A stretch of DNA of 64,000 nucleotides. Source: Planctomycetota bacterium (GTDB lineage: Bacteria > Planctomycetota > UBA1135 > UBA2386). Below, piece after piece: positions 1 to 64,000 of the stretch. The stretch lies in the NCBI GenBank assembly GCA_965223545.1, contig OZ245006.1, forward strand, positions 6,112,001-6,176,000. The letters run 5' to 3'. Position numbers and translations under genes: made by a program. The notes beneath the pieces were generated by a model. That model was given only the letters and a program-made list of their open reading frames with translations. It did no database searches and was not told the origin of the DNA. Position 1 is the first letter of the stretch, and the number at the start of each line of letters is the position of its first letter.

Positions 1-352
1 GGGTCTTGGCGGCCAGAATCGGCTCGACGCCGACCGCGTATGCCAAAGCCAGCAGTAGCACCCAGAGCGGATTGGAGAACCCCTCGACCCGCGGGCCGCC
101 GACGTTGGCGACCAGGCCGTGGCCGTCCACCATGTGCACAGCGTAGGCCGCGCTGATCGCGGCCTCGTCGATCGTGTAGTGCCACGAGTGGTGCAATGCC
201 GCGCCGTACAACACGGCAGTGCCCAGCGCGACGAACACCAGACGTGCCCCGTCCGTGATCGTCGCGGGGGAGCCGGGTTCCGCCGTTCTCGCCGCGCCGG
301 GGCGAGCAGTCAGTGTCTTGGGCAAAGGGATCACGACGCTCCGGCGCGACAT
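1..352 (-). CDS. GT-C-type membrane glycosyltransferase, 5' part (runs off the window's left edge)
   Basis: Manual minus-strand translation gives a TM helix then YTIDEAAISAAYAVHMVDGHGLVANVGGPRVEGFSNPLWVLLLA, matching the DDAxI..Y...G.GL..N.G..VEG.SNPLW N-terminus of GT-C/arabinosyltransferase-like proteins. Start is ATG 352 or GTG 334. Confidence 0.7.
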   Translation of the reverse strand, partial: MSRRSVVIPLPKTLTARPGAARTAEPGSPATITDGARLVFVALGTAVLYGAALHHSWHYTIDEAAISAAYAVHMVDGHGLVANVGGPRVEGFSNPLWVLLLALAYAVGVEPILAAKT

Positions 353-560
353 CGGCCTGCGGAGGCCCGACCAACACGTCATTCGCGCGTTGGGGAGGAC
401 GTCGCGCCTGGCCTGTCGTTACGCGGCCGGCGCGAATCTCGTAGAGGCGGGAGCATGGTGAGTCGCGGCGAGCGCGTCGGCGGTCGGCTCGGCCCGTTCT
501 TGACGGGCTTGCAACGAGGCCGGGTTCCGGTTGTGCTGCGCCGTCCCGTTGGCAACCACG

Positions 561-1463
561 ATGAGCAACAACCCAGTGCAGTGGCGCGGCGTGATGCCGG
601 CCATCACCACCCCCTTCGATGCCGAGGACCGCATCGATCACGATGCCGTGGGGCAGCACGTGCGCTGGCTGGTCGAGAACGGCTGCACCGGCATCGTTCC
701 GTGCGGCTCACTGGGAGAAGGCGCGACTCTGTCCGCCGACGAGAAGATCGCCTTGGTCGAGACCTGCGTCGCCGCGGTCGGAGATCAGGTGCCGGTGATC
801 CTCGGCGCCGCGTCGGCGAGCACCGCGGCCGCCCGCGCGCTGTGTCGCCGCGCGGTCGACGCCGGCGCCCGGGGTCTGATGCTGCTGCCGCCGTACGTGC
901 ACAAGGGCAGCGATGCCGAGCTCGAGGCGCACTTCGAGGCGCTGCTGGATGCCACGGACGCGCCGTGCATGCTGTACAACAACCCGATCGCCTACGGCTT
1001 CGACGTGCGGCCGGAACGGATCGAGGTGCTGGCCGGGCGCTATGACACGCTGCAGGCGGTCAAGGAGTCGAGCGGCGACGTGCGGAGGGTCACCGCGGTG
1101 CGCGCGCTGTGTGGTGATCGGCTGGCGCTGTTCGCGGGTCTCGACGACATGATCGTCGAAGCCGTCGCGATGGGGGCGCAGGGCTGGATCGCCGGCTTGG
1201 TGAACGCGCTGCCCGCGGAATCGGTGCGCTTGTTCGAGCTCGCGCGTGCTGGGCGAGCGGACGAGGCGTTTGCGCTCTACCGGTGGTTCCTACCGCTGCT
1301 GCGGCTCGACACCGTGCCGGAGTTCGTGCAGTGGATCAAGCTGGTGCAGGCGGAGGTCGGGCACGGGACGGAGCGCGTGCGCGCGCCGCGCCAGCCGATT
1401 GCTGGCGCCGAGCGCGAGTCGGGGCTCGCGATGATCCGCGCGCAGTTGGCGATGTCGCGTTGA
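561..1463 (+). CDS. Dihydrodipicolinate synthase family protein, most like 1-pyrroline-4-hydroxy-2-carboxylate deaminase
   Basis: GVMPAITTPF, GSLGE, YNNP, catalytic-lysine motif VKESSGD, LYRWFLPLLRLD. ATG at 561. Confidence 0.85.
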   Translation: MSNNPVQWRGVMPAITTPFDAEDRIDHDAVGQHVRWLVENGCTGIVPCGSLGEGATLSADEKIALVETCVAAVGDQVPVILGAASASTAAARALCRRAVDAGARGLMLLPPYVHKGSDAELEAHFEALLDATDAPCMLYNNPIAYGFDVRPERIEVLAGRYDTLQAVKESSGDVRRVTAVRALCGDRLALFAGLDDMIVEAVAMGAQGWIAGLVNALPAESVRLFELARAGRADEAFALYRWFLPLLRLDTVPEFVQWIKLVQAEVGHGTERVRAPRQPIAGAERESGLAMIRAQLAMSR

Positions 1464-1467
1464 GGCG

Positions 1468-1746
1468 TCAGGCGGGGTAGCAGAGCTCGTACGTTGTGTT
1501 GTCCGGTCGCTGCCAGACCTCGCAGCGACAGGCCATCCACTGCCCATTGATCTCGCAGTCCTTGTAGATGATCTCGATCAGCTGATCGCCCTCCGAGTCC
1601 TCGGTCCACGTCGCGCTGCTGGTATCGCGGTTGACGAACTTCAAGAGGTCGGCCAGCAGCGTGACCATCTTCTGGCGGTTGCGGATCGGCGGATTCAGTA
1701 GCCGGATCCGCAGGAGGTTCTCTTCGCGTCGAACGTTGTCAGTCAT
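1468..1746 (-). CDS. Hypothetical 92-aa protein with Cys-containing C-terminus
   Basis: Strong RBS (AAGGAG) just upstream of the ATG, protein-like composition, co-oriented downstream of the ECF/kinase pair. Confidence 0.65.
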   Translation of the reverse strand: MTDNVRREENLLRIRLLNPPIRNRQKMVTLLADLLKFVNRDTSSATWTEDSEGDQLIEIIYKDCEINGQWMACRCEVWQRPDNTTYELCYPA

Positions 1747-1890
1747 GGGTTCTCCTTGCGAGGCGCGTGCGCGGTCGGAGTCCGGCGTACCGAGGGCGGG
1801 AGCCCGGACGCCGCCGCGGAGGGCGCGAACTAACCCCTCAAACGAGCGGTGCCGCGAACTCGGACGCGAGAAAGCGAAGAAACCTCGCGG

Positions 1891-4266
1891 CTATTGCCAG
1901 GCGCGCTCCGCGGATTTGCCGCAGCGAATTCCGCCGACGTTCTGACTGATGGCCAACGATGCGATGCGGTTGGCGGAATGTGCTGTGGGGCCGAATCTGC
2001 CGCCCGCTGAGCCTCCGCGAGCGACGCGAAACCCATCGATTGTTCTAGTCCCGCCGCGATGTGCTTGCGGCGCGTAGTCACGTGGTACGCGCCAGCGGTC
2101 GAGGGTCCACTCGGTGACGTTGCCTGCCATGTGCAGGACGCCCAGCCAACTGGAGTCCCTGCCGAAGGCCTGGTGCACGGGCACCAATGGGCGTTCCGAC
2201 CTGTCGGATCGATTGCCTGGACCCCCGGGGCCGACGTTGGCGTAGCTGAGATCGAACGTGTTCCCCCATGGGTAGAGCCGCGATTCCTGCCCGCGCGCAG
2301 CGACTTCCCACTCGATCTCAGTGAGTAGGCGTTTGCCGGCCCATTCGGCGTAGTCCACGGCATCCTGCCAGGAAACGCCGCAGACGGGCAGGTAGTCCGC
2401 TCCCGCGGGGAACGCGTCTCCGTTCCAACCGGCCGGTGGGACCCGGTTGGTGGCACGCACGAACTCCTGGTACTCCACGTTGCTGACTTCGTAGGTGTCG
2501 ATCCAGAACGGCGCCACGGTGACCTCGCGCGGCATCAGTGTGAGTGTGCGGGCTCCGGTGCGCTCGAGGCCGATGCGGTAGGTCCCCCCGGAGACCAAGC
2601 GCATGTCCTTGTAGGCGGTGGCGTTCGGGGTGATGTGCCCTTCGATCGAGACGAACGGCTGGTCGGCAGTCAGGTCGGTCGCGATCTCCGCAAAGCCGAA
2701 CCCAGGCCGCTCGACCACGACGAGGTAGTCACCGGGAGGGGCGACCGCGCGCAGCTCGCCGGATTCTGGCACCTCGTCGAGAAGCCCCGCGTTGACCAGA
2801 TCGCCGTCTTCGGTCTGTTTCCGCAGCCAGACGCGATCGCCCGGCGCGGAGTGCACATGCAGCCACGCACCACCTGAGGCCCGCGACAGCGCCGCGTGCA
2901 GCTCGGGCGTCGACTTGATGTCGATGGCCTGCGCCAACAGGATGCCGGCGCGCATCGGCTCCCCGCGATCGAGCAGCTCCAGCCCGTCGGCGCTCAGCTG
3001 ATGCCACCTCTCTTCGCGCGCGCTGTAGTGCATGTAAGCCCAGCTGGACAGCGCCAGTGCCAGCACGGCGCCGATCCCGAAGCCGATCGCGTGCCGGCGC
3101 GCGAGTTCGAGCCACTGGCCCCAGGCCGTCGGCAGGGTCGCGATGATCGGTGCATGCCGCAGGAAGCGCCGCAGCTCCTCGGCGAGTTCGCCGGCGTGGC
3201 GGTAGCGCTTCTTCGGGTCGGCGGCGATGGCGCGGCGGACGATGGCCCGCAGCGCCGGCGGGAGCTGTGGCACGACCCCGACCGGATCCGGCGCCGGGTA
3301 CCGCTGGATGTGCTGCAGGATGGCGTCTGCCGAGGATCCGGGATGCGGCAGCTGCAGGGTCAGCAGCTCGAACAGGGTCACTCCGAGCGAGTAGACGTCG
3401 GAGCGGGCGTTGGCGGGACCGCCCCGCAACAGCTCGGGGCTCATGTAGTGCAGCGTGCCGAGGCGATCGCCGGTCTGCGTCGTGCGCGTGCCTTCGGGAT
3501 CCGTGGCGAGGCCGAAGTCGCACAGGAACGGCGTGCCGCGATGGTCGAGCAAGATGTTCTGCGGCTTGATGTCGCGGTGGAACACCTTGTTGAGGTTGAG
3601 GAAGTGCACCGCATCCGCGACTTCCGAGATCACCCGCGCCACGGAGGCGAAGTAACCCCGCGTCGCCGGCGTCGCCCACGGAACGTCGTCCTCGGGATGG
3701 TCGTCACCGCCAGGCGCGGCCATTGCTTGGTCGATCAGTGCACGGACGCTGAGGTCGTCGCCCACGCGCCCGTGCTCTGCGCGGATCTTGCCCAGGAGCT
3801 GCCCCGCGCTGATCCCGTCGATGTACTGCATGGCGATGAACGCACAGCTGTCGACCTCGCCGGTCTCGTACACCGTCGTCATGTTCGGGTGGCGCAGGCG
3901 CGCGGCCACGTTCGCCTCGCGGTGGAACATCCGCACGCGGCTCGGCGACAGGGCGTCGGCGCCGCCCAGCAGCTTCAGCGCCACCGTGCGACCGGACCGG
4001 TTGTGCTGCGCCAAGAACACGCTGCCCATGCCACCACGGCCGATCTTGCGGAGCAGACGGTAGTCTCCGATCTCGCGACGAGTGGGCACCCGCTCGTCGC
4101 GCGCGGCCAACTGCCAAAGCATGTCCGCAGTGGCGAACTGCTCGATCAGCTCTTGGCTGTGCTCCGGGTGGGCAAGCAGGTAGCCCTCGACGTCCGCGGC
4201 CTCACCCTGTAGCCGGCGGCCGACGTAGTCGCTGACGACGTGGTCGACGGTCGCTTCGTTCGGCAT
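1891..4266 (-). CDS. Ser/Thr protein kinase with TM helix and C-terminal FGE-sulfatase (SUMF1-like) domain
   Basis: IGRGGMGSVF, VALK, HRDIKPQN, DFG, GTLHYMSPE; TM segment; C-terminal RLLTEIEWEVAARG..YPWG and MAGNVTEW..RGG. RBS AAGGAG before ATG 4266. Confidence 0.9.
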   Translation of the reverse strand: MPNEATVDHVVSDYVGRRLQGEAADVEGYLLAHPEHSQELIEQFATADMLWQLAARDERVPTRREIGDYRLLRKIGRGGMGSVFLAQHNRSGRTVALKLLGGADALSPSRVRMFHREANVAARLRHPNMTTVYETGEVDSCAFIAMQYIDGISAGQLLGKIRAEHGRVGDDLSVRALIDQAMAAPGGDDHPEDDVPWATPATRGYFASVARVISEVADAVHFLNLNKVFHRDIKPQNILLDHRGTPFLCDFGLATDPEGTRTTQTGDRLGTLHYMSPELLRGGPANARSDVYSLGVTLFELLTLQLPHPGSSADAILQHIQRYPAPDPVGVVPQLPPALRAIVRRAIAADPKKRYRHAGELAEELRRFLRHAPIIATLPTAWGQWLELARRHAIGFGIGAVLALALSSWAYMHYSAREERWHQLSADGLELLDRGEPMRAGILLAQAIDIKSTPELHAALSRASGGAWLHVHSAPGDRVWLRKQTEDGDLVNAGLLDEVPESGELRAVAPPGDYLVVVERPGFGFAEIATDLTADQPFVSIEGHITPNATAYKDMRLVSGGTYRIGLERTGARTLTLMPREVTVAPFWIDTYEVSNVEYQEFVRATNRVPPAGWNGDAFPAGADYLPVCGVSWQDAVDYAEWAGKRLLTEIEWEVAARGQESRLYPWGNTFDLSYANVGPGGPGNRSDRSERPLVPVHQAFGRDSSWLGVLHMAGNVTEWTLDRWRVPRDYAPQAHRGGTRTIDGFRVARGGSAGGRFGPTAHSANRIASLAISQNVGGIRCGKSAERAWQ

Positions 4267-4924
4267 GATGGATCTCCTTCGGATCCGGAGGTGGGAGTTC
4301 GATGTTGTCTCGGATGTCCGGCTCGAGCCGGAGCTTGTCACCGGCCTTCTTCAGCGCGCGTCGCAACCGGGCTCGGGCGGCACCATCGCTGATGCCCAGC
4401 CGTACTGCGATCTCAGCGGGCGTCAGGTGTTCGACGAACGTGAGCACCAGCAGTGTGCGGTACTTCGGGTCGAGGCTGCCGAGCACACGGTCGAGGGTGG
4501 CGTCTCGCTGTTGTTCGCGGTAGGCAGTCGAAGCTCCGCGTTGCTCGGCGACGATCAAGTCGCGTTGCTGTGCGGCGCGGCTGCCACTGCCGGCGGTGGT
4601 CTCGAGGGAGAGCAGCACTCCGGGCCGCGAGGCGCTCTTGAAGTGCTGTCGGAACAGGTCGTTCACGCGGCTCTGGGCGACCTTGCGCAACCACGCCGTG
4701 AACGCGGGCGTTGCCCGGAAGTCCATCTGCTCGACGCAGCGGTAGGCAGTGAGCCACACCTGCTGCACCACGTCCTCGACCTCGACGACCTGGCTCAGGG
4801 GCGGCTGGAGGTGGTGGGTGACCTCGGCGGTCACGGTTTCGCCAAATTCCTGCACCAGCTCCTCGAACCGCTCGAGATCGCCGGCGCGGACCGCCGCGAG
4901 AATCGCTACCAGGGCGTCGGACAT
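4202..4924 (-). CDS. ECF-family RNA polymerase sigma factor
   Basis: Region 2 (EDVVQQVW..FTAWLRKVAQSRVND) and region 4 HTH (TPAEIAVRLGISDGAARARLRRA). Overlaps the kinase start. Confidence 0.85.
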   Translation of the reverse strand: MSDALVAILAAVRAGDLERFEELVQEFGETVTAEVTHHLQPPLSQVVEVEDVVQQVWLTAYRCVEQMDFRATPAFTAWLRKVAQSRVNDLFRQHFKSASRPGVLLSLETTAGSGSRAAQQRDLIVAEQRGASTAYREQQRDATLDRVLGSLDPKYRTLLVLTFVEHLTPAEIAVRLGISDGAARARLRRALKKAGDKLRLEPDIRDNIELPPPDPKEIHHAERSDRRPRRQRLRRPPATG

Positions 4925-5120
4925 GGGGAACACTCTCCGAAACGGGAGGGCGCGCGCAGGCGCGCGCGGATTCCGGACTTTCTGTCTACAAGATTACAGG
5001 CGATCGGGCCTCGGCGCTGATTGCGCAGGAGAGTAAACACAAAGGCCTCGACCCCGGGCTGGCCGATACCAGGCGTGCAGACCCTTACGCCCCACCCTGC
5101 TGCCGATCTCCTCGCCTGCT

Positions 5121-6692
5121 GTGTCTCCAACTCGGCGTTGCCGTGGCCTGTTGCTGATCGTCGCGCTCACCATCGGTGTGTACGCGCCCTCGGTCGGCAA
5201 CGGCTTTGCCATGGACGACGCCGCCGCCGCGGCGGCGGTCGACGCGGACGGCGTCCCGCGTCCCTTTGTCGGCACGCTGCAACCGCTCGGCGACTACTTC
5301 AACGCCAACTACCACGCCGGGACCGGCCACCAGACCGCGCTGTATCGGCCGGTGACGATCCTCAGCTACGCCGCCGTCAACGCCCTGCGGCGCGGCGCCG
5401 TCGATCCCCGGCTCGAGGCCGTCCCGCACCACGCCGTCAACGTCCTGCTGCACGCGTTGGCCACGCTCTTGGTGTTTGCGTTGGTGGCGGGCTTGCGGGT
5501 GAGTGGCGGTGCTGCGCTGGCGGCGGCAGCGGTGTTCGGTCTGCACGCGATCCACAGCGAGGTGGTGGCGGGCGTGGTCGGCCGCGCCGAGCTGCTCGGC
5601 TTCACAGGGGGCGCCCTCGCCTGCCTCGTCCTGGCGCGCGCCGCGCGCGCGGGGCGGGCCGCTGCGGTGGCGTGGTCGGGCTTGGGCGCGATCGCCGCGT
5701 TCATGGCGTTCGGCGCCAAGGAGAACGCGCTCGCTTGGGCGGCGGTTGCGCCGGTCTATGTCGCCTGCGTCCACCGGCGCGCGCTCGCCGGCGTGCGATC
5801 GGCCGCCGTGCTCGCGGTGCCGGCGGTCATCTATCTCTACCTCCGCGCGCGCATGATCGCGGCCCTGCCGGATGGTCCGCTGCCGATCGAGTACGTCGCC
5901 AACCCTCTCTGGCACGCCGACGCGCTTCAGCGCTGCTGCGGCGCGGTGGCGCTGTGGGCGTACGGTCTACTGAAGGTGCTGCTGCCGGTTGCCCTCTACG
6001 CCGACTACGGCCCCGCCGCGACTGCGCTGCCGTCGAGCGTAGCGGACGCGCGCGCCGTCGGTGCGGCCGTCCTGCTGCTGCTCACGGTGGTCGGGGCCGC
6101 CTGGGCAGCGCGGCGTCACCCGCTGCTTTGCCTGGCCGCCGTGGTCTTCTTCGGCTTCAGCGCGGTGATCTCCAACGTCCCCTTCGCCATCGGCACGCTG
6201 TTCGGCGAGCGCCTGTACTACAGCCCCAGCCTGGGCGCGGCGCTGCTGGCAGCGGGCGTGTGGCAAGCGTGGCGCTGGCGCCGCGGCGTGCTCGTGCTCT
6301 TGCTCGGAGCGTGGCTGGGGTGGAACGCGCAGCTGATCTGGGCGCGCAACCCGGTCTGGGCCAACGACGCGGCGTTGTTCCTGCACGAAGCGGAGCACAA
6401 CCCCGACTGCGTGCGCGTGCTGGTGTGCGCTGCCGGCGTGCACATCGAGCGCGGCGACCTGGCCCTCGCCGAGGGGTGCCTGCGGCGGGCGACCGAGATC
6501 GAGCCCAACTACGCGGTGGCGCAGAACAGCCTGGCGTTCGTGTTGCTCAACCGCGGTGATCTCACCGGCGCGGAGATCGCGCTCGATGCAGCCGCCGCAG
6601 CGCGCTACCGCAGCCCGGGAGTCGACGTGCTGATCGCCCACAACCACGCGGCGTTGCAGCGTGCGCGGGGGGCGGCGGCGACGCCGCGCTGA
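5121..6692 (+). CDS. TMTC-like (DUF1736) membrane glycosyltransferase with C-terminal TPR
   Basis: NGFAMDD, YRPVT, HAVNVLLH, FGLHAIHSEVV..VVGRAELL, KEN, ERLYYSPSLG, RNPVW, then TPR-like helices. Start uncertain. Confidence 0.75.
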   Translation: MSPTRRCRGLLLIVALTIGVYAPSVGNGFAMDDAAAAAAVDADGVPRPFVGTLQPLGDYFNANYHAGTGHQTALYRPVTILSYAAVNALRRGAVDPRLEAVPHHAVNVLLHALATLLVFALVAGLRVSGGAALAAAAVFGLHAIHSEVVAGVVGRAELLGFTGGALACLVLARAARAGRAAAVAWSGLGAIAAFMAFGAKENALAWAAVAPVYVACVHRRALAGVRSAAVLAVPAVIYLYLRARMIAALPDGPLPIEYVANPLWHADALQRCCGAVALWAYGLLKVLLPVALYADYGPAATALPSSVADARAVGAAVLLLLTVVGAAWAARRHPLLCLAAVVFFGFSAVISNVPFAIGTLFGERLYYSPSLGAALLAAGVWQAWRWRRGVLVLLLGAWLGWNAQLIWARNPVWANDAALFLHEAEHNPDCVRVLVCAAGVHIERGDLALAEGCLRRATEIEPNYAVAQNSLAFVLLNRGDLTGAEIALDAAAAARYRSPGVDVLIAHNHAALQRARGAAATPR

Positions 6693-6743
6693 TCGCGAAT
6701 CCTGCGGGTGTGGTCCGTCGCTCGCCCGTAGGATGATGGGTCC

Positions 6744-7124
6744 ATGCTAGTTCTCATCGCGCAGACGGCGATTCCCTCCGAGTTCTACAGAATCACCCAC
6801 CTCGTCGGGCTGATGCTGCTGTTCATGGGGTTGGGTGCAATGTACCTCGGAACCAAGGGCGACGGCGGCCGACGCTCGGCGATGGGGTTCGCTCTGCACG
6901 GCCTCGGTGTCGTGGCAATGTTGGTTGCGGGCTTCGGTCTGTTGCCGAGCAAGGGAGTCAGCTGGCCGTGGCCGGGATGGGTGTGGATCAAAGTATCAGT
7001 TTGGTTGGTCTTGGCGTTGCTGCCGTTGTTGGTCAAGCGCAAGCTGCTACCGGTGGGATTGGTTTGGGTGGTGGCGCTCGGCCTCGGCGGGGTGGCCGCT
7101 TGGGCGGTGACCTACCTGGCCTAG
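6744..7124 (+). CDS. Small four-TM membrane protein
   Basis: Four hydrophobic segments with two His residues and a WVWIK motif; sits directly upstream of dinB. Confidence 0.65.
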   Translation: MLVLIAQTAIPSEFYRITHLVGLMLLFMGLGAMYLGTKGDGGRRSAMGFALHGLGVVAMLVAGFGLLPSKGVSWPWPGWVWIKVSVWLVLALLPLLVKRKLLPVGLVWVVALGLGGVAAWAVTYLA

Positions 7125-7134
7125 GGGCGACCCA

Positions 7135-8292
7135 ATGGGCGCGGGCGCGCGCACGATCCTGCATGCCGACATGGACGCGTTCTACGCGTCCATCGAGCAG
7201 CGCGATCACCCGGCGCTGCGCGGCCGGCCGGTGATCGTCGGCGGCAGCGGCCGCCGCGGCGTGGTGGCCACCGCCAGCTACGAGGCCCGTCGCTTCGGCG
7301 TGCACTCGGCGATGCCGGGTGCCATCGCCCGCCGGAAGTGTCCGGACGGTGTGTTCGTGCGCCCCCGCATGGAGCACTACGCCGCGGTCGCGGCGCAGGT
7401 CCGCGCCGTGTTCGAGCGCTATACGCCGGTGGTGGAGCCGCTGTCCCTGGACGAGGCGTTTCTCGACGTCACCGAGAGCCGCGCGCTGTACGGCGACGGC
7501 CGCCAGATCGCGCACTCGATCATCGCCGGTGTGCGCGCCGCGACCGCGCTGACGGTGTCGGTGGGAGTGGCGGCCACCAAGTTCGTCGCCAAGGTGGCCT
7601 CGGATCTCGACAAGCCGGGCGGTCTGGTGGTAGTGCCTGCCGGCACCGAAGCGGAGTTCTTGGCACCGCTGCCGGTCGCGCGGCTGTGGGGGGCGGGGCC
7701 GGTGACGCAGCGCGCGATGGCCAAGGCCGGTCTGCACCGCATCGGCGACCTGCAAGAGCTCGACCTCGAGCGGCTGACGGCGCTGTTCGGCAACGCCGGC
7801 GGCGTCCATTACCACGCGCTCAGCCGGGGTGTCGACCCGCGCCGCGTGGAGCCGTCGCGCGAGGCACGCTCGGTGAGCAGCGAGACCACCTTCGAGCACG
7901 ACATCCACGACCTCGAGGAATGCCACCGCGTGCTGCTGCGGCTGAGCGAGGACGTCGGCCGCCGGCTGCGCAAGAGCGGGTTGCGCGGCGGAGTGGTTCG
8001 CATCAAAGTGCGCTACCCGCCGTTCGAGACCCATACGCGGCAGTGCAAGCTGCCCGCCCCGGTGGACGACGACGCCTCGATCTACGCCGCGGCGGTGGCG
8101 CTGTTCGCCCGGGCGCGACCCAACCCGCGGCCCGTGCGTTTGCTCGGTGTGGGGGTAGCCGCGCTGTTCGACCGCGGCGAGCCCGTGCAGCGCGGGTTGT
8201 TCGAGGCGCGCGACCGCCGAGTCGACGGCGCCGTCGACGCCATCCGCGATCGGTTCGGTGATGGCGCGATCCGCCGCGGCGGCGCGGACTGA
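7135..8292 (+). CDS. dinB: DNA polymerase IV
   Basis: ILHADMDAFYASIE, SYEARRFGV, SLDEAFLD, AKVASDLDKPGG, RLLGV, clamp motif QRGLF. Confidence 0.95.
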   Translation: MGAGARTILHADMDAFYASIEQRDHPALRGRPVIVGGSGRRGVVATASYEARRFGVHSAMPGAIARRKCPDGVFVRPRMEHYAAVAAQVRAVFERYTPVVEPLSLDEAFLDVTESRALYGDGRQIAHSIIAGVRAATALTVSVGVAATKFVAKVASDLDKPGGLVVVPAGTEAEFLAPLPVARLWGAGPVTQRAMAKAGLHRIGDLQELDLERLTALFGNAGGVHYHALSRGVDPRRVEPSREARSVSSETTFEHDIHDLEECHRVLLRLSEDVGRRLRKSGLRGGVVRIKVRYPPFETHTRQCKLPAPVDDDASIYAAAVALFARARPNPRPVRLLGVGVAALFDRGEPVQRGLFEARDRRVDGAVDAIRDRFGDGAIRRGGAD

Positions 8293-8305
8293 GCCGCGGC
8301 GCGCT

Positions 8306-9064
8306 TCAGCGCTGGCCGCGTTCTTCGGCGAGGATCTGCGGGATCGCCTCGCGCAACGCTGCTGCGCGCTCCATCGAGTCGGGGTGCGTGCTCATCCACG
8401 CTGGTTGGTTGCTGGGAAACGCGGCGTTCATCCGCTCCCACAATTTGGGCGCCTCGTACGGGTCGTAGCCGGCGCGGATCAGGTAGCGCAGGCCGATGAT
8501 GTCGGCCTCGCTCTCGTGGCCACGGCCGTACGGCAGCACCAGTCCGTACTGTGCGCCCGCGCCGATCGCCTGCAGGATGCCGGCCCGGCTCGACTCGCTG
8601 ACGCCGCCCCAGGCGCCGATCGCCGCCTCGGCGATCGCCATCGCCGCGTTGAGACCGAGCCCCTGGGTCATGCGCTTGTTGCCGTGCTCGAGGGTGGCGT
8701 GCGCCACCTCGTGGCCCATCACCGCGGCCAGCCCGTCCTCGGTCTGCGTGATCGGCAGGATGCCGGTGTAGATCGCGATCTTGCCGCCCGGCAGGCAGAA
8801 CGCGTTGGGCACCTTCGGAGCGTCCAGCAGCTTGAACTCCCACTCGTACTCCTTGCCGCTGGCCTGAGCGATGCGGTGGCCGACGCGGCGCACCATCTCG
8901 GCTTGAGGGCCGCTTCTGATCTCGGGGTACTCGGACGTCGCCTGCACGTACGACTCGGCACCGAGCTGGTTCATCATGCCTTCGGGGATCAGCGCGAGGC
9001 CGCACGATGGCATGCAGATGGCGAGCAGCGCCGGAAACAGGGGGCGGCAAGGATTGAGTCTCAC
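8306..9064 (-). CDS. M48-family metallopeptidase, probable lipoprotein
   Basis: NAFCLPGGKIAIYTGIL, HEVAH, ESEADIIG, STHP. Likely GTG start at 9064 with a signal peptide ending in Cys. Confidence 0.9.
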   Translation of the reverse strand: MRLNPCRPLFPALLAICMPSCGLALIPEGMMNQLGAESYVQATSEYPEIRSGPQAEMVRRVGHRIAQASGKEYEWEFKLLDAPKVPNAFCLPGGKIAIYTGILPITQTEDGLAAVMGHEVAHATLEHGNKRMTQGLGLNAAMAIAEAAIGAWGGVSESSRAGILQAIGAGAQYGLVLPYGRGHESEADIIGLRYLIRAGYDPYEAPKLWERMNAAFPSNQPAWMSTHPDSMERAAALREAIPQILAEERGQR

Positions 9065-9197
9065 GCCACCGAATGTACCCACATCGACGGGCTTTTCCGC
9101 CCCCGGGCTCGGGTGCGGCGCTGGGTGGAGCGGTGGGCCGGACCGCCGGGACCGGCGTGCTCTTGTCTGCCGCCCGGCGCTGGCCGATGCTGGTCGC

Positions 9198-10397
9198 ATG
9201 CAGCGCGATATCGTGATTCTCGGCGGCGCCCGCACCCCCATGGCGGAGTACTCCGGTACTCCGGGGTTCGGGCTGTTCAAGGACTTGTCGGCCCTCGAGC
9301 TCGGTGGCATCGCCACCGCCGCCGCGCTGGAGCGCAGCGGCGTGGCGGCCGACCAGGTCGAGCAGGTGTTCTTCGGCAATGCCCTGCAGACGAGCAACGA
9401 CGCCATCTACGGCGCGCGTCACGTCGGGCTGAAGGCTGGCCTGCCGATCGAGGTGCCCGCCCTGACCGTCAATCGTCTGTGTGGTTCGGGGATCCAGTCG
9501 TCGGTGTCGGCCGCGCACGCGATGTTGGCGGGTGAGGCCGAAGTGTGCGTCGCGGGTGGTATGGAGAACATGAGCCAGGCGCCGCACGTCCTGCACGGTG
9601 CGCGCGAGGGGTTCCGGTTCGGCACCCAGCCGAAGCTCGAAGATCTGTTGTTCGCCGCCCTGCTGGATCCCTACTGCGGGTTCTTCATGGCGCAGACGGC
9701 GGAGAATGTGGCCAAGAAGTACGAGATCACGCGCGAGGCGCAGGACGAGTACGCGCTGCGCAGCCACCAGCTGGGTGCCGCGGCGGTGCAGGCGGGCAAG
9801 TTTGCCGCCGAGATCGTGCCGGTGACCGTGCAGCGAGGGCGCAAGGAGGTCGTTGTCGATCGCGACGATCACATCAAGCCCGAGACCACTCTCGAAGGAC
9901 TCGCCAAGCTGCGGCCGGCGTTCGGCAAGGAGGGTACGGTCACCGCCGGCAACGCCTCGGGCATCGTCGACGGCGCCGCCGCGTTGGTGTTGAGCACTGC
10001 CGAGAAGGCCGCCGCGATGGGGTGGCAGCCGCAGGCCAAGATTCGCTCGTGGGCGGTGGCCGGGGTGCCGCCGGAGATCATGGGCATCGGGCCGGTGCCG
10101 GCGATCCGCAAGGCGCTGGACGCCGCCAAGCTGCAGCTCGGCGACCTCGACGTGATCGAGATCAACGAGGCGTTCTCGGCCCAGTACCTCGGGTGTGAGC
10201 GCGACCTCGGCCTCGACCGCGACAAGGTCAACGTCAACGGCGGCGCGATCGCGCTCGGTCATCCCTTGGGGGCGACCGGTGCGCGGTTGCTGCTGACGCT
10301 CGTGCGCGAGCTGCGCGATCGCGATGCGCAGTTCGGCTGTGCCAGTGCCTGCATCGGCGGGGGCCAGGGCATCGCCATGATCTTGGAGCGCGTCTGA
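9198..10397 (+). CDS. Acetyl-CoA C-acyltransferase (thiolase)
   Basis: NRLCGSG, GGMENMSQAP, TAGNASGIVDGAAA, NEAF, GHPLGATG, CIGGGQG. Confidence 0.95.
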   Translation: MQRDIVILGGARTPMAEYSGTPGFGLFKDLSALELGGIATAAALERSGVAADQVEQVFFGNALQTSNDAIYGARHVGLKAGLPIEVPALTVNRLCGSGIQSSVSAAHAMLAGEAEVCVAGGMENMSQAPHVLHGAREGFRFGTQPKLEDLLFAALLDPYCGFFMAQTAENVAKKYEITREAQDEYALRSHQLGAAAVQAGKFAAEIVPVTVQRGRKEVVVDRDDHIKPETTLEGLAKLRPAFGKEGTVTAGNASGIVDGAAALVLSTAEKAAAMGWQPQAKIRSWAVAGVPPEIMGIGPVPAIRKALDAAKLQLGDLDVIEINEAFSAQYLGCERDLGLDRDKVNVNGGAIALGHPLGATGARLLLTLVRELRDRDAQFGCASACIGGGQGIAMILERV

Positions 10398-10416
10398 CGC
10401 CATTGGAGAAACGCTG

Positions 10417-12387
10417 ATGACCACCAAGCGCACGGCGGCCGCGATCCGCGGCCGCATCCTCTATCTGACCGAGGACCAGGCCAAGCTCGAGGCGCAGCTG
10501 TACGACGGCGCGCGGCTGGCGCACGATCCCGACGAGAAGCTGATCGACAACATCTCGACCGACGAGCTCACTCCCGGTTGGGTGTGCTACTACTACGACG
10601 AGACTCTGGCGCGCTACTGCCTGGTCGGGCTGCGCGGCGGGGTGGTCAAGAAGGACGCGATCCGGGACGGCGACTTCGGCGTCATCGTCAGCGGCATCTC
10701 CAAGGGCTGCGGCAGCAGTCGGGAGACCGCGCCCTTCTCCGAGCTCAAGGCCGGCGTGCAGCTGGTGATCGCCAAGAGCATCGAGAAGATCTACGGGCAG
10801 AACTGTCAGAACATCGGGCTTCTGACGTCGACCGACTTCGGTTTGATCGAGCGCATCGAGCGCGGCGAAGAGATCCCGATCGCCGAGTTCACCAAGGGGC
10901 TGGATCCGATCGCCACGGCGATCGTCGAGCACGGTGGCTTGTTCGCCTACAACAAGGCGAGATTGGCTGGCGACGTGGCGCCGCCGCACGTCGATACCGC
11001 GCCGCGTCCGATGACGCTGTGCGAGAAGATCATCGCGCGGCGCGCGATCGCCGATGCCGCGACCGGCGCGGAGGGCATTGCCGCGGTCAAGCCCGGGGAC
11101 GCGTTGTTCGTGCGCACCGACGTGCGCTTCAGCCACGAGTACGTGACGCCGATGGCGGAGTCGCTGTTTCGCATGGGGCTTGGTGACGAGGCTCGCATTC
11201 AGGACCCGGACTCGGTCTTCGCCTTCCGCGATCACCTGACCTTCCTCGATCGGGTGATGCCGCAGGCGCACATCGACATGGGGCTCAAGGAGCAAGCGCA
11301 AAGCTTGGCCACCGTGCAAGAGCGGTTCGTCAACAGCCAAGGCGTCAAGCTCTACGGTGAGGTGACGCGCAACGGTGCGCAGGCGGGGTCGGTCGGCATC
11401 TGCCACAACATCGTCATCGAAGACCTCGCCCTGCCGGGGCAGATCGTGCTCGGCACCGATTCGCACACCTGCATGGCGGGTGCGTTGGGCTGCTTCGCCT
11501 TCGGCGTTGGCTCCACCGACATGGCGAACGCTTGGTTCACCAAGGATGTGCGCGTGCGGGTGCCGCAGTCGGTGCGCGTCGAGCTCACCGGCGCGCTGCG
11601 CGACGGCGTCGCCGCCAAGGACGTGATGCTCCACTTGCTGAGCGATGAGTTCTTCAAGTCGGGCGCCGGCATCGGCGTCGTGCTCGAGTTCGGCGGTCGC
11701 GGTGCGCGCGCGCTGTCGCTCGACGAGCGGGCGACGTTGACCAACATGGCGGTCGAGGCCGGCAGCTTCACCGGCATCCTCGAGGCCGACGAAGTGGTGG
11801 TCGACTATCTGCAGCAGCAGCGCGGCGCCGACCCCGAGACCGTGCGCGCCGGCATCGTGCGCGCAGACGAGGGCGCGGAATACTGCAAGCGCTTCGACAT
11901 CGATCTGAGTGCGATCGAACCGATGGTCGCAACGCCAGGGGATCCGCGCAACGGCGTGCCGCTGCGCACGCTGGGCGAGCGCGTCGCAATCGACATCGCC
12001 TACGGCGGGTCGTGCACCGGTGGCAAGAAGGCGGACATGGACATGTATGCCTCGGTCGTGCGCCGCGCTCTGGATCGCAGCCGCGCGATTCCCGATGGCG
12101 TCCGCTGCTACATCCAGTTCGGCAGCCAGAAGATCCGCGATCACGCCGAGACGCACGGCTACATCCCCCTGTTCGAGGGTGCTGGCATCGAGCTGATCGA
12201 GCCGAGCTGCGGCGCCTGCATCAAGGCCGGCCCCGGCGTCTCCGACAAGCCCGAGCAGGTGACGGTCTCGGCGATCAACCGCAACTTCCCCGGCCGATCA
12301 GGGCCGGGCAAGGTGTACTTGGCGAGTCCGTTGGTGGTCGCCGCGTCGGCGTTCCTGGGCTACGTCGGCGGTCCCGAGGAGCTCTGA
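10417..12387 (+). CDS. Aconitase-family hydro-lyase, fused swivel (LeuD-like) plus 4Fe-4S (LeuC-like) domains
   Basis: N-terminal DNISTDE and GCGSSRE; then DH, GICH, GTDSHT, GSCTGG, CGAC, NRNFPGRSG, YLASP. Confidence 0.85.
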   Translation: MTTKRTAAAIRGRILYLTEDQAKLEAQLYDGARLAHDPDEKLIDNISTDELTPGWVCYYYDETLARYCLVGLRGGVVKKDAIRDGDFGVIVSGISKGCGSSRETAPFSELKAGVQLVIAKSIEKIYGQNCQNIGLLTSTDFGLIERIERGEEIPIAEFTKGLDPIATAIVEHGGLFAYNKARLAGDVAPPHVDTAPRPMTLCEKIIARRAIADAATGAEGIAAVKPGDALFVRTDVRFSHEYVTPMAESLFRMGLGDEARIQDPDSVFAFRDHLTFLDRVMPQAHIDMGLKEQAQSLATVQERFVNSQGVKLYGEVTRNGAQAGSVGICHNIVIEDLALPGQIVLGTDSHTCMAGALGCFAFGVGSTDMANAWFTKDVRVRVPQSVRVELTGALRDGVAAKDVMLHLLSDEFFKSGAGIGVVLEFGGRGARALSLDERATLTNMAVEAGSFTGILEADEVVVDYLQQQRGADPETVRAGIVRADEGAEYCKRFDIDLSAIEPMVATPGDPRNGVPLRTLGERVAIDIAYGGSCTGGKKADMDMYASVVRRALDRSRAIPDGVRCYIQFGSQKIRDHAETHGYIPLFEGAGIELIEPSCGACIKAGPGVSDKPEQVTVSAINRNFPGRSGPGKVYLASPLVVAASAFLGYVGGPEEL

Positions 12388-12409
12388 GCAGGAGCGTCCG
12401 CGCGGTCCT

Positions 12410-14859
12410 ATGATGGGCCGCATGGTGTTGAGTGCGTTGCCGCCGTCTGGCCGCGGCCGAGCCGGATCACTGGGGCAGGCGCTGCTGCTCGCCTCGATCG
12501 TTGGTTCCGCACCGGGACAAGAGAGTGCGCAGCAGCCCGCGACCGTGTCGTTGGTGGGGACCGTTGTCGACGAAGGCGGTGAACCCGTCGCTGGCGCCCA
12601 GGTGCGGCACGGACTTCGCCGAGAGTTTCGCACCGGCGTGGCGTTGCCGGCGGTGGTGGCGACCACCGACGCGAAGGGGCATTTTGTGGCGACCGTGCCG
12701 GCGGGGCCCGACGATCAGATGTCGCGCGTGCTGATTGCGGCCGAGGGCCGCGCCTCGTGGAGCCTGGAGCTGCTCCCGTCTCTGACGATGAGGCGGCAAG
12801 GGCATTCGCTGGATCTTCCCTCTGTGGTGTTGCCCCCCGGCTTCCGCCTCGCGGGGCGCGTACGCAATTCCGATGGGGAACCGGTCGCGGGCGCGCGGGT
12901 GATTGCGCGCGACCTGCTCGCCGGGCATGGCCTCCAGGGCTGTTGGTCTGTGGCGCGCACCGAGGGCGATGGGACGTTCGTGCTTGAGGGGGCGTGCGCC
13001 GATCGCATGGAGATCACCGTCGACGCCGCGGGCTTCTATCGTTGGGCGCGGCGGCCGATGGGAATCGGCGATCCGCTGGATCTGACGCTGTCCCGTGGTG
13101 GTGTCGTTCGCGGAACGCTGCGCGGTCGTGACGGCGAGCCGGTCGCAGGCCGAGTGGTGGTCCGTTACGAGGTCACCGGCTCCCTCCGCATGCCGCAGGA
13201 GATCGAAGTCCCTGCGAGCGGTGAGTTCGCGTTCAACGTCCAATACCCGTGCCGCTTTCGCGCCGTCGGGCTGCCGGAAGCCGGCGGTGAAGTCGCTGGA
13301 CCGATCTTGGACGGGCCCGTCCCGGAGCTGGGTTGCGGCTCGGCGCGGATGACGACTCGAGGCTCGCAGTGCAGGTCGTTGACGGCGACACCGGCGGGCT
13401 TCTGTCCTCGGCGCGGGCCATCGCCGGTTGGGGCCGGTGGGTCAGCGGTGAAACGCTCGACTGGATGTTCGACTCGCACGCGGTCCGCGGCGAGGCAGGG
13501 GTGGTGTTCGTCACCGGGCCCTCGGGTGGTGAGGGCGCGACGGGCGCGATTCTCGCCGGCGCGGATGGCTACGCGAGCAAGCTGGTAGAGGGAGTTGCTT
13601 GGCCGCAGGGCGATGCGCCGATCCGCATCGAGCTTGCGCGGGGCTCGGTGCTGCGCGGCGCCGTGCGGGACGTGGGCGGAGGAGGTGTCGCCGGTGTGCT
13701 GGTGACTCTGGCCTTGGGTGATTCGATGACCGGTTTGCCACGCGGCTGGCAACTGACCGGGTCGGTCGGCGAGTTCCAGTTTGATGGGTTGGCAGAGGGG
13801 GCGTACAAGCTGTACGCCGGCGCACCGTTCGCTGGTGTGGGCGGGATGCGCACGGTGGCACTGGGCGCGGGCGAGGAGCGCACCGAGGATATCGAGCTTC
13901 CGACCTTGGGAGAACTCGCCTGCACGATCCGAGGCCTGGGTGGCCTTCGGGGGGCTTCGGTGCTGGCTCAGCTCGACCTCCGGCAGCCGGTTGGACCGGC
14001 GTCGATGATGATGGCGAGCTTGGCCCGCTGGCTGAGTGAGTTCCCAGTCGGCGTCGACGGTCAGTTCGTAATGCCATTGCACCAGGAAGGTCGCTACCGG
14101 ATGAATCTGATGTTCGGTGCGGCGCCGCGCACGGGTGCTCCGCCGAGCATCCTGCTGGGAACCGTCACCACCGACGCGGAGCGATCCCCGGTGGTCTTCG
14201 ACGGTGCCCGCCTGGGTCGCGTGCACGGACGCGTCACGATCGAGGGGGCTGCGGTGCCGAGCGCCCGTTTGGTCGCACAGGCTCGTGCCGCGATCCAAGA
14301 GAGACCCGGCGATGGCACTCGCCCGGAAGGCGAGCTGCGATGGGCTGCGATCGAACCCGATGGTTCTTTCGAGCTCGAACTCGCACCCGGGCGGTTCCTG
14401 CTCGATCTGGTCGATGTCGGCACCGGTGTCATCCTGGGGTCGAGCCGGGTGATCAAGGTCCACTCCGGGCAACGCACCGAGGTCGAGCTCGAAGCCGCAG
14501 TGACGGAGCTGCACGTGAATCTCGTCCCGCCCGAAGGCGGTCGCCTCATCGCCGATCGGTTGGATGTCCAAACCGAGCGGCAGAAAGCGATCCTCGAGGC
14601 CCTGCGTTATCGCTCCCCCTTCGGCACCGCCTACGGCAGCCCCGGAGTCGACCTCGCCGACGGCGCCCCCCGACATCGAATCTACGTCCCCCCCGGACCC
14701 GTCCGCCTCCGACTCCAACCCGGCTCCTCCTCCCTCGGCGCCGGAGCCTACACAACGACGCTGCCCACCAATCTCGGCAGCATCGACCTCATCGCCCTCC
14801 CCGACTCACGCCAAACGATCGAGATCCAAGCACAGCCGCCACCAAAACTCGACGGCTGA
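12410..14859 (+). pseudogene. Secreted carboxypeptidase-regulatory-like repeat protein, frameshifted near 13330
   Basis: Signal peptide and repeated GxVxDxxGxPVAGAxV motifs in the 12410 frame; the same repeat type continues in a different frame from about 13333 to the stop at 14859. Confidence 0.65.
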
Positions 14860-14867
14860 CCCATCGC

Positions 14868-15087
14868 GCTCCCTCGGCCTCTGGATCGAGAGCTGGCGGG
14901 GCCGCCCGCAGCTCCATCACCATCAGCGCCGGTCCAAGACGAGGCACAGGGTGCGACCGACGCCGATGGTGACGGAGCTGCGGGCGGCGGTCCCGGTTCG
15001 TGGTGCGTGGATGTGCGGCCTGGATTGAAGGTCGCTGAATCAAGAGAGCGGGTTTCGTCCCGGAGTGGTGCGCACTCGCCTCAGCTC
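14868..15087. repeat. 220-bp direct repeat, copy 1, containing a long REP-like hairpin (14901-14988)
   Basis: Matches 17256-17475 with 4 mismatches by manual alignment. Hairpin arms gccgcccgcagctcc..tcaccatc / gatggtga..ggagctgcgggcggc. Confidence 0.9.
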
Positions 15088-15147
15088 CGTCACCGTCGGC
15101 GGCGGTCGCACCCCGTGCCTCGTCTTGGACCGCTGTCGTCGGTGATG
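15075..15147. repeat. Inverted third copy of the REP-like hairpin, interrupted by the intron (remainder at 17182-17194)
   Basis: Close to the reverse complement of the core of the 14901-14988 hairpin. Joining 15147 to 17182 restores ctcgcctca...tgaggcgag pairing. Confidence 0.85.
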
Positions 15148-17181
15148 TTGCGCCTGGCATGGGCGCAGAGTTGAAGATGAAAGTTCTTTATGGATCCGTA
15201 CTGGAGGAAACCATGAGTCGAAGGCAGCTGCACGAGGCAGAAAGGGGAGCCGTGTGCCGTCCGAGAGGGCGGTGCGCGGTGTTGATCCGGGATGCCAGGA
15301 CAGGACGGACACCGTGCCGTGCTGTTCCCGCGAGGTCGTGTGGGATGGAAGCCCTAGACGCAGCGCAGCACCGAGCGAAAGCGAAGTTCCGTAAGGCTCT
15401 CGAGGTCTGGGTCAGCGTGCCATCCAACGTGACGCCCGATATCCAGTCGCGACCTCGGAGTACTGGAACCGGCGGCGGCGCGAAACTCTGCGTTCTTACC
15501 CAGGGAGATCTCTGTGTGTCCGCTTCGAGCGGTAGGTGGGGAGGAGGCAACGACGACCCACCAAGGCATGCAGAGAAGTCGGATCACCCCGTAGTAGTGA
15601 TGAAGCCGGGTAATGCCGGTGGAGCGAAGGGGGTGACAGGATGAGAAAGCCGAAACCACGGCAACTGCAGTTCGCTTTCGCCGAGAGCCCGCAAGGGGAC
15701 GGCGTGGCCGGAAGGGCAGACGAATCTGCCACGAAGTCCACGTCGGTGCCTACGACGGATTGCAGCCATCGATCGGAATCGGCTCCACCGCCAGCGGACG
15801 GCTACTGCCATCTGCTGGAGCTGGTCGCGGAGCAGGGCAACCTGCGAAGCGCACTGGCACATGTCGTAAGCAAGAAGGGCGCCCCGGGCGTCGACGGACA
15901 GACGGTGTCAGAGGTTAAGCGTCATGCGAAACACCTGCTCCCGAAACTCCGCGATGCTCTGCTCATGGAGACCTACGCGCCCGGCGATATTCGTCGGGTG
16001 TGGATCCCGAAGCCCAGTGGTGGGCAGCGGGGTCTCGGGATTCCAACCGTGATCGACCGCTGGGTCCAACAGGCCGTGCGCCAGATTCTGGAGCCGATCT
16101 ACGACCCGACGTTCCACGACAGCAGCCACGGCTTCCGGCCGAGGCGGGGAGCCCACACAGCGATCGCCGAAGCAGCGGGTTACGTGAAGCAGGGTCGGCG
16201 GTACACGGTGGACATCGATTTGGAGAAGTTCTTCGACCGTGTCCATCACCAACGCCTCCTGGACCGGCTGGCTCAGAAGGTGAAGGACCGTCGGGTGCTG
16301 CGGATCATCCGCCTGATGCTGAAAGCGAACGTAGTTCTTCCAGATGGCACCCGCGTCGTCACGGAAGAAGGAACGCCCCAGGGCGGCCCGCTATCACCTC
16401 TGCTGTCCAACATCGTCCTGGACGAATTGGACTGGGAGTTGGAACGACGCGGGTTGCGTTTTGTGCGCTACGCCGACGACTGCAATATCTACGTCGGTAG
16501 CGAGCGCTCAGGACACCGGGTCATGGCTTCGATTCGCAGGTTCATCGAACGTCGCGTGCGACTGAAAGTGAACGAAGCGAAGAGTTCCGTCGACCTGGCC
16601 CATCGCCGGCACTTCCTCGGGTTTCGCGTAGGCGCAACTCGAAAGGGCTGGCTGACGGTGCAGTTGTCCCGTCGCACTCTGGATCGCATCGACGCCCGAA
16701 TCCGTGAGCTTACGCCGCGGTCCTGGGGTGGTCGGATGTCCTGGTGCATCGAACGACTGAACCGTTACCTCCGTGGTTGGATCGGCTACTTCCAGCTGAT
16801 CACGAAGGCCGCGTGGCGGACCTTGCGGAATCTCGATGGCCATATTCGACGACGCCTGCGGGCGATCATCATTCGGCAGAAGAAGAGACCGCGATACCTC
16901 TTCCGAGACCTTGTCGCCCGTGGGTGCAGCTGGCAGTCGGCTGCACGCACCGCGTTTGGCCGGCGTGGCACGTGGTGGCAGAGCAACTCGGGAGCGATCA
17001 AACGCGCTTATCCCAATCAGTGGTTTGCTGAGCGGCTGGTGTCGCTCTCCAAGCTCTGGGACGAGCGCCGCTACGACTGGCGGCCCCCTTTGGGGGATAC
17101 CGTCCTGAAGAGCCGGATGTGTGACCCACAAGTCCGGTTCTGTGAGAGCTGCGGGGGGGCAACCCCCCGCGGCTACTCGGC
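15148..17181 (+). mobile_element. Group II intron, IIC-like
   Basis: 5' TTGCGCCTGGCATGGGCGCAG resembles IIC 5' ends; short domain V GAGCCGGATGTG-TGACC-CACAAGTCCGGTTC (17110-17140); domain VI hairpin with bulged A at 17175; encodes an RT/maturase. Confidence 0.88.
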
Positions 17182-17188
17182 GTGGTGA
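15641..17188 (+). CDS. ltrA: Group II intron reverse transcriptase/maturase, no endonuclease domain
   Basis: GAPGVDG, IPKPSGGQRGLGIP, HGFRP, DIDLEKFFD, GTPQGGPLSPLLSNI, RYADD, FLGF, thumb-domain LRGWIGYF. Confidence 0.95.
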   Translation: MRKPKPRQLQFAFAESPQGDGVAGRADESATKSTSVPTTDCSHRSESAPPPADGYCHLLELVAEQGNLRSALAHVVSKKGAPGVDGQTVSEVKRHAKHLLPKLRDALLMETYAPGDIRRVWIPKPSGGQRGLGIPTVIDRWVQQAVRQILEPIYDPTFHDSSHGFRPRRGAHTAIAEAAGYVKQGRRYTVDIDLEKFFDRVHHQRLLDRLAQKVKDRRVLRIIRLMLKANVVLPDGTRVVTEEGTPQGGPLSPLLSNIVLDELDWELERRGLRFVRYADDCNIYVGSERSGHRVMASIRRFIERRVRLKVNEAKSSVDLAHRRHFLGFRVGATRKGWLTVQLSRRTLDRIDARIRELTPRSWGGRMSWCIERLNRYLRGWIGYFQLITKAAWRTLRNLDGHIRRRLRAIIIRQKKRPRYLFRDLVARGCSWQSAARTAFGRRGTWWQSNSGAIKRAYPNQWFAERLVSLSKLWDERRYDWRPPLGDTVLKSRMCDPQVRFCESCGGATPRGYSAW

Positions 17189-17255
17189 GGCGAGCCTTCA
17201 GCTCTGGAGCTGGAGGTTGGTGGGAGCCGTTGAGCCCGGGGGATGCGTAGGGCGT

Positions 17256-17475
17256 GCTCCCTCGGCCTCTGGATCGAGAGCTAGCGGGGCCGCCCGCAGC
17301 TCCATCACCATCAGCGCCGGTCCAAGACGAGGCACAGGGTGCGACCGACGCCGATGGTGACGGAGCTGCGGGCGGCGGTCCCGGTTCGTGGTGCGTGGAT
17401 GTGCGGCCTGGAGTGAAGATCGCTGAATCAAGAGAGCGGGTTTCGTCACGGAGTGGTGCGCACTCGCCTCAGCTC
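17256..17475. repeat. 220-bp direct repeat, copy 2, with REP-like hairpin (17289-17376)
   Basis: Near-identical to 14868-15087; ends about 110 bp upstream of the RAYT-like gene. Confidence 0.9.
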
Positions 17476-17587
17476 TGGAGTCGAGATTGTTGGGAGCAGG
17501 GTAGCGTGCGATTCGCCGGCCGCTTTCGCAGATTCCTTGTCGGATTCTTGCATGTTGACTCCCTCTTTAGTAAGGTCGCTAATTCAA

Positions 17588-18286
17588 ATGACGAGCAAGG
17601 CAGTTCGATCCCGGCGCGGTGGACGGCGCCGTGGGGTGGTGCAGGGTGAGCTGCCGTTTCGGCAGTGGGGTGGGGCTCGGGAGGGGGCTGGGCGGCCAAA
17701 GGTGAGTGATGAGACGGTGCCGCACTTGGCGCGGGGGGCGTTGGTGGCGCGGTATCCGTTGCACTTGACGGTGCGGTTGTGTCGGGGGTTGCCGGGCTTA
17801 CGGAATGCGCGGACGTACTGGATGTTGGTGGAGCGGATCCGGGCGGGGTGTGGGCGGTTCGGGTTTCGGTTGGTGGAGTTCTCGGTGCAGCGCGATCACT
17901 TGCACCTTCTGGTCGAGGCGAAGGACCGGGAGGCGTTGACGCGGGGGATGACCGGGCTGTTGGTGCGGATGGCGCGGGGGTTGAACAAGCTGTGGGGGCG
18001 CTCGGGGCGGGTGTTTGCCGAGCGGTTTCACGAGCGGGTGCTGCGCTCGCCGACGGAGGTGCGGCGGGCGTTGGTGTATGTGCTGCAGAATGCTTGGCAC
18101 CACCGGCAGCGGCCGCGGCAGCTGATCGACGTCTACTCGTCGGGGCCCTGGTTCGACGGGTGGCGCGAGGGGGTGGAGCTGTCGGAGCCGGTGGCGCGGC
18201 CGACGGTGCGGGCGCGGACTTGGCTGCTGAAGGGCGGGTGGCGGCGGTCGCGGGGGCGGTTGGACTTCCGCGAGCGGCCGGCGTAG
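17588..18286 (+). CDS. REP-associated tyrosine transposase (RAYT / Y1_Tnp HUH family)
   Basis: HLTVR, FSVQRDHLHLLVE (HUH), VFAERFHERVL, catalytic Tyr in ALVYVLQN, YSSG; adjacent palindromic repeats. Confidence 0.85.
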   Translation: MTSKAVRSRRGGRRRGVVQGELPFRQWGGAREGAGRPKVSDETVPHLARGALVARYPLHLTVRLCRGLPGLRNARTYWMLVERIRAGCGRFGFRLVEFSVQRDHLHLLVEAKDREALTRGMTGLLVRMARGLNKLWGRSGRVFAERFHERVLRSPTEVRRALVYVLQNAWHHRQRPRQLIDVYSSGPWFDGWREGVELSEPVARPTVRARTWLLKGGWRRSRGRLDFRERPA

Positions 18287-18427
18287 CAGCGGAGTTGAGG
18301 CCACCCCTGCGAAGGGATTCTGTGGGGCGCAAATGGGAGTGGGCCGGAGAATCCTGCGAGGTCGTTGAACCGGTTTGTTGCGTTGCGGGCAGGAGTTGGT
18401 GGGGTGCCGATGAGAAAGGGGTAGGGC

Positions 18428-20767
18428 GTGATGCAGAACGACGAGCGGCGGGATTGGTTGCGGCAGCTGGCGGTGACACTGGCGCGGGGCGCGAGCGATG
18501 AAGTTGGCCAGCGGGTTTGGTTGACCGCTCTCGAGCAGGGGCGGTCCGGGGTGGCGCGGCCCGCGGCCTGGTGGCGCGGGGTGGCGCGCAATCATGCGCG
18601 CCGGGTCCGGCGGGAGCGGTTGCGTCGCAGCGCGCGCGAGCGCGCCGCGGCGGTCGCTGCGAGCAGTCCGTCGGCGCTGGCGGTGGTCGAACGCGACGAG
18701 GTCGCCGGTCGGTTGGCGGCGGCCGTGCGTTCGCTGGATGAGCCGTATCGCGTCGTCGTTGAGGCGCGCTTCTTCGAGGGGCTGGCTCCGCGGAGCATCG
18801 CCGCGCGGCTCGGGGTGCCGGTGGAGACCGTGCGCACCCGGCTCAAGCGAGCGCTGGCGCAGCTGCGCGCTCGGCTCGATCGCGCTCCCGGTGGCCGTGA
18901 GGCTTGGCTTGCCGCGGTGGCGTGGTCGGCACGCCGTAGCAGGGTCGCCGGGTCGGCGCGTCTGGTGGCAGCCTCCACGGTGGCGGGTGGCGCGGCGCTG
19001 GCGTACTTGGCCGGTGTGGTGGCGGCGCCGGAGCCGCAGTGGGGCCCGGCGGCGGTGGAGAAGGCGGCCGAGGCGCAGGTGGCGGCGCCCATGAATGCCG
19101 CCACTGCCGATCGCGAGCCAGTCTCGGTCCGCGCGCGGCGTCGCGCCGTCACGGCGCACGCTGCAGGTGTGTTCGACGCGGGCGCCGGCACCGGGACGCA
19201 CGTCACAGCGACCACCGTTCTCGAGCACGCGGCCGCGGTGGCGACGGCCGCGGTCATGCGCGACCTCGCGGTCGCCCAGCGAGCCGTCGTCGCGCGGACG
19301 GCGATCGACGAAGACGGTGATCGGATTGGCGAGTTTGCCTACCTCGCCGAGCTGCTCGGCGGAGGTCGCGTGGCGGACGGCCGCCGGCCGGCATTGCGGC
19401 ACGCACTTGGGCCGGTGCGCGAGGGCGTCAGCATCTACGGCGACTACTGCGTCCGCGTTTGGCTGCCGGGTGTCGATGCGCGGCCACTTGCCGAGGCCGC
19501 GGAGGGCGGGGTTGGCTACGAGGCGCCGGTGCCCGACCTTGCCGAGCAATGGTGGTGCGCCTATGCCTGGCCGCGCAGCCCGAAGATCGGCGGCGCGGTC
19601 CTGTTCATCAACCAAGACGGGCAGCTGTTGGCGACGCCGAACGCCAACCGGCGCTACGCCGGTCTCGGACGGGGGCCGCGGCCCGAGGCTGCCTATGCCT
19701 GGGGTGCGCGTGGCATCGACCGTGGCACCGCAGTGCGGGCAATCGACGGGCGCAGCGTCGACGGTGAGCGGTGGTTGCCGGTGCACGTGGGGCAGCGAGA
19801 CTTGGTGCTGCACGTGCGCAGAGCCGATGGTGCGGTCGCCGGTGATGTGCGGGTCACTGTGGCGCCACCGCAGGCGGCACGGGTGTTCGGCGACGCGGAG
19901 GTGGCGCGCCTGCGCGCGCACCGGGACGACATCGCCGCCTTGGCGCAGAGTGGTTGCCGGCTGCCGTTGGCGTCCGGCGTGACCGGCGTCGACGGCAGCG
20001 TGCGGTTGCGTGGTGCCCCGGTGGTCGACGCCGTGATCGTCTTGACCACGCGTCTGGGCGGCGTCGTTCCGGCGCGAATCGAGATGAAGGATGGCGCGCT
20101 CATCGCGCACCTCGCCGCCGACGTGGCGGACGTCGCGGCCGCGCGTCGCGATGCAAACGAGGCCGCGGCGATCGCCACGCTGCGCAACTTGGCTTCCGCG
20201 CAGGCGCAGTGCCGCGCATCGGGGGCATTGGACACCGACGGCGACGGCAAAGGGGAGTTCGGCTACCTGGCGGAGATGGCGGGGAGTGCGCAGCGCCACG
20301 GGCGCGGTGGAGTTCTGCTGCAGCGGATCTCGCCGCCGTTCTTGTCGGCCGGCTTCGCTGCCTTCGATCCCGAGCAACCCGCCGCGATCGGCGTGCAGCG
20401 CAGCGGCTATTGCTTTGCGGTTTTCTTGCCCGATGCGTTCGGCCTGCCGCTCGCCGAGGCGAGTGCCGGCGGCTGTGGCGGGGTGGTTCCTGATGCCGCC
20501 GCCGGCGCGCGGTGGTGGTGTGCCTATGCCTGGCCGGTCTCGCTGGACCGCAGCGGCGGCCGCACGTTCTTCATCGATCAGGAAGGCGACGTGCTCGCCG
20601 CCGACAACGCGCGCACGCGGTACAGCGGTTGGCTGCGTCCACCGGCGCCCGATGCGGCCCGCGCCGCCGATGGCGACGGGCGGCTCTCGTCGCCTTCGGC
20701 GGTGCAGGCGGCGGCAGGGGCGGAGGCACCCGGTCGCGACCGCCAGCTTTGGCGGCCGGCCTTCTAG
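18428..20767 (+). CDS. ECF sigma factor fused to two pilin-like globular domains
   Basis: N-terminal region 2-like WWRGVARN and region 4 (IAARLGVPVETVRTRLKRAL); duplicated D.DGD..GEF.YLAE...WWCAYAWP....GG...FI.Q.G modules. Confidence 0.7.
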   Translation: MMQNDERRDWLRQLAVTLARGASDEVGQRVWLTALEQGRSGVARPAAWWRGVARNHARRVRRERLRRSARERAAAVAASSPSALAVVERDEVAGRLAAAVRSLDEPYRVVVEARFFEGLAPRSIAARLGVPVETVRTRLKRALAQLRARLDRAPGGREAWLAAVAWSARRSRVAGSARLVAASTVAGGAALAYLAGVVAAPEPQWGPAAVEKAAEAQVAAPMNAATADREPVSVRARRRAVTAHAAGVFDAGAGTGTHVTATTVLEHAAAVATAAVMRDLAVAQRAVVARTAIDEDGDRIGEFAYLAELLGGGRVADGRRPALRHALGPVREGVSIYGDYCVRVWLPGVDARPLAEAAEGGVGYEAPVPDLAEQWWCAYAWPRSPKIGGAVLFINQDGQLLATPNANRRYAGLGRGPRPEAAYAWGARGIDRGTAVRAIDGRSVDGERWLPVHVGQRDLVLHVRRADGAVAGDVRVTVAPPQAARVFGDAEVARLRAHRDDIAALAQSGCRLPLASGVTGVDGSVRLRGAPVVDAVIVLTTRLGGVVPARIEMKDGALIAHLAADVADVAAARRDANEAAAIATLRNLASAQAQCRASGALDTDGDGKGEFGYLAEMAGSAQRHGRGGVLLQRISPPFLSAGFAAFDPEQPAAIGVQRSGYCFAVFLPDAFGLPLAEASAGGCGGVVPDAAAGARWWCAYAWPVSLDRSGGRTFFIDQEGDVLAADNARTRYSGWLRPPAPDAARAADGDGRLSSPSAVQAAAGAEAPGRDRQLWRPAF

Positions 20768-20854
20768 CCCCGCTCCGCTCTGCCAGCGGCCGCTCCGCTG
20801 AGAAAATCCATCGGGCGGGGGGACAACGATGGCGTCCCGGGTCCAATAGGGGCG

Positions 20855-22237
20855 ATGCAGCGCTCGATCGCCTGGTTGCTCCCCCTGTGCGGTGGGGGCA
20901 TCGCCGCCGCGGCCGGTGGCCAAGTCGACTGGCTTCGCGCCGCGCCGCCGATGGAGCCGTCGGCGCGCTGTTGTACGGAGATGACGTTCGATGCCGCCCG
21001 AGGGAGGGCGGTGATCTTCGGTGGCTTCGATCCGCTGCGCGGCTTCTTGGCGGAGACGTGGGAATGGGATGGGAGTGCTTGGACATTGCCGTCCACGGCG
21101 GGGCCTTCGGCGCGCGATTCCCATGGCCTTGTCTACGACGCCGCGTTGGGGGCGACCGTTCTGTTCGGTGGCGGCCGCGACGGCGCGCCGTTCGGCGACA
21201 CCTGGACCTGGGACGGCAGCACGTGGCGGCAGCTGGGTGGCGTCGGCCCGCCCGGGCGCCGAGCGTTTGCCATGGCATACGATTCGAGCCGGGGCGAGGT
21301 CGTTCTGTTCGGTGGAGCGGCGAGTGGCTTGCTCGGCGATACCTGGGTGCTGCGGAGTGGGCAGTGGATGGCGCGCGCGCCGTCCGGCGCTCCGTCGCCG
21401 CGGGCTGGCTGCGTCATGGCCTACGACGCTTGGCGCGATCGCGTCGTGCTGTTTGGCGGTGGCCGGGTCTTGTCGCGCTCCTATCTGGGTGACACGTGGG
21501 AATGGGACGGCACCGATTGGACCCAGCGATCGCCGGCGAACGCACCGTCTCCGCGCGGCCGCCACGCGATGGCTTGGGATGCGGCCCGCGGCCGCGTCGT
21601 GCTGTTCGGCGGTGAGGACGATTCTGTGCGCTACGCCGACGTTTGGGAGTGGGACGGAACGGACTGGCAGCAGCGCGTTCCTTCGCGATCGCCGCCGGCG
21701 CGCCGCACGCACGCGGTGGCCTACGACAGCTGGCGCGAGCAGGTGGTCATGTTCGGCGGTGTGTCGTCAGCCGGTTTCTTCGGCGACACGTGGGTGTATG
21801 CGCCGTTGACGCCGGCGCAGCACCAGACGTTTGGCACTGGCTGCGTGGGCAGCGCCGGGGTCGTGTCTCTTGTTCCGGACCCGAGGGCGCGCCCGTGGAT
21901 TGGCGATACGTTCCGGGTGCGGGTCGCGGGGGCGCCCGTGAGCGGTCTCTCGGTGATGTCCATCGGCAGCTCGACCACGAGCTGGCGTGGCCTCGTGCTG
22001 CCCGCCGACCTGGGCGCGCTGTTGGGCATGCGGAGTTGCACGCTCTACACCGGCCTCGACCTCGTCCTACCGTTGGTCCGAAGCCAAGGCGTGCCGACGC
22101 TTGCGGTTGCGGTTCCGAACGCCGCCGGCTTGGTCGGGGCGCAGCTGCACAATCAGGCCTTCACCGCGGATCCCGCGGCGAATCCTGCGGGCGTGACCGC
22201 CTCGGACGGAGGCACCGCGCGGATCGGCGCGCGTTGA
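20855..22237 (+). CDS. Secreted Kelch-repeat beta-propeller protein with C-terminal beta domain
   Basis: Signal peptide; six repeats of PxxR..MAYD..R..VVLFGG...DTWEWDG; C-terminal FGTGC... domain. Confidence 0.85.
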   Translation: MQRSIAWLLPLCGGGIAAAAGGQVDWLRAAPPMEPSARCCTEMTFDAARGRAVIFGGFDPLRGFLAETWEWDGSAWTLPSTAGPSARDSHGLVYDAALGATVLFGGGRDGAPFGDTWTWDGSTWRQLGGVGPPGRRAFAMAYDSSRGEVVLFGGAASGLLGDTWVLRSGQWMARAPSGAPSPRAGCVMAYDAWRDRVVLFGGGRVLSRSYLGDTWEWDGTDWTQRSPANAPSPRGRHAMAWDAARGRVVLFGGEDDSVRYADVWEWDGTDWQQRVPSRSPPARRTHAVAYDSWREQVVMFGGVSSAGFFGDTWVYAPLTPAQHQTFGTGCVGSAGVVSLVPDPRARPWIGDTFRVRVAGAPVSGLSVMSIGSSTTSWRGLVLPADLGALLGMRSCTLYTGLDLVLPLVRSQGVPTLAVAVPNAAGLVGAQLHNQAFTADPAANPAGVTASDGGTARIGAR

Positions 22238-22252
22238 CGCCGCCGCGTGCGC

Positions 22253-23431
22253 TCACTTGCCTGGAACGAACGGTTGCCAGCTGTACGGCAGCCTGAAGGC
22301 GCGGTAGATCGCCGGGCCGACCCTGCCATTGGCGACACCGATGGCAGCCTCGAACGGCGACATGTACTCCCACACGATGACGCCGTTGGAGTCGATCTCG
22401 AACAGGCGTCCGCGCACGGCCGAGTTGATCAACGTGTTGCCGTTGGGCAGGCGGCGCGCGTTGCCCATCACGGCGGAGTAGAACAACATGCTGAAGCGCC
22501 CGCTGTTGGCGGCGTCGTACGCCCACGCGGTTTGCTTGAGGTTGGCGTCGATCTCGATCACCCGGGAGAACGACGGCGAGAACGGCGTGTTCATCGGGAA
22601 GCCGCCGCCGGCTCCGTTGTCGAAGACCAGGATGCGGCCGGCGCCTGGCAGGTCGGGTGGCAGCATCAGCGGGGCGTGCTGGCCGAATGTCTGGTTGTTG
22701 TCGGGGCCGATCTTCCACACCACCACGCCGGTCTGCTTGTCGACGATGAAGATGATGTTGGTGTTGCGATGGCTGAGCAGCAGATTGCCCCGCCGGAGGG
22801 CGGGATCGGAGTGCTGGTTTGCGGGAAGCTCGGACACCGAGTTGGTGTGGGCCCAGTCGCCGCCGAGGCTCGCGATCAGCTGTTGTGACTGCGCGGAGAA
22901 GCCGAACTCCGCGAAGTGCGCCGACGTGTACCAGGTCCACACGGTCTGCCCGGCAGGATCGACCTCGAGCAGGAAGTCGTCCGCGATGGGCTGGGGCGAG
23001 ATTGCGGGCACGGTGGTGCGGACCGCGCAAAGGAGCATCGTGTTTCCGTTGCGCAGTCGCCGCACATCGTGGTGCTGAAAGCCCAACGACGCCGGCAGCG
23101 TGTACGACCAGACCACGTCCCCGCTCCAATCCAGCTCGAAGATGCGCTGGGAGCCGCGTTGCGACGGCGTCTTCGACGCCGCGAGGATGTGGCCGTTGCG
23201 CAGCGGACTCGCGGTGACCAACATCTCGCCGGCGATCGGGCTGCGCCACCGGTTGATCACTCGACCGAACATGTCGATCAGCATGATCTCGCCGGTCGGG
23301 GCCTCGAACATCGTGAACCCGTCGTCGGTCCGAGACTGGTCCCAGATGGTGGTTCCGGTCGGATAGACGGACTGGGCCGCGGCCGACAGGGTCAGCAGCG
23401 CACCGGCGATCGTGATGCGGTTTCCAAGCAT
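22253..23431 (-). CDS. Arylsulfotransferase (ASST)-like secreted protein
   Basis: SVYPTGTTI, QHHD, DWAHTNS, GQH, ILVFDNG, SRVIEID, RLPNGNTLI, YRA. Confidence 0.85.
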   Translation of the reverse strand: MLGNRITIAGALLTLSAAAQSVYPTGTTIWDQSRTDDGFTMFEAPTGEIMLIDMFGRVINRWRSPIAGEMLVTASPLRNGHILAASKTPSQRGSQRIFELDWSGDVVWSYTLPASLGFQHHDVRRLRNGNTMLLCAVRTTVPAISPQPIADDFLLEVDPAGQTVWTWYTSAHFAEFGFSAQSQQLIASLGGDWAHTNSVSELPANQHSDPALRRGNLLLSHRNTNIIFIVDKQTGVVVWKIGPDNNQTFGQHAPLMLPPDLPGAGRILVFDNGAGGGFPMNTPFSPSFSRVIEIDANLKQTAWAYDAANSGRFSMLFYSAVMGNARRLPNGNTLINSAVRGRLFEIDSNGVIVWEYMSPFEAAIGVANGRVGPAIYRAFRLPYSWQPFVPGK

Positions 23432-23532
23432 GGCGAGGTGGGCAGGCGAGGTGGGCTGGCCGTGGCTTCACGGTAGCGTGGTCGGTGCGGCCGTGCAGCC
23501 GGGGGGAGGCGGCAAATCGCCGCGCCTCGCTT

Positions 23533-24837
23533 TCACCCGCCGCGCACCAGCCGGAGGCGGTGTGGATCGGCCCATGGCTGCGGCAACACCGGAAACCGCC
23601 GCGGCATCCCCAAATGCCCTGACAGGGCACTCCAGAGGACCGCGCGGTAGTCCACGGTCGACGGCAGCGCGTCGAGGGCGAGCTCCGCGTCGCCGAGGTC
23701 CGGTCCGTGCTGGCCCGCGACCACCCGTCCGCCCGCGGCCAGCACCACGCCGCCATCGCCGTGGTCGGTGCCGCCGGCGGCGTTCGGTTGGATCTTGCGC
23801 CCGAACTCCGAGGTGACGATCACCAGTACCCGCTGCCACAGACCGATCGCGCGCAGGTCGTCGGCAAACGCGGTGAGCGCGGCGTCGAACTCGGCCAGGC
23901 GCGCGGCGTGCCGGCCGGCGGTCGTGCCCTGGCCCGAGTGCGTGTCGAACCCGCTCATCGAAGTCAGCACGACGCGCGTCGTCGGACTCGCGGCCAGCAG
24001 CACGGCCGCGTCCGCCAGCGACTTGCCGATCTCGGTGCCGGGGTATGCCGCCGCGTTGCCGGGGTACTGGGCCAGCGCGGCCTGGACGCGTGGCAGCATG
24101 CTCCACGCGGTGCGCACCCGTTGCCGCGCCGCCCCGGCCAGCGGTGGGCCCGGTCGGTTCAACATTGTCTGCACGGTCTGCAGGCGGTGCTCGTGGTTCG
24201 CCCAGTAGCCGGGATCGACGTAGAGGGCGTAGTTGGCCAGCCGCGAGGCCTGCACCAGCGGCGTTCGACCACCCATGAAGGCGACGCTGCGGCCGTTGCC
24301 GATGCGCACGGCGCCGAGCGGGTGTGCCGCATAGTTGTCGGCGTAGCGCGCGATCCACCCGCTGCGGGCGACGCCGGGCACCTGGCCGGGACCGGCGATC
24401 GCCCGGTGCCAGGCATCCTGGCTGAGGAAGTGGCTGAAGGTGGCGTTCGGCACGCCGACCTTGTGCACGAACGCGAGCTCCCCTCGGTTCCACAACCTAT
24501 GCAGACCGGGCAGCGCCGGGTGGAGTCCGTAGCGGCGGGTCGGTGCCGGCCCTCCCGTCAGCGGCAAGCAGGCGCTGGCGGGCAACGCCAGCGTGCCGCG
24601 CCGGCTCGCGTAGCTCGGCAGTTGCAGTGGCACTACGGTGTTGAGCGCGTCGTTGCCGCCCCCGAGCTCGATCACCACGAGCGTGGTGGCCGCGGGTCGC
24701 TCGGCGCGCGCAATGGCGCGCGGCGCCACCGCGGAGAGCGCAGTGGCGCCACCGAGGGCGGCGCCGCCGCGCAACAGCTGGCGCCGGGTGAGTCGCGCCG
24801 CCGGGGTGGCCGTGCGAGATGCATCAGAGGTCTTCAT
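23533..24837 (-). CDS. DUF1501 family protein with Tat signal
   Basis: TRRQLL Tat motif, LGGGNDALNTVVP, GLHP, SHF, GFDTH, SEFGR, GTDHG. Confidence 0.9.
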   Translation of the reverse strand: MKTSDASRTATPAARLTRRQLLRGGAALGGATALSAVAPRAIARAERPAATTLVVIELGGGNDALNTVVPLQLPSYASRRGTLALPASACLPLTGGPAPTRRYGLHPALPGLHRLWNRGELAFVHKVGVPNATFSHFLSQDAWHRAIAGPGQVPGVARSGWIARYADNYAAHPLGAVRIGNGRSVAFMGGRTPLVQASRLANYALYVDPGYWANHEHRLQTVQTMLNRPGPPLAGAARQRVRTAWSMLPRVQAALAQYPGNAAAYPGTEIGKSLADAAVLLAASPTTRVVLTSMSGFDTHSGQGTTAGRHAARLAEFDAALTAFADDLRAIGLWQRVLVIVTSEFGRKIQPNAAGGTDHGDGGVVLAAGGRVVAGQHGPDLGDAELALDALPSTVDYRAVLWSALSGHLGMPRRFPVLPQPWADPHRLRLVRGG

Positions 24838-26348
24838 CGCAGTAGGAAGGTGGGGTGTTGGCCGAGGATGTAGACCAGCCCGCGCAGGCGCTCCTCGAGG
24901 TGCAGCGTGCTCCCTGGGTTGAACGGGCTCGGCACGACCTCACCGGTCGTCTGCCGCTCGGTGTCCAGATAGGTCACGCAGTCGGCGTGCTCGGCCGGCA
25001 TCAGCTCGACCCGCAGTCGCCAAGTCAGGTGGTCGACCACTTCTTGCGAGGTCGCCGTCGGCGAGGGCAGCAACGACGCCAACTCGTAGCCGTAGCCGGC
25101 CTGGTGCGTGCGTGCCGAGATCAGGTCGCGCAGCAGGTTGATCGAGGCGATCACCGTGTGCGAGGCGAGCCAGGCCCCGCCGACCGGCCACCCCTCGATG
25201 CTCGGGCATTGCGTCGGTGACTGCCCGGCGAGGCGCAGCCCGGTGCGCAGGTCATCCATGGCCATGCGCATGCCGGTGGCGCGCTGCGCACCCATGATCC
25301 ACTCGAGCGGCCCGCGCACGGTGCTGTGCCGCGCCGTCGCGCTGTAGAACGCCTGCGACAGGAACAAGGTGCGCAGCACTGGCCGCAGCTCGAAGCCCGA
25401 CGCGCGCATCAGCGCGGCGAGCTCGTCGACGAGCGCGGTCGGTGGGTTGGGCCAGCAGAAATGCTCGAGCAACTTGGTACTGATCCACTCGGCCGCCGGA
25501 CGGCGCGCCAGGGTGATGTCGATGACCTCGTCGAAGTCGTCCTCGAGGGCGGTGCCCGGGATGGTGACTCCGAAGATGACCTTGTCGCCCTCATCCTTCC
25601 GCTTGGGCTCGAACACCACGTACGGCACCCCGGTCACGCGGTTGATCCGGTAGTCGTAGCCGGTGAATGCGCGCGCGGCTTCGTCGATGTCGGCCTCGGA
25701 GTAGCCGCCGTTGGCGCCCAGTGAGTAGAGCTCCCAGAACTCCCGGGCGAAGTTCTCGTTCGGCGCTTGCCACCGGTTGCTGATCCCGTCGAGCACCAGC
25801 AGGGTGACCCAGTCGCGCGCCATGTCGAGCAGCAGATCGCGGACGTTGCCGAAGGCGTGCCGCCGCAGCAAGTCGACGTGCGGCAGCATCCAGGACAGCG
25901 CCGAGGGAGCCACTGCATCCTGGGACATCCCGAAGTGATCCTCCCAAAACAGGGCGAGGATCTCCTGGGTCGGGTTGGGGTTGTCCTCGATCAGCCGCAG
26001 GCGCCAGTCGACCAGCTCCGACCAGACCGGCTGTTGTGGATTGTTGATCAGCGCACGGGCGCGCTGCTCGAAGGGTTGGCTGCCGATCGGCGCGTGCCGC
26101 AGGATGCGGTCGACGAACGCGGGCACGCCGTCGCGCTGCAACTCCTCGTACTCGGCAGGGGTGACGGCGAACCGCGTGCGCACCAAGAGATGACGCAAGT
26201 CGTCGTCAGTGAACGACGTCTGTGGGGCGAGCGTCGGTTGAGTCGTGCTCGCGGACAGATGAGGTGGGAGGGGAACCGCAGTGCGATCGCAGCTGGCCAA
26301 AGCCCAAGCTGCTCCGAGCAGAGCGCCGATGGGAGCGAGGTAACGCAT
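24834..26348 (-). CDS. DUF1800 family protein, probable lipoprotein
   Basis: LFWEDHF, PNENFAREFWELYSLG, YSEADIDEAARAFTG, GWP; canonical pairing with DUF1501 (4-nt overlap); lipobox-like LASC. Confidence 0.9.
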   Translation of the reverse strand: MRYLAPIGALLGAAWALASCDRTAVPLPPHLSASTTQPTLAPQTSFTDDDLRHLLVRTRFAVTPAEYEELQRDGVPAFVDRILRHAPIGSQPFEQRARALINNPQQPVWSELVDWRLRLIEDNPNPTQEILALFWEDHFGMSQDAVAPSALSWMLPHVDLLRRHAFGNVRDLLLDMARDWVTLLVLDGISNRWQAPNENFAREFWELYSLGANGGYSEADIDEAARAFTGYDYRINRVTGVPYVVFEPKRKDEGDKVIFGVTIPGTALEDDFDEVIDITLARRPAAEWISTKLLEHFCWPNPPTALVDELAALMRASGFELRPVLRTLFLSQAFYSATARHSTVRGPLEWIMGAQRATGMRMAMDDLRTGLRLAGQSPTQCPSIEGWPVGGAWLASHTVIASINLLRDLISARTHQAGYGYELASLLPSPTATSQEVVDHLTWRLRVELMPAEHADCVTYLDTERQTTGEVVPSPFNPGSTLHLEERLRGLVYILGQHPTFLLR

Positions 26349-26465
26349 GGGAAGCGCGGGGCAGCACTTCTCCGACCGATGGCGCGGTCTCGCTGTTAGC
26401 CGCGCGCTCGCTTTCCGCGCGACTTCTCGTGTGCGCAACTTTGCACACGCACGGTCGCGCGCGCT

Positions 26466-28178
26466 CTACAGCACCGAGTGTTCTCGGTCGACGGTCAGCG
26501 CGATGCGGAAGCCGATGTCGGCGGCGGTGTGTGTCGCGGGCGCGTAGTGCCGCTTGGAGATGCGGCAGCTCCAGGACGGTGCGCGCCACGAGCCGCCGCG
26601 CAGCACGCGCTCGGCACTGCCCTCGCGCTGTATCGGGTCGTTCTCCGCGCCGTTGCGGTAGGCGTCGCGCACGTACACGTCCTCGCACCACTCCCAGACG
26701 TTGCCGGCCATGTCCTGCAGGCCCCAGCGGTTGCGCGGCGCGTTGCCCGGCGCGCTGGTGGTGCGACCGGCGGGACGCAGGCGGGCGAAGTTCGCGGTGT
26801 CCCGGCCGAAGTTCTCGATCGGAAAGATGCCCGACCAGCCGGCGCGCGCCGCGTACTCCCACTCGGCCTCGCTCGGTAGGCGGGCCCCCAGCTTGGCCGC
26901 AAACGCCCGGGCATCGAGCCAGCGCACGCGATCGACGGGCAGCTCGGGCCGGCGGTGATGACTCGGATTGGTGGGCATCACGGCGCGCCACTGGGCCTGC
27001 GTGATCGGCGTCGTCGACAGATAGAAGGGGCGGGTGATGTGGATCTCGCGGATCGGCTGCTCGTCGAGTTCGCCGACGACCGAACCGCGCAGGAAGCGGC
27101 CCGCCGGGATCAGGCGCAGCTCGACGCCGCTGTTGGCGTGGATGAGGATCGTCGCGAGCCCATTTCGGATCGAAGCGTCCGGCGCGATGCGATAGCCGCG
27201 CGGCAGCCAGTAGCGTGGTTCGGCCGCGACGCGCGGGCGCGGGGTCGGCCTCGCCGGACTACCGCGGCGGCGCGCCGTGCTGCTCGAGGTGCGCTGCGGC
27301 ACCGGAGCGACCACTGCGCCGCGCGGCGCGCTACGGCGAATGCGCGCGATCAAGCTCTTTGGCGGCGCGTCGGGCGCCAGCGCGGCGAGCGATTCCAGCA
27401 GCGCGCGGCCGTCGCGCGGCCGGCGGCCCGGGTCGGCGGCGACGCAGCGGGCGGTCAGCTGCAGGACGCGTGGATCGACGTCCTCTTCGCGAAGCTGGGA
27501 GAGCTCGGCCCGCATGCTGGAAGGGCGTGGCCCGGCGCCGGGTCGCCGGCCGGTCAACATCTGCAGCAGGAGTCGGCCCAGCGCAAACACGTCGACGGTG
27601 CTGCCTGCTTCGGGAGCGCGGCCGAAGCGAGCGGGCGGCGCGTAGAGCGCGGCGGGACCGGTCGCGGGCCGCGCCCTGCCGGGTGCACCGAAGTCGTTGA
27701 GCAACACGCCGCCGCGGCGGTGCAGCAGCAGGTTGCCCGGTTCGAGGTTGCGGTGCACCACGCCCTTGGCGTGCGCGGCGAACAGTCCCGCCGCCGCCTG
27801 TCGCGCGATCCACAGCGCCTCCGCGGTGCGCAGACCACCGGGGGCGGTGCGCAGCAGACGGTCGAGGTCGATGCCGGGGACGAACGCGGTGACGAGATAA
27901 TGAAGGTCGCCGCGGCGGCCGACCTCGTGCACGCGGATCACGTTGGGATGTTCGATGCGCGCCGCGTGGCGCGCGCCGCCGACGAAGCGTGCGACGGCGG
28001 CCGCATCCCGAATCAGCTCGGGATGCAGCACCTTGACGGCCACTTGGAGGTCGAGGTCGCGGAGATGACCTCGATAGACCGTGCCCAGGGCGCCGCGCGC
28101 CACGGGCGCGCCCCAGGTGATGCGCCGTGCGGCGCGATGATGGCTGGACGGCGAACTCACGTTTGGTGCAGTGGTCAA
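26466..28178 (-). CDS. Ser/Thr kinase-like (probable pseudokinase) plus FGE-sulfatase domain protein
   Basis: VAVKVL, HPNVI, HRNLEPGN, DFG; C-terminal RLPSEAEWEYAARAG, MAGNVWEWC, RGGSW, GFR. Start uncertain. Confidence 0.8.
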   Translation of the reverse strand: MTTAPNVSSPSSHHRAARRITWGAPVARGALGTVYRGHLRDLDLQVAVKVLHPELIRDAAAVARFVGGARHAARIEHPNVIRVHEVGRRGDLHYLVTAFVPGIDLDRLLRTAPGGLRTAEALWIARQAAAGLFAAHAKGVVHRNLEPGNLLLHRRGGVLLNDFGAPGRARPATGPAALYAPPARFGRAPEAGSTVDVFALGRLLLQMLTGRRPGAGPRPSSMRAELSQLREEDVDPRVLQLTARCVAADPGRRPRDGRALLESLAALAPDAPPKSLIARIRRSAPRGAVVAPVPQRTSSSTARRRGSPARPTPRPRVAAEPRYWLPRGYRIAPDASIRNGLATILIHANSGVELRLIPAGRFLRGSVVGELDEQPIREIHITRPFYLSTTPITQAQWRAVMPTNPSHHRRPELPVDRVRWLDARAFAAKLGARLPSEAEWEYAARAGWSGIFPIENFGRDTANFARLRPAGRTTSAPGNAPRNRWGLQDMAGNVWEWCEDVYVRDAYRNGAENDPIQREGSAERVLRGGSWRAPSWSCRISKRHYAPATHTAADIGFRIALTVDREHSVL

Positions 28179-28452
28179 GGCAGGGCGTCGAGCGAAAGGT
28201 GTTCACTCGAGTCTAGTACGCCCCCGCGCACCGGGGCTTCTCACTGCGATACGGAGTTGGGCGCCACGCGGCCTCGATTCGAGACGCCGGCGCCATGGGC
28301 GCGTGCGGCGCGCCACCGGCAAAAGAGCGGAACCTGCCGGCCCGCGGGGTCGACAGGATCAACCGCCACGCGCCGGCCGGTCCCGCGAGAGGGCAGGCAC
28401 GTTGGTCAAGACGCGGGAGCCGGCGCGGTCATGACATCAAGCACCCGGCAAT

Positions 28453-28878
28453 TCACCCGGGGTGCGGCGCGGCCTCGATGGCCTCCAGCTCTGGCAGCGC
28501 GGACCACGGCGGCGTGCACGCCGAGAGCTGGCAGAGCTTCTCCCAGGCTTCACGGTGGATCGCCGCGACCCCTCTTTGGCTCAGGTAGGCCGGTGGGGCT
28601 TGGTGGATCTCGTCGTCGGTGGCAGGGGCGGGCTCGAGGAGCAGTAGCCGGTCGCCGGTGCGGCGCAGACGTGCCCACCCGTCGGTGGCACAGCCCGGGG
28701 TCCCGCAGCACGTGCAGAGCAGGAGCTGCACCGGGTCCACGGTGAAATCCACGAGCGCCAGGGCGTTGATCAGACACACTTCACCGGCGTGCACGGCGCG
28801 ATCGCGGTACGGTCCCATGCCGGCAGCGCGAAAGTCGTGCGCGATCGGCCGGACCTCGAGTGCGGCGATACTCCACAT
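28453..28878 (-). CDS. Hypothetical protein with a CxCCxxxxC motif
   Basis: 141-aa ORF co-oriented with both neighbours; VQLLLCTCCGTPGC. Confidence 0.6.
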   Translation of the reverse strand: MWSIAALEVRPIAHDFRAAGMGPYRDRAVHAGEVCLINALALVDFTVDPVQLLLCTCCGTPGCATDGWARLRRTGDRLLLLEPAPATDDEIHQAPPAYLSQRGVAAIHREAWEKLCQLSACTPPWSALPELEAIEAAPHPG

Positions 28879-28898
28879 CCCTTGGCTCTGTCGGCTGC

Positions 28899-30272
28899 TC
28901 AGCCCTCGCCGCCGAAGCAGTAGAGCGCGTTATCCGAGCGCAGGAACAGGTCGCGGCCGGACAGCGCGGGCGAGGCGTTGCACTGGCCATCGTCTTCGAG
29001 CCGGTTGTGGGCGAGCAGCTCGAATTCGCCGTCCGCGCTGTAGACGAACGTGCCCCGCTTGCGGCTGACGACGTAGATCCGGTCGGCGGCCATGACGGGG
29101 GAGGCGTACACGCTGCTGGTCCGGCCCTCGAGCCTCTCTTCCAGCAGCTGTTGGCCGTCGTTGGCGTCCAGGCAGGCGGCCATGCCGTTGGTGCGCACCA
29201 GCAGGAGCTTGCCGTCGTGCAAGATCGGGGAGGGGATCCCGAGGTTTTCGCCGCGCCACACGACGCGGGGGTCGGCGGCGGCTTCGGTACCCTCGTCCGG
29301 CTGTTCGCCGTCGGCCTGGGCCGGCGGTGGGGCTTCCGGCGCCGTGATGTGCAGCGCGGTGCTCTTGCCGTCGCCGCCGAAGGTGAAGACGGTCTCCCCA
29401 TCCGTGACCGGGGTCGGCGACATTCCGCCGCGGGTGCCGGTCTCCACCGACCAGCGCAGTGCGCCGGTGCTCGGCTCGAGGCCCCACACTTCACCGCCGA
29501 GGGTGATGATCAAGGTCTCGTCGTCATCGGTGCCGACCACCACCGGCGAAATCGCGCAGCCCTCCAGGTTGGAGGAGCCGCGGCTCCACCGCAGGCTGCC
29601 GTCGGCGCGGTCGAAGGCGCGGATCGAGTGGCTCTCCTCCGAGCAGTTGACGATCACCAGGTCGCGATGGAGCAGTGGGCTCGAAGCCGCGCCCCAGTGC
29701 AGCTCCAGGGTCTGTCCTTCGCGCACCACGCTGTTGGTCGCGGGCTCGGCGTCGGCATCGCGCTCGCCGGCTGGAGCGGTCCAGCGGACCTCGCCGTCCT
29801 CGAGCGCCAGGCAGGCGACGCCGGCCGGGCCCAGGTAGACGAAGACCGACTCGCCGTCACTCGCCGGCGTGGGGGTCGAGAACCCGTGCTCGTTGATCTG
29901 GACGGCGCGCGGCTCTCGCTGCAGTGCCCCGGCGAACTCGGCGGACCACAGCGGCGCGCCGTCGTCGCGGCCGAAGCAGAGCACGTGCAGCTGCAGGTCT
30001 TCGCGGCGCCCGCCGTCGTCGAGGTGGGCACCGAACCCCGTGTAGCAGGTGACGATGACGCGATCGCCCACGACGATCGGCGACGACGAGCCCGGCCCGG
30101 GCAGATCGGCCTTCCAGCGGAGGTTCTCGCTGTCGCTCCACGTCAGGGGCGGATCACACTCGGTGGCCACACCGTTGCGTAGCGGGCCGCGAAACCCCGG
30201 CCAATCCTGCGCGACCAGAAGTGATGGTGCGAGCAATCCAGCAAGGAAGGCCGGGATAGTAGTTTTTGGCAT
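28899..30272 (-). CDS. PQQ-binding-like (BamB-like) beta-propeller protein
   Basis: Signal peptide then DWPGFRGP..NG, WKADLPGPGSSSPIVVGDRV, STP, YASPV, ASPA...LFLRS..ALYC. Confidence 0.88.
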   Translation of the reverse strand: MPKTTIPAFLAGLLAPSLLVAQDWPGFRGPLRNGVATECDPPLTWSDSENLRWKADLPGPGSSSPIVVGDRVIVTCYTGFGAHLDDGGRREDLQLHVLCFGRDDGAPLWSAEFAGALQREPRAVQINEHGFSTPTPASDGESVFVYLGPAGVACLALEDGEVRWTAPAGERDADAEPATNSVVREGQTLELHWGAASSPLLHRDLVIVNCSEESHSIRAFDRADGSLRWSRGSSNLEGCAISPVVVGTDDDETLIITLGGEVWGLEPSTGALRWSVETGTRGGMSPTPVTDGETVFTFGGDGKSTALHITAPEAPPPAQADGEQPDEGTEAAADPRVVWRGENLGIPSPILHDGKLLLVRTNGMAACLDANDGQQLLEERLEGRTSSVYASPVMAADRIYVVSRKRGTFVYSADGEFELLAHNRLEDDGQCNASPALSGRDLFLRSDNALYCFGGEG

Positions 30273-30545
30273 ATCGAGCGTGCGGGAATCGGGAGCGACA
30301 GCCCTGCTACGGCCGGCGACCCCGTGGCGCCAACAGTGCTGTGGTCTTTTTGTCCGAGCACACCGCGGCGGAGCCGGGTCCGCCACCGGTCAAGCCGAAT
30401 GTCACCAAGTCGCAGAATGCGACAGTCGCGCTCGCGTCGGGGGTTTGTGACCAGCAACACGTGCAGGACTGCTCTTGCGCCTCGTCTTTCGAGCCGCCAT
30501 CGTCGACAACAACTGGTGGAGCACACTCGGAAGGAAGGCACACTG

Positions 30546-31721
30546 GTGCGGGTAGGTTTGGTTGGGACCGGGTTCATCGCCCGGGGGATCGCGCGCACGC
30601 TGGAGCGCGCCGGCGATCTGCGCCTAGGCGCGGTGCTGACCCGGCGGCGGCCGGCAGACGTGCGGGGCTTCCCGGACGGCGCGGTCACCGGCGCGGTCGA
30701 CGAGCTGCTGGCGCGGAGCGATGTCGTGGTCGAGGCGTCGGGTGATGCGGTGCACGCGACCGACGTGCTGGTCTCGGTGGTGGACGCGGGGTTGCCCATC
30801 GTGACCATGGACTCGGAGCTGCAAGTGACGACCGGGTCCTGGTTCGCCAGCCGGGGCTACATCACCGAGGCCGACGGCGACCAGCCCGGATGTCTCGCCC
30901 GGCTGCACGGCGAAGCCGTGTCGATGGGATTCACGCCCCGCGCCTACGTCAATCTCAAGGGCTTCCTCAACCTCGATCCCGAGCCCGAGGAGATGTTCTA
31001 CTGGGCGCGCCGGCAGCAGCTGCGCGTGGAGCAGGTGGTGTCGTTCACCGACGGCTCCAAACTGCAGGTCGAGCAGGCCTTGGTGGCGAACGGGCTCGGC
31101 GCGGAAATCGCCGCCGAGGGATTGATCGGGGCGACGGTCGCCGATCTGCACGACACCGAGTTCTTGGCCGAGCACGGCGTCGAGCTGGGCGGTGCGGTGT
31201 CCGACTTCGTGCTGGCCAAGGGGGCTCCGCCGGGCGTGATGATCCTCGCCGAGCACGCCGATGCCGCCGCGCTGGGCGACTACGGGCCGACGGCCCGGAT
31301 CCGGACCGTGCAGGGCAACTTCTTCGTGTTGGTGCGGCCCTACCACCTGTGCCACCTCGAGGTGGTGCGCACGCTGCGCGACGTGGCGGCCGGCGCGCCG
31401 CCGCTGCTCAACAACTCGGCTTCGCCGCGCATCGGCGTGGCCGCGGTCGCCAAGCGCGACCTCGCCGGCGGCACCCGGCTGGAGCGCGGCATCGGCAGCT
31501 TCGAGCTGCGCGGCACCGCGGTGCGGCTGATCGAGCGGCCCGATGCGCTGCCGCTGTGCCTCGCCGCCGGCGCGCACTTGCGGCGCGACGTCGAGGCCGG
31601 TTCGCTGCTGTCGTTCGACGACGTCGACCCGGCGCCGAGCCGCGCACTGGAGCTCTACTGTGGACTGCGCGATCGCGCTTGTGCGGAGGCCGAGAGCTCG
31701 CTGGTGGGGAAGACCGCGTGA
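30546..31721 (+). CDS. Homoserine-dehydrogenase-like NAD(P)-dependent oxidoreductase with SAF domain
   Basis: Rossmann motif VGLVGTGFIA, ADGDQPG, SFTDGSK, RPYHLCHLE, C-terminal AKRDL..G..L..GIG. Confidence 0.8.
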   Translation: MRVGLVGTGFIARGIARTLERAGDLRLGAVLTRRRPADVRGFPDGAVTGAVDELLARSDVVVEASGDAVHATDVLVSVVDAGLPIVTMDSELQVTTGSWFASRGYITEADGDQPGCLARLHGEAVSMGFTPRAYVNLKGFLNLDPEPEEMFYWARRQQLRVEQVVSFTDGSKLQVEQALVANGLGAEIAAEGLIGATVADLHDTEFLAEHGVELGGAVSDFVLAKGAPPGVMILAEHADAAALGDYGPTARIRTVQGNFFVLVRPYHLCHLEVVRTLRDVAAGAPPLLNNSASPRIGVAAVAKRDLAGGTRLERGIGSFELRGTAVRLIERPDALPLCLAAGAHLRRDVEAGSLLSFDDVDPAPSRALELYCGLRDRACAEAESSLVGKTA

Positions 31722-32767
31722 CCCGGCTGTTGGTGCTCGTCCAGAGTGGCGACGCCGTCGTGCAATGGACGGTGGACGGCCTGGCGATGCACCGGCGGCT
31801 GTTGCGCAAGGAGCTCGGCGTCGAGCTCGAGCTCGTCGAGATCGAGGGGTTGGATGCGATCGAGGCGGCGATCGACGCGCATCATGCGGACGCCGTGGTG
31901 GCGACGAGCTCGTGGCGGCTTCCGGCGGAGGACACCATCGCCTGCTTCCGCGCCCTCTACGAGCGGCCCAAGCGGCCGTGGCTCGTGTACTACGACACCT
32001 TCGATCCCACCAGCTCGCCGTACTTCGGCCTGTTGCCCTGGGTCGACCGTTACGCGAAGAAGCAGCTGCTGGTCGATGTCGACGCCTACCAGCAGGATCA
32101 TGCGGGCGGCTTCGTGTTCAGCGACTTCATGGCGCGCCACTACGGGCACGCCTTGGACGGCTGGCACTTTGGCTCGCGCATTCCGGCCGGGTGTGCCGAC
32201 CGACTGGTGTTGGGCTGGAGCTTGGCGAGCGCGCGCCATCTGGTGCGCGGCGCGACGAAGACGCCGGCGACGCAGCAGGAGCGCGACATCGACGTCCACT
32301 GCCGGCTGTCGTTCGGCCCCGAACCGGAGAGCTGGTATGCGGCGCATCGCCGCGCCGTGCTCGAGGCCTTGGCGCCGCTGGGCGAACGCCATCGCGTGAT
32401 CGCCGCCGGGGGCGACGCGGCGCGCGTGCCGTACAAGGTCTTCCACGACGAGATGGAACGGGCGCGGATCGGGTTCAGTCCGTTCGGTTGGGGCGAAGTG
32501 ACGGACCGCGACTTCCACATCGTCAACCAAGGCGCGTTGTTGATGAAGCCCGACATGTCGCACCTGCGCACCGATCCCGACATCTATTCCGACGGCGAGA
32601 CCTACGTCGCCGTGCGCTGGGACCTGGCCGACGTGGCGGAGAAGGTCGAGCACTACCTCGCGCGGCCGGAGGAGGCACAGCGCATCGTCGAGGCCGCGCG
32701 CCGCTGCTACGCCGAGTTCACCGACGGCGCGAGCATCGTCAGCGCCATGCGCCGGCTGTTGCCGTAA
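31718..32767 (+). CDS. Glycosyltransferase (GT-B, CgeB-like C-terminus)
   Basis: GTG start overlaps the upstream stop; FSPFGWGEVTDRDF, GALLMKPDMSHL, YVAVRWDLAD. Confidence 0.7.
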   Translation: MTRLLVLVQSGDAVVQWTVDGLAMHRRLLRKELGVELELVEIEGLDAIEAAIDAHHADAVVATSSWRLPAEDTIACFRALYERPKRPWLVYYDTFDPTSSPYFGLLPWVDRYAKKQLLVDVDAYQQDHAGGFVFSDFMARHYGHALDGWHFGSRIPAGCADRLVLGWSLASARHLVRGATKTPATQQERDIDVHCRLSFGPEPESWYAAHRRAVLEALAPLGERHRVIAAGGDAARVPYKVFHDEMERARIGFSPFGWGEVTDRDFHIVNQGALLMKPDMSHLRTDPDIYSDGETYVAVRWDLADVAEKVEHYLARPEEAQRIVEAARRCYAEFTDGASIVSAMRRLLP

Positions 32768-33113
32768 AGCCGAGCCACACCGCGCCGATTCCCAGGGTGT
32801 TGCTGGCGGCGACGTACAGCAGGGCGACTCCGGTTCGGCCACCGCGCAGGAGCTCGATCGTCTCCAGGCCGAACGTCGAGAACGTGGTGAAGCCGCCCAG
32901 CAGCCCCGTGATCACCAGCAGGCGCGCCTCGGGGCGTGCCGTCGGGCTCGCCAGCCAAGCGGCGGCGACGCCGATCAGGGCGCAGCCCAAGACGTTGACG
33001 ACGAGGGTGCCGATCGGAAAGCCGAGACCGGTCGGGCTCTGCAGCGCCCGATGAACGGCGTAGCGCAACAGAGCCCCCACGGCTCCGCCCGCGGCGATGA
33101 GGAGCAGGCCCAC
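32739..33113 (-). CDS. crcB: Fluoride channel Fluc/CrcB
   Basis: GGAVGALLRY, FPIGTLVVNVLG, GLLGGFTTFSTF. Confidence 0.95.
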   Translation of the reverse strand: MGLLLIAAGGAVGALLRYAVHRALQSPTGLGFPIGTLVVNVLGCALIGVAAAWLASPTARPEARLLVITGLLGGFTTFSTFGLETIELLRGGRTGVALLYVAASNTLGIGAVWLGFTATAGAWR

Positions 33114-33147
33114 GCCTTAGACTCTGTCCGGTGGCGCGCGCGTGGAC

Positions 33148-33212
33148 AAGAGGTTGGTGGCCTGCCTTCGCGGCGAAAGGCGCGGTGGTCGGTGACCCCG
33201 GCGACGACCGTG
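33148..33212 (-). promoter_or_regulatory. Candidate divergent fluoride riboswitch
   Basis: Lies in the crcB 5' leader. GGUCG/CGACC stem with a loop GGGGU able to pair with downstream ACCUC, plus an ACCGC linker. The canonical GGCGAUGG start is absent. Confidence 0.4.
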
Positions 33213-33226
33213 CCTACCGGGCTCCC

Positions 33227-33772
33227 GTGCCTCGTTTTCGTTCAGCGGGAGCCGGCGTAATGCTGCTGGTCACGGCCGCCGCGTGCGTCCGCACCGAGTC
33301 GCGGGTCGACCCGCTGGTGCGCCCGCCCGCCGGCACCGGCAGCCGCGCCGTGGAGATGAACGGCACTTGGTTGGTCGAGCTGACGCAGCCCGACCCGCCG
33401 GTGGTCGCTGCGGCGAACGGCTTGGTTCCACCGCACCGCGGCATGTCGCTGACGATCGAGGACGGCGCTCTGGTCGATCTCGGCGGCCAGCTGTTGACGC
33501 GCACCGGCATCGAGGACGCGTCGCCGTGGACGGTGGAGTCCTACTTCAACGCCGTCGACGGTCGCATCGGGCTCTTCTCGCTGGAGATGCGTGAGCCGCC
33601 GACGGGCGTGGTGAGCCAGTTGGCGATCGCGTTCGGCAGCGTCGACGAGTCGCGCCTGGCCGGCGAGGTTCTGTGCCGCGACATCGACAACGGTGAGGTC
33701 ACCCACGAGCTCCGCTACCGCATCCTGCTCGGAGCGGGCTTTACTCCGCAGGTGGCGCCGACCGGTCGTTGA
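33227..33772 (+). CDS. Hypothetical lipoprotein
   Basis: Hydrophobic stretch ending TAAAC followed by a beta-rich domain. Start uncertain. Confidence 0.55.
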   Translation: MPRFRSAGAGVMLLVTAAACVRTESRVDPLVRPPAGTGSRAVEMNGTWLVELTQPDPPVVAAANGLVPPHRGMSLTIEDGALVDLGGQLLTRTGIEDASPWTVESYFNAVDGRIGLFSLEMREPPTGVVSQLAIAFGSVDESRLAGEVLCRDIDNGEVTHELRYRILLGAGFTPQVAPTGR

Positions 33773-34226
33773 GGTCGATTTCGCCGATGTCCTCGCACCA
33801 CAGCTCTGGGTGGGCGGCGATGAACGCACGCATCAGGGCGGTGGCCTCGTCGAGCTGCAAGTTGCGCAGCGTGACGCCGCGCGCCGCGAGCCAGTCCTCC
33901 TCGCCGCGGAAGGTGCGGTTCTCGCCGATCACCACCCGCGGAATGCCGAACAGCGCGATGGCGCCGCTGCACATGGCGCACGGCGACAAGCTGGTGTACA
34001 TCGTGCAGCGCCGGTAGTCGGACGCGGACAGCCGGCCGGCGGCCCGTAGACAGTCGATCTCGGCGTGCAGCACCGGGTCGCCCCGCTGCACGCGCTGGTT
34101 GTGGCCGCGCCCGATCACGACGCCGTCGCGCACCAGCACCGCGCCGATCGGAATGCCGCCCGCCGCGGCGCCGCTCCTCGCCTCGGCCAGTGCCGCTGCC
34201 ATGAACTCGTGATCTGCGTCGGTCAT
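33741..34226 (-). CDS. Cytosine/nucleoside deaminase (zinc, CDA fold)
   Basis: PIGAVLV, GRGHN, HAE, SPCAMC, IPRVVIGEN. Confidence 0.9.
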   Translation of the reverse strand: MTDADHEFMAAALAEARSGAAAGGIPIGAVLVRDGVVIGRGHNQRVQRGDPVLHAEIDCLRAAGRLSASDYRRCTMYTSLSPCAMCSGAIALFGIPRVVIGENRTFRGEEDWLAARGVTLRNLQLDEATALMRAFIAAHPELWCEDIGEIDLNDRSAPPAE

Positions 34227-34260
34227 CGCCGCCGAGTGTAGCCGCGGCTACGGTGTTCTC

Positions 34261-34527
34261 GTGCCCGCGCCGCTGCTCTACCTGGTCCTGGCCGTCAACG
34301 TGGTCACCTTCGGTCTGTTTGCCTACGACAAGGCGCGGGCCCGGGGTCGACGGCGTCGAGTCGCCGAGACGACGCTGCTGCTGTGGAGCTGGGCCGGCGG
34401 CGCGCTCGGCGGTTGGGCCGGCATGCTGGTGTGCCGGCACAAGACGGCGAAGACGTCGTTCGTGGTCCGGATGACCCTGGTGACCGTGTTCAATGCGGTG
34501 TGGGCGGTGCTATGGCTTTGTCGGTAG
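34261..34527 (+). CDS. DUF1294 family membrane protein
   Basis: YDKARA..RRVAETTL...GGALG...RHKTAK. Confidence 0.85.
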   Translation: MPAPLLYLVLAVNVVTFGLFAYDKARARGRRRRVAETTLLLWSWAGGALGGWAGMLVCRHKTAKTSFVVRMTLVTVFNAVWAVLWLCR

Positions 34528-34600
34528 GGCCCGGCCTGTCCACCGGCATCGCTCGGTGGCGTCGGATTCTGCGACAAAGCCCTGCGCCCACTGCTCAAGG

Positions 34601-35008
34601 ATGCAACGGTTCTGGCCGATCGGTTCCGGGAACGGGATCCGAATCCCGCCGGGACGATTGCAGGGAGCAGGGCAGTTGGGGAGCAGACGGTTTCAGAAGG
34701 TCTCGCGCGGCTACCAGCGGAGCGCGGAGCGGGCGTCGATGCAGGCCGAGCTGGAGGATTACTACGACGAGCAACTCGCCGATCGCGATGGCCTCAGTGC
34801 GATGATGGCCGACTCCGCCGCCGAGATGGAACGGTCGGAGCGAGCGGCGGGCGCGCCTGACACGCCGGCCGCGCCCGCGATGCCGGCCGCGGTGTGCCAC
34901 CAGCCAGCGCCGGCGGCGGTGTCCGCCGGCCCGGACGGCTCGGTGCACGCGTCAGAGGGCTTCTTTGCGCGGCTCTGGCGTCGCTTCGTCGCGCTGGCGC
35001 GCGCCTGA
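34601..35008 (+). CDS. Hypothetical protein ending in an amphipathic helix
   Basis: Fills the gap between co-oriented genes; ends GFFARLWRRF. Start uncertain. Confidence 0.4.
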   Translation: MQRFWPIGSGNGIRIPPGRLQGAGQLGSRRFQKVSRGYQRSAERASMQAELEDYYDEQLADRDGLSAMMADSAAEMERSERAAGAPDTPAAPAMPAAVCHQPAPAAVSAGPDGSVHASEGFFARLWRRFVALARA

Positions 35009-35088
35009 GCAGCCGGATTTCCGGCGGCCGTATCGGCCGTTGTGGCGTCGCGTGGCGCGCCACGCCGTGGCCGGCTACCGTCGCCGGC

Positions 35089-36609
35089 ATGATGTGGTTC
35101 GTCGCGGCGTCGCTCCGAGGTCTACTCCTGGTCGTCGCGGTCTGGGCGGCGGCAGTGCCCGCCGCGGCGCAGCTGCGCCTGCCCGCGTTGTTCTCCGACG
35201 GGATGGTGCTGCAGCGCGACGCGGAGGTCGCGGTGTGGGGCAGCGCTGCGCCGGGCCAACGCCTGGCGGTGACGTTCCGCCACCGGACCGCCAAGACCAC
35301 GGTCGGCGAAGACGGTGCGTGGCGCGTCGTGATCGGCCCGTTCGCGGCGGGCGGGCCGGATGTCCTGGCGGTTCGCGCTGGCGAGGACGCCCTCGACGTC
35401 GGCGACGTCCTGGTCGGTGAAGTGTGGGTGTGTTCCGGCCAGTCCAACATGGAGTGGGCGCTGCACACCGCGCGCGACGCGGAGGCCGAGGTTGCCGCCG
35501 CCCGGCACCCGCGGCTGCGGCTGTTCGAAGTGCCCCGGCGCACCGCGTCCGCGGCGACCACCGACATCGACGCGCGCTGGCAGGAGTGTCGGCCGGAGAC
35601 CGCGCGCGAGTTCTCCGCCGTCGGCTATTTCTTCGGCCGCGAGCTGCTCGCCGAGCTCGACGTGCCCATCGGGCTGATCCAGAGCGCGTGGGGGGGCACC
35701 CCGGCCGAGGCTTGGACCAGCCCCGAGGCGTTGGCCCAACTGCCGGAGATGGAGCCGACCCTGGCGCAGTGGGCGGCGCGCGATCGCGACTACGACGCCG
35801 CGCTGGCCCGCTGGCGCGACGCGTCCGCGGCGGCGAAAGAGGCCGGTGCGCGCCCGCCGGCGCGGCCGCGCGGACCCGATGATCCGCACCATCCCTCAGC
35901 GCTCTATCACGGCATGGTGACCCCGCTCCTCGACTACGCGATGCGCGGCGTGATCTGGTACCAAGGGGAGTCGAACGCCCGACGCGCGTTTCAATACCGG
36001 TCGCTGTTCCCCGCGATGATCCGCGACTGGCGGCGGGCCTTTGGCCGCGGCGACTTCCCGTTCTACTTCGTGCAGCTCGCCAACTTCCGCGTGCGCGAAC
36101 CCCTGACGTGGGCCGAGCTGCGCGAGGCGCAGGCCGAGGCGCTGAGCGAGCCCAACGTCGGCATGGCGGTGTCGATCGACATCGGCGACGCCGATGACAT
36201 CCACCCGCGGTTCAAGCAGGAGTTCGGTGCGCGGCTGGCGCGCTGCGCGCTCGCCGGCACCTATGGGCGCGACGTGGTCGCCAGTGGCCCGGTCTATTCC
36301 GGCCACGAGATCGGTGACGGCACGGTCCGTGTCCGGTTCGATCACGCCGAAGGCCTGCGCGCCCGCGACGACGCGGCGGTCGGTGGCTTCGAGCTGGCCT
36401 CGGCCGAGGGAGAGTTCCATCCGGCCGAGGCCGTGATCGACGGGTCGACGGTCGTGCTGCGGTGCGCCGCCGTGCCGGATCCAGCGCACGTGCGCTACGC
36501 GTACACCGATGATCCGGCCACCGCCAATCTCGCCAACGGCGCCGGCTTGCCCGCCGCTCCGTTCCGCACCGATCAGCGCGACTGGACCACGCGCACCGCG
36601 CACCACTGA
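35089..36609 (+). CDS. Sialate O-acetylesterase family protein
   Basis: LPALFSDGMVLQR, GEVWVCSGQSNM, WGGTPAEAW, IWYQGESN, DIHP, PFRTD. Confidence 0.92.
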   Translation: MMWFVAASLRGLLLVVAVWAAAVPAAAQLRLPALFSDGMVLQRDAEVAVWGSAAPGQRLAVTFRHRTAKTTVGEDGAWRVVIGPFAAGGPDVLAVRAGEDALDVGDVLVGEVWVCSGQSNMEWALHTARDAEAEVAAARHPRLRLFEVPRRTASAATTDIDARWQECRPETAREFSAVGYFFGRELLAELDVPIGLIQSAWGGTPAEAWTSPEALAQLPEMEPTLAQWAARDRDYDAALARWRDASAAAKEAGARPPARPRGPDDPHHPSALYHGMVTPLLDYAMRGVIWYQGESNARRAFQYRSLFPAMIRDWRRAFGRGDFPFYFVQLANFRVREPLTWAELREAQAEALSEPNVGMAVSIDIGDADDIHPRFKQEFGARLARCALAGTYGRDVVASGPVYSGHEIGDGTVRVRFDHAEGLRARDDAAVGGFELASAEGEFHPAEAVIDGSTVVLRCAAVPDPAHVRYAYTDDPATANLANGAGLPAAPFRTDQRDWTTRTAHH

Positions 36610-36613
36610 CGAG

Positions 36614-38122
36614 TCACGGCGTTGCCGCTGCGCGCAGCGCGCGCTTGTCGATCTTGCCGGAGCCGGTGCGCGGCAGCTGCGCGACGTAGCGGTAGCGGCG
36701 TGGCACCTTGAAACCCGCCAATCGCTGTCGGCAGTGGGCGTCGAGTGCCGCGTCGTCGGCCGAATGGTCCGGTCGCAGCGCCACGGCGGCGCACACGCGC
36801 TCACCCCACTCGTCGTCCGGGATGCCGAACACCGCGGCCTCGAGGATCGCCGCGTGCTGGTACAGGACGTTCTCGACCTCGATCGAGTAGACGTTTTCGC
36901 CACCGGTGATGATCACGTCCTTGGCGCGGTCGACGATGGTGAGGAAGCCGTCGGCATCGATCACCGCGAGATCGCCGGTGTGCAGGAAACCGTTCTCGTC
37001 GAACGCGGCTGCCGTCGCGTCGCGGTCTTGCCAGTACCCCGGGGTGACGGTCGGTCCCTTGACGCGGATCTCGCCGACGCTGCGCTCGTCGGCGGCGACC
37101 GGGTTTCCCTGCTCGTCCACCACGCGCAGCTCGACGGTGAGGAACGGGCGGCCGGTCTTGCACCGGTAGGCGAGCTGCCGCTCGGCCGCAAGGTGGCGCA
37201 GATGGTGCGGCGGGCGGCTCAGCGTCAAGTAGGGGCTGGTTTCGGTCATGCCGTAGGTCTGCACGTACTCGCAACCGAAGGCCTCGACCAGGCGGTGCAC
37301 GGTCTCTGGAGCGATCGCAGCGCCGCCGCTCAGCAGCAGCCGAAGACTGCCGGTGTCGGCCGTCGCCAGGCTCGGGTGGGCGAGCATCGCGCCGAGCATG
37401 GTCGGCACCAGGTTGGTCACGGTGACACGATGCGTGGCCATCGAGCGCAGGACCTCGCCGGCGTCGAAGCGGGGGTGCAATACGTGATGGCCGCCGACCC
37501 AGGTGATGGCAAACGTCGCCCAGGCGTCGGCGAGGTGGAACATCGGCGCGTAGTGGCCCCACACGTCGGCGTCGCAGAGCCCGAGCTCGGCGATCGCGGC
37601 GAGCGCGTGCGTGGTGACGTTGCCGTGGGTGAGCTGGACCCCTTTGGCGCGGCCGGTCGTGCCGCTGGTGTAGTACAGGTGGGCCGTGTCGTCTGCCGCG
37701 GGAACGACACCTTGCGGAGTGTCGTTCCGCGCGGTCACCGCGGGGAACTCGTCGTCGATCCACACGACCGGGGCGGGCGAAGCGTCGACCTGGTCGGCGA
37801 ACGCGCGGCGCGCGCACAGAAGTCGGGGAGCCGCATGCGCGACGATCGCCCTCGTCTCCGGCGCCGACAGCCGGTAGTTGATCGGCGCCAGGATGGCGCC
37901 GATGGCGGCGGCTGCGAAGTAGAGCTCGAAGAGCTCGCGCCGGTTCTCGTCGAGCACCGCGACCCGGTCGCCTGCGCGGACGCCGCGCGCCTGCAGGTGC
38001 GCCGCCAACGAAAGCACCCTGCGGTGGGTCTCGACGTAGTCGAGCGTGCGGCCCGCGCAGGTGACGGCCGGTGCGTCGCCGAACAGCGCGGCGGCTCGGG
38101 CGAGGAGCGAATAGAGATGCAT
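36614..38122 (-). CDS. AMP-dependent acyl-CoA synthetase
   Basis: YTSGTTGRAKG, YGMTET, HTGD, DRAKDVIITGGENV, PRTGSGKI. Confidence 0.92.
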   Translation of the reverse strand: MHLYSLLARAAALFGDAPAVTCAGRTLDYVETHRRVLSLAAHLQARGVRAGDRVAVLDENRRELFELYFAAAAIGAILAPINYRLSAPETRAIVAHAAPRLLCARRAFADQVDASPAPVVWIDDEFPAVTARNDTPQGVVPAADDTAHLYYTSGTTGRAKGVQLTHGNVTTHALAAIAELGLCDADVWGHYAPMFHLADAWATFAITWVGGHHVLHPRFDAGEVLRSMATHRVTVTNLVPTMLGAMLAHPSLATADTGSLRLLLSGGAAIAPETVHRLVEAFGCEYVQTYGMTETSPYLTLSRPPHHLRHLAAERQLAYRCKTGRPFLTVELRVVDEQGNPVAADERSVGEIRVKGPTVTPGYWQDRDATAAAFDENGFLHTGDLAVIDADGFLTIVDRAKDVIITGGENVYSIEVENVLYQHAAILEAAVFGIPDDEWGERVCAAVALRPDHSADDAALDAHCRQRLAGFKVPRRYRYVAQLPRTGSGKIDKRALRAAATP

Positions 38123-38298
38123 GGAGGCGGGGGGCGGTGCGGGACGCTGCAGCGTAAACGGGGGCGCTCCCCGAGCGTGCGTGCGATGCGTTGGCGATAT
38201 GGTGTCGGTCGCGAGGGGCGACCGCGACCCCGTTTCGAGGGACGCGGCCCCCTGAGCCACGTTCACCGAATCAGCCCCCTCAGAAGGAGCAACCCACG

Positions 38299-39339
38299 AT
38301 GTGCACCCGTCCTGTCCTCGCCGCGCTGACCCTCACCGCGGCCATCGCCGCCCAACCGCCCTCCGTGCAGATCTCGATCGGCATCCGCGAGACCGAAGCC
38401 GGCGGCGGATCCGCCTTTTCCGCCATCGGCGGCAACGGCGGTGCTTCCGGCGGCATCGAGTGGGTCAATCTCGATGGCCAGAGCCTCGTGCTGGACGGCA
38501 CTTGGCAGCAATTCACCTTCAACATCACCACGGACACGCTGACCGGCTTTGCCGGTACCACGGCCAACAACGTGCTCGAGGGCACCTACGGCACCCTCGA
38601 GCACATCCGCGTGCTGAACGGCTCGGGCGTCACCGATCCCATGTCGCTGTGGGTGGACGATGTCACCAACACGACCAATAGTGGCGGCCCCACCGTGTTC
38701 GGTGACTTCGAGGGCTTCGCCGACGGGGACGAAGTGATGTTCCAGGAGCCGACCTTCTCCGGTTCGACGTCCGGCAACATCGTCGCCGGTGCGACCTCCG
38801 GCGTGGACAACCTGGTCGCCTCGCGGTCGGCGTCCTGCCGCTTCGACCTGCAGTTCATCGACAACACGGCGACCCGCTGGGTGCGGCTGACCAGCTTCAG
38901 CGCCACCAACATCCCCAACCCGCAGATCCGTTTCGATGACGGCAGCGTCATCACCTTCTGGATGCGCGGCGGCGATTGCCAGCCCAGTCTCGGCGGACAG
39001 GGACCGGGCAACGCGATCGCCGAGCTCTGCGGCGAGGGGCTCAACTCCGGTGAGGCGAGCGCGTACCACGTGGCAAACGCGCCGGCCGGTGCGCTCGGCG
39101 CGCTCGGCATTTCCACCGCCAACCAGCCGGACCTTTCGATCTTCGGCGGCACGCTGATCTCGGGCCTCGGTCTGGTGAGCACCTTCCCGCTCGCGGCGAA
39201 TCCCGCCGGCAGCGTCACCTTGCCGGTGCCGGGCTCGGCGTCGATGATCGATCTGGTGTTGCAGAGCGCATTCGTCGATGCGAGCCAGCCTGCCAACTTC
39301 ACTTTCACCAACGCGGTGCAGGCGAGCTTCGGGCAGTAG
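38299..39339 (+). CDS. Secreted beta-rich protein of unknown function
   Basis: RBS AAGGAG, signal peptide (AIA-Q), Gly/Thr/Asn-rich body, C-terminal domain resembling that of the Kelch protein. Confidence 0.75.
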   Translation: MCTRPVLAALTLTAAIAAQPPSVQISIGIRETEAGGGSAFSAIGGNGGASGGIEWVNLDGQSLVLDGTWQQFTFNITTDTLTGFAGTTANNVLEGTYGTLEHIRVLNGSGVTDPMSLWVDDVTNTTNSGGPTVFGDFEGFADGDEVMFQEPTFSGSTSGNIVAGATSGVDNLVASRSASCRFDLQFIDNTATRWVRLTSFSATNIPNPQIRFDDGSVITFWMRGGDCQPSLGGQGPGNAIAELCGEGLNSGEASAYHVANAPAGALGALGISTANQPDLSIFGGTLISGLGLVSTFPLAANPAGSVTLPVPGSASMIDLVLQSAFVDASQPANFTFTNAVQASFGQ

Positions 39340-39396
39340 GAGCCGTTTTTCGCCAGCCGCGCGCGGGGCGCCGGCCCTCCGGTTAGCCTCGCACCG

Positions 39397-40644
39397 ATGA
39401 TCCGAGCTCCCTTGCTGGTCCCGTTGCTGGCGGCGGTCTGCGTCGCCCAGCCGACGCTGGGTGAACAGTGGTGCGCGGTGCGCGATGCCGTGCTGCCCGG
39501 CGACTCGGATGCCGGCTGGCGCGCGATCCGCTGGCACGAGACGATGACCGAGGGACTGCTCGAGGGGCAGCGCACGCAGCGCCCCGTGCTGCTGTGGGCG
39601 ATGAACGGTCACCCCCTCGGCTGCACTTGAAACAACGGCGTCGCTGCCAGACGGTCGGTCTGGTCCGATCCCGCAGTGCAGGCGTTGGTCGAGCGTTTCG
39701 TGCCCGCCGCCGACGAGGTCAGTCGGCTGCAGCGCGGTGACGACGCCGAGTGCCGGTTCTTTCAGTCCTTCGCCGAGGACGGTCACTACGGCGGGCGCAG
39801 CGTGCCGACGGGGACCCGGCAGGGCATCTACGCCGTCGCGCCCAGCGGGCGGCTGCTCGCCTCGATCAACACGCGGAGCCCGCTGCGCATGGTGGACATG
39901 CTCGAGCGCGCGCTGCGCGCTTGGCAGGCGATGCCCGCTGCCGAACGCGAGCTCGATGCCTACCGGGCCGCGCAGCTGCGCGCGGTGCGCCGGGCGCGCG
40001 ATCGGTTCCCCGAAGACGGTCTCGTGTTGGAGGTGCTGGCGCGCGACCTGCCCCGCGGGGAGGCCGCGAACGAGACCGAGTCCGCGCACTGGCACGCCGC
40101 CGCGTGGAATCGCGATTGGGCGTGGTTCACCGCCGAAGAAGTGCGCCGCTGGCTGGGCGAGGAGCTCGTGCCCGGCGAGGGGCGCGCACTGCCCGAGGAC
40201 CTGGCGCTGCGCTTGGCGCGGTTGCACTGTGTCGACCACGTGCGTGGCCAGGTCAAGCCGTGGCGGGTCGAGGAGGTGCGGCAGGCGGAGTTCGTCGCCC
40301 GCGTCGAACGCGTGCGAAAAGGGGTCGCGGAGCTGCGGCTCGAGGGGGCTGTGCGGGCCGAGGCCAGCGGCCACTGGCCCGTGCGCGGCCACCGCGATCG
40401 CGAGGCGCCGCTCGCGCAGAGCCGCGGGATCGATCTGCGCTTTGCCGGCGTGGCGAGCTACGACCAGCAGCAGCAGAGGTTCGTCGCACTGCAGCTGATC
40501 GGCGAGGGGACCAGGCACGGTGGCACGCAGTACAACAGCCGAGGCGGCGATCTCGAGACTGCGCCGATTGGGCTGGTGCTCCGGTGGACTCCCGAGCCGG
40601 CACGGGTCGCGCCGGCGTTCTTTTGGAAGTACGGATGGCGATGA
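39397..40644 (+). CDS. Probable exported selenoprotein (CxU motif; UGA at 39628-39630 read as Sec), 415 aa
   Basis: ORFs 39397-39630 and 39676-40644 are in the same frame, separated only by the TGA in LWAMNGHPLGCT*NNG; SECIS-like hairpin follows; N-terminal signal peptide. Confidence 0.75.
39640..39669 (+). promoter_or_regulatory. Candidate bacterial SECIS element
   Basis: Perfect upper stem CCAGAC/GTCTGG (39647-39663) with a G-initiated loop GGTCG, separated from the UGA by 16 nt; lower stem GTCG/CGAT. Confidence 0.65.
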
Positions 40645-43127
40645 TCGGATTTCGGTGGGTGGCGGCGGTGGTCGGGCTCGGCTTGGTGAGTGGATGTGGG
40701 AGTGCGCCCGGCGAAGCGCGTCCCGCTGCGCGCGGCGACGCGCTGCCCACCATCGCCGCCGTGGCAGACGCGTGGGAACGGCACGACGGCTTCGTCCCGT
40801 TCTACTGGGACGCGGCGGCGGGCCGTTTGTGGCTGGTGCTGCGCGACGGGCAAGAGCTGCTGTATGCCACCGGTTTGGCCAGCGGGCTGGGGTCCAATCC
40901 GGTCGGCCTGGACCGCGGCCAGGTCGGAGGCGAGCGCATCGTGGATGTGCGCCGGACTGGCGGTCGACTGCTGATGGTGGCGCGCAACCTCCGCTATCGA
41001 GCGCTCAGTGACAACGCCGCCGAGCGGCGAGCGGTGGCCGATTCGTTCGCTGCCTCGGTGCTGTGGGGGTTCGAGATCGCGGCCGAGGACGACGATGGCG
41101 CGGTGTTGGTCGATGCCACCCCGTTCTTGTTGTCCGATCGCCGGGGCATCGCGCGCACGCTGCAGCGCCGCGGGCAGGGCGGCTTTTCGCTCGACGGCAG
41201 CCGTTCGGCGGTCCATCGCGAGCGCTGTGCCGCGTTCCCGGACAACACCGAGCTCGAGGCGCTGCTGACGTTCACCAGCGGGGAGCCGGGTGGCGAGGTA
41301 CGCGCCACGGCGGCCGACGCAGGGGCCGTGAGTCTGCGCACGCGCCACAGCTTCATCCGACTGCCGGACGATGGTTATCAGCCCCGGGAAGCGGATCCAC
41401 GCGTTGGCTACAACACGACCGGGTTCGCCGACTACGCGGCGGCGATCGACGCGCCGATGCGGGTGCGTTGGATCCAGCGGCACCGCTTGCGCAAGCGTGA
41501 CCCCTCGGCGGCGCGCAGCCATCCGGTGCAGGGGATCGTCTACTACCTCGATCCAGGCGTACCGGAACCCGTGCGCTCGGCGCTGCGCGATGGCGCGGCG
41601 TGGTGGGCAGAGGCGTTCGAGGACGCGGGCTTCATCGACGCGTTTCGGGTCGAGGACCTGCCTGCCGGCGCCGATCCGCTCGACGTGCGCTACAACATGA
41701 TCCACTGGGTGCACCGCGCCACACGCGGCTGGTCCTATGGCGGGTCGATCAGTGATCCCCGCACGGGCGAGATCCTCAAGGGCAACGTGTTGCTCGGCTC
41801 GCTGCGGGTTCGCCAGGACTATTTGATCCTGCGTGCGCTCGGCACCGACGAAGAGGCGCGCCGGCACGCGTTGGCGCGGTTGCGGCAGCTCGCCGCCCAC
41901 GAACTCGGCCACACGCTCGGCCTCACCCATAACTTCGCGGCCAGCACCTACGGCGGCCGCGCCTCGGTGATGGACTACCCGGCACCGCTGGTGACCGTGA
42001 CCCCGGACGGCGCGCTCGATCTGTCGGCGGCCTACGGCGTCGGGGTCGGCGGCTACGACCGGTTCGCGATCCGCTACGGCTACACCGAGTTCGCTCCGGG
42101 GATCGACGCGGCGGCCGCGCTGCGTGCCATGGTGGACTCCGAGGCACCAGACCATCTCTTCCTGAGCGACGCCGACGCGCGCCCGGCCGGCGCGGCCCAT
42201 CCGCTGGCTTCGCTGTGGGACAACGGCGCCGATCCGGTGGCGGCGCTGGTCGATGCGGTGCGTGTGCGCGCCGCCGGTCTGCGACGGTTCGCTTCCCGCG
42301 AGCCCGACCGCGGCTCCGTGCTGGCAGAGCAGGAGGAGATGCTGGTGCCGCTCTACTTGCACCATCGCTATCAGTTGGCGGCGACCGTGAAGATGCTGGG
42401 CGGGCAGTACTACGAGTACTCGGTGGCAGCCGCCGCGGCCCCGCCGCCGACAGCGCGCCGCGCGGTGCCGGCGCCGAGGCAGCGCGCGGCGTTGGCCGCG
42501 GTGCTGCAGTGCATCGATGCCGAGCTGTTGACGCCGCCGCCGGCCGTCCTCGAGGCGATCCCGCCGCACCCGCCCGGCTACGGCGGCGAGCGGTTCGACC
42601 GCGCCACGGGGGCGCCCCTGGATCCGGTGGCGATGGCGGTCACCGCGGCGCGGCTCGTGCTCGACGGTCTGTTGCAGCGCCAGCGCGCGGCACGGCTGGC
42701 AGAGCAGGTCGCGCGGGATCCGGCCCAGCTGGGGTTCGGCGAAGTGCTGGGTGGACTGGTGGCGCGCACGCTGGGCGCACCGCGCCGCGAGGGGTTGGTC
42801 GGGCTGGTCCAGCGGGCGATCGACCGGAGCGTGCTGGAGCGCCTGATGGACCTCGCGGTCGACCCAGCCGCCGCACCGGTGGTGCGCGCCGCGGCGCACG
42901 AGTCGCTGGTCGACCACGCCGCGGCGCTGGGCTCGTTGCCGCCGGCCTTCGGGCCGGAGCAACGGGCGTTGCAGCGCGATCTCGAGAGCTTTTTGCGCCG
43001 ACCCGACCTGCGTCCCCCGCCCGCGGCCGCGCCCGAGACGCCGCCGGGCGATCCCATCGGGACATTGGATTTCGCGAATTCGGGTGGTGGCTGCGCGCAC
43101 GGTCGCGCTGCGTTGCAGATGAGGTAG
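40641..43127 (+). CDS. Zinc-dependent metalloprotease (EcxA-like, DUF5117/DUF4953), lipoprotein
   Basis: LVSGC lipobox, DPRVGY, DPRTGEILKG, HELGHTLGLTHNF, SVMDY. ATGA overlap with the upstream stop. Confidence 0.9.
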   Translation: MIGFRWVAAVVGLGLVSGCGSAPGEARPAARGDALPTIAAVADAWERHDGFVPFYWDAAAGRLWLVLRDGQELLYATGLASGLGSNPVGLDRGQVGGERIVDVRRTGGRLLMVARNLRYRALSDNAAERRAVADSFAASVLWGFEIAAEDDDGAVLVDATPFLLSDRRGIARTLQRRGQGGFSLDGSRSAVHRERCAAFPDNTELEALLTFTSGEPGGEVRATAADAGAVSLRTRHSFIRLPDDGYQPREADPRVGYNTTGFADYAAAIDAPMRVRWIQRHRLRKRDPSAARSHPVQGIVYYLDPGVPEPVRSALRDGAAWWAEAFEDAGFIDAFRVEDLPAGADPLDVRYNMIHWVHRATRGWSYGGSISDPRTGEILKGNVLLGSLRVRQDYLILRALGTDEEARRHALARLRQLAAHELGHTLGLTHNFAASTYGGRASVMDYPAPLVTVTPDGALDLSAAYGVGVGGYDRFAIRYGYTEFAPGIDAAAALRAMVDSEAPDHLFLSDADARPAGAAHPLASLWDNGADPVAALVDAVRVRAAGLRRFASREPDRGSVLAEQEEMLVPLYLHHRYQLAATVKMLGGQYYEYSVAAAAAPPPTARRAVPAPRQRAALAAVLQCIDAELLTPPPAVLEAIPPHPPGYGGERFDRATGAPLDPVAMAVTAARLVLDGLLQRQRAARLAEQVARDPAQLGFGEVLGGLVARTLGAPRREGLVGLVQRAIDRSVLERLMDLAVDPAAAPVVRAAAHESLVDHAAALGSLPPAFGPEQRALQRDLESFLRRPDLRPPPAAAPETPPGDPIGTLDFANSGGGCAHGRAALQMR

Positions 43128-43129
43128 CG

Positions 43130-46078
43130 ATGAAGCTCGGTCCCAGGCATTGGCTCGTGTTCGTCCTGGTCGCGGTGATGGGAGCGGGGGCGTTCCTCCT
43201 CTGGGGGGGCGGCGCGCCACCGCCGGTGGCACAGCCGGTGACGGTGGCGGATGGGGCGGCGAGTGACGCCGCGGTCGTTGCCGTGGACGAGCTCGCACCG
43301 GTCGACTCCAGCGAGGTACATCGGACCACCGTCGAGGTGGGAGCCGTTGCGGGAGAGTCGCTCGATGAAGTGTCCCGCGCCGCGCTCGCCGGTTTCGTCG
43401 GTCGCGTGGTCCGCGCCGATGGGCAACCCGTGCCCGGCGCCCGCCTCGAGCTGTTCCAGTTCGGCTTCGACCGCGTGATGGAGGCGGCGGGCGCGTCGTG
43501 GTTCGAGCGCACGGTCGAACCGCGCATCGAGGCCGGTGCTGCTACGGCGGGGGACGACGGGCGCTTCCACCTGGCGGGCGTGTGGCCGAGCGGCTTCTAC
43601 CTCTTGCGTGCAGGTACCAACACCGAGAACCCGTCCACCCATCCGATCGAGCGGTGTCCCGGCCCGGGGGAGGTCGTCGACTTGGGGGACCTCGAGTTGG
43701 TCGATGGCGCGGTGCTGTCCGGCACGATCGTCGACGAGGGTGGTGCGCCGGTGGTCGGCGCGTTGGTGCGCGCCGTGGACTTGCCGGCAGCCCTGCTGCG
43801 GCTCGTTCCGCTCGAGCGGTTTCACCCCGATGGCGCGTTGATCATCCACGAGGGGAGCGCGCGGCTGGTGTTTCAGGTGCCGGCCTGGGGTCGCCGGCTG
43901 TTCACCAAGCTTCCCGTGCCGCAGACCCGGACCGGCGCGGACGGCAGCTTCAGACTCACCGGATTGACGGCGGGTGTGCAGTCGCTGGTGGCGACGGCCG
44001 ATGGATTCACTGCCCTGCATCGGCCCGGGCTGCAGCTGTCGGCTGGGCAGTCCCGCGATCTCGGCGCGTTGGAGATCGAGTTCGGCGAAGAAGTCCGTGG
44101 CGAGGTCGTCGACACCGCCGGTGAACCGGTGCCGGCGTGCGAGGTGCTGATCGGCCAGACCGGCGCCGCGGGCGAGGTCTACTTCTGCGGGCCCGCGCTC
44201 ACCGCCGACGCGCGCGGCGCGTTCGCGGTGACCGGTTTTGCGTCGGGCAAGGTGATCGCGGCGGCGCGGCGCGCGGCCGGCGACCCGTGGGTAGTCGTCG
44301 ACCCGCAGCCGGTGCTGCGCGACGTGCGCATCACGCTACCGGCGACGTTCGACTGGACCATCGGGTTCGCGTCGACGGACGGTGTGGTGGCGCTGGAGAC
44401 GCCGCCGTCGCTGCGCTTGGTGCCGGGTCGCTCGCGCGATGGTGCGCTCGAGCAGATGTGGTTCGGCTTGACCGACGCGGTGGCCAGCGCTCAGCGCGCG
44501 CGGCTGGAGGAGGGCCGGTTGGTGCTCACCGCGTTGCCGGCCGGTCGATACACGGCGCTGTTGCATTGTGAGGGCTACGCGCTGGCCGTCGCCAATGTCG
44601 ATCTGCGGGCGGATGTGGAGACGAAGGTGCAGCTCCTTCCCGCGGCGCGGCTGCGAGTCGTCGCGGTCGGGCCCCAAGATCAGCCCCTGGCGGGGGTGTC
44701 CGTGCTCGCGCACTTTCGCGGAGGGCAAACCAGTGCGCGGGTGGGTGACATGCCCGTCGACCTGGGCACGACCGGGGCGGATGGAGTGCTCGTCGCCGAC
44801 GACTTGCCACCGGTCGAGTACCGGCTGTCGGCGCGGCACCTCGCCTTTGGTTGGGTGCATCATCGCGGTACGGTGGGGGCCGACGAGGTCCGGCTGCGGT
44901 TCGATGCTCCGGGCTCGATCGCCGGCGTCATCAGCGAGGCGGGTGGAGTGCCCCGCGAGCGCTGGATGGTCGCCGCGATGTTGGACAAGCGGGAGCGCGG
45001 CGCGGTTCCCGACATGCCGCGTCTGACCGCGCCGAACGGCAACGGCGAGTTCGAGTTCTCCGGCATGCAGCCCGGGGAATACGAAGTGGTGGCCCTGCCG
45101 TCGATCGCCGGTCTGACCACACCGGGCGCGGCGATGCAGCTCGAGGACATGTTCGACTGGCGCGAGCACCCCGAGGCCGAAGTGACCGTGGCCTCAGGCC
45201 AAGTCGCGCGGGTGCGTTTGGAGGTCGGCCCCGGCCTCACGCCGGCGAGTGGCGTCGCCGTCAAGGGCACGGTCAGCGACAATGGACGCCCCGGTCAGGG
45301 GCTCTACGTGACGCTGCGCGGCAGCGGGCGCACCCGGGTCATGGTGGACCAGCAAGGGCGCTTCGACCTGGGCTTGGTGCGGCCGGGTCGTCTGCACGTG
45401 GGAGTCGAGCGCGCTGACAGAGTCCACCGGAGCATCTTGTGGCAGCAGTCTCACGAGGCCGAGGCTGGCGCCGACCTGCACTTCGACATCCAGCTGCGCA
45501 CGGTGAGTGTCGAGGGCCGCGTGGTGGACCCCGCCGGCGTCGGAGCCGGGGGAGTGCACGTGTCGATGGCCGGCAGCACGGGATCGGGCGCCGAACGCTC
45601 GAGTGCGCGGTACTCGACGCTCACCGATGCGGAAGGCGGATTCTCGTTCGCCCAAGTGGTGGCCGCCGACTACCGCCTGGATGCGCGCGAGCGCGGCGGC
45701 AGCACGAGTGCGACCGCCAGTCTCGAATCACTGCGCGTGGAGGCGGCCGTCCACGGGTTGACGCTGCGGCTGCAGCCGACCTATCGCGTCACCGGTGTCG
45801 TCGACGTCTCCCTGCTGCAGATCTCGGATGGCGATCAGGTATGGGGTTGGCTACAGCCGCCCGACACGGAGCAAAACCACGAGCAGCGGCACTGGGGCAC
45901 GGTGAGTCGCAGTGGTCAGTTCGACTTCTCCCGAGTCCCGGCGGGGCGATACACGCTGTGGGTCAACTCGTTCGAGGATGGCGGTCGTCCGCGCTTGCTG
46001 CACAGCGTCGCCCCGCTCGAAGTCGGTGCGCGGAACCACTCCGGCTACTCGGTGCAGCTGGTCGAGTCCGGCCAATAA
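43130..46078 (+). CDS. Membrane-anchored carboxypeptidase-regulatory-like repeat protein
   Basis: N-terminal TM helix; many GxVxDxxGxPVxGAxV / TxxDGxF repeats. Confidence 0.8.
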   Translation: MKLGPRHWLVFVLVAVMGAGAFLLWGGGAPPPVAQPVTVADGAASDAAVVAVDELAPVDSSEVHRTTVEVGAVAGESLDEVSRAALAGFVGRVVRADGQPVPGARLELFQFGFDRVMEAAGASWFERTVEPRIEAGAATAGDDGRFHLAGVWPSGFYLLRAGTNTENPSTHPIERCPGPGEVVDLGDLELVDGAVLSGTIVDEGGAPVVGALVRAVDLPAALLRLVPLERFHPDGALIIHEGSARLVFQVPAWGRRLFTKLPVPQTRTGADGSFRLTGLTAGVQSLVATADGFTALHRPGLQLSAGQSRDLGALEIEFGEEVRGEVVDTAGEPVPACEVLIGQTGAAGEVYFCGPALTADARGAFAVTGFASGKVIAAARRAAGDPWVVVDPQPVLRDVRITLPATFDWTIGFASTDGVVALETPPSLRLVPGRSRDGALEQMWFGLTDAVASAQRARLEEGRLVLTALPAGRYTALLHCEGYALAVANVDLRADVETKVQLLPAARLRVVAVGPQDQPLAGVSVLAHFRGGQTSARVGDMPVDLGTTGADGVLVADDLPPVEYRLSARHLAFGWVHHRGTVGADEVRLRFDAPGSIAGVISEAGGVPRERWMVAAMLDKRERGAVPDMPRLTAPNGNGEFEFSGMQPGEYEVVALPSIAGLTTPGAAMQLEDMFDWREHPEAEVTVASGQVARVRLEVGPGLTPASGVAVKGTVSDNGRPGQGLYVTLRGSGRTRVMVDQQGRFDLGLVRPGRLHVGVERADRVHRSILWQQSHEAEAGADLHFDIQLRTVSVEGRVVDPAGVGAGGVHVSMAGSTGSGAERSSARYSTLTDAEGGFSFAQVVAADYRLDARERGGSTSATASLESLRVEAAVHGLTLRLQPTYRVTGVVDVSLLQISDGDQVWGWLQPPDTEQNHEQRHWGTVSRSGQFDFSRVPAGRYTLWVNSFEDGGRPRLLHSVAPLEVGARNHSGYSVQLVESGQ

Positions 46079-46087
46079 GAGCGCCGT

Positions 46088-47137
46088 TCAGTAGTGCAGC
46101 CGCACGCGGCGCTTCTCGCGGAGATCGAACAACAGGTCTTCGCGCCGGTGCTGCACCAGGAAACCGCGCACCGTGTCGTGTGCACCGGGGGTGAACAAGA
46201 AGGTCTTGCGCAGCTCCACGCCGACGCGCTTGATCAGATGCAGCCCGTAGGGACTGTCGATCGGCGCGCTGACCGCTCCGTCGTTGAGTTGCCAAGCGGT
46301 CCGGCACAGCACGGCCGGCAGCGTGGGGTGGAAGCGCTGCACACCCTCGAAGCGTCCGCCACGGGCGGCGCTCTTGCGGTCCTCGGAGAAACGCGCCGCC
46401 AGCTCCTCGAAGTTGCTGCCGTCTTCGGCGATCCGCGCCTGGATGTCGGCGATTTTCTCCCAAGCCGTCCGCCGTTCTGCCTCGGCGAGGAGCTCGAGCG
46501 TGACGGGATCGCGGTGGCGGATCAGGATGTGGGCAAAGGTCAGACGTCCGCCGAAGACGCGTGGATGGGCGTTGTAGTACGCGTACAGCTCCTGCTCGGA
46601 CGCCGCATCCGGCACCAAGAACTCGAGCCAGCCGCGCACTTCGGTGCGCAAGCCGTGGTAGCGCTGGAACCGTGCCAGATAGTAGTCAACCAGCTTCTGG
46701 TCGGCGTCGGCCGGCAGGTTTTGGCGTGGCAGCCATTGCTCGAACTCGGCTTTGAGGGCGGCGGACAGATGCACGTTGGCGTCGTCGAGCGCCAGGCCGC
46801 GTGACACTGCCTCCGCCTCCAGCGCGCGCACATCGGCGTACTGCCGCACCCAGTCGGTGCCGAACCGGTCCGCGGTGAAGCAGCGCCGCCCGCCGGGTGT
46901 CTGCAGGAAGCGGTCGAACTGCGGGTCGTGGCGGGTCGATACGTGCGCGACGAGGTCCGCGAGCGTCACCGCATCGCCGTTGACTTGGGCAATGACGCGG
47001 TCGGCGTCTCGCGGGTACTCGATCTTTATCGGTGGCGCTGGCGCCGGCGGGTCGGAGGTGACCGCGCCGTCCGGTTGGCACGGGACGGACGTGGCCGCGA
47101 TGACCACGGCGAACGAGCGGGCGATTGCCGAGTGCAT
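46088..47137 (-). CDS. PpiC-type peptidyl-prolyl isomerase, SurA/PrsA-like, exported
   Basis: VIAQVNG, HILI, FEELAARFSED..SAARGG, SPYGLHLI. Confidence 0.8.
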   Translation of the reverse strand: MHSAIARSFAVVIAATSVPCQPDGAVTSDPPAPAPPIKIEYPRDADRVIAQVNGDAVTLADLVAHVSTRHDPQFDRFLQTPGGRRCFTADRFGTDWVRQYADVRALEAEAVSRGLALDDANVHLSAALKAEFEQWLPRQNLPADADQKLVDYYLARFQRYHGLRTEVRGWLEFLVPDAASEQELYAYYNAHPRVFGGRLTFAHILIRHRDPVTLELLAEAERRTAWEKIADIQARIAEDGSNFEELAARFSEDRKSAARGGRFEGVQRFHPTLPAVLCRTAWQLNDGAVSAPIDSPYGLHLIKRVGVELRKTFLFTPGAHDTVRGFLVQHRREDLLFDLREKRRVRLHY

Positions 47138-47313
47138 GATGGCGGTAGACGTCACCATCTAGACCGTAACACGCGCTCAACCAAAGCGGCATCGGCCGGC
47201 TTCGCAAGTCGCGGTTGCAAGGGCGAAAGCGGCGAGAACGCTGGGCTCCGCTCGGCCCGCGCGGCACAATCGGCCGCTTTGCTTGCCGGGTCGAGGAGGC
47301 CCGTCCCGCCGCG

Positions 47314-47595
47314 ATGAAGAAAGCCACCGCCCGTCACATTCTGGTCCCCTCCGAACAGTCCTGTCAGGCTCTGAAGGACGAAATCGCCGGCGGTGCCGAC
47401 TTTGCCGCGGTCGCGGCAAAGCACTCGCAGTGCCCCTCCGGTCAGAGTGGTGGTGATCTCGGTGAGTTCGGCCCCGGCCAGATGGTGCCGGAGTTCGACA
47501 CCGTGGTCTTCAACGAGGCGGTCGGGGTGGTGCACGGGCCGATCAAGACCCAGTTTGGCTACCACCTGGTCGAGATCACCAGCCGGACGCCGTGA
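47314..47595 (+). CDS. ppiC: Parvulin peptidyl-prolyl isomerase
   Basis: ARHILV, HSQCPSG..GGDLGEF..GQMVPEFD, KTQFGYH; 93 aa. Confidence 0.92.
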   Translation: MKKATARHILVPSEQSCQALKDEIAGGADFAAVAAKHSQCPSGQSGGDLGEFGPGQMVPEFDTVVFNEAVGVVHGPIKTQFGYHLVEITSRTP

Positions 47596-47684
47596 GCTCG
47601 GGCAGGGGCGGGCTGGTCTCGGCATAATTCCCCCTCCGGCCCGGCGTCGTCGTTGCGCCCGAGGGGCCAGAGGCGCCGCCCGTC

Positions 47685-50246
47685 ATGACCGATCCCACAG
47701 CTGTCGATCCACCCGGCCGGTCGGGTGACGCCGAGACCGCGACCCACGGCACCCTCCTCGAGCGCTACCTCGCCGATGCAATCGCCCGGCTCGAGGCCGG
47801 CGAGACGGTGGACGTGGCCGATCTGTGCGCGGCGCATCCTCACCTCGAGCAGCCGGTGCGCGATGCGCTGTCGATCTCGGCGCTGATCCCCGACCTGCAG
47901 CACGGCGCGCACGCGCGCGACCCGCTGGCGGGCGAACAGCTGGGCCAGCGGTATCGGCTGGAGCAGCGCATCGGCGCGGGCGCCATGGGCGCCGTGTACC
48001 GCGCCCGCGACCTGGAGCTTGGGCGTGACGTCGCGGTCAAGATTCTGCAGGCCGGCCTGTTTCGGCGCGGCGGCTTGGACGAACGCTTCGCGCGCGAGGC
48101 CGAGGTGTTGGCCACGCTCGACCACCCGGGCGTGGTGACGGTCTTCGATCGGGGTGCCAGTGTCGACGGTGTGCCCTTCTTGGTGATGCGGTTGTTGACC
48201 GGCTGCTCGATGGCGGCGGTGGCGACCGAAGCCGACGAGCTGGGAATGCACAAGGCGTTTGCCGGCGTCGGCTGGCTGGTCCGGGTGTTGGGCCGGACCC
48301 AATCGCCCGAGCAGTCCTTCTTGCGCCTGGTCGCGCGCTGGGGGGCGCAGCTGGCGAGCGCGCTCGACGCGGTGCACGACGCCGGCATCTTCCACCGCGA
48401 CGTCAAGCCCTCGAACGTGTTCATCACGACGGAGTTCGACGCGGTGGTCCTCGACTTCGGGATCGCCGCCTGGGCGGGCGGCGATGCGTCGCTGACCGCC
48501 ACCGGAACGACGCTGGGCACGCCGTGGTACATGGCGCCCGAGCAGGCGGCGGGCAAGGTCGAGCCGTCCGCACAGCAGGACGTCTACTCGCTCGGCGCGA
48601 CGTTGTACCACTTGCTCGGCGGCCGGCCGCCGTTCGATGGTGACCCCGGCCGCGTGCTGGTGCGGGTGCAGACCGAGGATCCGCAGCCGCTCGGAGCCCT
48701 GCACCCGGGCTTGCCGCGGGACTTGCTCGCGATCGTCGAGAGCTGCATGGATCGCGACCTGCGCCGGCGCTACGCGACGATGGCAGCCGTCGAGCGCGAC
48801 CTGAACGCGTTCCTCGAGCACCGGCCGGTGAGCGTCCGGCCGCAGTCGGCATTGCGCCGGTGGGCGCGCCGCGTCCGCCGCGCGCCGGCTCCGTTGTTGG
48901 CGACAGCGGTGGTCGTGCTGCTGCTGGTGTTGGCCGGGATCGCCGGGGTTTGGTGGCGGGATCGGGTGCGCGTCGAGGTCGAACGGCTGCGTGCGCTACT
49001 GCCCGCCCAGGCGGCGATCGAGGGCAAGCCGGGGGAGCGGCTATTGATGCCGCCGGCGATGTACGGCGAAGCGATGGCGGTCATGGACCGCATTCTGGAG
49101 TTGGATCCCGGCGAGCTGCCGACCCGCTTGCTGCGTGCGGCGCTGCGGCTGGACAACGGTGACCACGCGGGTGCCGCTGCCGACCTCGACCAGCTCTCCG
49201 CGCGCGCCGACTCGCCCTATCTGCGCGCGGTCGCTGCGCGCTACGCCGAGGCCGACGACAGCCGTCGCGGCTGCGAGGCAGTACTGCTGGACGACCTGCC
49301 GGAGCCGGTCGGCGCGACCGATCTGTACGTCGCCGGCTTTCACGCCCTGCGCAGCCGCGAGCCGCAGGGGATGGTCGAGGCGGACGCCTTCCTGGCCGCG
49401 GCGGCGGCGGAGTACGCGCCGGCGCGCGACTTGCGGCTGCTGACCCGCCTTGCCGCTTGCCAGCAGGCGCCGCCGGGCGACCGGCCGTCGATGGCGTACG
49501 AGATCATCGAAGAGGCGAGTGCGCTCGAGCAGCTCTACGGCCGGCCGACGTCGCGCACGCTGCATGGGCGCAGCGTCGCGCGGTTGGTGCTCGGCGATTA
49601 TGACGCCGCGATCGAGCCCTTGGAGCAGTGCATCGCGCTGCGACCGCGCCGGCACGGCCCGCTGCAGAACCTGGGCTGGCTGTACTATCGTCTCGGGGCG
49701 ATCGACAAGGCCGACCACTACCTCGCCGCCGCGCGTGCCGTGTGGCCGACGGCCGCCAACACGCTGCAGACGTTGGCGTGGGTGCGGAGTGCACAGGGGC
49801 GCTACGACGAAGCGCGTGCCCTGCTGGACGAGATCCCCAGCGCGGCGGGCCCGCAGTGGGAGGTGCTGCGGCCGTACCGCAAGGCGCAGGTTTGCGTGCA
49901 CGAGGCGCTGGCAGCCTACGGCGACGAGGAGCGCGAGGCCGCGATCGAGTGCGCGCGCGCGTCCGTGGGCTGGTACGACTCCGCGTTGGAGGCGGCTGCG
50001 GGATCGGAGGCGTGGCGCGCGCGGCTCGGCCGCCAGCGCCGGTTCGCGCAAGCGCTGGAGCGCGGCGATGGCGCCGCGGCCCTGGAGCTGTTCGTCAGCG
50101 ACCCGGCCAACCGCTTGGAGACCGACGTCGACTTCGGCAACCTCGGCACGCTGCTCGAGGGCGCGGGGATGGGCGAGGTCGGCGCCGGGCTGGCGCGGTT
50201 GGTCCACGGAGTCTGGCAGCGGCGGACTGCCAGTGCCGGCCGCTGA
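47685..50246 (+). CDS. Ser/Thr protein kinase with TM helix and TPR repeats
   Basis: IGAGAMGAVY, VAVK, HRDVKPSN, DFG, GTPWYMAPEQ; TM segment; helical repeats. Confidence 0.9.
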   Translation: MTDPTAVDPPGRSGDAETATHGTLLERYLADAIARLEAGETVDVADLCAAHPHLEQPVRDALSISALIPDLQHGAHARDPLAGEQLGQRYRLEQRIGAGAMGAVYRARDLELGRDVAVKILQAGLFRRGGLDERFAREAEVLATLDHPGVVTVFDRGASVDGVPFLVMRLLTGCSMAAVATEADELGMHKAFAGVGWLVRVLGRTQSPEQSFLRLVARWGAQLASALDAVHDAGIFHRDVKPSNVFITTEFDAVVLDFGIAAWAGGDASLTATGTTLGTPWYMAPEQAAGKVEPSAQQDVYSLGATLYHLLGGRPPFDGDPGRVLVRVQTEDPQPLGALHPGLPRDLLAIVESCMDRDLRRRYATMAAVERDLNAFLEHRPVSVRPQSALRRWARRVRRAPAPLLATAVVVLLLVLAGIAGVWWRDRVRVEVERLRALLPAQAAIEGKPGERLLMPPAMYGEAMAVMDRILELDPGELPTRLLRAALRLDNGDHAGAAADLDQLSARADSPYLRAVAARYAEADDSRRGCEAVLLDDLPEPVGATDLYVAGFHALRSREPQGMVEADAFLAAAAAEYAPARDLRLLTRLAACQQAPPGDRPSMAYEIIEEASALEQLYGRPTSRTLHGRSVARLVLGDYDAAIEPLEQCIALRPRRHGPLQNLGWLYYRLGAIDKADHYLAAARAVWPTAANTLQTLAWVRSAQGRYDEARALLDEIPSAAGPQWEVLRPYRKAQVCVHEALAAYGDEEREAAIECARASVGWYDSALEAAAGSEAWRARLGRQRRFAQALERGDGAAALELFVSDPANRLETDVDFGNLGTLLEGAGMGEVGAGLARLVHGVWQRRTASAGR

Positions 50247-50385
50247 CCCGAGCCTCCGTGGAAATTCCTAGTCACAGGTTCGGAGTGGTCCCCTCGGCGT
50301 TTCCCGTATGCTGGGTGTTCTTCCCGCAGAAAATGTCCAGTTTGCCCCTCCGCTCGCGCCGTCGCGTTGCGCCGAACCCGGTGCA

Positions 50386-51087
50386 ATGGCAAGTGCTCCG
50401 ACCCAGCCCCTCCCGACCCGCGTCGACGTGAACGGCGATTTCAACGCGTTGGTCGAGGGCGCCGTCGGCGGCGACGAACGGGCGCGGGACGCACTGATCG
50501 CGCGGTTCTATCCCCGCGTGCGGCAGCTGGTGCACCGCGAGCTGCAGCGCAGCTTCCGCCAGCGCCACCGCTGGATCCTGCCGTTGTTCTCGACCGGCGA
50601 CGTGGTGCACGAGGTGTTCTGCCAGGTCATTCAGGAGCTCGAGCGGTTCGAGGGGGGCGATGAGGACACCTTCGTGCGCTACCTGTCCTCGATCGTCACC
50701 CACCGTCTCGTCGACGCGGTGCGCTACCACCAGGCGCAGCGCCGCGACGGTCGCCGGCAAGTGCAGGTCGGCACGACGTCCTACGAGGGAGCCTCGGTCG
50801 CGCCCGAGCCGACTCCATCGCGGGCGGCGGCGGTGCAAGAGCACCTGTCGTTGTTCCGCGAGGCGATCGCCACGTTTTCCTCCCGGCGTGCTCTATTGCT
50901 CGAGATGCGGCTGATCGACGGCGACTCGTTCGCCCGCATCGCCGCCAAGCTCGGCTTTCCGACCGCCGACGCGGCGCGCAAGGCGTTCCACCTCGCGCGC
51001 GCGCGGCTGGCGCTCGAACTACAGCGCCGCGGCCTGCGGCCGCAGGCGCTGAACACGGACATCGATACGCATTCCCACCCGGACTGA
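50386..51087 (+). CDS. ECF-family RNA polymerase sigma factor
   Basis: GDVVHEVF, FVRYLSSIVTHRLVD..R..QAQRRD, region 4 FARIAAKLGFPTADAARKAFHLARARL. Confidence 0.85.
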   Translation: MASAPTQPLPTRVDVNGDFNALVEGAVGGDERARDALIARFYPRVRQLVHRELQRSFRQRHRWILPLFSTGDVVHEVFCQVIQELERFEGGDEDTFVRYLSSIVTHRLVDAVRYHQAQRRDGRRQVQVGTTSYEGASVAPEPTPSRAAAVQEHLSLFREAIATFSSRRALLLEMRLIDGDSFARIAAKLGFPTADAARKAFHLARARLALELQRRGLRPQALNTDIDTHSHPD

Positions 51088-51139
51088 TTTCTTCCAGGCC
51101 ACTCACACCTTGGGTGTCAACAACAGCCAACTGACCTCG

Positions 51140-52642
51140 ATGACTCATCTCAGGACGTTCCTTCCCGTCGCCCTCGCGGTCTTGACCCATGCTCCCTCGG
51201 TCCTCGCGCAAGAGCGCGAGTCCCTCGGACCGTTCCGCGGCATGCCGCACGGCCTGTCGGTCGTGCGCAACACGATGCAGCAGGATCCGCTGCGTGATGG
51301 CGTCGTGTACCACAGGGGATCCGGAAACCCGATCAATGATCCGCCGCCGCCGACCTCACCGAGCTGTAATGGCGGTCCCGACTTCAGCCTGTTGCAGACG
51401 CAGGGTCTCATCAGACCTGGCGTGAGGATTGATGCGCTGTCGATAGGTTTCGACAACATCGCGGCAAACACGATCGGCGAGTACGAGCCCCCGTCGTCGC
51501 CGGGCTGGGCCGCTCTCACGTTCACGGTGAATCCGGGCGCGCTCGGACCCGGGGGAGACCACCCGATTTCGTTGGAGTACTCGGCGAACGATGGCGTGGG
51601 GGGCGATCTCTTCAGCTATCAGTTTCCGAACACCATCCTAGCAGGCGGTGTTGCCGACACCGTCTTCAGGGCACAGGACAGTACCGAGATGGGTGTGTTC
51701 GAGACCAGTCCGCTGTTGGGACGGAACATGGACGCCCACGATGCGTTCTCGGGCATGTGCGTGACTGGGACGTTTGAACCGCTGCCCGAGGAAGTGACGT
51801 TGTATTTCTCCGTCGACCACGACTGGGTGCTCCAGGGTGGCACGGCGGTCGACCACTTCTTCAACTCGAATTCGCTCCCGCCCCATTCGCGCGATGGCCG
51901 CACGATCTTCGCCACGACGTGGCGCAACGGCGGTTGGGAGGAGGTGGACGTATGGTTGGACCCCGACCACCTCGGGATTGAAGTCGGCAAGGACCTCGAT
52001 GCGCTGGCCTACGATGCCTCCGCCGCGATGTTGCTCTTCTCCGACGATGACGACGAGACTGATCCGATCCTGTTCTTCCACCTCTCCTCGGGAACGCAGC
52101 AAGTGTACAGGTTGCCCGGCGCTCAGGGAGAAGCCGTGTCTGCGAAGATCGGTCTCAGCCTGGCGGCACACGACGACATCGAGGGCTTGTGCGCGCTCGA
52201 TCCCGGCTCGCGCTTCCAGTCTCCGCCACCGTTGGACGTGGGCGGCAAGTACGGTCCCGGGCTGTCTCAGATCCACTGGGTCGAAATCGACGCTCTCTTG
52301 GCAACGCCGCTCCCCAACGGCTACGGGCCTTACTCCAGCGAACTCCTGATCAACGCCACTGCCGGCACCGAGAACGGTAGTCCGGTTGTCTTCATGAACG
52401 CGGCGACGCACTCCTTGGTGTCGTACCCCAACCAGGCGTACACCATGACGTTCGTCGTCACGGTGCCTGGTGCGGGGACGGTGACGACGTACTCCGTGCC
52501 GCACGTCGGCCGCGACGCGGTGCAGGCCTCGATGCCGGTTCCGGCGCAGCTCGCCAACGTGTCGTTCGACATCTACGCGATCAAGTCGGACCGCCGCGGC
52601 AACCGGGTCTCGACGTCGCACATGCTGCGCATGCGCATGTGA
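51140..52642 (+). CDS. Secreted protein with acidic xDAL repeats
   Basis: Signal peptide (VLA-Q); repeated IDALS / MDAHD / DLDALA / DIEGL motifs suggest a beta-propeller-like fold. Confidence 0.7.
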   Translation: MTHLRTFLPVALAVLTHAPSVLAQERESLGPFRGMPHGLSVVRNTMQQDPLRDGVVYHRGSGNPINDPPPPTSPSCNGGPDFSLLQTQGLIRPGVRIDALSIGFDNIAANTIGEYEPPSSPGWAALTFTVNPGALGPGGDHPISLEYSANDGVGGDLFSYQFPNTILAGGVADTVFRAQDSTEMGVFETSPLLGRNMDAHDAFSGMCVTGTFEPLPEEVTLYFSVDHDWVLQGGTAVDHFFNSNSLPPHSRDGRTIFATTWRNGGWEEVDVWLDPDHLGIEVGKDLDALAYDASAAMLLFSDDDDETDPILFFHLSSGTQQVYRLPGAQGEAVSAKIGLSLAAHDDIEGLCALDPGSRFQSPPPLDVGGKYGPGLSQIHWVEIDALLATPLPNGYGPYSSELLINATAGTENGSPVVFMNAATHSLVSYPNQAYTMTFVVTVPGAGTVTTYSVPHVGRDAVQASMPVPAQLANVSFDIYAIKSDRRGNRVSTSHMLRMRM

Positions 52643-52660
52643 CCGCGGACGGATCGCCGC

Positions 52661-53260
52661 TCACAAGCCGACCAGCATCAACAGCCCGCACAGGGCGATC
52701 GCGCCGCCGGCCACCTGGCCGGCCGGCAGCGGGGAGCGCAGCCGCGCGGTGGCGGCCAGTGTGCCCGCCACCGCGAGCACCATCGTGCCCACCGTCGCGG
52801 CGGTGAACACCGCGCACACCGCGAGCGCGCCGCCTGCGCCGTGCGTCGCGGCCGCCGTGCCGATCGCGGGGATCAGCCACTCACACGGACCGACGGCGAA
52901 CGCCACGGCGATCCACCGCCGCGCACCCGCCGAACGCCGTCGCCGCACCGCGCCGACGACCATCGCGACCCCGACACCGACGAGCAGGACGGCCGCGACC
53001 TGCGTGCCGTGGTCGCGAAACAGCTCCAGCACGCCCGCCCACTGCGCCGCATACCACCCCGCGAACGCCAACCCCGCGCTGGTGGCGCAGTGCAACATGC
53101 CCAGCGCCACGGTCCACGCCACCGTGCGGCCGCGGCTCAGCTGCCGATGCCGCGCCAGCGCGGCGATCGGCACGTAGTGATCCGGCCCCGCCAGCGTGTG
53201 CCACACGCCGACCGAAGCCCCAGCCGCCACCAGAGCACCCAAAGTCGCAGGATCCTGCAT
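52661..53260 (-). CDS. Membrane protein, Ni/Co transporter (UreH/RcnA-like) family
   Basis: HTLAGPDHY, GMLH and VGPCE motifs; about six TM segments. Confidence 0.65.
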   Translation of the reverse strand: MQDPATLGALVAAGASVGVWHTLAGPDHYVPIAALARHRQLSRGRTVAWTVALGMLHCATSAGLAFAGWYAAQWAGVLELFRDHGTQVAAVLLVGVGVAMVVGAVRRRRSAGARRWIAVAFAVGPCEWLIPAIGTAAATHGAGGALAVCAVFTAATVGTMVLAVAGTLAATARLRSPLPAGQVAGGAIALCGLLMLVGL

Positions 53261-53277
53261 CCCACGACAGTACGGAG

Positions 53278-53844
53278 TCAGGCTCGATTTTCTCGCTTCG
53301 CGTCCCGCCGCCGCCAGTGCAGCACGCCGAGGTAGTCGGGGTGGTCCCAGGGACCCACGTGCGCGGCGCAGCGCGAGGCCAGGACCCGGGCGATCTGCGC
53401 GAGATGGTTCTGGTCATGGGCGACCCACGCGGCGATGAGGTGGCCGATGGTCACCCGTCCGAGCGTCGGGTGCAGCCCTTCGCGGGCCAGGGCGGTGCTC
53501 CCCAGGTCGAGCGCGCGCAGCGCCTGCAGGTTCTGCCAGCGCAGGTCGGCGAACTCGTCGAGCAGCTCGTCCAGTGCGACCGGGAGCAGGGGCCGATGGC
53601 CGCTGCGATCGAACGGCGTGAACGCGACGTCAGTGCCGTGCTGCAGAACGTGGCGAATGCGCGGCATCCAGTCGACGCGTTCGTTGTAGACGCAGTGGCA
53701 GACGACTTCGCGCGGGGACCAGGTCTCCGGTGCTTCGCGGTGATCGAGCCAGTCTTCACCGATGCCGGCCAACCAACTGCGCATCGTGCTGGGGCCGCGA
53801 TCCAGCAGCGCGAACGCGGCGGACAGGGGCAGCGTCTCGGCCAT
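53278..53844 (-). CDS. DinB/YfiT-like protein
   Basis: WSPREVVCH, DWMPR, HPTLGRVT, WVAHDQNHLAQ. Confidence 0.85.
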   Translation of the reverse strand: MAETLPLSAAFALLDRGPSTMRSWLAGIGEDWLDHREAPETWSPREVVCHCVYNERVDWMPRIRHVLQHGTDVAFTPFDRSGHRPLLPVALDELLDEFADLRWQNLQALRALDLGSTALAREGLHPTLGRVTIGHLIAAWVAHDQNHLAQIARVLASRCAAHVGPWDHPDYLGVLHWRRRDAKRENRA

Positions 53845-53855
53845 CGCGCGTCAGT

Positions 53856-56615
53856 CTACTGCGCGGCCGTGGCCGCTGAGTCGGGCGTTCGTTCCGCTGT
53901 TCGATATTCGAATACGTAGCTCCCAGCGCCGAGGCGGAGCGACAAGCCGCGCGCGGTGTCGCGCATTGCGCGGAGTCCGGCGCCGTGCACGAGGGGCGCC
54001 CCCGATTCCACCGTGTCGGCCCGCGCTGCCGCCGGCAGCATCACCACGGCCTCGGCGTTGGCCGGCACGTCCACCTCGACGCGCACGCGCGCCCCACTGA
54101 CCGACCAGCGGCAGCGGACCGTGCCCAGTGCGGTCTCCAGTGAGCCCTCGGCCCAACCGATCGATGCGAGGATCGTCGGTTGCACCAACACTTGGCCCGA
54201 GCCCGGCGCCCCCGGCCGGATGCCGGCGAGGCCCTCGATGAACCAGGCGCCGATCGACAAGAACGAGCTGTGCAGCCGCGAATGCACACCGTCCCACTGT
54301 TCCCAGATGGTGGTCGCACCCTGCGCGAGCATGTAGCCCCAGCCGGGGTAGTCGGTCTGCGTCGCGATCCGGTGGATCAAGTCGTTCCGATCGGCGGCCA
54401 TCAGCGCGCGGATCAACATCCAGGTGCCGTGGATCCCCGTGTCGAGGTGGCCGTGGTGCTCGACGGTGATGGCGCGTTCGAGCCGGCGTACCAGCTCCGG
54501 CCGCAGCGGCGGGGGAGCGACCTCCGCGAGCAGCGCGAGTGCCCAGGTCGTCTGTCGGCCGCTGGCGTAGGCACCGCGGTCTGTGTCGAAGAACCGCTCG
54601 TGCACCGCGGCGCGCACTTCCTCGGCCCGGCGTCGCCACTGCCGCGCGTCCTCGGTGCGGTCCAGCGCGGCGGCCACCGCGGCTACCGTGCGCAGGTTCC
54701 ACAGCCGGTAGGCGTTGTTGAAGAACTTGGTGTCCTCGTCGTCGGTGCCGCCGCCCTGCTGCGCCCCCGGCGGCACCCAATCGCCGAGGAACGACCACTT
54801 GGCCGCGGTGTATCGCTCGTCGTGGTACTTGTGCAGGATGTCGTCGACGCATTGCCGGTCGAGGAAGGCCAGCCACCGGCGCATCGTCGGATACGTATCG
54901 GCCAGCACCTGCAGGTCGCCGGTGCGGCGGTACAGCTCCCAGGGCAACATCACGCAGATGCCGCTCCACGCCGGGCCGCCGCCACCGTCGTAGGTCGGGC
55001 AGGTGTGCGGCAGGTTGCCGGTCTCGTCCTGGATGGCGCGCCAGTCGTCGATCCACTTGCGATAGAACGCGCGCAGATCGTAGTGCGTCAGCGCGGTGTC
55101 CATCGTCGCGTGCGCGTCACCGCCGTAGCCCCACCGCTCGCGGTGCGCGCAGTCGACCACGTAGCCACCGAGGGTCAGACTCTCGAAGGTGTCGAGCACG
55201 ACGCGATGCAGCCGCTCCAGCGCTGCGTCGCCACACGCGAAGTGTCCCGTGCGCCGGTACGCATTGCGCACCAGCATGCCGTGAACCTCGTCGGGAAGCG
55301 GGGGCCGACTGGCACCCACGATCGTCAACCAGCGACCGCAGGCGTAGTTGAATCTGTGCCGAAACGTGCCTTTGCCGTCGGCGTCGAGCACGAGCTCGCT
55401 GCGCTGGCCGTAGGTCTCGCGTTGGTCCTCGCGCTCGGAGGTGTGCAGCGAAACCGTTGCGTTGGGATCACCGTGCAGCGTGACCGTATGCCAGCCGGTG
55501 AACCCCCGGCCGAAGTCGACCCGCACGGCCCCGTCGGCGAGCTGCTCGATGCGCGCCGGCTCGATGCGCTCGACGCACCGGTTGGGTTCGAGCGCGTCGC
55601 TCACCAGCTCGAGGTCCACCGAGTACACCGAGGCTGGCCCCCAGCCCGCCGCCGGGGACTCCGTCGTGCACCACTCGGGCTGCGCGGCGCCGGCGTCGAC
55701 CCGCTCGCCGCCATAGCTGCCGAAACGCCAGGGGCCTGCGTGCGCGGTGTTGCTCGGGCGCACCCTCCACTGCGCGTCGGTCGTGACTCGCCGCCAGCGG
55801 CCCCGCGCGTCCTCGATATCGATCTCGGCGCGAACCAGTGGCGCGGCCGGCACCGCGAAGCGCTCGTGCGCCGCCCACCCGGCCGAGAGCCAAAGCCCGA
55901 TCGTATTGTGCCCTGGCACCAGCGAGCGGGTCAGGTCGTGGCTGGTGACGCGCGCGCGCTCGCCGAGGTCCGAGACGCTGGGGGTGAGCACCGCGTCGCC
56001 CACCTTCGCGCCATTGCAGTGCAGCTCGTGGTAACCGATCGACGCGACATGAGCGATCGCGCGGCGCACGGGGGCATCGAGGAAGACGTGACGACGCAGC
56101 CACGTCGCCGGTCTCGCGGGCGCCGCCGTTGGGGAGGCGGCGTCGCGGTCGCCGATCCACTGCGCCGTCCATCCTGTGTCGCAGATCCCCGTGCTCCAGG
56201 ACGCGATCGCGCTCCAGGGGGTGGGCCGCCCCGCGTGGTCCCAGCCCCGCACCTTCCAGTAGTAATCGGTGCGTTCGTCCAGCGCGGCGCCGCAGCGGAC
56301 GCGGCACTGGTCGGTGGCAACCACACCGCTGTCCCAGACGTCCCCCTGCTCGGCCCGCAGCAGCGACGGCGTGCTGGCGACCAACACGCGGAACGCGGTT
56401 TGCGCCGCCCCGCGCGAGGTGACGGGCGCCGCCCACCGCCAGCTGAGCACGGGGGTGCTCGCGGTGACGCCGAGTGGGGCGACGAGATCCTGGCAGCGCA
56501 GCGCCTCGGCGCGCATCGCAGACTCGCGCGCGGAGTGGGGGTACGCGCAGGCGGCTGCCCAGAGCAGGGTGCCCGTGGTCCAGCGCCAACGCCGTCGACT
56601 CGCCGGCTCGCTCAT
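53856..56615 (-). CDS. Alpha-L-rhamnosidase (GH78)
   Basis: PVLSW, WDSG, YYWKVR, DCAHRERWGYGGD, LGDW, PGWGYM..GATTIWEQW, SRLH. Confidence 0.9.
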   Translation of the reverse strand: MSEPASRRRWRWTTGTLLWAAACAYPHSARESAMRAEALRCQDLVAPLGVTASTPVLSWRWAAPVTSRGAAQTAFRVLVASTPSLLRAEQGDVWDSGVVATDQCRVRCGAALDERTDYYWKVRGWDHAGRPTPWSAIASWSTGICDTGWTAQWIGDRDAASPTAAPARPATWLRRHVFLDAPVRRAIAHVASIGYHELHCNGAKVGDAVLTPSVSDLGERARVTSHDLTRSLVPGHNTIGLWLSAGWAAHERFAVPAAPLVRAEIDIEDARGRWRRVTTDAQWRVRPSNTAHAGPWRFGSYGGERVDAGAAQPEWCTTESPAAGWGPASVYSVDLELVSDALEPNRCVERIEPARIEQLADGAVRVDFGRGFTGWHTVTLHGDPNATVSLHTSEREDQRETYGQRSELVLDADGKGTFRHRFNYACGRWLTIVGASRPPLPDEVHGMLVRNAYRRTGHFACGDAALERLHRVVLDTFESLTLGGYVVDCAHRERWGYGGDAHATMDTALTHYDLRAFYRKWIDDWRAIQDETGNLPHTCPTYDGGGGPAWSGICVMLPWELYRRTGDLQVLADTYPTMRRWLAFLDRQCVDDILHKYHDERYTAAKWSFLGDWVPPGAQQGGGTDDEDTKFFNNAYRLWNLRTVAAVAAALDRTEDARQWRRRAEEVRAAVHERFFDTDRGAYASGRQTTWALALLAEVAPPPLRPELVRRLERAITVEHHGHLDTGIHGTWMLIRALMAADRNDLIHRIATQTDYPGWGYMLAQGATTIWEQWDGVHSRLHSSFLSIGAWFIEGLAGIRPGAPGSGQVLVQPTILASIGWAEGSLETALGTVRCRWSVSGARVRVEVDVPANAEAVVMLPAAARADTVESGAPLVHGAGLRAMRDTARGLSLRLGAGSYVFEYRTAERTPDSAATAAQ

Positions 56616-57557
56616 TCAGCTGCGCGGTCGTTGCGCGCCGGGCAGGGCGCGGCGCCATGCCCGCGCCAGACTGTCGATGATCAGCCGCGGGCCACAGTCG
56701 GCCAACGCGACCGTCCAGCGCCAGAAGCCGCGGGGCATCTTGCGCCAGTACGGATGGAAGACGCGCGCGCCAGTGCGGCGCATGGTGTTGAAGAAGATCG
56801 CGGGTGCCCAGATCTCGCGCGGTCGGGCGCGCAGCGTGCTCCAAATGCTGTACGGGTCCGTGCCCCACCAGGCCTTGAACGGGTGGTCGAGACAGAACGG
56901 GATGCCGAACGCGGCGGCGTAGATCGGCAGCCGGTACTCGAGGAAGCCCATGGTCGGCGCATCGACTTGCGCGAAGCGCGCCAAGAACTGTCGCGGCAGG
57001 CCGAGCACGATGGCGACGCAGCACATGGGTTCGCCGTCGAAGCCGTAGCGCTCGCGCACGTGCGCGAGGAAGTCGAGGTACCGGTTGCGGTCCTCGGGCA
57101 GGTCCGGCGTCACCCAGACCCAGCGGTCCTCGACTTCGCGCACCGGTCGGAGACCGGAGAACAGCGCTTGCCCCGGCTGCAGGCAGGAGAACACCTCGTC
57201 CACCGGGCCGTAGATCAGCATGTCCCATTGCGCGATGACGACCGTGTCGAACTCGAGGTGAACGCCGCGGTTGCGGTACCACGAGGCGATCAGGAGATCG
57301 CCCCACATGTACTTCCAGTAGACGCCGTCGCGGAACTTGTCGGGGAAGCTCGGCGGAATCGGCGGCGGCGGCTCGTCGAACGCGTAGAAGTCGTCCACCC
57401 ACGGCCGGAGCCGCTGCTCGAACTGTTCGGCTTCGGCGAGCTCGCCGCCGAACAGGACGTAGATCGGCGTCTTGGGGTTGTCGGCGCGCAGGTGCTCGAC
57501 GCGGTCCGCGCACAGCTCGAGCTCCTTGTAGCACCAGAACAGGATGGCGAGCTGCAT
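56616..57557 (-). CDS. Hypothetical protein, possibly GT-A glycosyltransferase-like
   Basis: ATG at 57557 (MQLAILFWCYKE); aromatic-rich; QWDML, EYRLP and FHP motifs. Confidence 0.6.
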   Translation of the reverse strand: MQLAILFWCYKELELCADRVEHLRADNPKTPIYVLFGGELAEAEQFEQRLRPWVDDFYAFDEPPPPIPPSFPDKFRDGVYWKYMWGDLLIASWYRNRGVHLEFDTVVIAQWDMLIYGPVDEVFSCLQPGQALFSGLRPVREVEDRWVWVTPDLPEDRNRYLDFLAHVRERYGFDGEPMCCVAIVLGLPRQFLARFAQVDAPTMGFLEYRLPIYAAAFGIPFCLDHPFKAWWGTDPYSIWSTLRARPREIWAPAIFFNTMRRTGARVFHPYWRKMPRGFWRWTVALADCGPRLIIDSLARAWRRALPGAQRPRS

Positions 57558-57708
57558 CGTTGCGTCAGACACGGGCGGGGCGCGGCAGGATAGCTCCAGC
57601 GCGGCGTTGGAACAGTGACCGCGCCGGAACCATCCTCCGCGGGCCGAACCACGCGTGGTCGACCCAAGGGGTGTTGTCGGCATCGGCGGCCGAGGAGATG
57701 ATGGCGGG

Positions 57709-57957
57709 ATGGCGCTCGCCGTACGTGCTCTGCTCGGGCTGGTGCTGGTGGTGTTGCTGTACCGCCTGGCCCGTGGCGTCCTCGGCGGCCGTCGCGGCCA
57801 GTTCGGCGGGCGGCGGACCGGCTTCCCGTGCGGCACGTGCACGAACTGCGGCAACGTCTTCCCCGACGGGGTGATCTGCCGGTTCGGCGGGCGCGAGACC
57901 TTCAAGAACGAGGTTCACATCGCCAATTGCGCCGATTACCGGCGGCGCACGGGCTGA
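57709..57957 (+). CDS. Small membrane-anchored Cys-rich protein
   Basis: TM helix followed by CGTCTNC..ICR..NCADY. Confidence 0.6.
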   Translation: MALAVRALLGLVLVVLLYRLARGVLGGRRGQFGGRRTGFPCGTCTNCGNVFPDGVICRFGGRETFKNEVHIANCADYRRRTG

Positions 57958-59321
57958 TCTCGGCTGGTTCTCGGACCTCCCTCGGTGGCCTCGAGGAAGT
58001 CGAGCTCGTGCCAGAGAACCAGGCTGCCGCCGCGCGCGACGATCGACCACGGGCGTGGCAACAGGCCTTCGTGCGGCACGGCCACGCGGGTCTCGCCGTG
58101 CACCGCGACCGTGACGCGTTCGCCGTCGGCACGCACCTCGAACGGCGTGCGCGCGTCGCCGCGCCACTCCTCGAGGGTCGTCGTGCGGTGGACGTCGCCG
58201 GCGGCCACCGTCAGAGTGTGGTCAGCCGCCACCCAGAAGATCGCGACGGCGGGCGGTTCGCCGAAGCGGAGCTCGGCAGTGCGCGCGCCGGTGTCGTACA
58301 CCCGTAGTGCTCCCCGCGCAGCTTGCAGCGCACCGTCCTCGCCGAGTCGCCATGCCAGCGCGTCGCGGCCGGGGAACGCCTGCTGCAGGAGCGTGCCTGC
58401 GCGTTGCTCCAGCATTCGACTGTCCTGGCGCCAGCGAGGCCGGAGAGAGGCGACGAAGTCGACGAAGCGTGCGTCCAGGCCGTTCCACTCCGCCGCCGGG
58501 AGCTGCTGCCGGAACGCGGCGGCGAGCACTGTCGGCCCGGCACCCCCGGCCGAGTGCTCACCGTGCAAGTCGGCGATCGCGGCGTCGAAAGCCGCCCCGG
58601 TCCGCGGCTGGCGCAGGAAGCGCACCGCGAGCCAGCTCATCGCGTAGCGGTCGTAGAACGGGAGCTCTCGCCCTTGGCCGGCGAGCAGCGAGGTCAGCTG
58701 CCATCGATCGCTCTCGGCCAAGACCCGTTGGCCGCGCACCACGGCGGTGGCGAACGCGGGATCCTCCTCCGGTGAGTGGAGCAGGTCGGCGTCACGCAGG
58801 ACCTCGGTCTCGAGCCAAGAAGCGTTGCCGTCGGCGAACCACTGCGGATGCTGCGCGAATCCCGCGCACGCGTGATAGCGCGCGAGGTGGGCAGCCTCGT
58901 GCACCAGCAGCCGAAGAGTCTGCCGTCCCAGTCCCCAGCGTTCGATTGCCCTCGGGTCTCGCGTCGGCTGGACCGCGACGTGCGCGGTGCGCGATCCCCA
59001 GTGCGCGAACGCCAGGTTGCGGCGGAAGCGGCCTTGGGTGAGCTGCTGCTCGGCGCGTTCGTAGCCCTCGACCGAACGATACAAGTGGATCGTGTACGGC
59101 GCGTCCGGTGGGGTCGTCGGCCGTCGGTACAGACGCATCGCCGCCGGCCAGGTCGCGGCCAGGAGCCGCCGCGCCGCCGCCAGCGCACGCGGTGCCTCGA
59201 AGTCGGCCACCAGGGTGAAGCAGGCGCCCTGGGCGGCGGGCGCGGCTTCGGCGCGCGGGTCTTGCCGCCGGGCGAGCGCGACCAGTGCGGCCGCCGCGCA
59301 CGCGGCCGTCGCCACTGGCAT
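57936..59321 (-). CDS. HExxH-containing secreted protein (gluzincin-like)
   Basis: LVHEAAH..PQWFADGNA..YAMSW. Confidence 0.6.
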   Translation of the reverse strand: MPVATAACAAAALVALARRQDPRAEAAPAAQGACFTLVADFEAPRALAAARRLLAATWPAAMRLYRRPTTPPDAPYTIHLYRSVEGYERAEQQLTQGRFRRNLAFAHWGSRTAHVAVQPTRDPRAIERWGLGRQTLRLLVHEAAHLARYHACAGFAQHPQWFADGNASWLETEVLRDADLLHSPEEDPAFATAVVRGQRVLAESDRWQLTSLLAGQGRELPFYDRYAMSWLAVRFLRQPRTGAAFDAAIADLHGEHSAGGAGPTVLAAAFRQQLPAAEWNGLDARFVDFVASLRPRWRQDSRMLEQRAGTLLQQAFPGRDALAWRLGEDGALQAARGALRVYDTGARTAELRFGEPPAVAIFWVAADHTLTVAAGDVHRTTTLEEWRGDARTPFEVRADGERVTVAVHGETRVAVPHEGLLPRPWSIVARGGSLVLWHELDFLEATEGGPRTSRDQPVRRR

Positions 59322-61171
59322 CAGAAGGTGACGAACGAGCGGGTCTGTCCGGCGCGGGTGGTGAGCGCGGCGGGGCCCAGCGTGCGACCACTCTGGGTGC
59401 GCACCGTGACCGCCAGACCGACCATCTCGTTGGCGCTGGTGTCGCCACCATCGGTGTCGCAGTCGAACTCGAACACCACACCGCCGCGGAGCTTGCCGCC
59501 GGCGAAGCGGAACCTGAGGGTGCGGTAGTCACCGGGATCCCCGCCAGGATTCGTGCCGATCCAGCCGCAGTTGCTCGCCGGCGCGCAAGGCACGCCGCGC
59601 ACGGTGTTCTGTGCATCGTAGACGAGGCCGGCGGCGACGTCGGAGCCGTTGCGGTAGGTGCCGTTGCAGCCGGCGATGGCGCTGTTGCCGGCGTCGAAGC
59701 GGCCGGCCATACCGCTCTGATCGGTGTCGAACTCCATGCGCGTGTGGGTCGGGTTCGTCGAACGGGTCCAGTCGAGCTCCAGCTCGGTCACCGGGTCGTC
59801 GCCGAAGTTGGTGATCGAGAAGAAGCCGCTCGAGGTCTGGCTGTTGAACGAGTCATCGCCGGACGCCATCACGACGATCTCGGCGACGTCCCAGAACACC
59901 TGGTTGGTGACCGCCAGCTGGTTGGTGCGCATCAGCGGCTCGAAGTACACGGTCTGCGCGCGGAACTGGCTGCCGAGGCCCGCCGGGATCAGGACGTCGA
60001 GCGGCGCCGGGCTCACCGGCAGGGGCAGGATCACCGCCGGGTTGATCTGGGCGACCACTTCGGGGAAGCCGGGCAGCGCCGTGCTCGGCAGGTTCGCGCC
60101 GAAGTTGATCAGGGTCACCGCCGGGCGGCCGGCAAGGCCGGGGTTGGCGGTCACGTCGTGCGCCCAGCCGATGCGGGTCGGCAGCGGCGGAATGAACTTG
60201 GGTGACTCGGGCGTCAACGCGCCGTTGCCCGCGCGGTGGACCAGCACCGCCTCGGTTTCGCCCGGAACTTGGGTGTCGCGGTCGATGCGATAGACGGTCG
60301 CGGTGTCTTCGCGCCGTCCCGAGCTCTGGTCGAGGCCGATCAGGCCATACGCGTTGCTGGAGCCGATCAAGCCGGCGCCGTGATCGAGCCCTCCCTGCGG
60401 CGAGTTCGGCAGGAAGCGTTGGATGGCGTTGCCGGTGTACTGGCCGGTGCGTGGGTCGAGCTCGCGGATCTCGCCCTCGTTCGGCGCGCTGTTGATCCAC
60501 AAGGTGTCGTCGCCCGGGGTCGCCGTGCCCTGGTCGTCCCAGGCCAGGCCGTAGATCGACCACGGCGGGCCGCCAGCCGGCATCGGCAGGACGGTCAGGA
60601 TGTTGCCTTGCAGGTCGATCTCGTACAGCGGGGAGGCGAAATCACCGGTCCAGAGCGAGCCCCGACCCGCATCGCCGTTGGGGTTGAGTGCCAGTCCGCG
60701 GTGGTTGCCGATGCCGGCGTTGATCGGGTTGGTGATCGGCTGGCCGTTGAACGTCGTCGACTTCGTGCCACCGACGAAGAACGCGTGGATGCCGCCCTCG
60801 AAGCCGAACGCCAAGCGGGAGCCGTCGGTGCAGCCATCGCGCAGACCCCACTGGCTCGCCGTCGTCGCATTCGGCTGGTCGAACTGACGCACCAGGTTGC
60901 CGCTGAGGTCGACCACGAAGATCTGATGCGGCGGGAGTCCGGTCGCGCTGCGTCCCGAGATGTAGAGGTCGCCGGCCAGGAGCGTGACGCCCAGCAGCGT
61001 CTGGCTGCCGGTGATCGCGTTCAGGTCATAGGGTCCCAGGCTGCGGTGACCGTAGCCCGCAGCCATGTCCTTGTTCGGTTGGTTCTGTGCGGCGGCACCG
61101 ACCGCGAGCGTGAGTGCGAGCGTCGCGGTGAGCGGCCGTTGCCACCGAGCTAGAGGTCGGGATGGAGTCAT
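59321..61171 (-). CDS. Secreted multidomain beta-rich protein
   Basis: ATG at 61171 with a signal peptide (AAA-Q); propeller-like repeats (RGLAL, YGLAW) and a Cys-containing C-terminal domain. Confidence 0.75.
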   Translation of the reverse strand: MTPSRPLARWQRPLTATLALTLAVGAAAQNQPNKDMAAGYGHRSLGPYDLNAITGSQTLLGVTLLAGDLYISGRSATGLPPHQIFVVDLSGNLVRQFDQPNATTASQWGLRDGCTDGSRLAFGFEGGIHAFFVGGTKSTTFNGQPITNPINAGIGNHRGLALNPNGDAGRGSLWTGDFASPLYEIDLQGNILTVLPMPAGGPPWSIYGLAWDDQGTATPGDDTLWINSAPNEGEIRELDPRTGQYTGNAIQRFLPNSPQGGLDHGAGLIGSSNAYGLIGLDQSSGRREDTATVYRIDRDTQVPGETEAVLVHRAGNGALTPESPKFIPPLPTRIGWAHDVTANPGLAGRPAVTLINFGANLPSTALPGFPEVVAQINPAVILPLPVSPAPLDVLIPAGLGSQFRAQTVYFEPLMRTNQLAVTNQVFWDVAEIVVMASGDDSFNSQTSSGFFSITNFGDDPVTELELDWTRSTNPTHTRMEFDTDQSGMAGRFDAGNSAIAGCNGTYRNGSDVAAGLVYDAQNTVRGVPCAPASNCGWIGTNPGGDPGDYRTLRFRFAGGKLRGGVVFEFDCDTDGGDTSANEMVGLAVTVRTQSGRTLGPAALTTRAGQTRSFVTF

Positions 61172-61372
61172 GGGTGCTGCCGGGGACGGAGGGGTCGCCA
61201 GTCTTACCGCGTGGCGCGCACGGCGCCCAGCCCCGCCACCGGCGAGCCACGGCCCGGGAACGCGCCGAGTGTGGGTTTGCCCGCAGGCGATGTCCCCGCA
61301 ACGAACTCCTCGCTCCGCTTCCCCGGGTTCGGTAGCGTTCGCTCCGCTCCGACCGGGCCCTGACCGAACTCC

Positions 61373-63778
61373 GTGCGCATTCTCGGCTTGCTGATCCTCG
61401 TGCTGGCGCTCGCCGCCAGCGCGTCGCTCCACCTGCTGGTCGAAGGTCTGGTCTGGCTGGCGATCGCCGCGACCGGGGTCCTGCTGTTGGCGGTTTTCTC
61501 GCTGGCGGCCCTGCTCGGCGCGCTGCTGCCGCGCCGCCCGCCGCGGCTGCCGACGGACCGCGGCGCTGATGCGGCGGTGTCGGTCGTCGTTCCCTCGTGG
61601 AACGGTCTGCCGATGTTGCAGCGCCTCGTCCCCTCGGTGGTCGATGACCTGCGGTCGGTGCCCGGCGATCATCAAATCATCGTGGTCGACAACGGCAGTG
61701 ACGATGGCACTGCGGAGTGGCTGGCCGACGCGCACCCGAAGGTCGAGGTGGTGGCGCTGACGGAGAACCGATTCTACGGCGGTGGGGTCAGCGCGGGCGC
61801 GCGGCGCGCCACGCGCCCGGTGCTGGTCCTGCTCAACAACGACATGGTGGTCGAGCCCGGCTTCTTCGCCGCGCTGCTGGCCGGCGTGGCCGGCGAGCGG
61901 GTCTTCGCCGCGACCGCGCAGATCACGCTGCCGGACGGCAGGACCCAGCAGGAGTCGGGCAAGACGCGGGGGTGGTTCGAGCGCGGAGCTCTGCTCCTGT
62001 CGCATCGACCGATCTCGCCCGCCGACGAACGCGTCGGCAGCGTGCCGGCGTTCTGGGCCGGAGGCGGTTCGTCTGCTTTCGACCGCGCGACCTACGAGGC
62101 GTTGGGCGGGATGGACCCGATCTACGACCCGTTCTACTTGGAGGACACCGACCTCAGCTATCGGGCGTGGAGTCAGGGAGTGCAGGTGCTGTACGTTCCG
62201 GCGGCGCGCGTGCGGCACGAGCACCGCGGGACCGTGCGCCGCTTCGGCGATGCGTTCGTCGCGCGCATGCTGCGCCGCAACCACTATCAGTTCACCTGGA
62301 TCAACCTCGGTGATCCCGGTGCAATCGCCAGCCACTGTCTGTGGCTGGCGCCCGCGGCGATCGGGCGCGCTCGGCAGCAGGCCGGGCCGGGGCGCGCTGC
62401 GCTGTGGGGCGAGGTGACGGCACTGGCCAGCGCCGTCTGGCGGCTGCCCCGTATCCTGCCGCGCCGACTGCAGCGCCAGCGGTCGCGCGTGCTCGACGAC
62501 GCCCAGGTCTGGCAGCGCGCCAACCGCGGGCCGCGGCCGGCGCCGCCACCGGCACCGAGCGCCGGCGCGCCGATGCCGAGCCTCAACCTCCTGGTGTTGG
62601 CAGCGCGGCTGCCGCGGCTCGATACCGACGGGTCGTGGATCCTGTTCAACCGGCTGGCGGAGCAAGTGCGCCATCACCGCGTCACGCTGTTCGCCTATCT
62701 CGATCGCGCCGAAGACGCGGAGTACGAGGCGCCGCTGCGGGCGCTGGGCATCGACGTCCGTTCCCACCTGCGCAGCCCCGGCCGCAACGAGCTCGATGTG
62801 CATCACCGCGTGCCGCGGCGTCTGGCACGAGACTACAGCGCGGCGCCGATGCGGCTCGCGCTGCGCAATGTGCTCGAGACCGTCGACTTCGACGTGCTGC
62901 AAGTCGAGTACGTCGAGATGGCACACCTCCTCGATGGGATGCTGGAGGAGTTGCCCGCGGTCTACACCGTGCACGAGTCGCTGACGGTCTTGCACCGGCG
63001 GTTGCACGAGCGTGCCGCCGGCGTGGCCCGCTGGCGGGCCGCGTGGCAGTGGGCGCAGGCCCTGCGCTACGAGCAGCAGCTGCTGAGTGGCTTTCGACGG
63101 GCGGTGGCGCTGTCGGCGACCGATGCCGATGCTCTCCGCGACGCCGGCGCCGCGCTGCCGATCACGGTCATTCCGAGCGGTATCGACGAGCGTCGCTTCG
63201 CGCCGATGCCGGAAGTGGTCGAGCAACCGATCATCTCGTTCGTCGGCTACTACCAACACCCGCCGAACATCGACGGCGCGGTTTGGTTGGCGCGAGAGGT
63301 GTTCCCGGTGGTGCGCCGCGCGGTGCCGGGCGCAGTCTTGCGCATCGTCGGTCGCGAGCCGTCACCGCAGGTCGAAGCCCTGCGCGACGTGGCTGGCGTC
63401 GAGGTGTGCGGCTTCGTCGCCGACCTGCGCCGCGCGATGGCGGAATCGGCGGTGATGGCGGTGCCGGTGCGGTTGGGTGGAGGCCTGCGCGGCAAGGTGC
63501 TGGAGGCGTGGTCTGCCGGCAAGGCCGTGGTCACCACTGCTGTCGGTGCCGAGGGGTTGCCGGCCGTGCACCGGGAGAACGCGCTGATCGCCGACGATGC
63601 GCCGGCGTTCGCTGCGGCGTTGGTGGAGCTGTTGTCCGACGATGAGCAGCGCGCGCGGCTGGGCGCCGCCGGCCGCGAGCTGGTGTGCGATCGGTTCAGC
63701 GCCGCGGCGGTCGCGCGTGCCTACGACCAGGTGTACCGGCAGTTGCTTTGGGGGGGAGGCGGCGATGCCGAACGATGA
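61373..63778 (+). CDS. Bifunctional GT2 plus GT4 glycosyltransferase with N-terminal TM helices
   Basis: SVVVPSWNG, VVDNGSDDGT, LLNND, YLEDTDL (GT2); PSGID, KVLEAWSAGKAVV (GT4). Confidence 0.9.
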   Translation: MRILGLLILVLALAASASLHLLVEGLVWLAIAATGVLLLAVFSLAALLGALLPRRPPRLPTDRGADAAVSVVVPSWNGLPMLQRLVPSVVDDLRSVPGDHQIIVVDNGSDDGTAEWLADAHPKVEVVALTENRFYGGGVSAGARRATRPVLVLLNNDMVVEPGFFAALLAGVAGERVFAATAQITLPDGRTQQESGKTRGWFERGALLLSHRPISPADERVGSVPAFWAGGGSSAFDRATYEALGGMDPIYDPFYLEDTDLSYRAWSQGVQVLYVPAARVRHEHRGTVRRFGDAFVARMLRRNHYQFTWINLGDPGAIASHCLWLAPAAIGRARQQAGPGRAALWGEVTALASAVWRLPRILPRRLQRQRSRVLDDAQVWQRANRGPRPAPPPAPSAGAPMPSLNLLVLAARLPRLDTDGSWILFNRLAEQVRHHRVTLFAYLDRAEDAEYEAPLRALGIDVRSHLRSPGRNELDVHHRVPRRLARDYSAAPMRLALRNVLETVDFDVLQVEYVEMAHLLDGMLEELPAVYTVHESLTVLHRRLHERAAGVARWRAAWQWAQALRYEQQLLSGFRRAVALSATDADALRDAGAALPITVIPSGIDERRFAPMPEVVEQPIISFVGYYQHPPNIDGAVWLAREVFPVVRRAVPGAVLRIVGREPSPQVEALRDVAGVEVCGFVADLRRAMAESAVMAVPVRLGGGLRGKVLEAWSAGKAVVTTAVGAEGLPAVHRENALIADDAPAFAAALVELLSDDEQRARLGAAGRELVCDRFSAAAVARAYDQVYRQLLWGGGGDAER

Positions 63779-64000
63779 ATCGTCGGTGCGGCGCGCAGTG
63801 TTGTTCGCCACGGCGCCCCCAGCGCTTTCGCGCGACGTCATCCGCGCGGCGCGGGCACGGTTCCCGGAGGTCGCGTGGACGGTCTACTACCGAGCGACGG
63901 AGCGGGCGGAGCTGATCGATGTGCTCGACGGAGTCGACGCGCGCATCGACAAGCCGGCGGGATCAAAGCGCGCGTTCTTGGCCGCGATCCGAGCCGAGCG
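63765..64000 (+). CDS. Hypothetical protein, 5' part (runs off the window's right edge)
   Basis: ATG at 63765 after GGAGG, overlapping the glycosyltransferase stop; frame stays open to the window end. Confidence 0.55.
   Translation, partial: MPNDESSVRRAVLFATAPPALSRDVIRAARARFPEVAWTVYYRATERAELIDVLDGVDARIDKPAGSKRAFLAAIRAE

Follow-up and report, generated by a model that had tools for sequence, protein, structure and literature searches.

A group II intron lineage sister to class C occupies a Y1-linked hairpin family in a Planctomycetota genome, probably by IIC-type target recognition

In the window, by which we mean the whole 64,000-nt stretch of DNA analysed here, a group II intron interrupts one arm of a long hairpin, and of its 14 copies in the genome, 13 are inserted into the 3' arm of a single hairpin family and all of these use the same strand. 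The pattern supports this family as the target class of the intron in this genome. We consider it probable that the intron, an endonuclease-free group II retroelement that has expanded recently and comes from a lineage sister to class C, finds its targets in the IIC way; its targeting would be IIC-like hairpin targeting in a new variant form, in a lineage for which we found no description. The features concerned are the following.

14865–15006, minus strand: type A hairpin unit, empty (core 14901–14988)
15031–15045, plus strand: spacer motif between units A and B, resembling a motif just before the Y1 start codon
15075–15147, plus strand: 5' part of the type B unit (5' arm 15075–15107, loop of 20 nt, 3' arm up to its 20th nt)
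15144–15147, plus strand: IBS1, closing the first 20 nt of the type B 3' arm
15148–17181, plus strand: group II intron of the AGC-triad clade sister to class C, 2034 nt, ends TTGCG...GC
15421–15424, plus strand: EBS1 (CAUC), with 15421–15423 covarying with exon positions -1 to -3 in 21 clade members
15463, plus strand: EBS3 candidate (C), forming a Watson–Crick pair with exon +1 in 16 of the 21 clade members
15641–17188, plus strand: intron-encoded RT/maturase (RVT_1 and GIIM, YADD)
17110–17140, plus strand: domain 5 (D5), 31 nt, AGC catalytic triad at 17111–17113
17144–17181, plus strand: domain 6 (D6), bulged A at 17175 (position -7), and 3' end of the intron
17182–17231, plus strand: 3' part of the type B unit (IBS3 at 17182, remainder of the 3' arm to 17194, conserved small tail hairpin)
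17254–17394, minus strand: second type A unit, empty (core 17289–17376)
17588–18286, plus strand: Y1 HUH transposase-like gene encoding 232 aa with HLH and Y-x-x-x-N motifs

The placement of the intron inside a hairpin arm, proposed in a sequence-only reading of the window, is borne out by its 14 genomic copies and by intron-free counterparts of the site. The copies are 99.4–100% identical, and because their likeness stops exactly at 15148 and 17181, both intron ends are fixed. The intron is 2033 nt long in 12 of the 14 copies, and 12 copies encode a protein of 488 aa; one extra base near 17084 in the window copy gives an ORF of 515 aa that runs through D5 and D6 into the exon. Rejoined in silico, the flanks align at 95–99% over 133–135 nt with six units at other places in the genome that lack the intron, and restore a 33-bp hairpin, in which the 5' arm 15075–15107 pairs with 15128–15147 and 17182–17194 around the 20-nt loop and the 3' arm is the one split by the intron. 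In a public read run that may stem from the source sample, read depth is 383–394 over the intron vs 25–32, approximately 13-fold, and a contig joins 15147 to 17182. The search for an empty site in reads thus recovered the predicted joint, although other empty units can yield it too and a locus-specific empty allele is not established, since contigs break at repeats.

The encoded protein scores 373 bits against TIGR04416 (cut-off 300), its best match among solved structures is the GsI-IIC RT (403 bits), and a domain profile search returned RVT_1 and GIIM only, with no endonuclease domain. Exon bases pair with 15421–15423 at position -1 in 21 of 21 clade members, at -2 in 21 of 21 and at -3 in 20 of 21, and exon +1 is G at 12 of the 14 sites in the genome. 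No covariation signal above 0.69 that would indicate an EBS2 was seen for exon positions -4 to -14 (first 520 nt, 21 introns). An EBS1 of 3–4 nt with EBS3 and without EBS2 agrees with the shape-plus-short-guide targeting of IIC introns. D5, with a 4-bp distal stem, measures 31 nt, compared with 33–34 nt in AGC-type outgroups. In the sequence alignment, TGGAA occupies the place of the conserved AGGAA of the class C 11-nt bulge, and AGGAA itself occurs in 5 of 21 aligned relatives. An Rfam scan at the gathering threshold matched the intron domain alone and assigned the hairpin to no known RNA family.

The sequence-only reading had treated the intron as IIC, and here the phylogeny disagrees: judged by its AGC triad and sister-clade position, it is not canonical IIC. 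Both quick IQ-TREE and FastTree analyses, built without reference sequences for the varieties g6, U1 and U2, place its RT in a well-supported clade sister to class C (support 97–98, vs 96–99 for class C itself). The integron loci L301 and L302, examples of the attC-targeting IIC type with which a comparison had been proposed, fall inside class C, apart from this clade. Across 163 related loci, the D5 triad is AGC in 20, CGC in 126 and undetermined in 17. At least five T in the last 10 nt before the site were found at 0 of 17 clade sites vs 56 of 68 class C sites, and the 3' exon pairs back into the stem at 11 of 17 vs 15 of 68. Together with intrinsic terminators at 0 of the 14 sites in this genome, these counts rule out terminator targeting and agree with the earlier proposal of insertion within a stem rather than after a terminator. 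Variety g1 of class G was also considered and rejected: Sr.me.I2 and Rh.js.I1 show 28% and 34% identity and both group with the outgroups. Variety g6 (D.p.I1, Pe.th.I1, Al.or.I2), like U1 and U2 a variety near class C, is recorded in clostridia and gammaproteobacteria, has IIC-like RNA and is often located after terminators.

Close relatives with usable flanks are rare (of 338 further genomes in the class, two gave a match at E ≤ 1e-120; the nearest protein, at 73%, comes from the locus L163, which has no flanks), and members of the clade are spread over several phyla. Those relatives that were checked most closely sit in or beside palindromic repeats, not behind transcription terminators, and relatives occupy unrelated sequences that are mostly hairpins. 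In one genome, G061, sister introns are present as 11 copies in unrelated hairpin repeats, two of which have 12 and 23 copies, and in another, G015, they use an unrelated repeat with 55 matches. The expectation that homologues would be flanked by the same hairpin therefore holds for hairpin or palindromic repeats as a kind and not for the identical sequence. On balance, we favour regarding the AGC-triad clade as a class of its own, with palindromic repeats as its targets and terminators avoided. PF01797 matched nothing in G061 or G015, both of which are metagenome-assembled or incomplete, so that a Y1 gene may have been missed there; as the sister introns use unrelated repeats with no Y1 gene found, the link is to hairpin repeats generally and not to the products of a RAYT.

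The hairpin family itself comprises 29 loci in the genome, 26 of them intact units, in types A, B and C, whose 5' arms are largely shared and whose 3' arms are shared in part and otherwise differ. Type B had been taken for an inverted copy of the neighbouring palindromes; it is inverted and related to them, as a variant of type A that is 81% complementary over 80 nt, not an exact copy. The window shows the order A–B–A, and an array near 1.635 Mb the order B–A–B–A–B with a period of approximately 353 nt, the two related palindromes alternating in orientation as in REP/BIME. The predicted link to a Y1 HUH gene was confirmed here and in G017, which belongs to another genus and has an upstream unit at 21 of its 23 listed Y1 genes; G011 likewise shows the family linked to Y1 genes. 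Two stretches of G017 have outward-facing units on both sides of the Y1 gene, and in this genome the units are upstream only. The spacer motif has 19 genomic matches, 10 before Y1 starts and nine in array spacers. Units are not confined to Y1 genes: lone units away from them are present in relatives, and an ISL3-like element more than 450 kb from any Y1 copy carries three units, two of them occupied.

The Y1 gene is present at 13 loci, as 12 full copies with 92–98% nucleotide identity and one truncated copy, and one relative has up to 47 matches. Its protein reaches 25.8 bits against PF01797 (cut-off 23), with HLH and Y motifs conserved in relatives, and 35.3 bits against the curated RAYT model NF047646, below the cut-off of 80. 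The tyrosine motif reads Y-x-x-x-N-(A/G/H) (YVLQNA in the window copy), neither Y---NP nor Y----Q. An invariant GTAG/GTGG foot tetramer is absent from 12 aligned units of nine genomes. A classical RAYT/REP system is rejected on the NF047646 score, the 12 full gene copies and the hairpins arrayed beside the gene, and a dispersed REP on the finding that 23 of the 26 intact units have a Y1 copy no more than 1.1 kb away. From the earlier proposal that RAYT-propagated, REP-like elements are the target class, the hairpin family as target stands, as do its multiple copies and its Y1 linkage on the genome-wide map; the RAYT and the dispersal do not.

Half of the intact units (13 of 26) are occupied, and the insertion point lies 14, 17 or 20 nt from the loop, three registers of which the 20-nt one is common to eight copies. 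On the used strand, G(A/G)TG recurs in the 3' arm in this 3-nt register, and the other strand has no such site. The distances of 17–20 nt leave a stem of 9–12 bp above an assumed 8-nt spacer and IBS1, like that in the E. rectale IIC intron structure (PMC10190682); at 14 nt, just some 6 bp of stem remain. We scanned the whole genome for a stem of at least 10 bp with G(A/G)TG|(G/A) 13–21 nt from the loop, and 1,216 sites passed, 58 in units on the used strand and none on the other strand of the units. That 13 of 14 copies fall among 58 of 1,216 sites has P ~1e-16, or 1.4e-6 when counted by junction type (5 of 6). None of the 1,158 passing sites outside the family is occupied; this count takes genic and intergenic sites together, and most of them are probably in genes. 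A second, dispersed palindrome with 85 copies was considered as a target and rejected: it holds no intron, has 17 passing sites and no insertions (vs 13 of 58 in the units, P=0.03), and none of its copies lies within 3 kb of the two other Y1 genes. Folding energy alone was also discarded as a predictor, with approximately 33,000 sites in this 70% GC genome folding as well as the real ones. Stem shape and four bases therefore do not account for the whole site preference. IIC introns are expected to favour the lagging-strand template strongly; the replication-strand bias seen here is weak, with ten of 14 copies co-directional with replication (P=0.09; unit occupancy 9/13 vs 4/13, P=0.12) and the origin set by GC skew at approximately 4.017 Mb.

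A rival account is homing to sequence, the protein reading a stretch of 20–30 nt common to the units and the hairpin being incidental. The 17 geometrically fit yet unused sites of the second palindrome family, the arm sequence that types A, B and C have in common, and the copy at 2458668, the single one outside the family, which has the tetramer and no stem, would all suit such a reading; it is nevertheless unlikely, given that the insertion point slides by 3 nt, the 3' arms of the three types differ, EBS2 covariation is absent and relatives occupy unrelated sequences that are mostly hairpins. Amplification of one or two insertions, through mobility of the Y1 element or through gene conversion from unit to unit, is the least probable account and is already largely refuted. 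The two ISL3-borne copies, whose haplotype is the same and whose flanks are identical for at least 1.1 kb, and the register that eight copies have in common speak for it, but the five junction types within the family and one outside require at least six insertions. Moreover, one haplotype occurs at three different junction types, a situation seen twice over that indicates repeated insertion, and four haplotypes are represented among the five copies that have the commonest junction.

A further possibility, which we regard as distinctly improbable, is that the Y1 HUH protein might license insertion by binding or nicking the hairpin and keeping it single-stranded, perhaps supplying the 3'-OH primer that an intron lacking an endonuclease requires. 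The extreme bias towards this family and away from another repeat family, the weak replication-strand bias and the association of the family with Y1 genes in three genomes would be consistent with this, whereas strand exclusivity is already explained by hairpin geometry, the occupied type C units are far from Y1 genes (although the protein could act in trans), and sister introns are multi-copy in repeats of genomes in which PF01797 found no match. We give the same low probability to the intron being a hyperparasite for which the Y1 enzyme, in opening or nicking its own end hairpins, provides both single-stranded site and primer; were this true, a Y1-assisted step would explain why half of the units are filled, the other repeat family is untouched and strand bias is weak.

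For the favoured IIC-like route, we propose, by analogy with IIC biology, that the RNA–protein particle engages a stem of approximately 10–12 bp in single-stranded DNA and melts its lower part, whereupon G(A/G)TG would pair with EBS1 (CAUC) and the following base with EBS3 (C), followed by reverse splicing and presumably host priming. The units of the Y1 element would be near-ideal targets, offering the right G(A/G)TG geometry on one strand only, and their intergenic location would let insertions survive. The Y1 element would thereby multiply landing pads, and its protein would not be needed for insertion, a dependence that we regard as unlikely.

Class C introns at intrinsic terminators (B.h.I1, GsI-IIC, E. 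rectale), as defined in PMC1702495, likewise have an RT-X protein without endonuclease, a short D5, an EBS1 of 3–4 bp, EBS3, no EBS2 and a stem-loop 5' of the site; they differ in their CGC triad and T-tract sites from the present intron, which has an AGC triad, a sister-clade position, no T-tract and a weak strand bias. The attC sites of integron cassettes provide a precedent for insertion into an imperfect palindrome (PMC4424553): IIC-attC introns of the S.ma.I2 type likewise enter one strand of a palindrome belonging to another system, whereas the present intron enters a Y1-element hairpin with G(A/G)TG as guide. ISPpu9, ISPpu10, ISPsy8, ISPa11, ISRm19 and ISRm22 also use palindromic repeats of another element as safe sites, with a fixed REP position in near 100% of copies according to PMC1525189, but move by DNA transposases; in a table of the same paper, only two of nine group II introns of P. 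putida KT2440 are near REPs. REPtrons, TIRtrons and class 3 TnpA-Y1 elements likewise combine a HUH-Y1 gene with flanking hairpins that alternate in orientation, and the two-sided units of G017 resemble TIRtrons (PMC3733652) or class 3 IS/REPtron intermediates (PMC6006769). In contrast to REPtrons, which have one gene per REP type and do not move as a unit, the Y1 gene here has 12 close copies, and the foot tetramer and tyrosine motifs of REPtron/REP systems are missing.

Bacterial group II introns are listed as having three kinds of target, namely homing sites, terminators and attC (PMC4424553), to which palindromic repeats of other mobile elements would be added as the main habitat of a whole clade adjoining class C. 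The clade combines the AGC triad of IIA/IIB with IIC-type exon recognition and therefore bears on the origin of IIC introns and on whether hairpin recognition preceded the terminator habit. Our analysis further brings to light a multicopy hairpin element with a Y1 gene for which the definitions of IS200 and of REPtrons are both a poor fit. Offering 14 recent insertions and 26 target units, the use of three registers and a single strand, and a control repeat that stays empty, the genome constitutes a natural experiment from which testable rules of shape recognition can be drawn.

The targeting of one hairpin family by the group II intron of the window is real and well supported at the level of sequence. 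The host genome (8.1 Mb, 70% GC; window at C1:6112001-6176000) contains 14 full intron copies with 99.4-100% identity, and intron depth is about 13x that of single-copy flanks in a public run that is maybe from the source sample. In the window, the intron interrupts a 33-bp imperfect hairpin, both placed exactly by the sequence-only reading. That reading also took the hairpin for an inverted copy of neighbouring palindromes; the opposite orientation holds, but the neighbours are of a related type (A), not copies of this type B unit.

Features, in window positions unless given for the host contig C1
15148-17181: group II intron
15324-15494: intron domain-1 model (Rfam match)
15641-17188: intron ORF, RT and maturase domains
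17110-17140: intron D5
17175: bulged A of intron D6
15075-15107: hairpin 5' arm, followed by a 20-nt loop
15128-15147 and 17182-17194: hairpin 3' arm
17588-18286: Y1 HUH protein gene, scoring under the RAYT model cut-off
C1:5624984-5625123: truncated Y1 copy, stops after 140 nt
C1:5060060-5063630, 2607059-2608501 and 3672918-3676390: ISL3-like element copies

A domain search of the intron ORF gave no endonuclease match. An extra base at 17084 abolishes its usual stop, giving a frame of 515 instead of 488 aa that crosses D5 and D6 and enters the exon; one other copy (C1:1357582) has the same base, and the variant, found at two loci, has therefore moved or been moved in trans. Two overlapping ORFs (12410-13588 and 13333-14859, span 12410-14859), both with carboxypeptidase-regulatory-like domains, could be the two parts of a single frameshifted gene. 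Elsewhere in the genome, at C1:4530834-4531541, there is a second, distant RT with 37% identity.

Membership of class IIC (class C), as implied by the sequence-only reading, was not borne out. Among 163 related loci, D5 is of the class C type (CGC) in 126 and a 31-nt form with AGC in 20, the type being unassigned in 17. The AGC loci and plasmid introns from rhizobia and sphingomonads group in one clade (support 97 and 98), whose sister is class C (support 96 and 99; joining node 99-100), in two quick trees without bootstrap that comprise all AGC rows, 22-35 CGC rows drawn at random and some selected on purpose, and 8-15 outgroups. Two integron attC introns were placed within class C, apart from the clade of the window intron, and two g1 references outside both; the placement is relative to class C, attC and g1 references. 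In the 21 clade members with both ends known, exon positions -1, -2 and -3 pair with 15421-15423 in 21/21, 21/21 and 20/21, and +1 pairs with 15463 in 16/21; no column from -4 to -14 reaches 0.7. The pairing seen in the clade is the IIC pattern, with a short EBS1, EBS3 and no EBS2. The IIC definition includes the CGC triad (PMC1702495); with IIC-like guide pairing, yet AGC instead of CGC, the intron would therefore work like an IIC intron without being a member. The intron ends covary, with G...A(C/T) in 19 members and T...GC in the window intron (T at 15148, penultimate G at 17180) and likewise in L168, a locus of another subclade. A contact of the first with the penultimate intron base is known from the literature, and the T/G ends, as against G/A, are a compensatory change that took place in two subclades. 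Genome G065, flagged as unpublished, contributes L013, which is among the 21 covariation rows, and two outgroup rows; no conclusion rests on L013.

Thirteen copies lie in one hairpin family (type B 7, type A 4, type C 2), and the copy outside it, at 2458668, has the same tetramer without the stem. All 13 family insertions are in the 3' arm, on one and the same strand of the unit, the one that folds more stably and has its mismatches in the form of G-T. Over the 14 copies, the exon 3' tetramer is GATG at 9 sites and GGTG at 5, and the +1 base is G at 12 and A at 2; the loop-to-insertion distance in the family is 20 nt in 8 copies, 17 nt in 4 and 14 nt in 1. A profile search, with introns removed by script, recovered 26 intact units (13 B, 10 A, 3 C), 13 of them occupied, besides 2-3 diverged lone units; among the empty ones, six are 95-99% matches to the rejoined site. 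In one array (C1:6350460-6357067), three introns lie within 6.6 kb, including a head-to-head pair separated by 238 nt, and another (C1:2255374-2259814) has two copies facing each other.

Five junction types inside the family and one outside imply at least six insertions. Of the haplotypes defined by 16 variable columns, one is common to A-14, B-17 and B-20 (unit type and nt from the loop) and another to A-20, B-20 and the outside site; to judge from these columns, haplotypes spanning junction types cannot come from copying occupied units. An exception to independence may be the two type C copies, which share a haplotype and may stem from a single insertion: the three ISL3-like copies have a type C unit between element end and transposase start, and two of them carry the intron, a nesting of intron in hairpin in IS.

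Free energy alone does not discriminate, as about 33,000 of 98,619 tetramer sites (estimated from 12,000 sampled sites) fold equally well. A geometric scan with thresholds picked from the real sites (10 or more contiguous pairs, a loop of 3-25 nt and a loop-to-site distance of 13-21 nt) passes 1,216 sites, of which the used strand of the units accounts for 58 and the rest of the genome for 1,158; on the units' unused strand none passes, and geometry therefore accounts for the strand rule. Thirteen of 14 insertions fall within 4.8% of passing sites (P about 1e-16), or 5/6 in the family when counted by junction type (P = 1.4e-6), although survival bias contributes to this enrichment, passing sites being genic and intergenic pooled. 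The host contig offers a better control in another palindrome family, which is dispersed, with 85 motif matches, none holding an intron genome-wide, and 17 passing sites (occupancy 13/58 versus 0/17, P=0.03). Ten of these 17 have A at +1, a mismatch to EBS3; the 0/17 therefore points to some further site preference not accounted for. Copies of this second family often form inverted doublets resembling REPINs, and none lies within 3 kb of two other Y1 genes (1729907 and 3914571). Ten of 14 introns are co-directional with replication, a weak bias (P=0.09); unit occupancy by orientation is 9/13 versus 4/13 (P=0.12).

The Y1 gene has 12 full copies (92-98% identity) plus the truncated one, with mostly silent variation (74 versus 28 codons), and its family occurs in 20/60 sampled relatives, with up to 47 protein matches (47 in G048, 22 in G040). 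Copies are alike up to the stop codon, and on their 5' side A and B units alternate in arrays that vary. A motif preceding the start codon recurs in the A-B spacer (all of its 19 genomic matches lie in one of these two places, 10 at starts and 9 in spacers); the A-spacer-B pair therefore looks like an internally deleted Y1 element. Further genomes of the family and order contain the unit too, and its stem is conserved, with compensatory change in 14/30 stem pairs (12 units). In G017, of another genus, 21/23 Y1 genes listed (33 matches in all) have an upstream unit, and two stretches (L304, L305) contain tandem unit-Y1-unit modules with outward-facing units and some truncated genes; among relatives, however, only 2/19 sampled Y1 loci have a unit of this family. 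In REPtrons, according to PMC6006769, each REP type has a single gene and the foot is GTAG/GTGG, neither of which holds here; the layout more nearly resembles that of TIRtrons (PMC3733652) or of class 3 IS/REPtron intermediates (PMC6006769), though the tyrosine motif matches neither signature. 'Y1-element end hairpin in BIME-like arrays' thus fits better than the initial label of RAYT-propagated REP. In an alignment of units from 9 genomes (A1), variation falls mostly on every third base of both arms, and each arm, taken as codons on the strand opposite to that of the other, is rich in Asp/Gly; a coding origin and a protein-binding pattern are candidate readings.

Across the 17 of 21 clade members with enough flank, kin that are not independent, none has at least 5 T among the 10 exon bases before the site, versus 56/68 class C sites (21/30 of those with GC-rich flanks). 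The two groups fold equally well upstream (median -13.8 versus -13.9 kcal/mol), and back-pairing of the 3' exon with the stem occurs in 11/17 versus 15/68. In G061, 11 copies of a 55%-identical relative lie at several different small palindromes; two of the target repeats number 12 and 23 copies, and one has GTAG at its foot, as in classical REP. In G015, of the host's family, a mosaic repeat of about 300 nt with 55 matches harbours five ends of a close relative. Searches for PF01797 in both genomes, and with the window's Y1 protein in G015, gave no match, though both may be incomplete; a RAYT-specific target is unsupported. Exceptions are the three alphaproteobacterial plasmid sites and, besides these, L003 and L006, all with weak or moderate upstream folds. 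Another member, L004, lies 4 nt 3' of a perfect 12-bp palindrome, apparently on a gene's reverse strand.

We consider the following course the most likely, and probable overall, in which (i) the particle would dock on the 10-12 bp at the apex of the folded single-stranded DNA; (ii) the hairpin's lower stem would open; (iii) EBS1 and EBS3 would pair with the target; (iv) the intron RNA would reverse-splice into the site, with the Y1 element providing many harmless copies of the target. The E. rectale IIC structure shows a 9-bp stem, extended to 12 bp, and after it a short spacer, IBS1 and IBS3 (PMC10190682), a geometry that sites 17-20 nt below the loop fit. Sequence homing, against which guide pairing confined to four positions speaks, is unlikely. 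Y1-assisted insertion, suggested by the units' place at Y1 genes, meets relatives in genomes where no Y1 match was found, and we give it slightly less credence still. Hitchhiking on copied units may describe the type C pair; as a general account, with haplotypes spanning junction types, it is improbable.

The placement of IIC introns after terminators 'or other inverted repeats' (PMC1702495) and at attC (PMC4424553) is established, as are IS elements fixed in REPs (PMC1525189). Our literature search, mostly without subscription papers, returned no group II intron clade with REP-like or Y1-element hairpins as main target and no AGC-triad sister of class C. Because further classes are mentioned as unpublished (PMC4424553) and the search was mostly open-access, the AGC clade may bear a name elsewhere, and the supplements of PMC8919778 and PMC4244168 may place it. 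The case is a new form of IIC-like hairpin targeting, in a distinct lineage. The multicopy Y1 hairpin element deserves its own study, and the host genome offers an unusually clean natural data set on hairpin targeting.

Follow-up and report, generated by a model that had tools for sequence, protein, structure and literature searches.

The window, the whole stretch of 64,000 nt analysed here, contains a reading frame at 39397–40644 on the forward strand that is interrupted by an in-frame UGA. This raises the question whether the codon separates two genes or is translated as selenocysteine (Sec), and, in the latter case, to which selenoprotein the product is related. The frame starts with an ATG at 39397, runs through 77 codons ending in ...GHPLGCT to the TGA at 39628–39630, and continues over 337 open codons to a stop at 40642–40644, which is a TGA as well. 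A first-pass annotation, made from the sequence, had described two ORFs split by an in-frame UGA, and this was confirmed as one continuous frame. Its remark that the 3′ half shows no obvious start of its own needs correcting: an in-frame GTG is present at 39676, where the gene caller starts a 322-aa protein (P0002). The predicted annotation as two hypothetical genes is what happens in practice, gene callers indeed splitting this family. Contigs of two public runs from a single study were identical to the stretch letter for letter; they are possibly its source and therefore not independent. The following features were assigned.

39397..40644 (+): one gene, coding for 415 aa with read-through of UGA78 (likely Sec)
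39397..39450 (+): likely signal peptide, roughly aa 1–18; hydrophobic N-terminus judged by eye, aa 1–20 with low pLDDT
39463..39498 (+): N-terminal helix (aa 23–34), from the predicted model
39499..39942 (+): thioredoxin (Trx)-fold domain (aa 35–182), Thioredoxin_7/AGR-like, with an insertion of about 5 residues before the active site
39628..39630 (+): TGA in frame, coding for the likely Sec78, where helix 79–86 begins; from homologue alignments and the model
39640..39670 (+): bacterial SECIS-like hairpin, upper stem 39646–39664, with a G-led loop at +22 from the UGA
40006..40641 (+): C-terminal domain rich in beta structure (aa 204–415), from the model; no Pfam or NCBIfam match

The hydrophobic N-terminus recurs in most homologues, and the 415-aa protein is likely exported, judging the signal peptide by eye. 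When the 1.5 kb flanks of 30 loci were compared, 10 pairwise matches came up, none of them with the flanks of the locus described here; no neighbourhood is conserved, so that no operon-based function can be assigned. A zinc-metalloprotease-like gene at 40641–43127 (+), absent from the other loci, overlaps the stop codon (ATGA), suggesting translational coupling.

Conservation and decoding of the in-frame UGA

The Sec machinery was present in the source genome (G000), which encodes selA, selB, selD (which also contains a TGA) and tRNA-Sec, all above cut-off. The read-through protein matched 95 of 301 genomes of the phylum, G000 included, and 50 loci were examined, namely the 30 best and 20 regions picked to cover rows without a stop and weaker matches. 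TGA was found at residue 78 in 48 of 54 spanning alignments, the window's own included (47 directly and one after a shift of one codon by hand). Of the other six, one had Cys (TGT, L038), two had Ser and one had Val, the last two being L043, an ordinary CxxC protein, and L042, a remnant truncated at its 5′ end; neither TAA nor TAG occurred at the site in any of the 54. Among 23 full-length database homologues inspected by eye, nine carried Cys, one Trp and 13 another residue. Non-redox residues (Ser, Ala, Asp, Gly, Asn, Arg and the one Trp) thus occupied the site in 14 of 23, indicating that the module also occurs without catalysis. This comparison of homologues at the UGA codon came out in favour of the recoding that had been proposed. 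In a survey of 80 of the 94 family-bearing genomes besides G000, selA was detected in 78, versus 54 of 80 genomes without a match, kin in these sets not being independent. The two exceptions were G142, whose copy has Ser and not TGA, and G148, whose copy (L042) lacks the Sec-bearing 5′ half.

All 48 TGA genes have an Arg seven residues after Sec. Cys76 is present in 41 of them, and Ser or Thr takes this position in several Cys homologues. At one locus (L046) two adjacent family members show U-C at the active site. L043 and a gene at about 4955900 of G000:C1 were rejected as members of the family, being ordinary Trx7-like proteins.

Alternatively, the UGA might be a true stop or a Trp codon, the locus then holding two coupled genes. 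Such a reading can draw on the GTG at 39676, on hundreds of database proteins that begin just past the site and on the Trp found there in one homologue (P0003). A stop would, however, truncate the Trx domain at its active site; uninterrupted homologues exist, and TAA and TAG are missing from the spanning alignments. Moreover, the gene ends in TGA, yet its homologues end in TAG, TAA or TGA. We consider a stop or Trp codon highly improbable. Conserved TGA, aligned Cys homologues and the Sec machinery together support the recoding, and UGA78 is very probably read as Sec.

The hairpin reported in the first-pass annotation was found at its place: a CCAGAC/GTCTGG stem begins 16 nt past the UGA (from +17) and carries a G-led loop at +22. 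The 31-nt piece had a folding energy of –14.1 kcal/mol (z –2.4), and three longer segments gave z values of –0.7 to –1.35, which is modest when taken alone. Published bSECIS rules comprise a loop of 3–9 nt with G in its initial two positions, a spacing of 16–37 nt and an MFE of at most –7.5 (PMC13188914, Fig. 2 legend). A script of our own that applies these rules, and not bSECISearch, accepted the hairpin. The rules were passed by 47 of 48 TGA sites and also by 154 of 288 control codons, making this a lax test. Loop position was sharper than the pass/fail rule, the loop lying at +21 to +23 for 31 of 48 TGA sites versus 23 of 288 control codons. Codon usage within the stem of the TGA genes was biased towards CGG for Arg (22 of 23; background 0.25) and GTC for Val (29 of 30; background 0.50). 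When covariation was assessed on a fixed structure across the 48 genes, four of five measures did not exceed shuffles (79–467 of 500 reached the observed value), percent paired being the only one that did (9 of 500). The register of the hairpin moves between subclades, and the covariation test used a fixed register.

Predicted fold and place among known selenoproteins

The thioredoxin-like fold proposed from the sequence was recovered in a confident model (pLDDT 93.9, pTM 0.91) comprising a Trx-fold domain, with Trx-fold structure matches, and a beta-rich second domain; single-sequence fold prediction reached a pLDDT of only 37.8. The second domain corresponds to the unnamed fusion partner that the first-pass annotation had postulated. 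In the model, Sec78 occupies the first-Cys position of CxxC and Gly81 aligns with the second Cys; on this basis the active-site motif is U-x-x-G-x-x-x-R. A catalytic C-x-U spacing, as suggested earlier, is at odds with this arrangement and with the incomplete conservation of Cys76. Searching the PDB by sequence yielded no relatives (three chance matches). The structure matches also contained weak rows for LmcA (E 0.055–0.086), the C-terminal domain having been folded only within the full protein.

At 50% identity the family comprised 3,968 clusters (E up to 0.001), and no match was found in Pfam or in NCBIfam (June 2026). None of the 119 families in Table 1 of PMC13188914 (2026) agrees with it in motif and domain, and no SelN entry came up in a term search. 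A literature search, judged from the search results, returned no paper on the family or on bacterial selenoprotein N (SelN); the groundwater candidates of Deng et al. 2026 or BSepDB could include the family. Its surmised absence from the named selenoprotein families held for Pfam, NCBIfam and the 119-family table. We conclude that this is a real, widespread and uncatalogued selenoprotein family, large yet split by gene callers.

Several known identities were considered and rejected. VPGUxxT type 2 (NF041383) is alike in being a Trx7-like selenoprotein, and three of 51 family members matched its model at E 0.018 or worse; the model (cut-off 275 bits) gave no match at the locus, and the VPGU motif is absent. 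For TsoC NEPxGxxU (NF045708), searching G000 up to E 1 gave no match, though the PxGxxU spacing is common to both. Deiodinase-like selenoproteins carry a C-T-U tripeptide on a Trx fold, as does the protein described here; none of the 51 family members matched PF00837. Brachyspira Trx-like Sec.1 (CxU) is described as a small PF13192 protein whose Sec lies in a 5′ extension (PMC5330540), whereas the present product is 415 aa long, carries Sec at its Trx active site and has no PF13192 match. From Thioredoxin_7-type proteins (DsbD-gamma-like 3f9u, AGR2/AGR3/ERp18, DsbH) it differs by having Sec and no CxxC, an insertion before the active site and a fused beta domain.

G000:C1 also encodes a genuine VPGUxxT type 2 gene that contains two TGAs, at 4587752–4588597 (–), another TGA-containing weak match at 4196526–4196915 (+), and three stand-alone, likely exported Sec-Trx genes (L058, 6247186 (–); L059, 2580553 (–); L060, 2993927 (+)). 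The products of the latter (P0267–P0269) had no NCBIfam match; each gene carries a TGA in frame, with a hairpin similarly placed, and P0268 shows C-U like SelN. Dozens more weak TGA-containing Trx matches across the phylum (L077–L095) suggest further uncatalogued families.

Probable relationship to selenoprotein N

In the ESM Atlas, a eukaryotic ‘Selenoprotein N’ cluster headed the feature matches of P0005, a Cys homologue, at 0.91, a value that 4–10% of shuffled proteins reached as well; this was taken as a lead only. For the beta domain alone, no SelN cluster was among the three matches listed. A short motif pattern was used to look for bacterial SelN-type genes and gave four matches, of which two were bacterial TGA genes (L064, L065); the others (L062, L063) were dismissed as chance matches. 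Both genomes with TGA genes had a selA match (one above cut-off, one a fragment), and the L065 protein aligned over 83% of its length with an EF-hand protein of a sea star (E 4e-25). We infer that the sea-star protein is SelN, as it has a membrane segment, an EF-hand name and an S-C-x-G motif. SelN-type genes with matches in both domains were present in 10 of 401 phylum genomes, all with a leading beta domain and a final Trx domain. Same-order bacterial SelN-type TGA genes were noted at L064–L075, L110 and L126; P0278 had no NCBIfam match. A thesis reportedly describes a SelN orthologue in Poribacteria, so same-order bacterial SelN may not be new.

Profile comparison by hhalign placed the Trx domain of the family onto that of SelN-type proteins (P 96.3, E 1.6e-9) with U on U and with Gly and Arg in register. 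An ordinary CxxC Trx7 sequence also aligned (P 78), comparable to single SelN-type sequences (P 71 and 0.9). The beta domain matched the N-domain of bacterial SelN-type proteins with P 73.5, E 2.9e-5 and a score of 37.9 over 125 columns. Across bacterial templates its scores were 37–38 (P 67–74; longer cut 37.0), across the first mixed template 29 (P 24–27; longer cut 36, P 63), and a eukaryote-only template gave no match (P 0.3%). Among the controls, 66 shuffles scored no higher than 24.8 and 21 unrelated real profiles no higher than 19.7, and a global alignment was colinear from the first to the last strand. An HMM of the SelN N-domain, run against 29,578 sequences, had 19 family members among its top 25, all at E 0.6 or weaker, and no enrichment was seen in the reverse HMM search. 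In a quick Trx-domain tree, eukaryote-like rows (100) nest within the SelN-type clade (98), and the family (99) stands apart from the SelN types, the two not being shown as sisters.

The protein resembles SELENON and SelN-type proteins in its Trx-like domain, where a short insertion precedes Sec at the first-Cys position, Gly stands at U+3 and Arg at U+7, and the SelN types also in having a partner beta domain of weak, colinear similarity. The helix at aa 23–34 may, by eye, be the counterpart of the helix preceding the Trx domain in SelN-type proteins. Both proteins would be extracytoplasmic, SELENON being luminal according to PMC12839072, which also gives SCUG as the family motif. SELENON has the motif S-C-U-G-S-G, a type II membrane anchor and an EF-hand, whereas the present protein has C-T-U-N-N-G, a signal peptide that looks cleavable by eye and no EF-hand (no Pfam match). 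SelN-type proteins place the beta domain before the Trx domain, whereas the family has the opposite order. By motif, domain order and EF-hand, membership in the SELENON family proper was rejected.

Two readings of these similarities were weighed. The protein could be a true exported Trx-fold selenoprotein whose beta domain is unrelated to that of SelN, the only link being a broad Trx7-like superfamily with an insertion before Sec. That superfamily includes the stand-alone paralogues of G000 (P0267–P0269), which share the Sec-Trx domain, have other C-termini and outscore the present gene on the SelN Trx HMM. The weak beta-domain scores, the lack of a eukaryote-only match, of reverse-HMM enrichment and of a sister grouping in the tree point the same way. 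Against it, the beta-domain match outscores every shuffled (66) and real-profile (21) control and stays colinear along the entire domain; that it turns up in the very family already matching by its Trx domain is unlikely to be chance. We regard an unrelated beta domain as rather unlikely. On sequence comparison, the beta domain (aa 204–415) is probably a homologue of the luminal domain at the N-terminus of SelN-type proteins, and we favour the family as a circularly permuted bacterial relative of SELENON, with a probability of about 0.65. With slightly less assurance, we lean towards placing SelN in a large uncatalogued bacterial superfamily of same-order SelN-type proteins (the eukaryotic ones nested among them), the widespread permuted family and stand-alone Sec-Trx paralogues.

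SELENON (selenoprotein N, also SEPN1) is a poorly understood human protein that is mutated in congenital muscle disease. If the link is true, a human disease selenoprotein for which these searches gave no solved-structure match would have a bacterial origin, descending from an exported redox module. The soluble, EF-hand-free bacterial version would then serve as a tractable model for SELENON, whose structure and chemistry are unsolved, and would point to important active-site residues such as the Arg at Sec+7.

Proposed mechanism and function

Taken as a whole, the locus is explained, at the same odds of roughly two in three, by a UGA decoded as Sec in a likely exported two-domain Trx-fold selenol protein that is probably a permuted relative of SELENON. 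SelB would read the hairpin 16–34 nt downstream of the UGA, Sec would be inserted and the protein exported. Sec78, flanked by the conserved His72, Thr77 and Arg85, would then attack a substrate disulfide or sulfenic acid, its selenol acting as a single (monothiol-type) nucleophile on disulfides or oxidised cysteines of other proteins. Cys76, in proteins that have it, or else a thiol from outside would resolve the mixed bond, and the tightly packed beta domain might select the partner. Our best reading is that the protein would be an exported selenol oxidoreductase or redox sensor. PMC9344019 describes SELENON as a reductase of luminal cysteines of SERCA, an action that would fit the proposed mechanism by analogy only.

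In an overlapping view, the Sec form would chiefly sense redox state or a ligand, or bind metal, and not act as a turnover enzyme. The protein has no resolving Cys at +3, and many homologues have no redox residue at all. Four homologues are C-terminal domains of Ser/Thr kinases (P0122, P0193, P0196, P0215), at least one behind an apparent membrane segment, and PMC9344019 calls SELENON a sensor-reductase. The retention of costly Sec and its hairpin in most genomic copies, at the canonical nucleophile position, speaks against a mainly sensory or metal-binding role, which we judge unlikely, and the selenol protein described above remains our preferred explanation. Besides the kinases, the module was found fused to a PQQ-type propeller (P0136) and to a SecDF P1-head-like domain (P0175).
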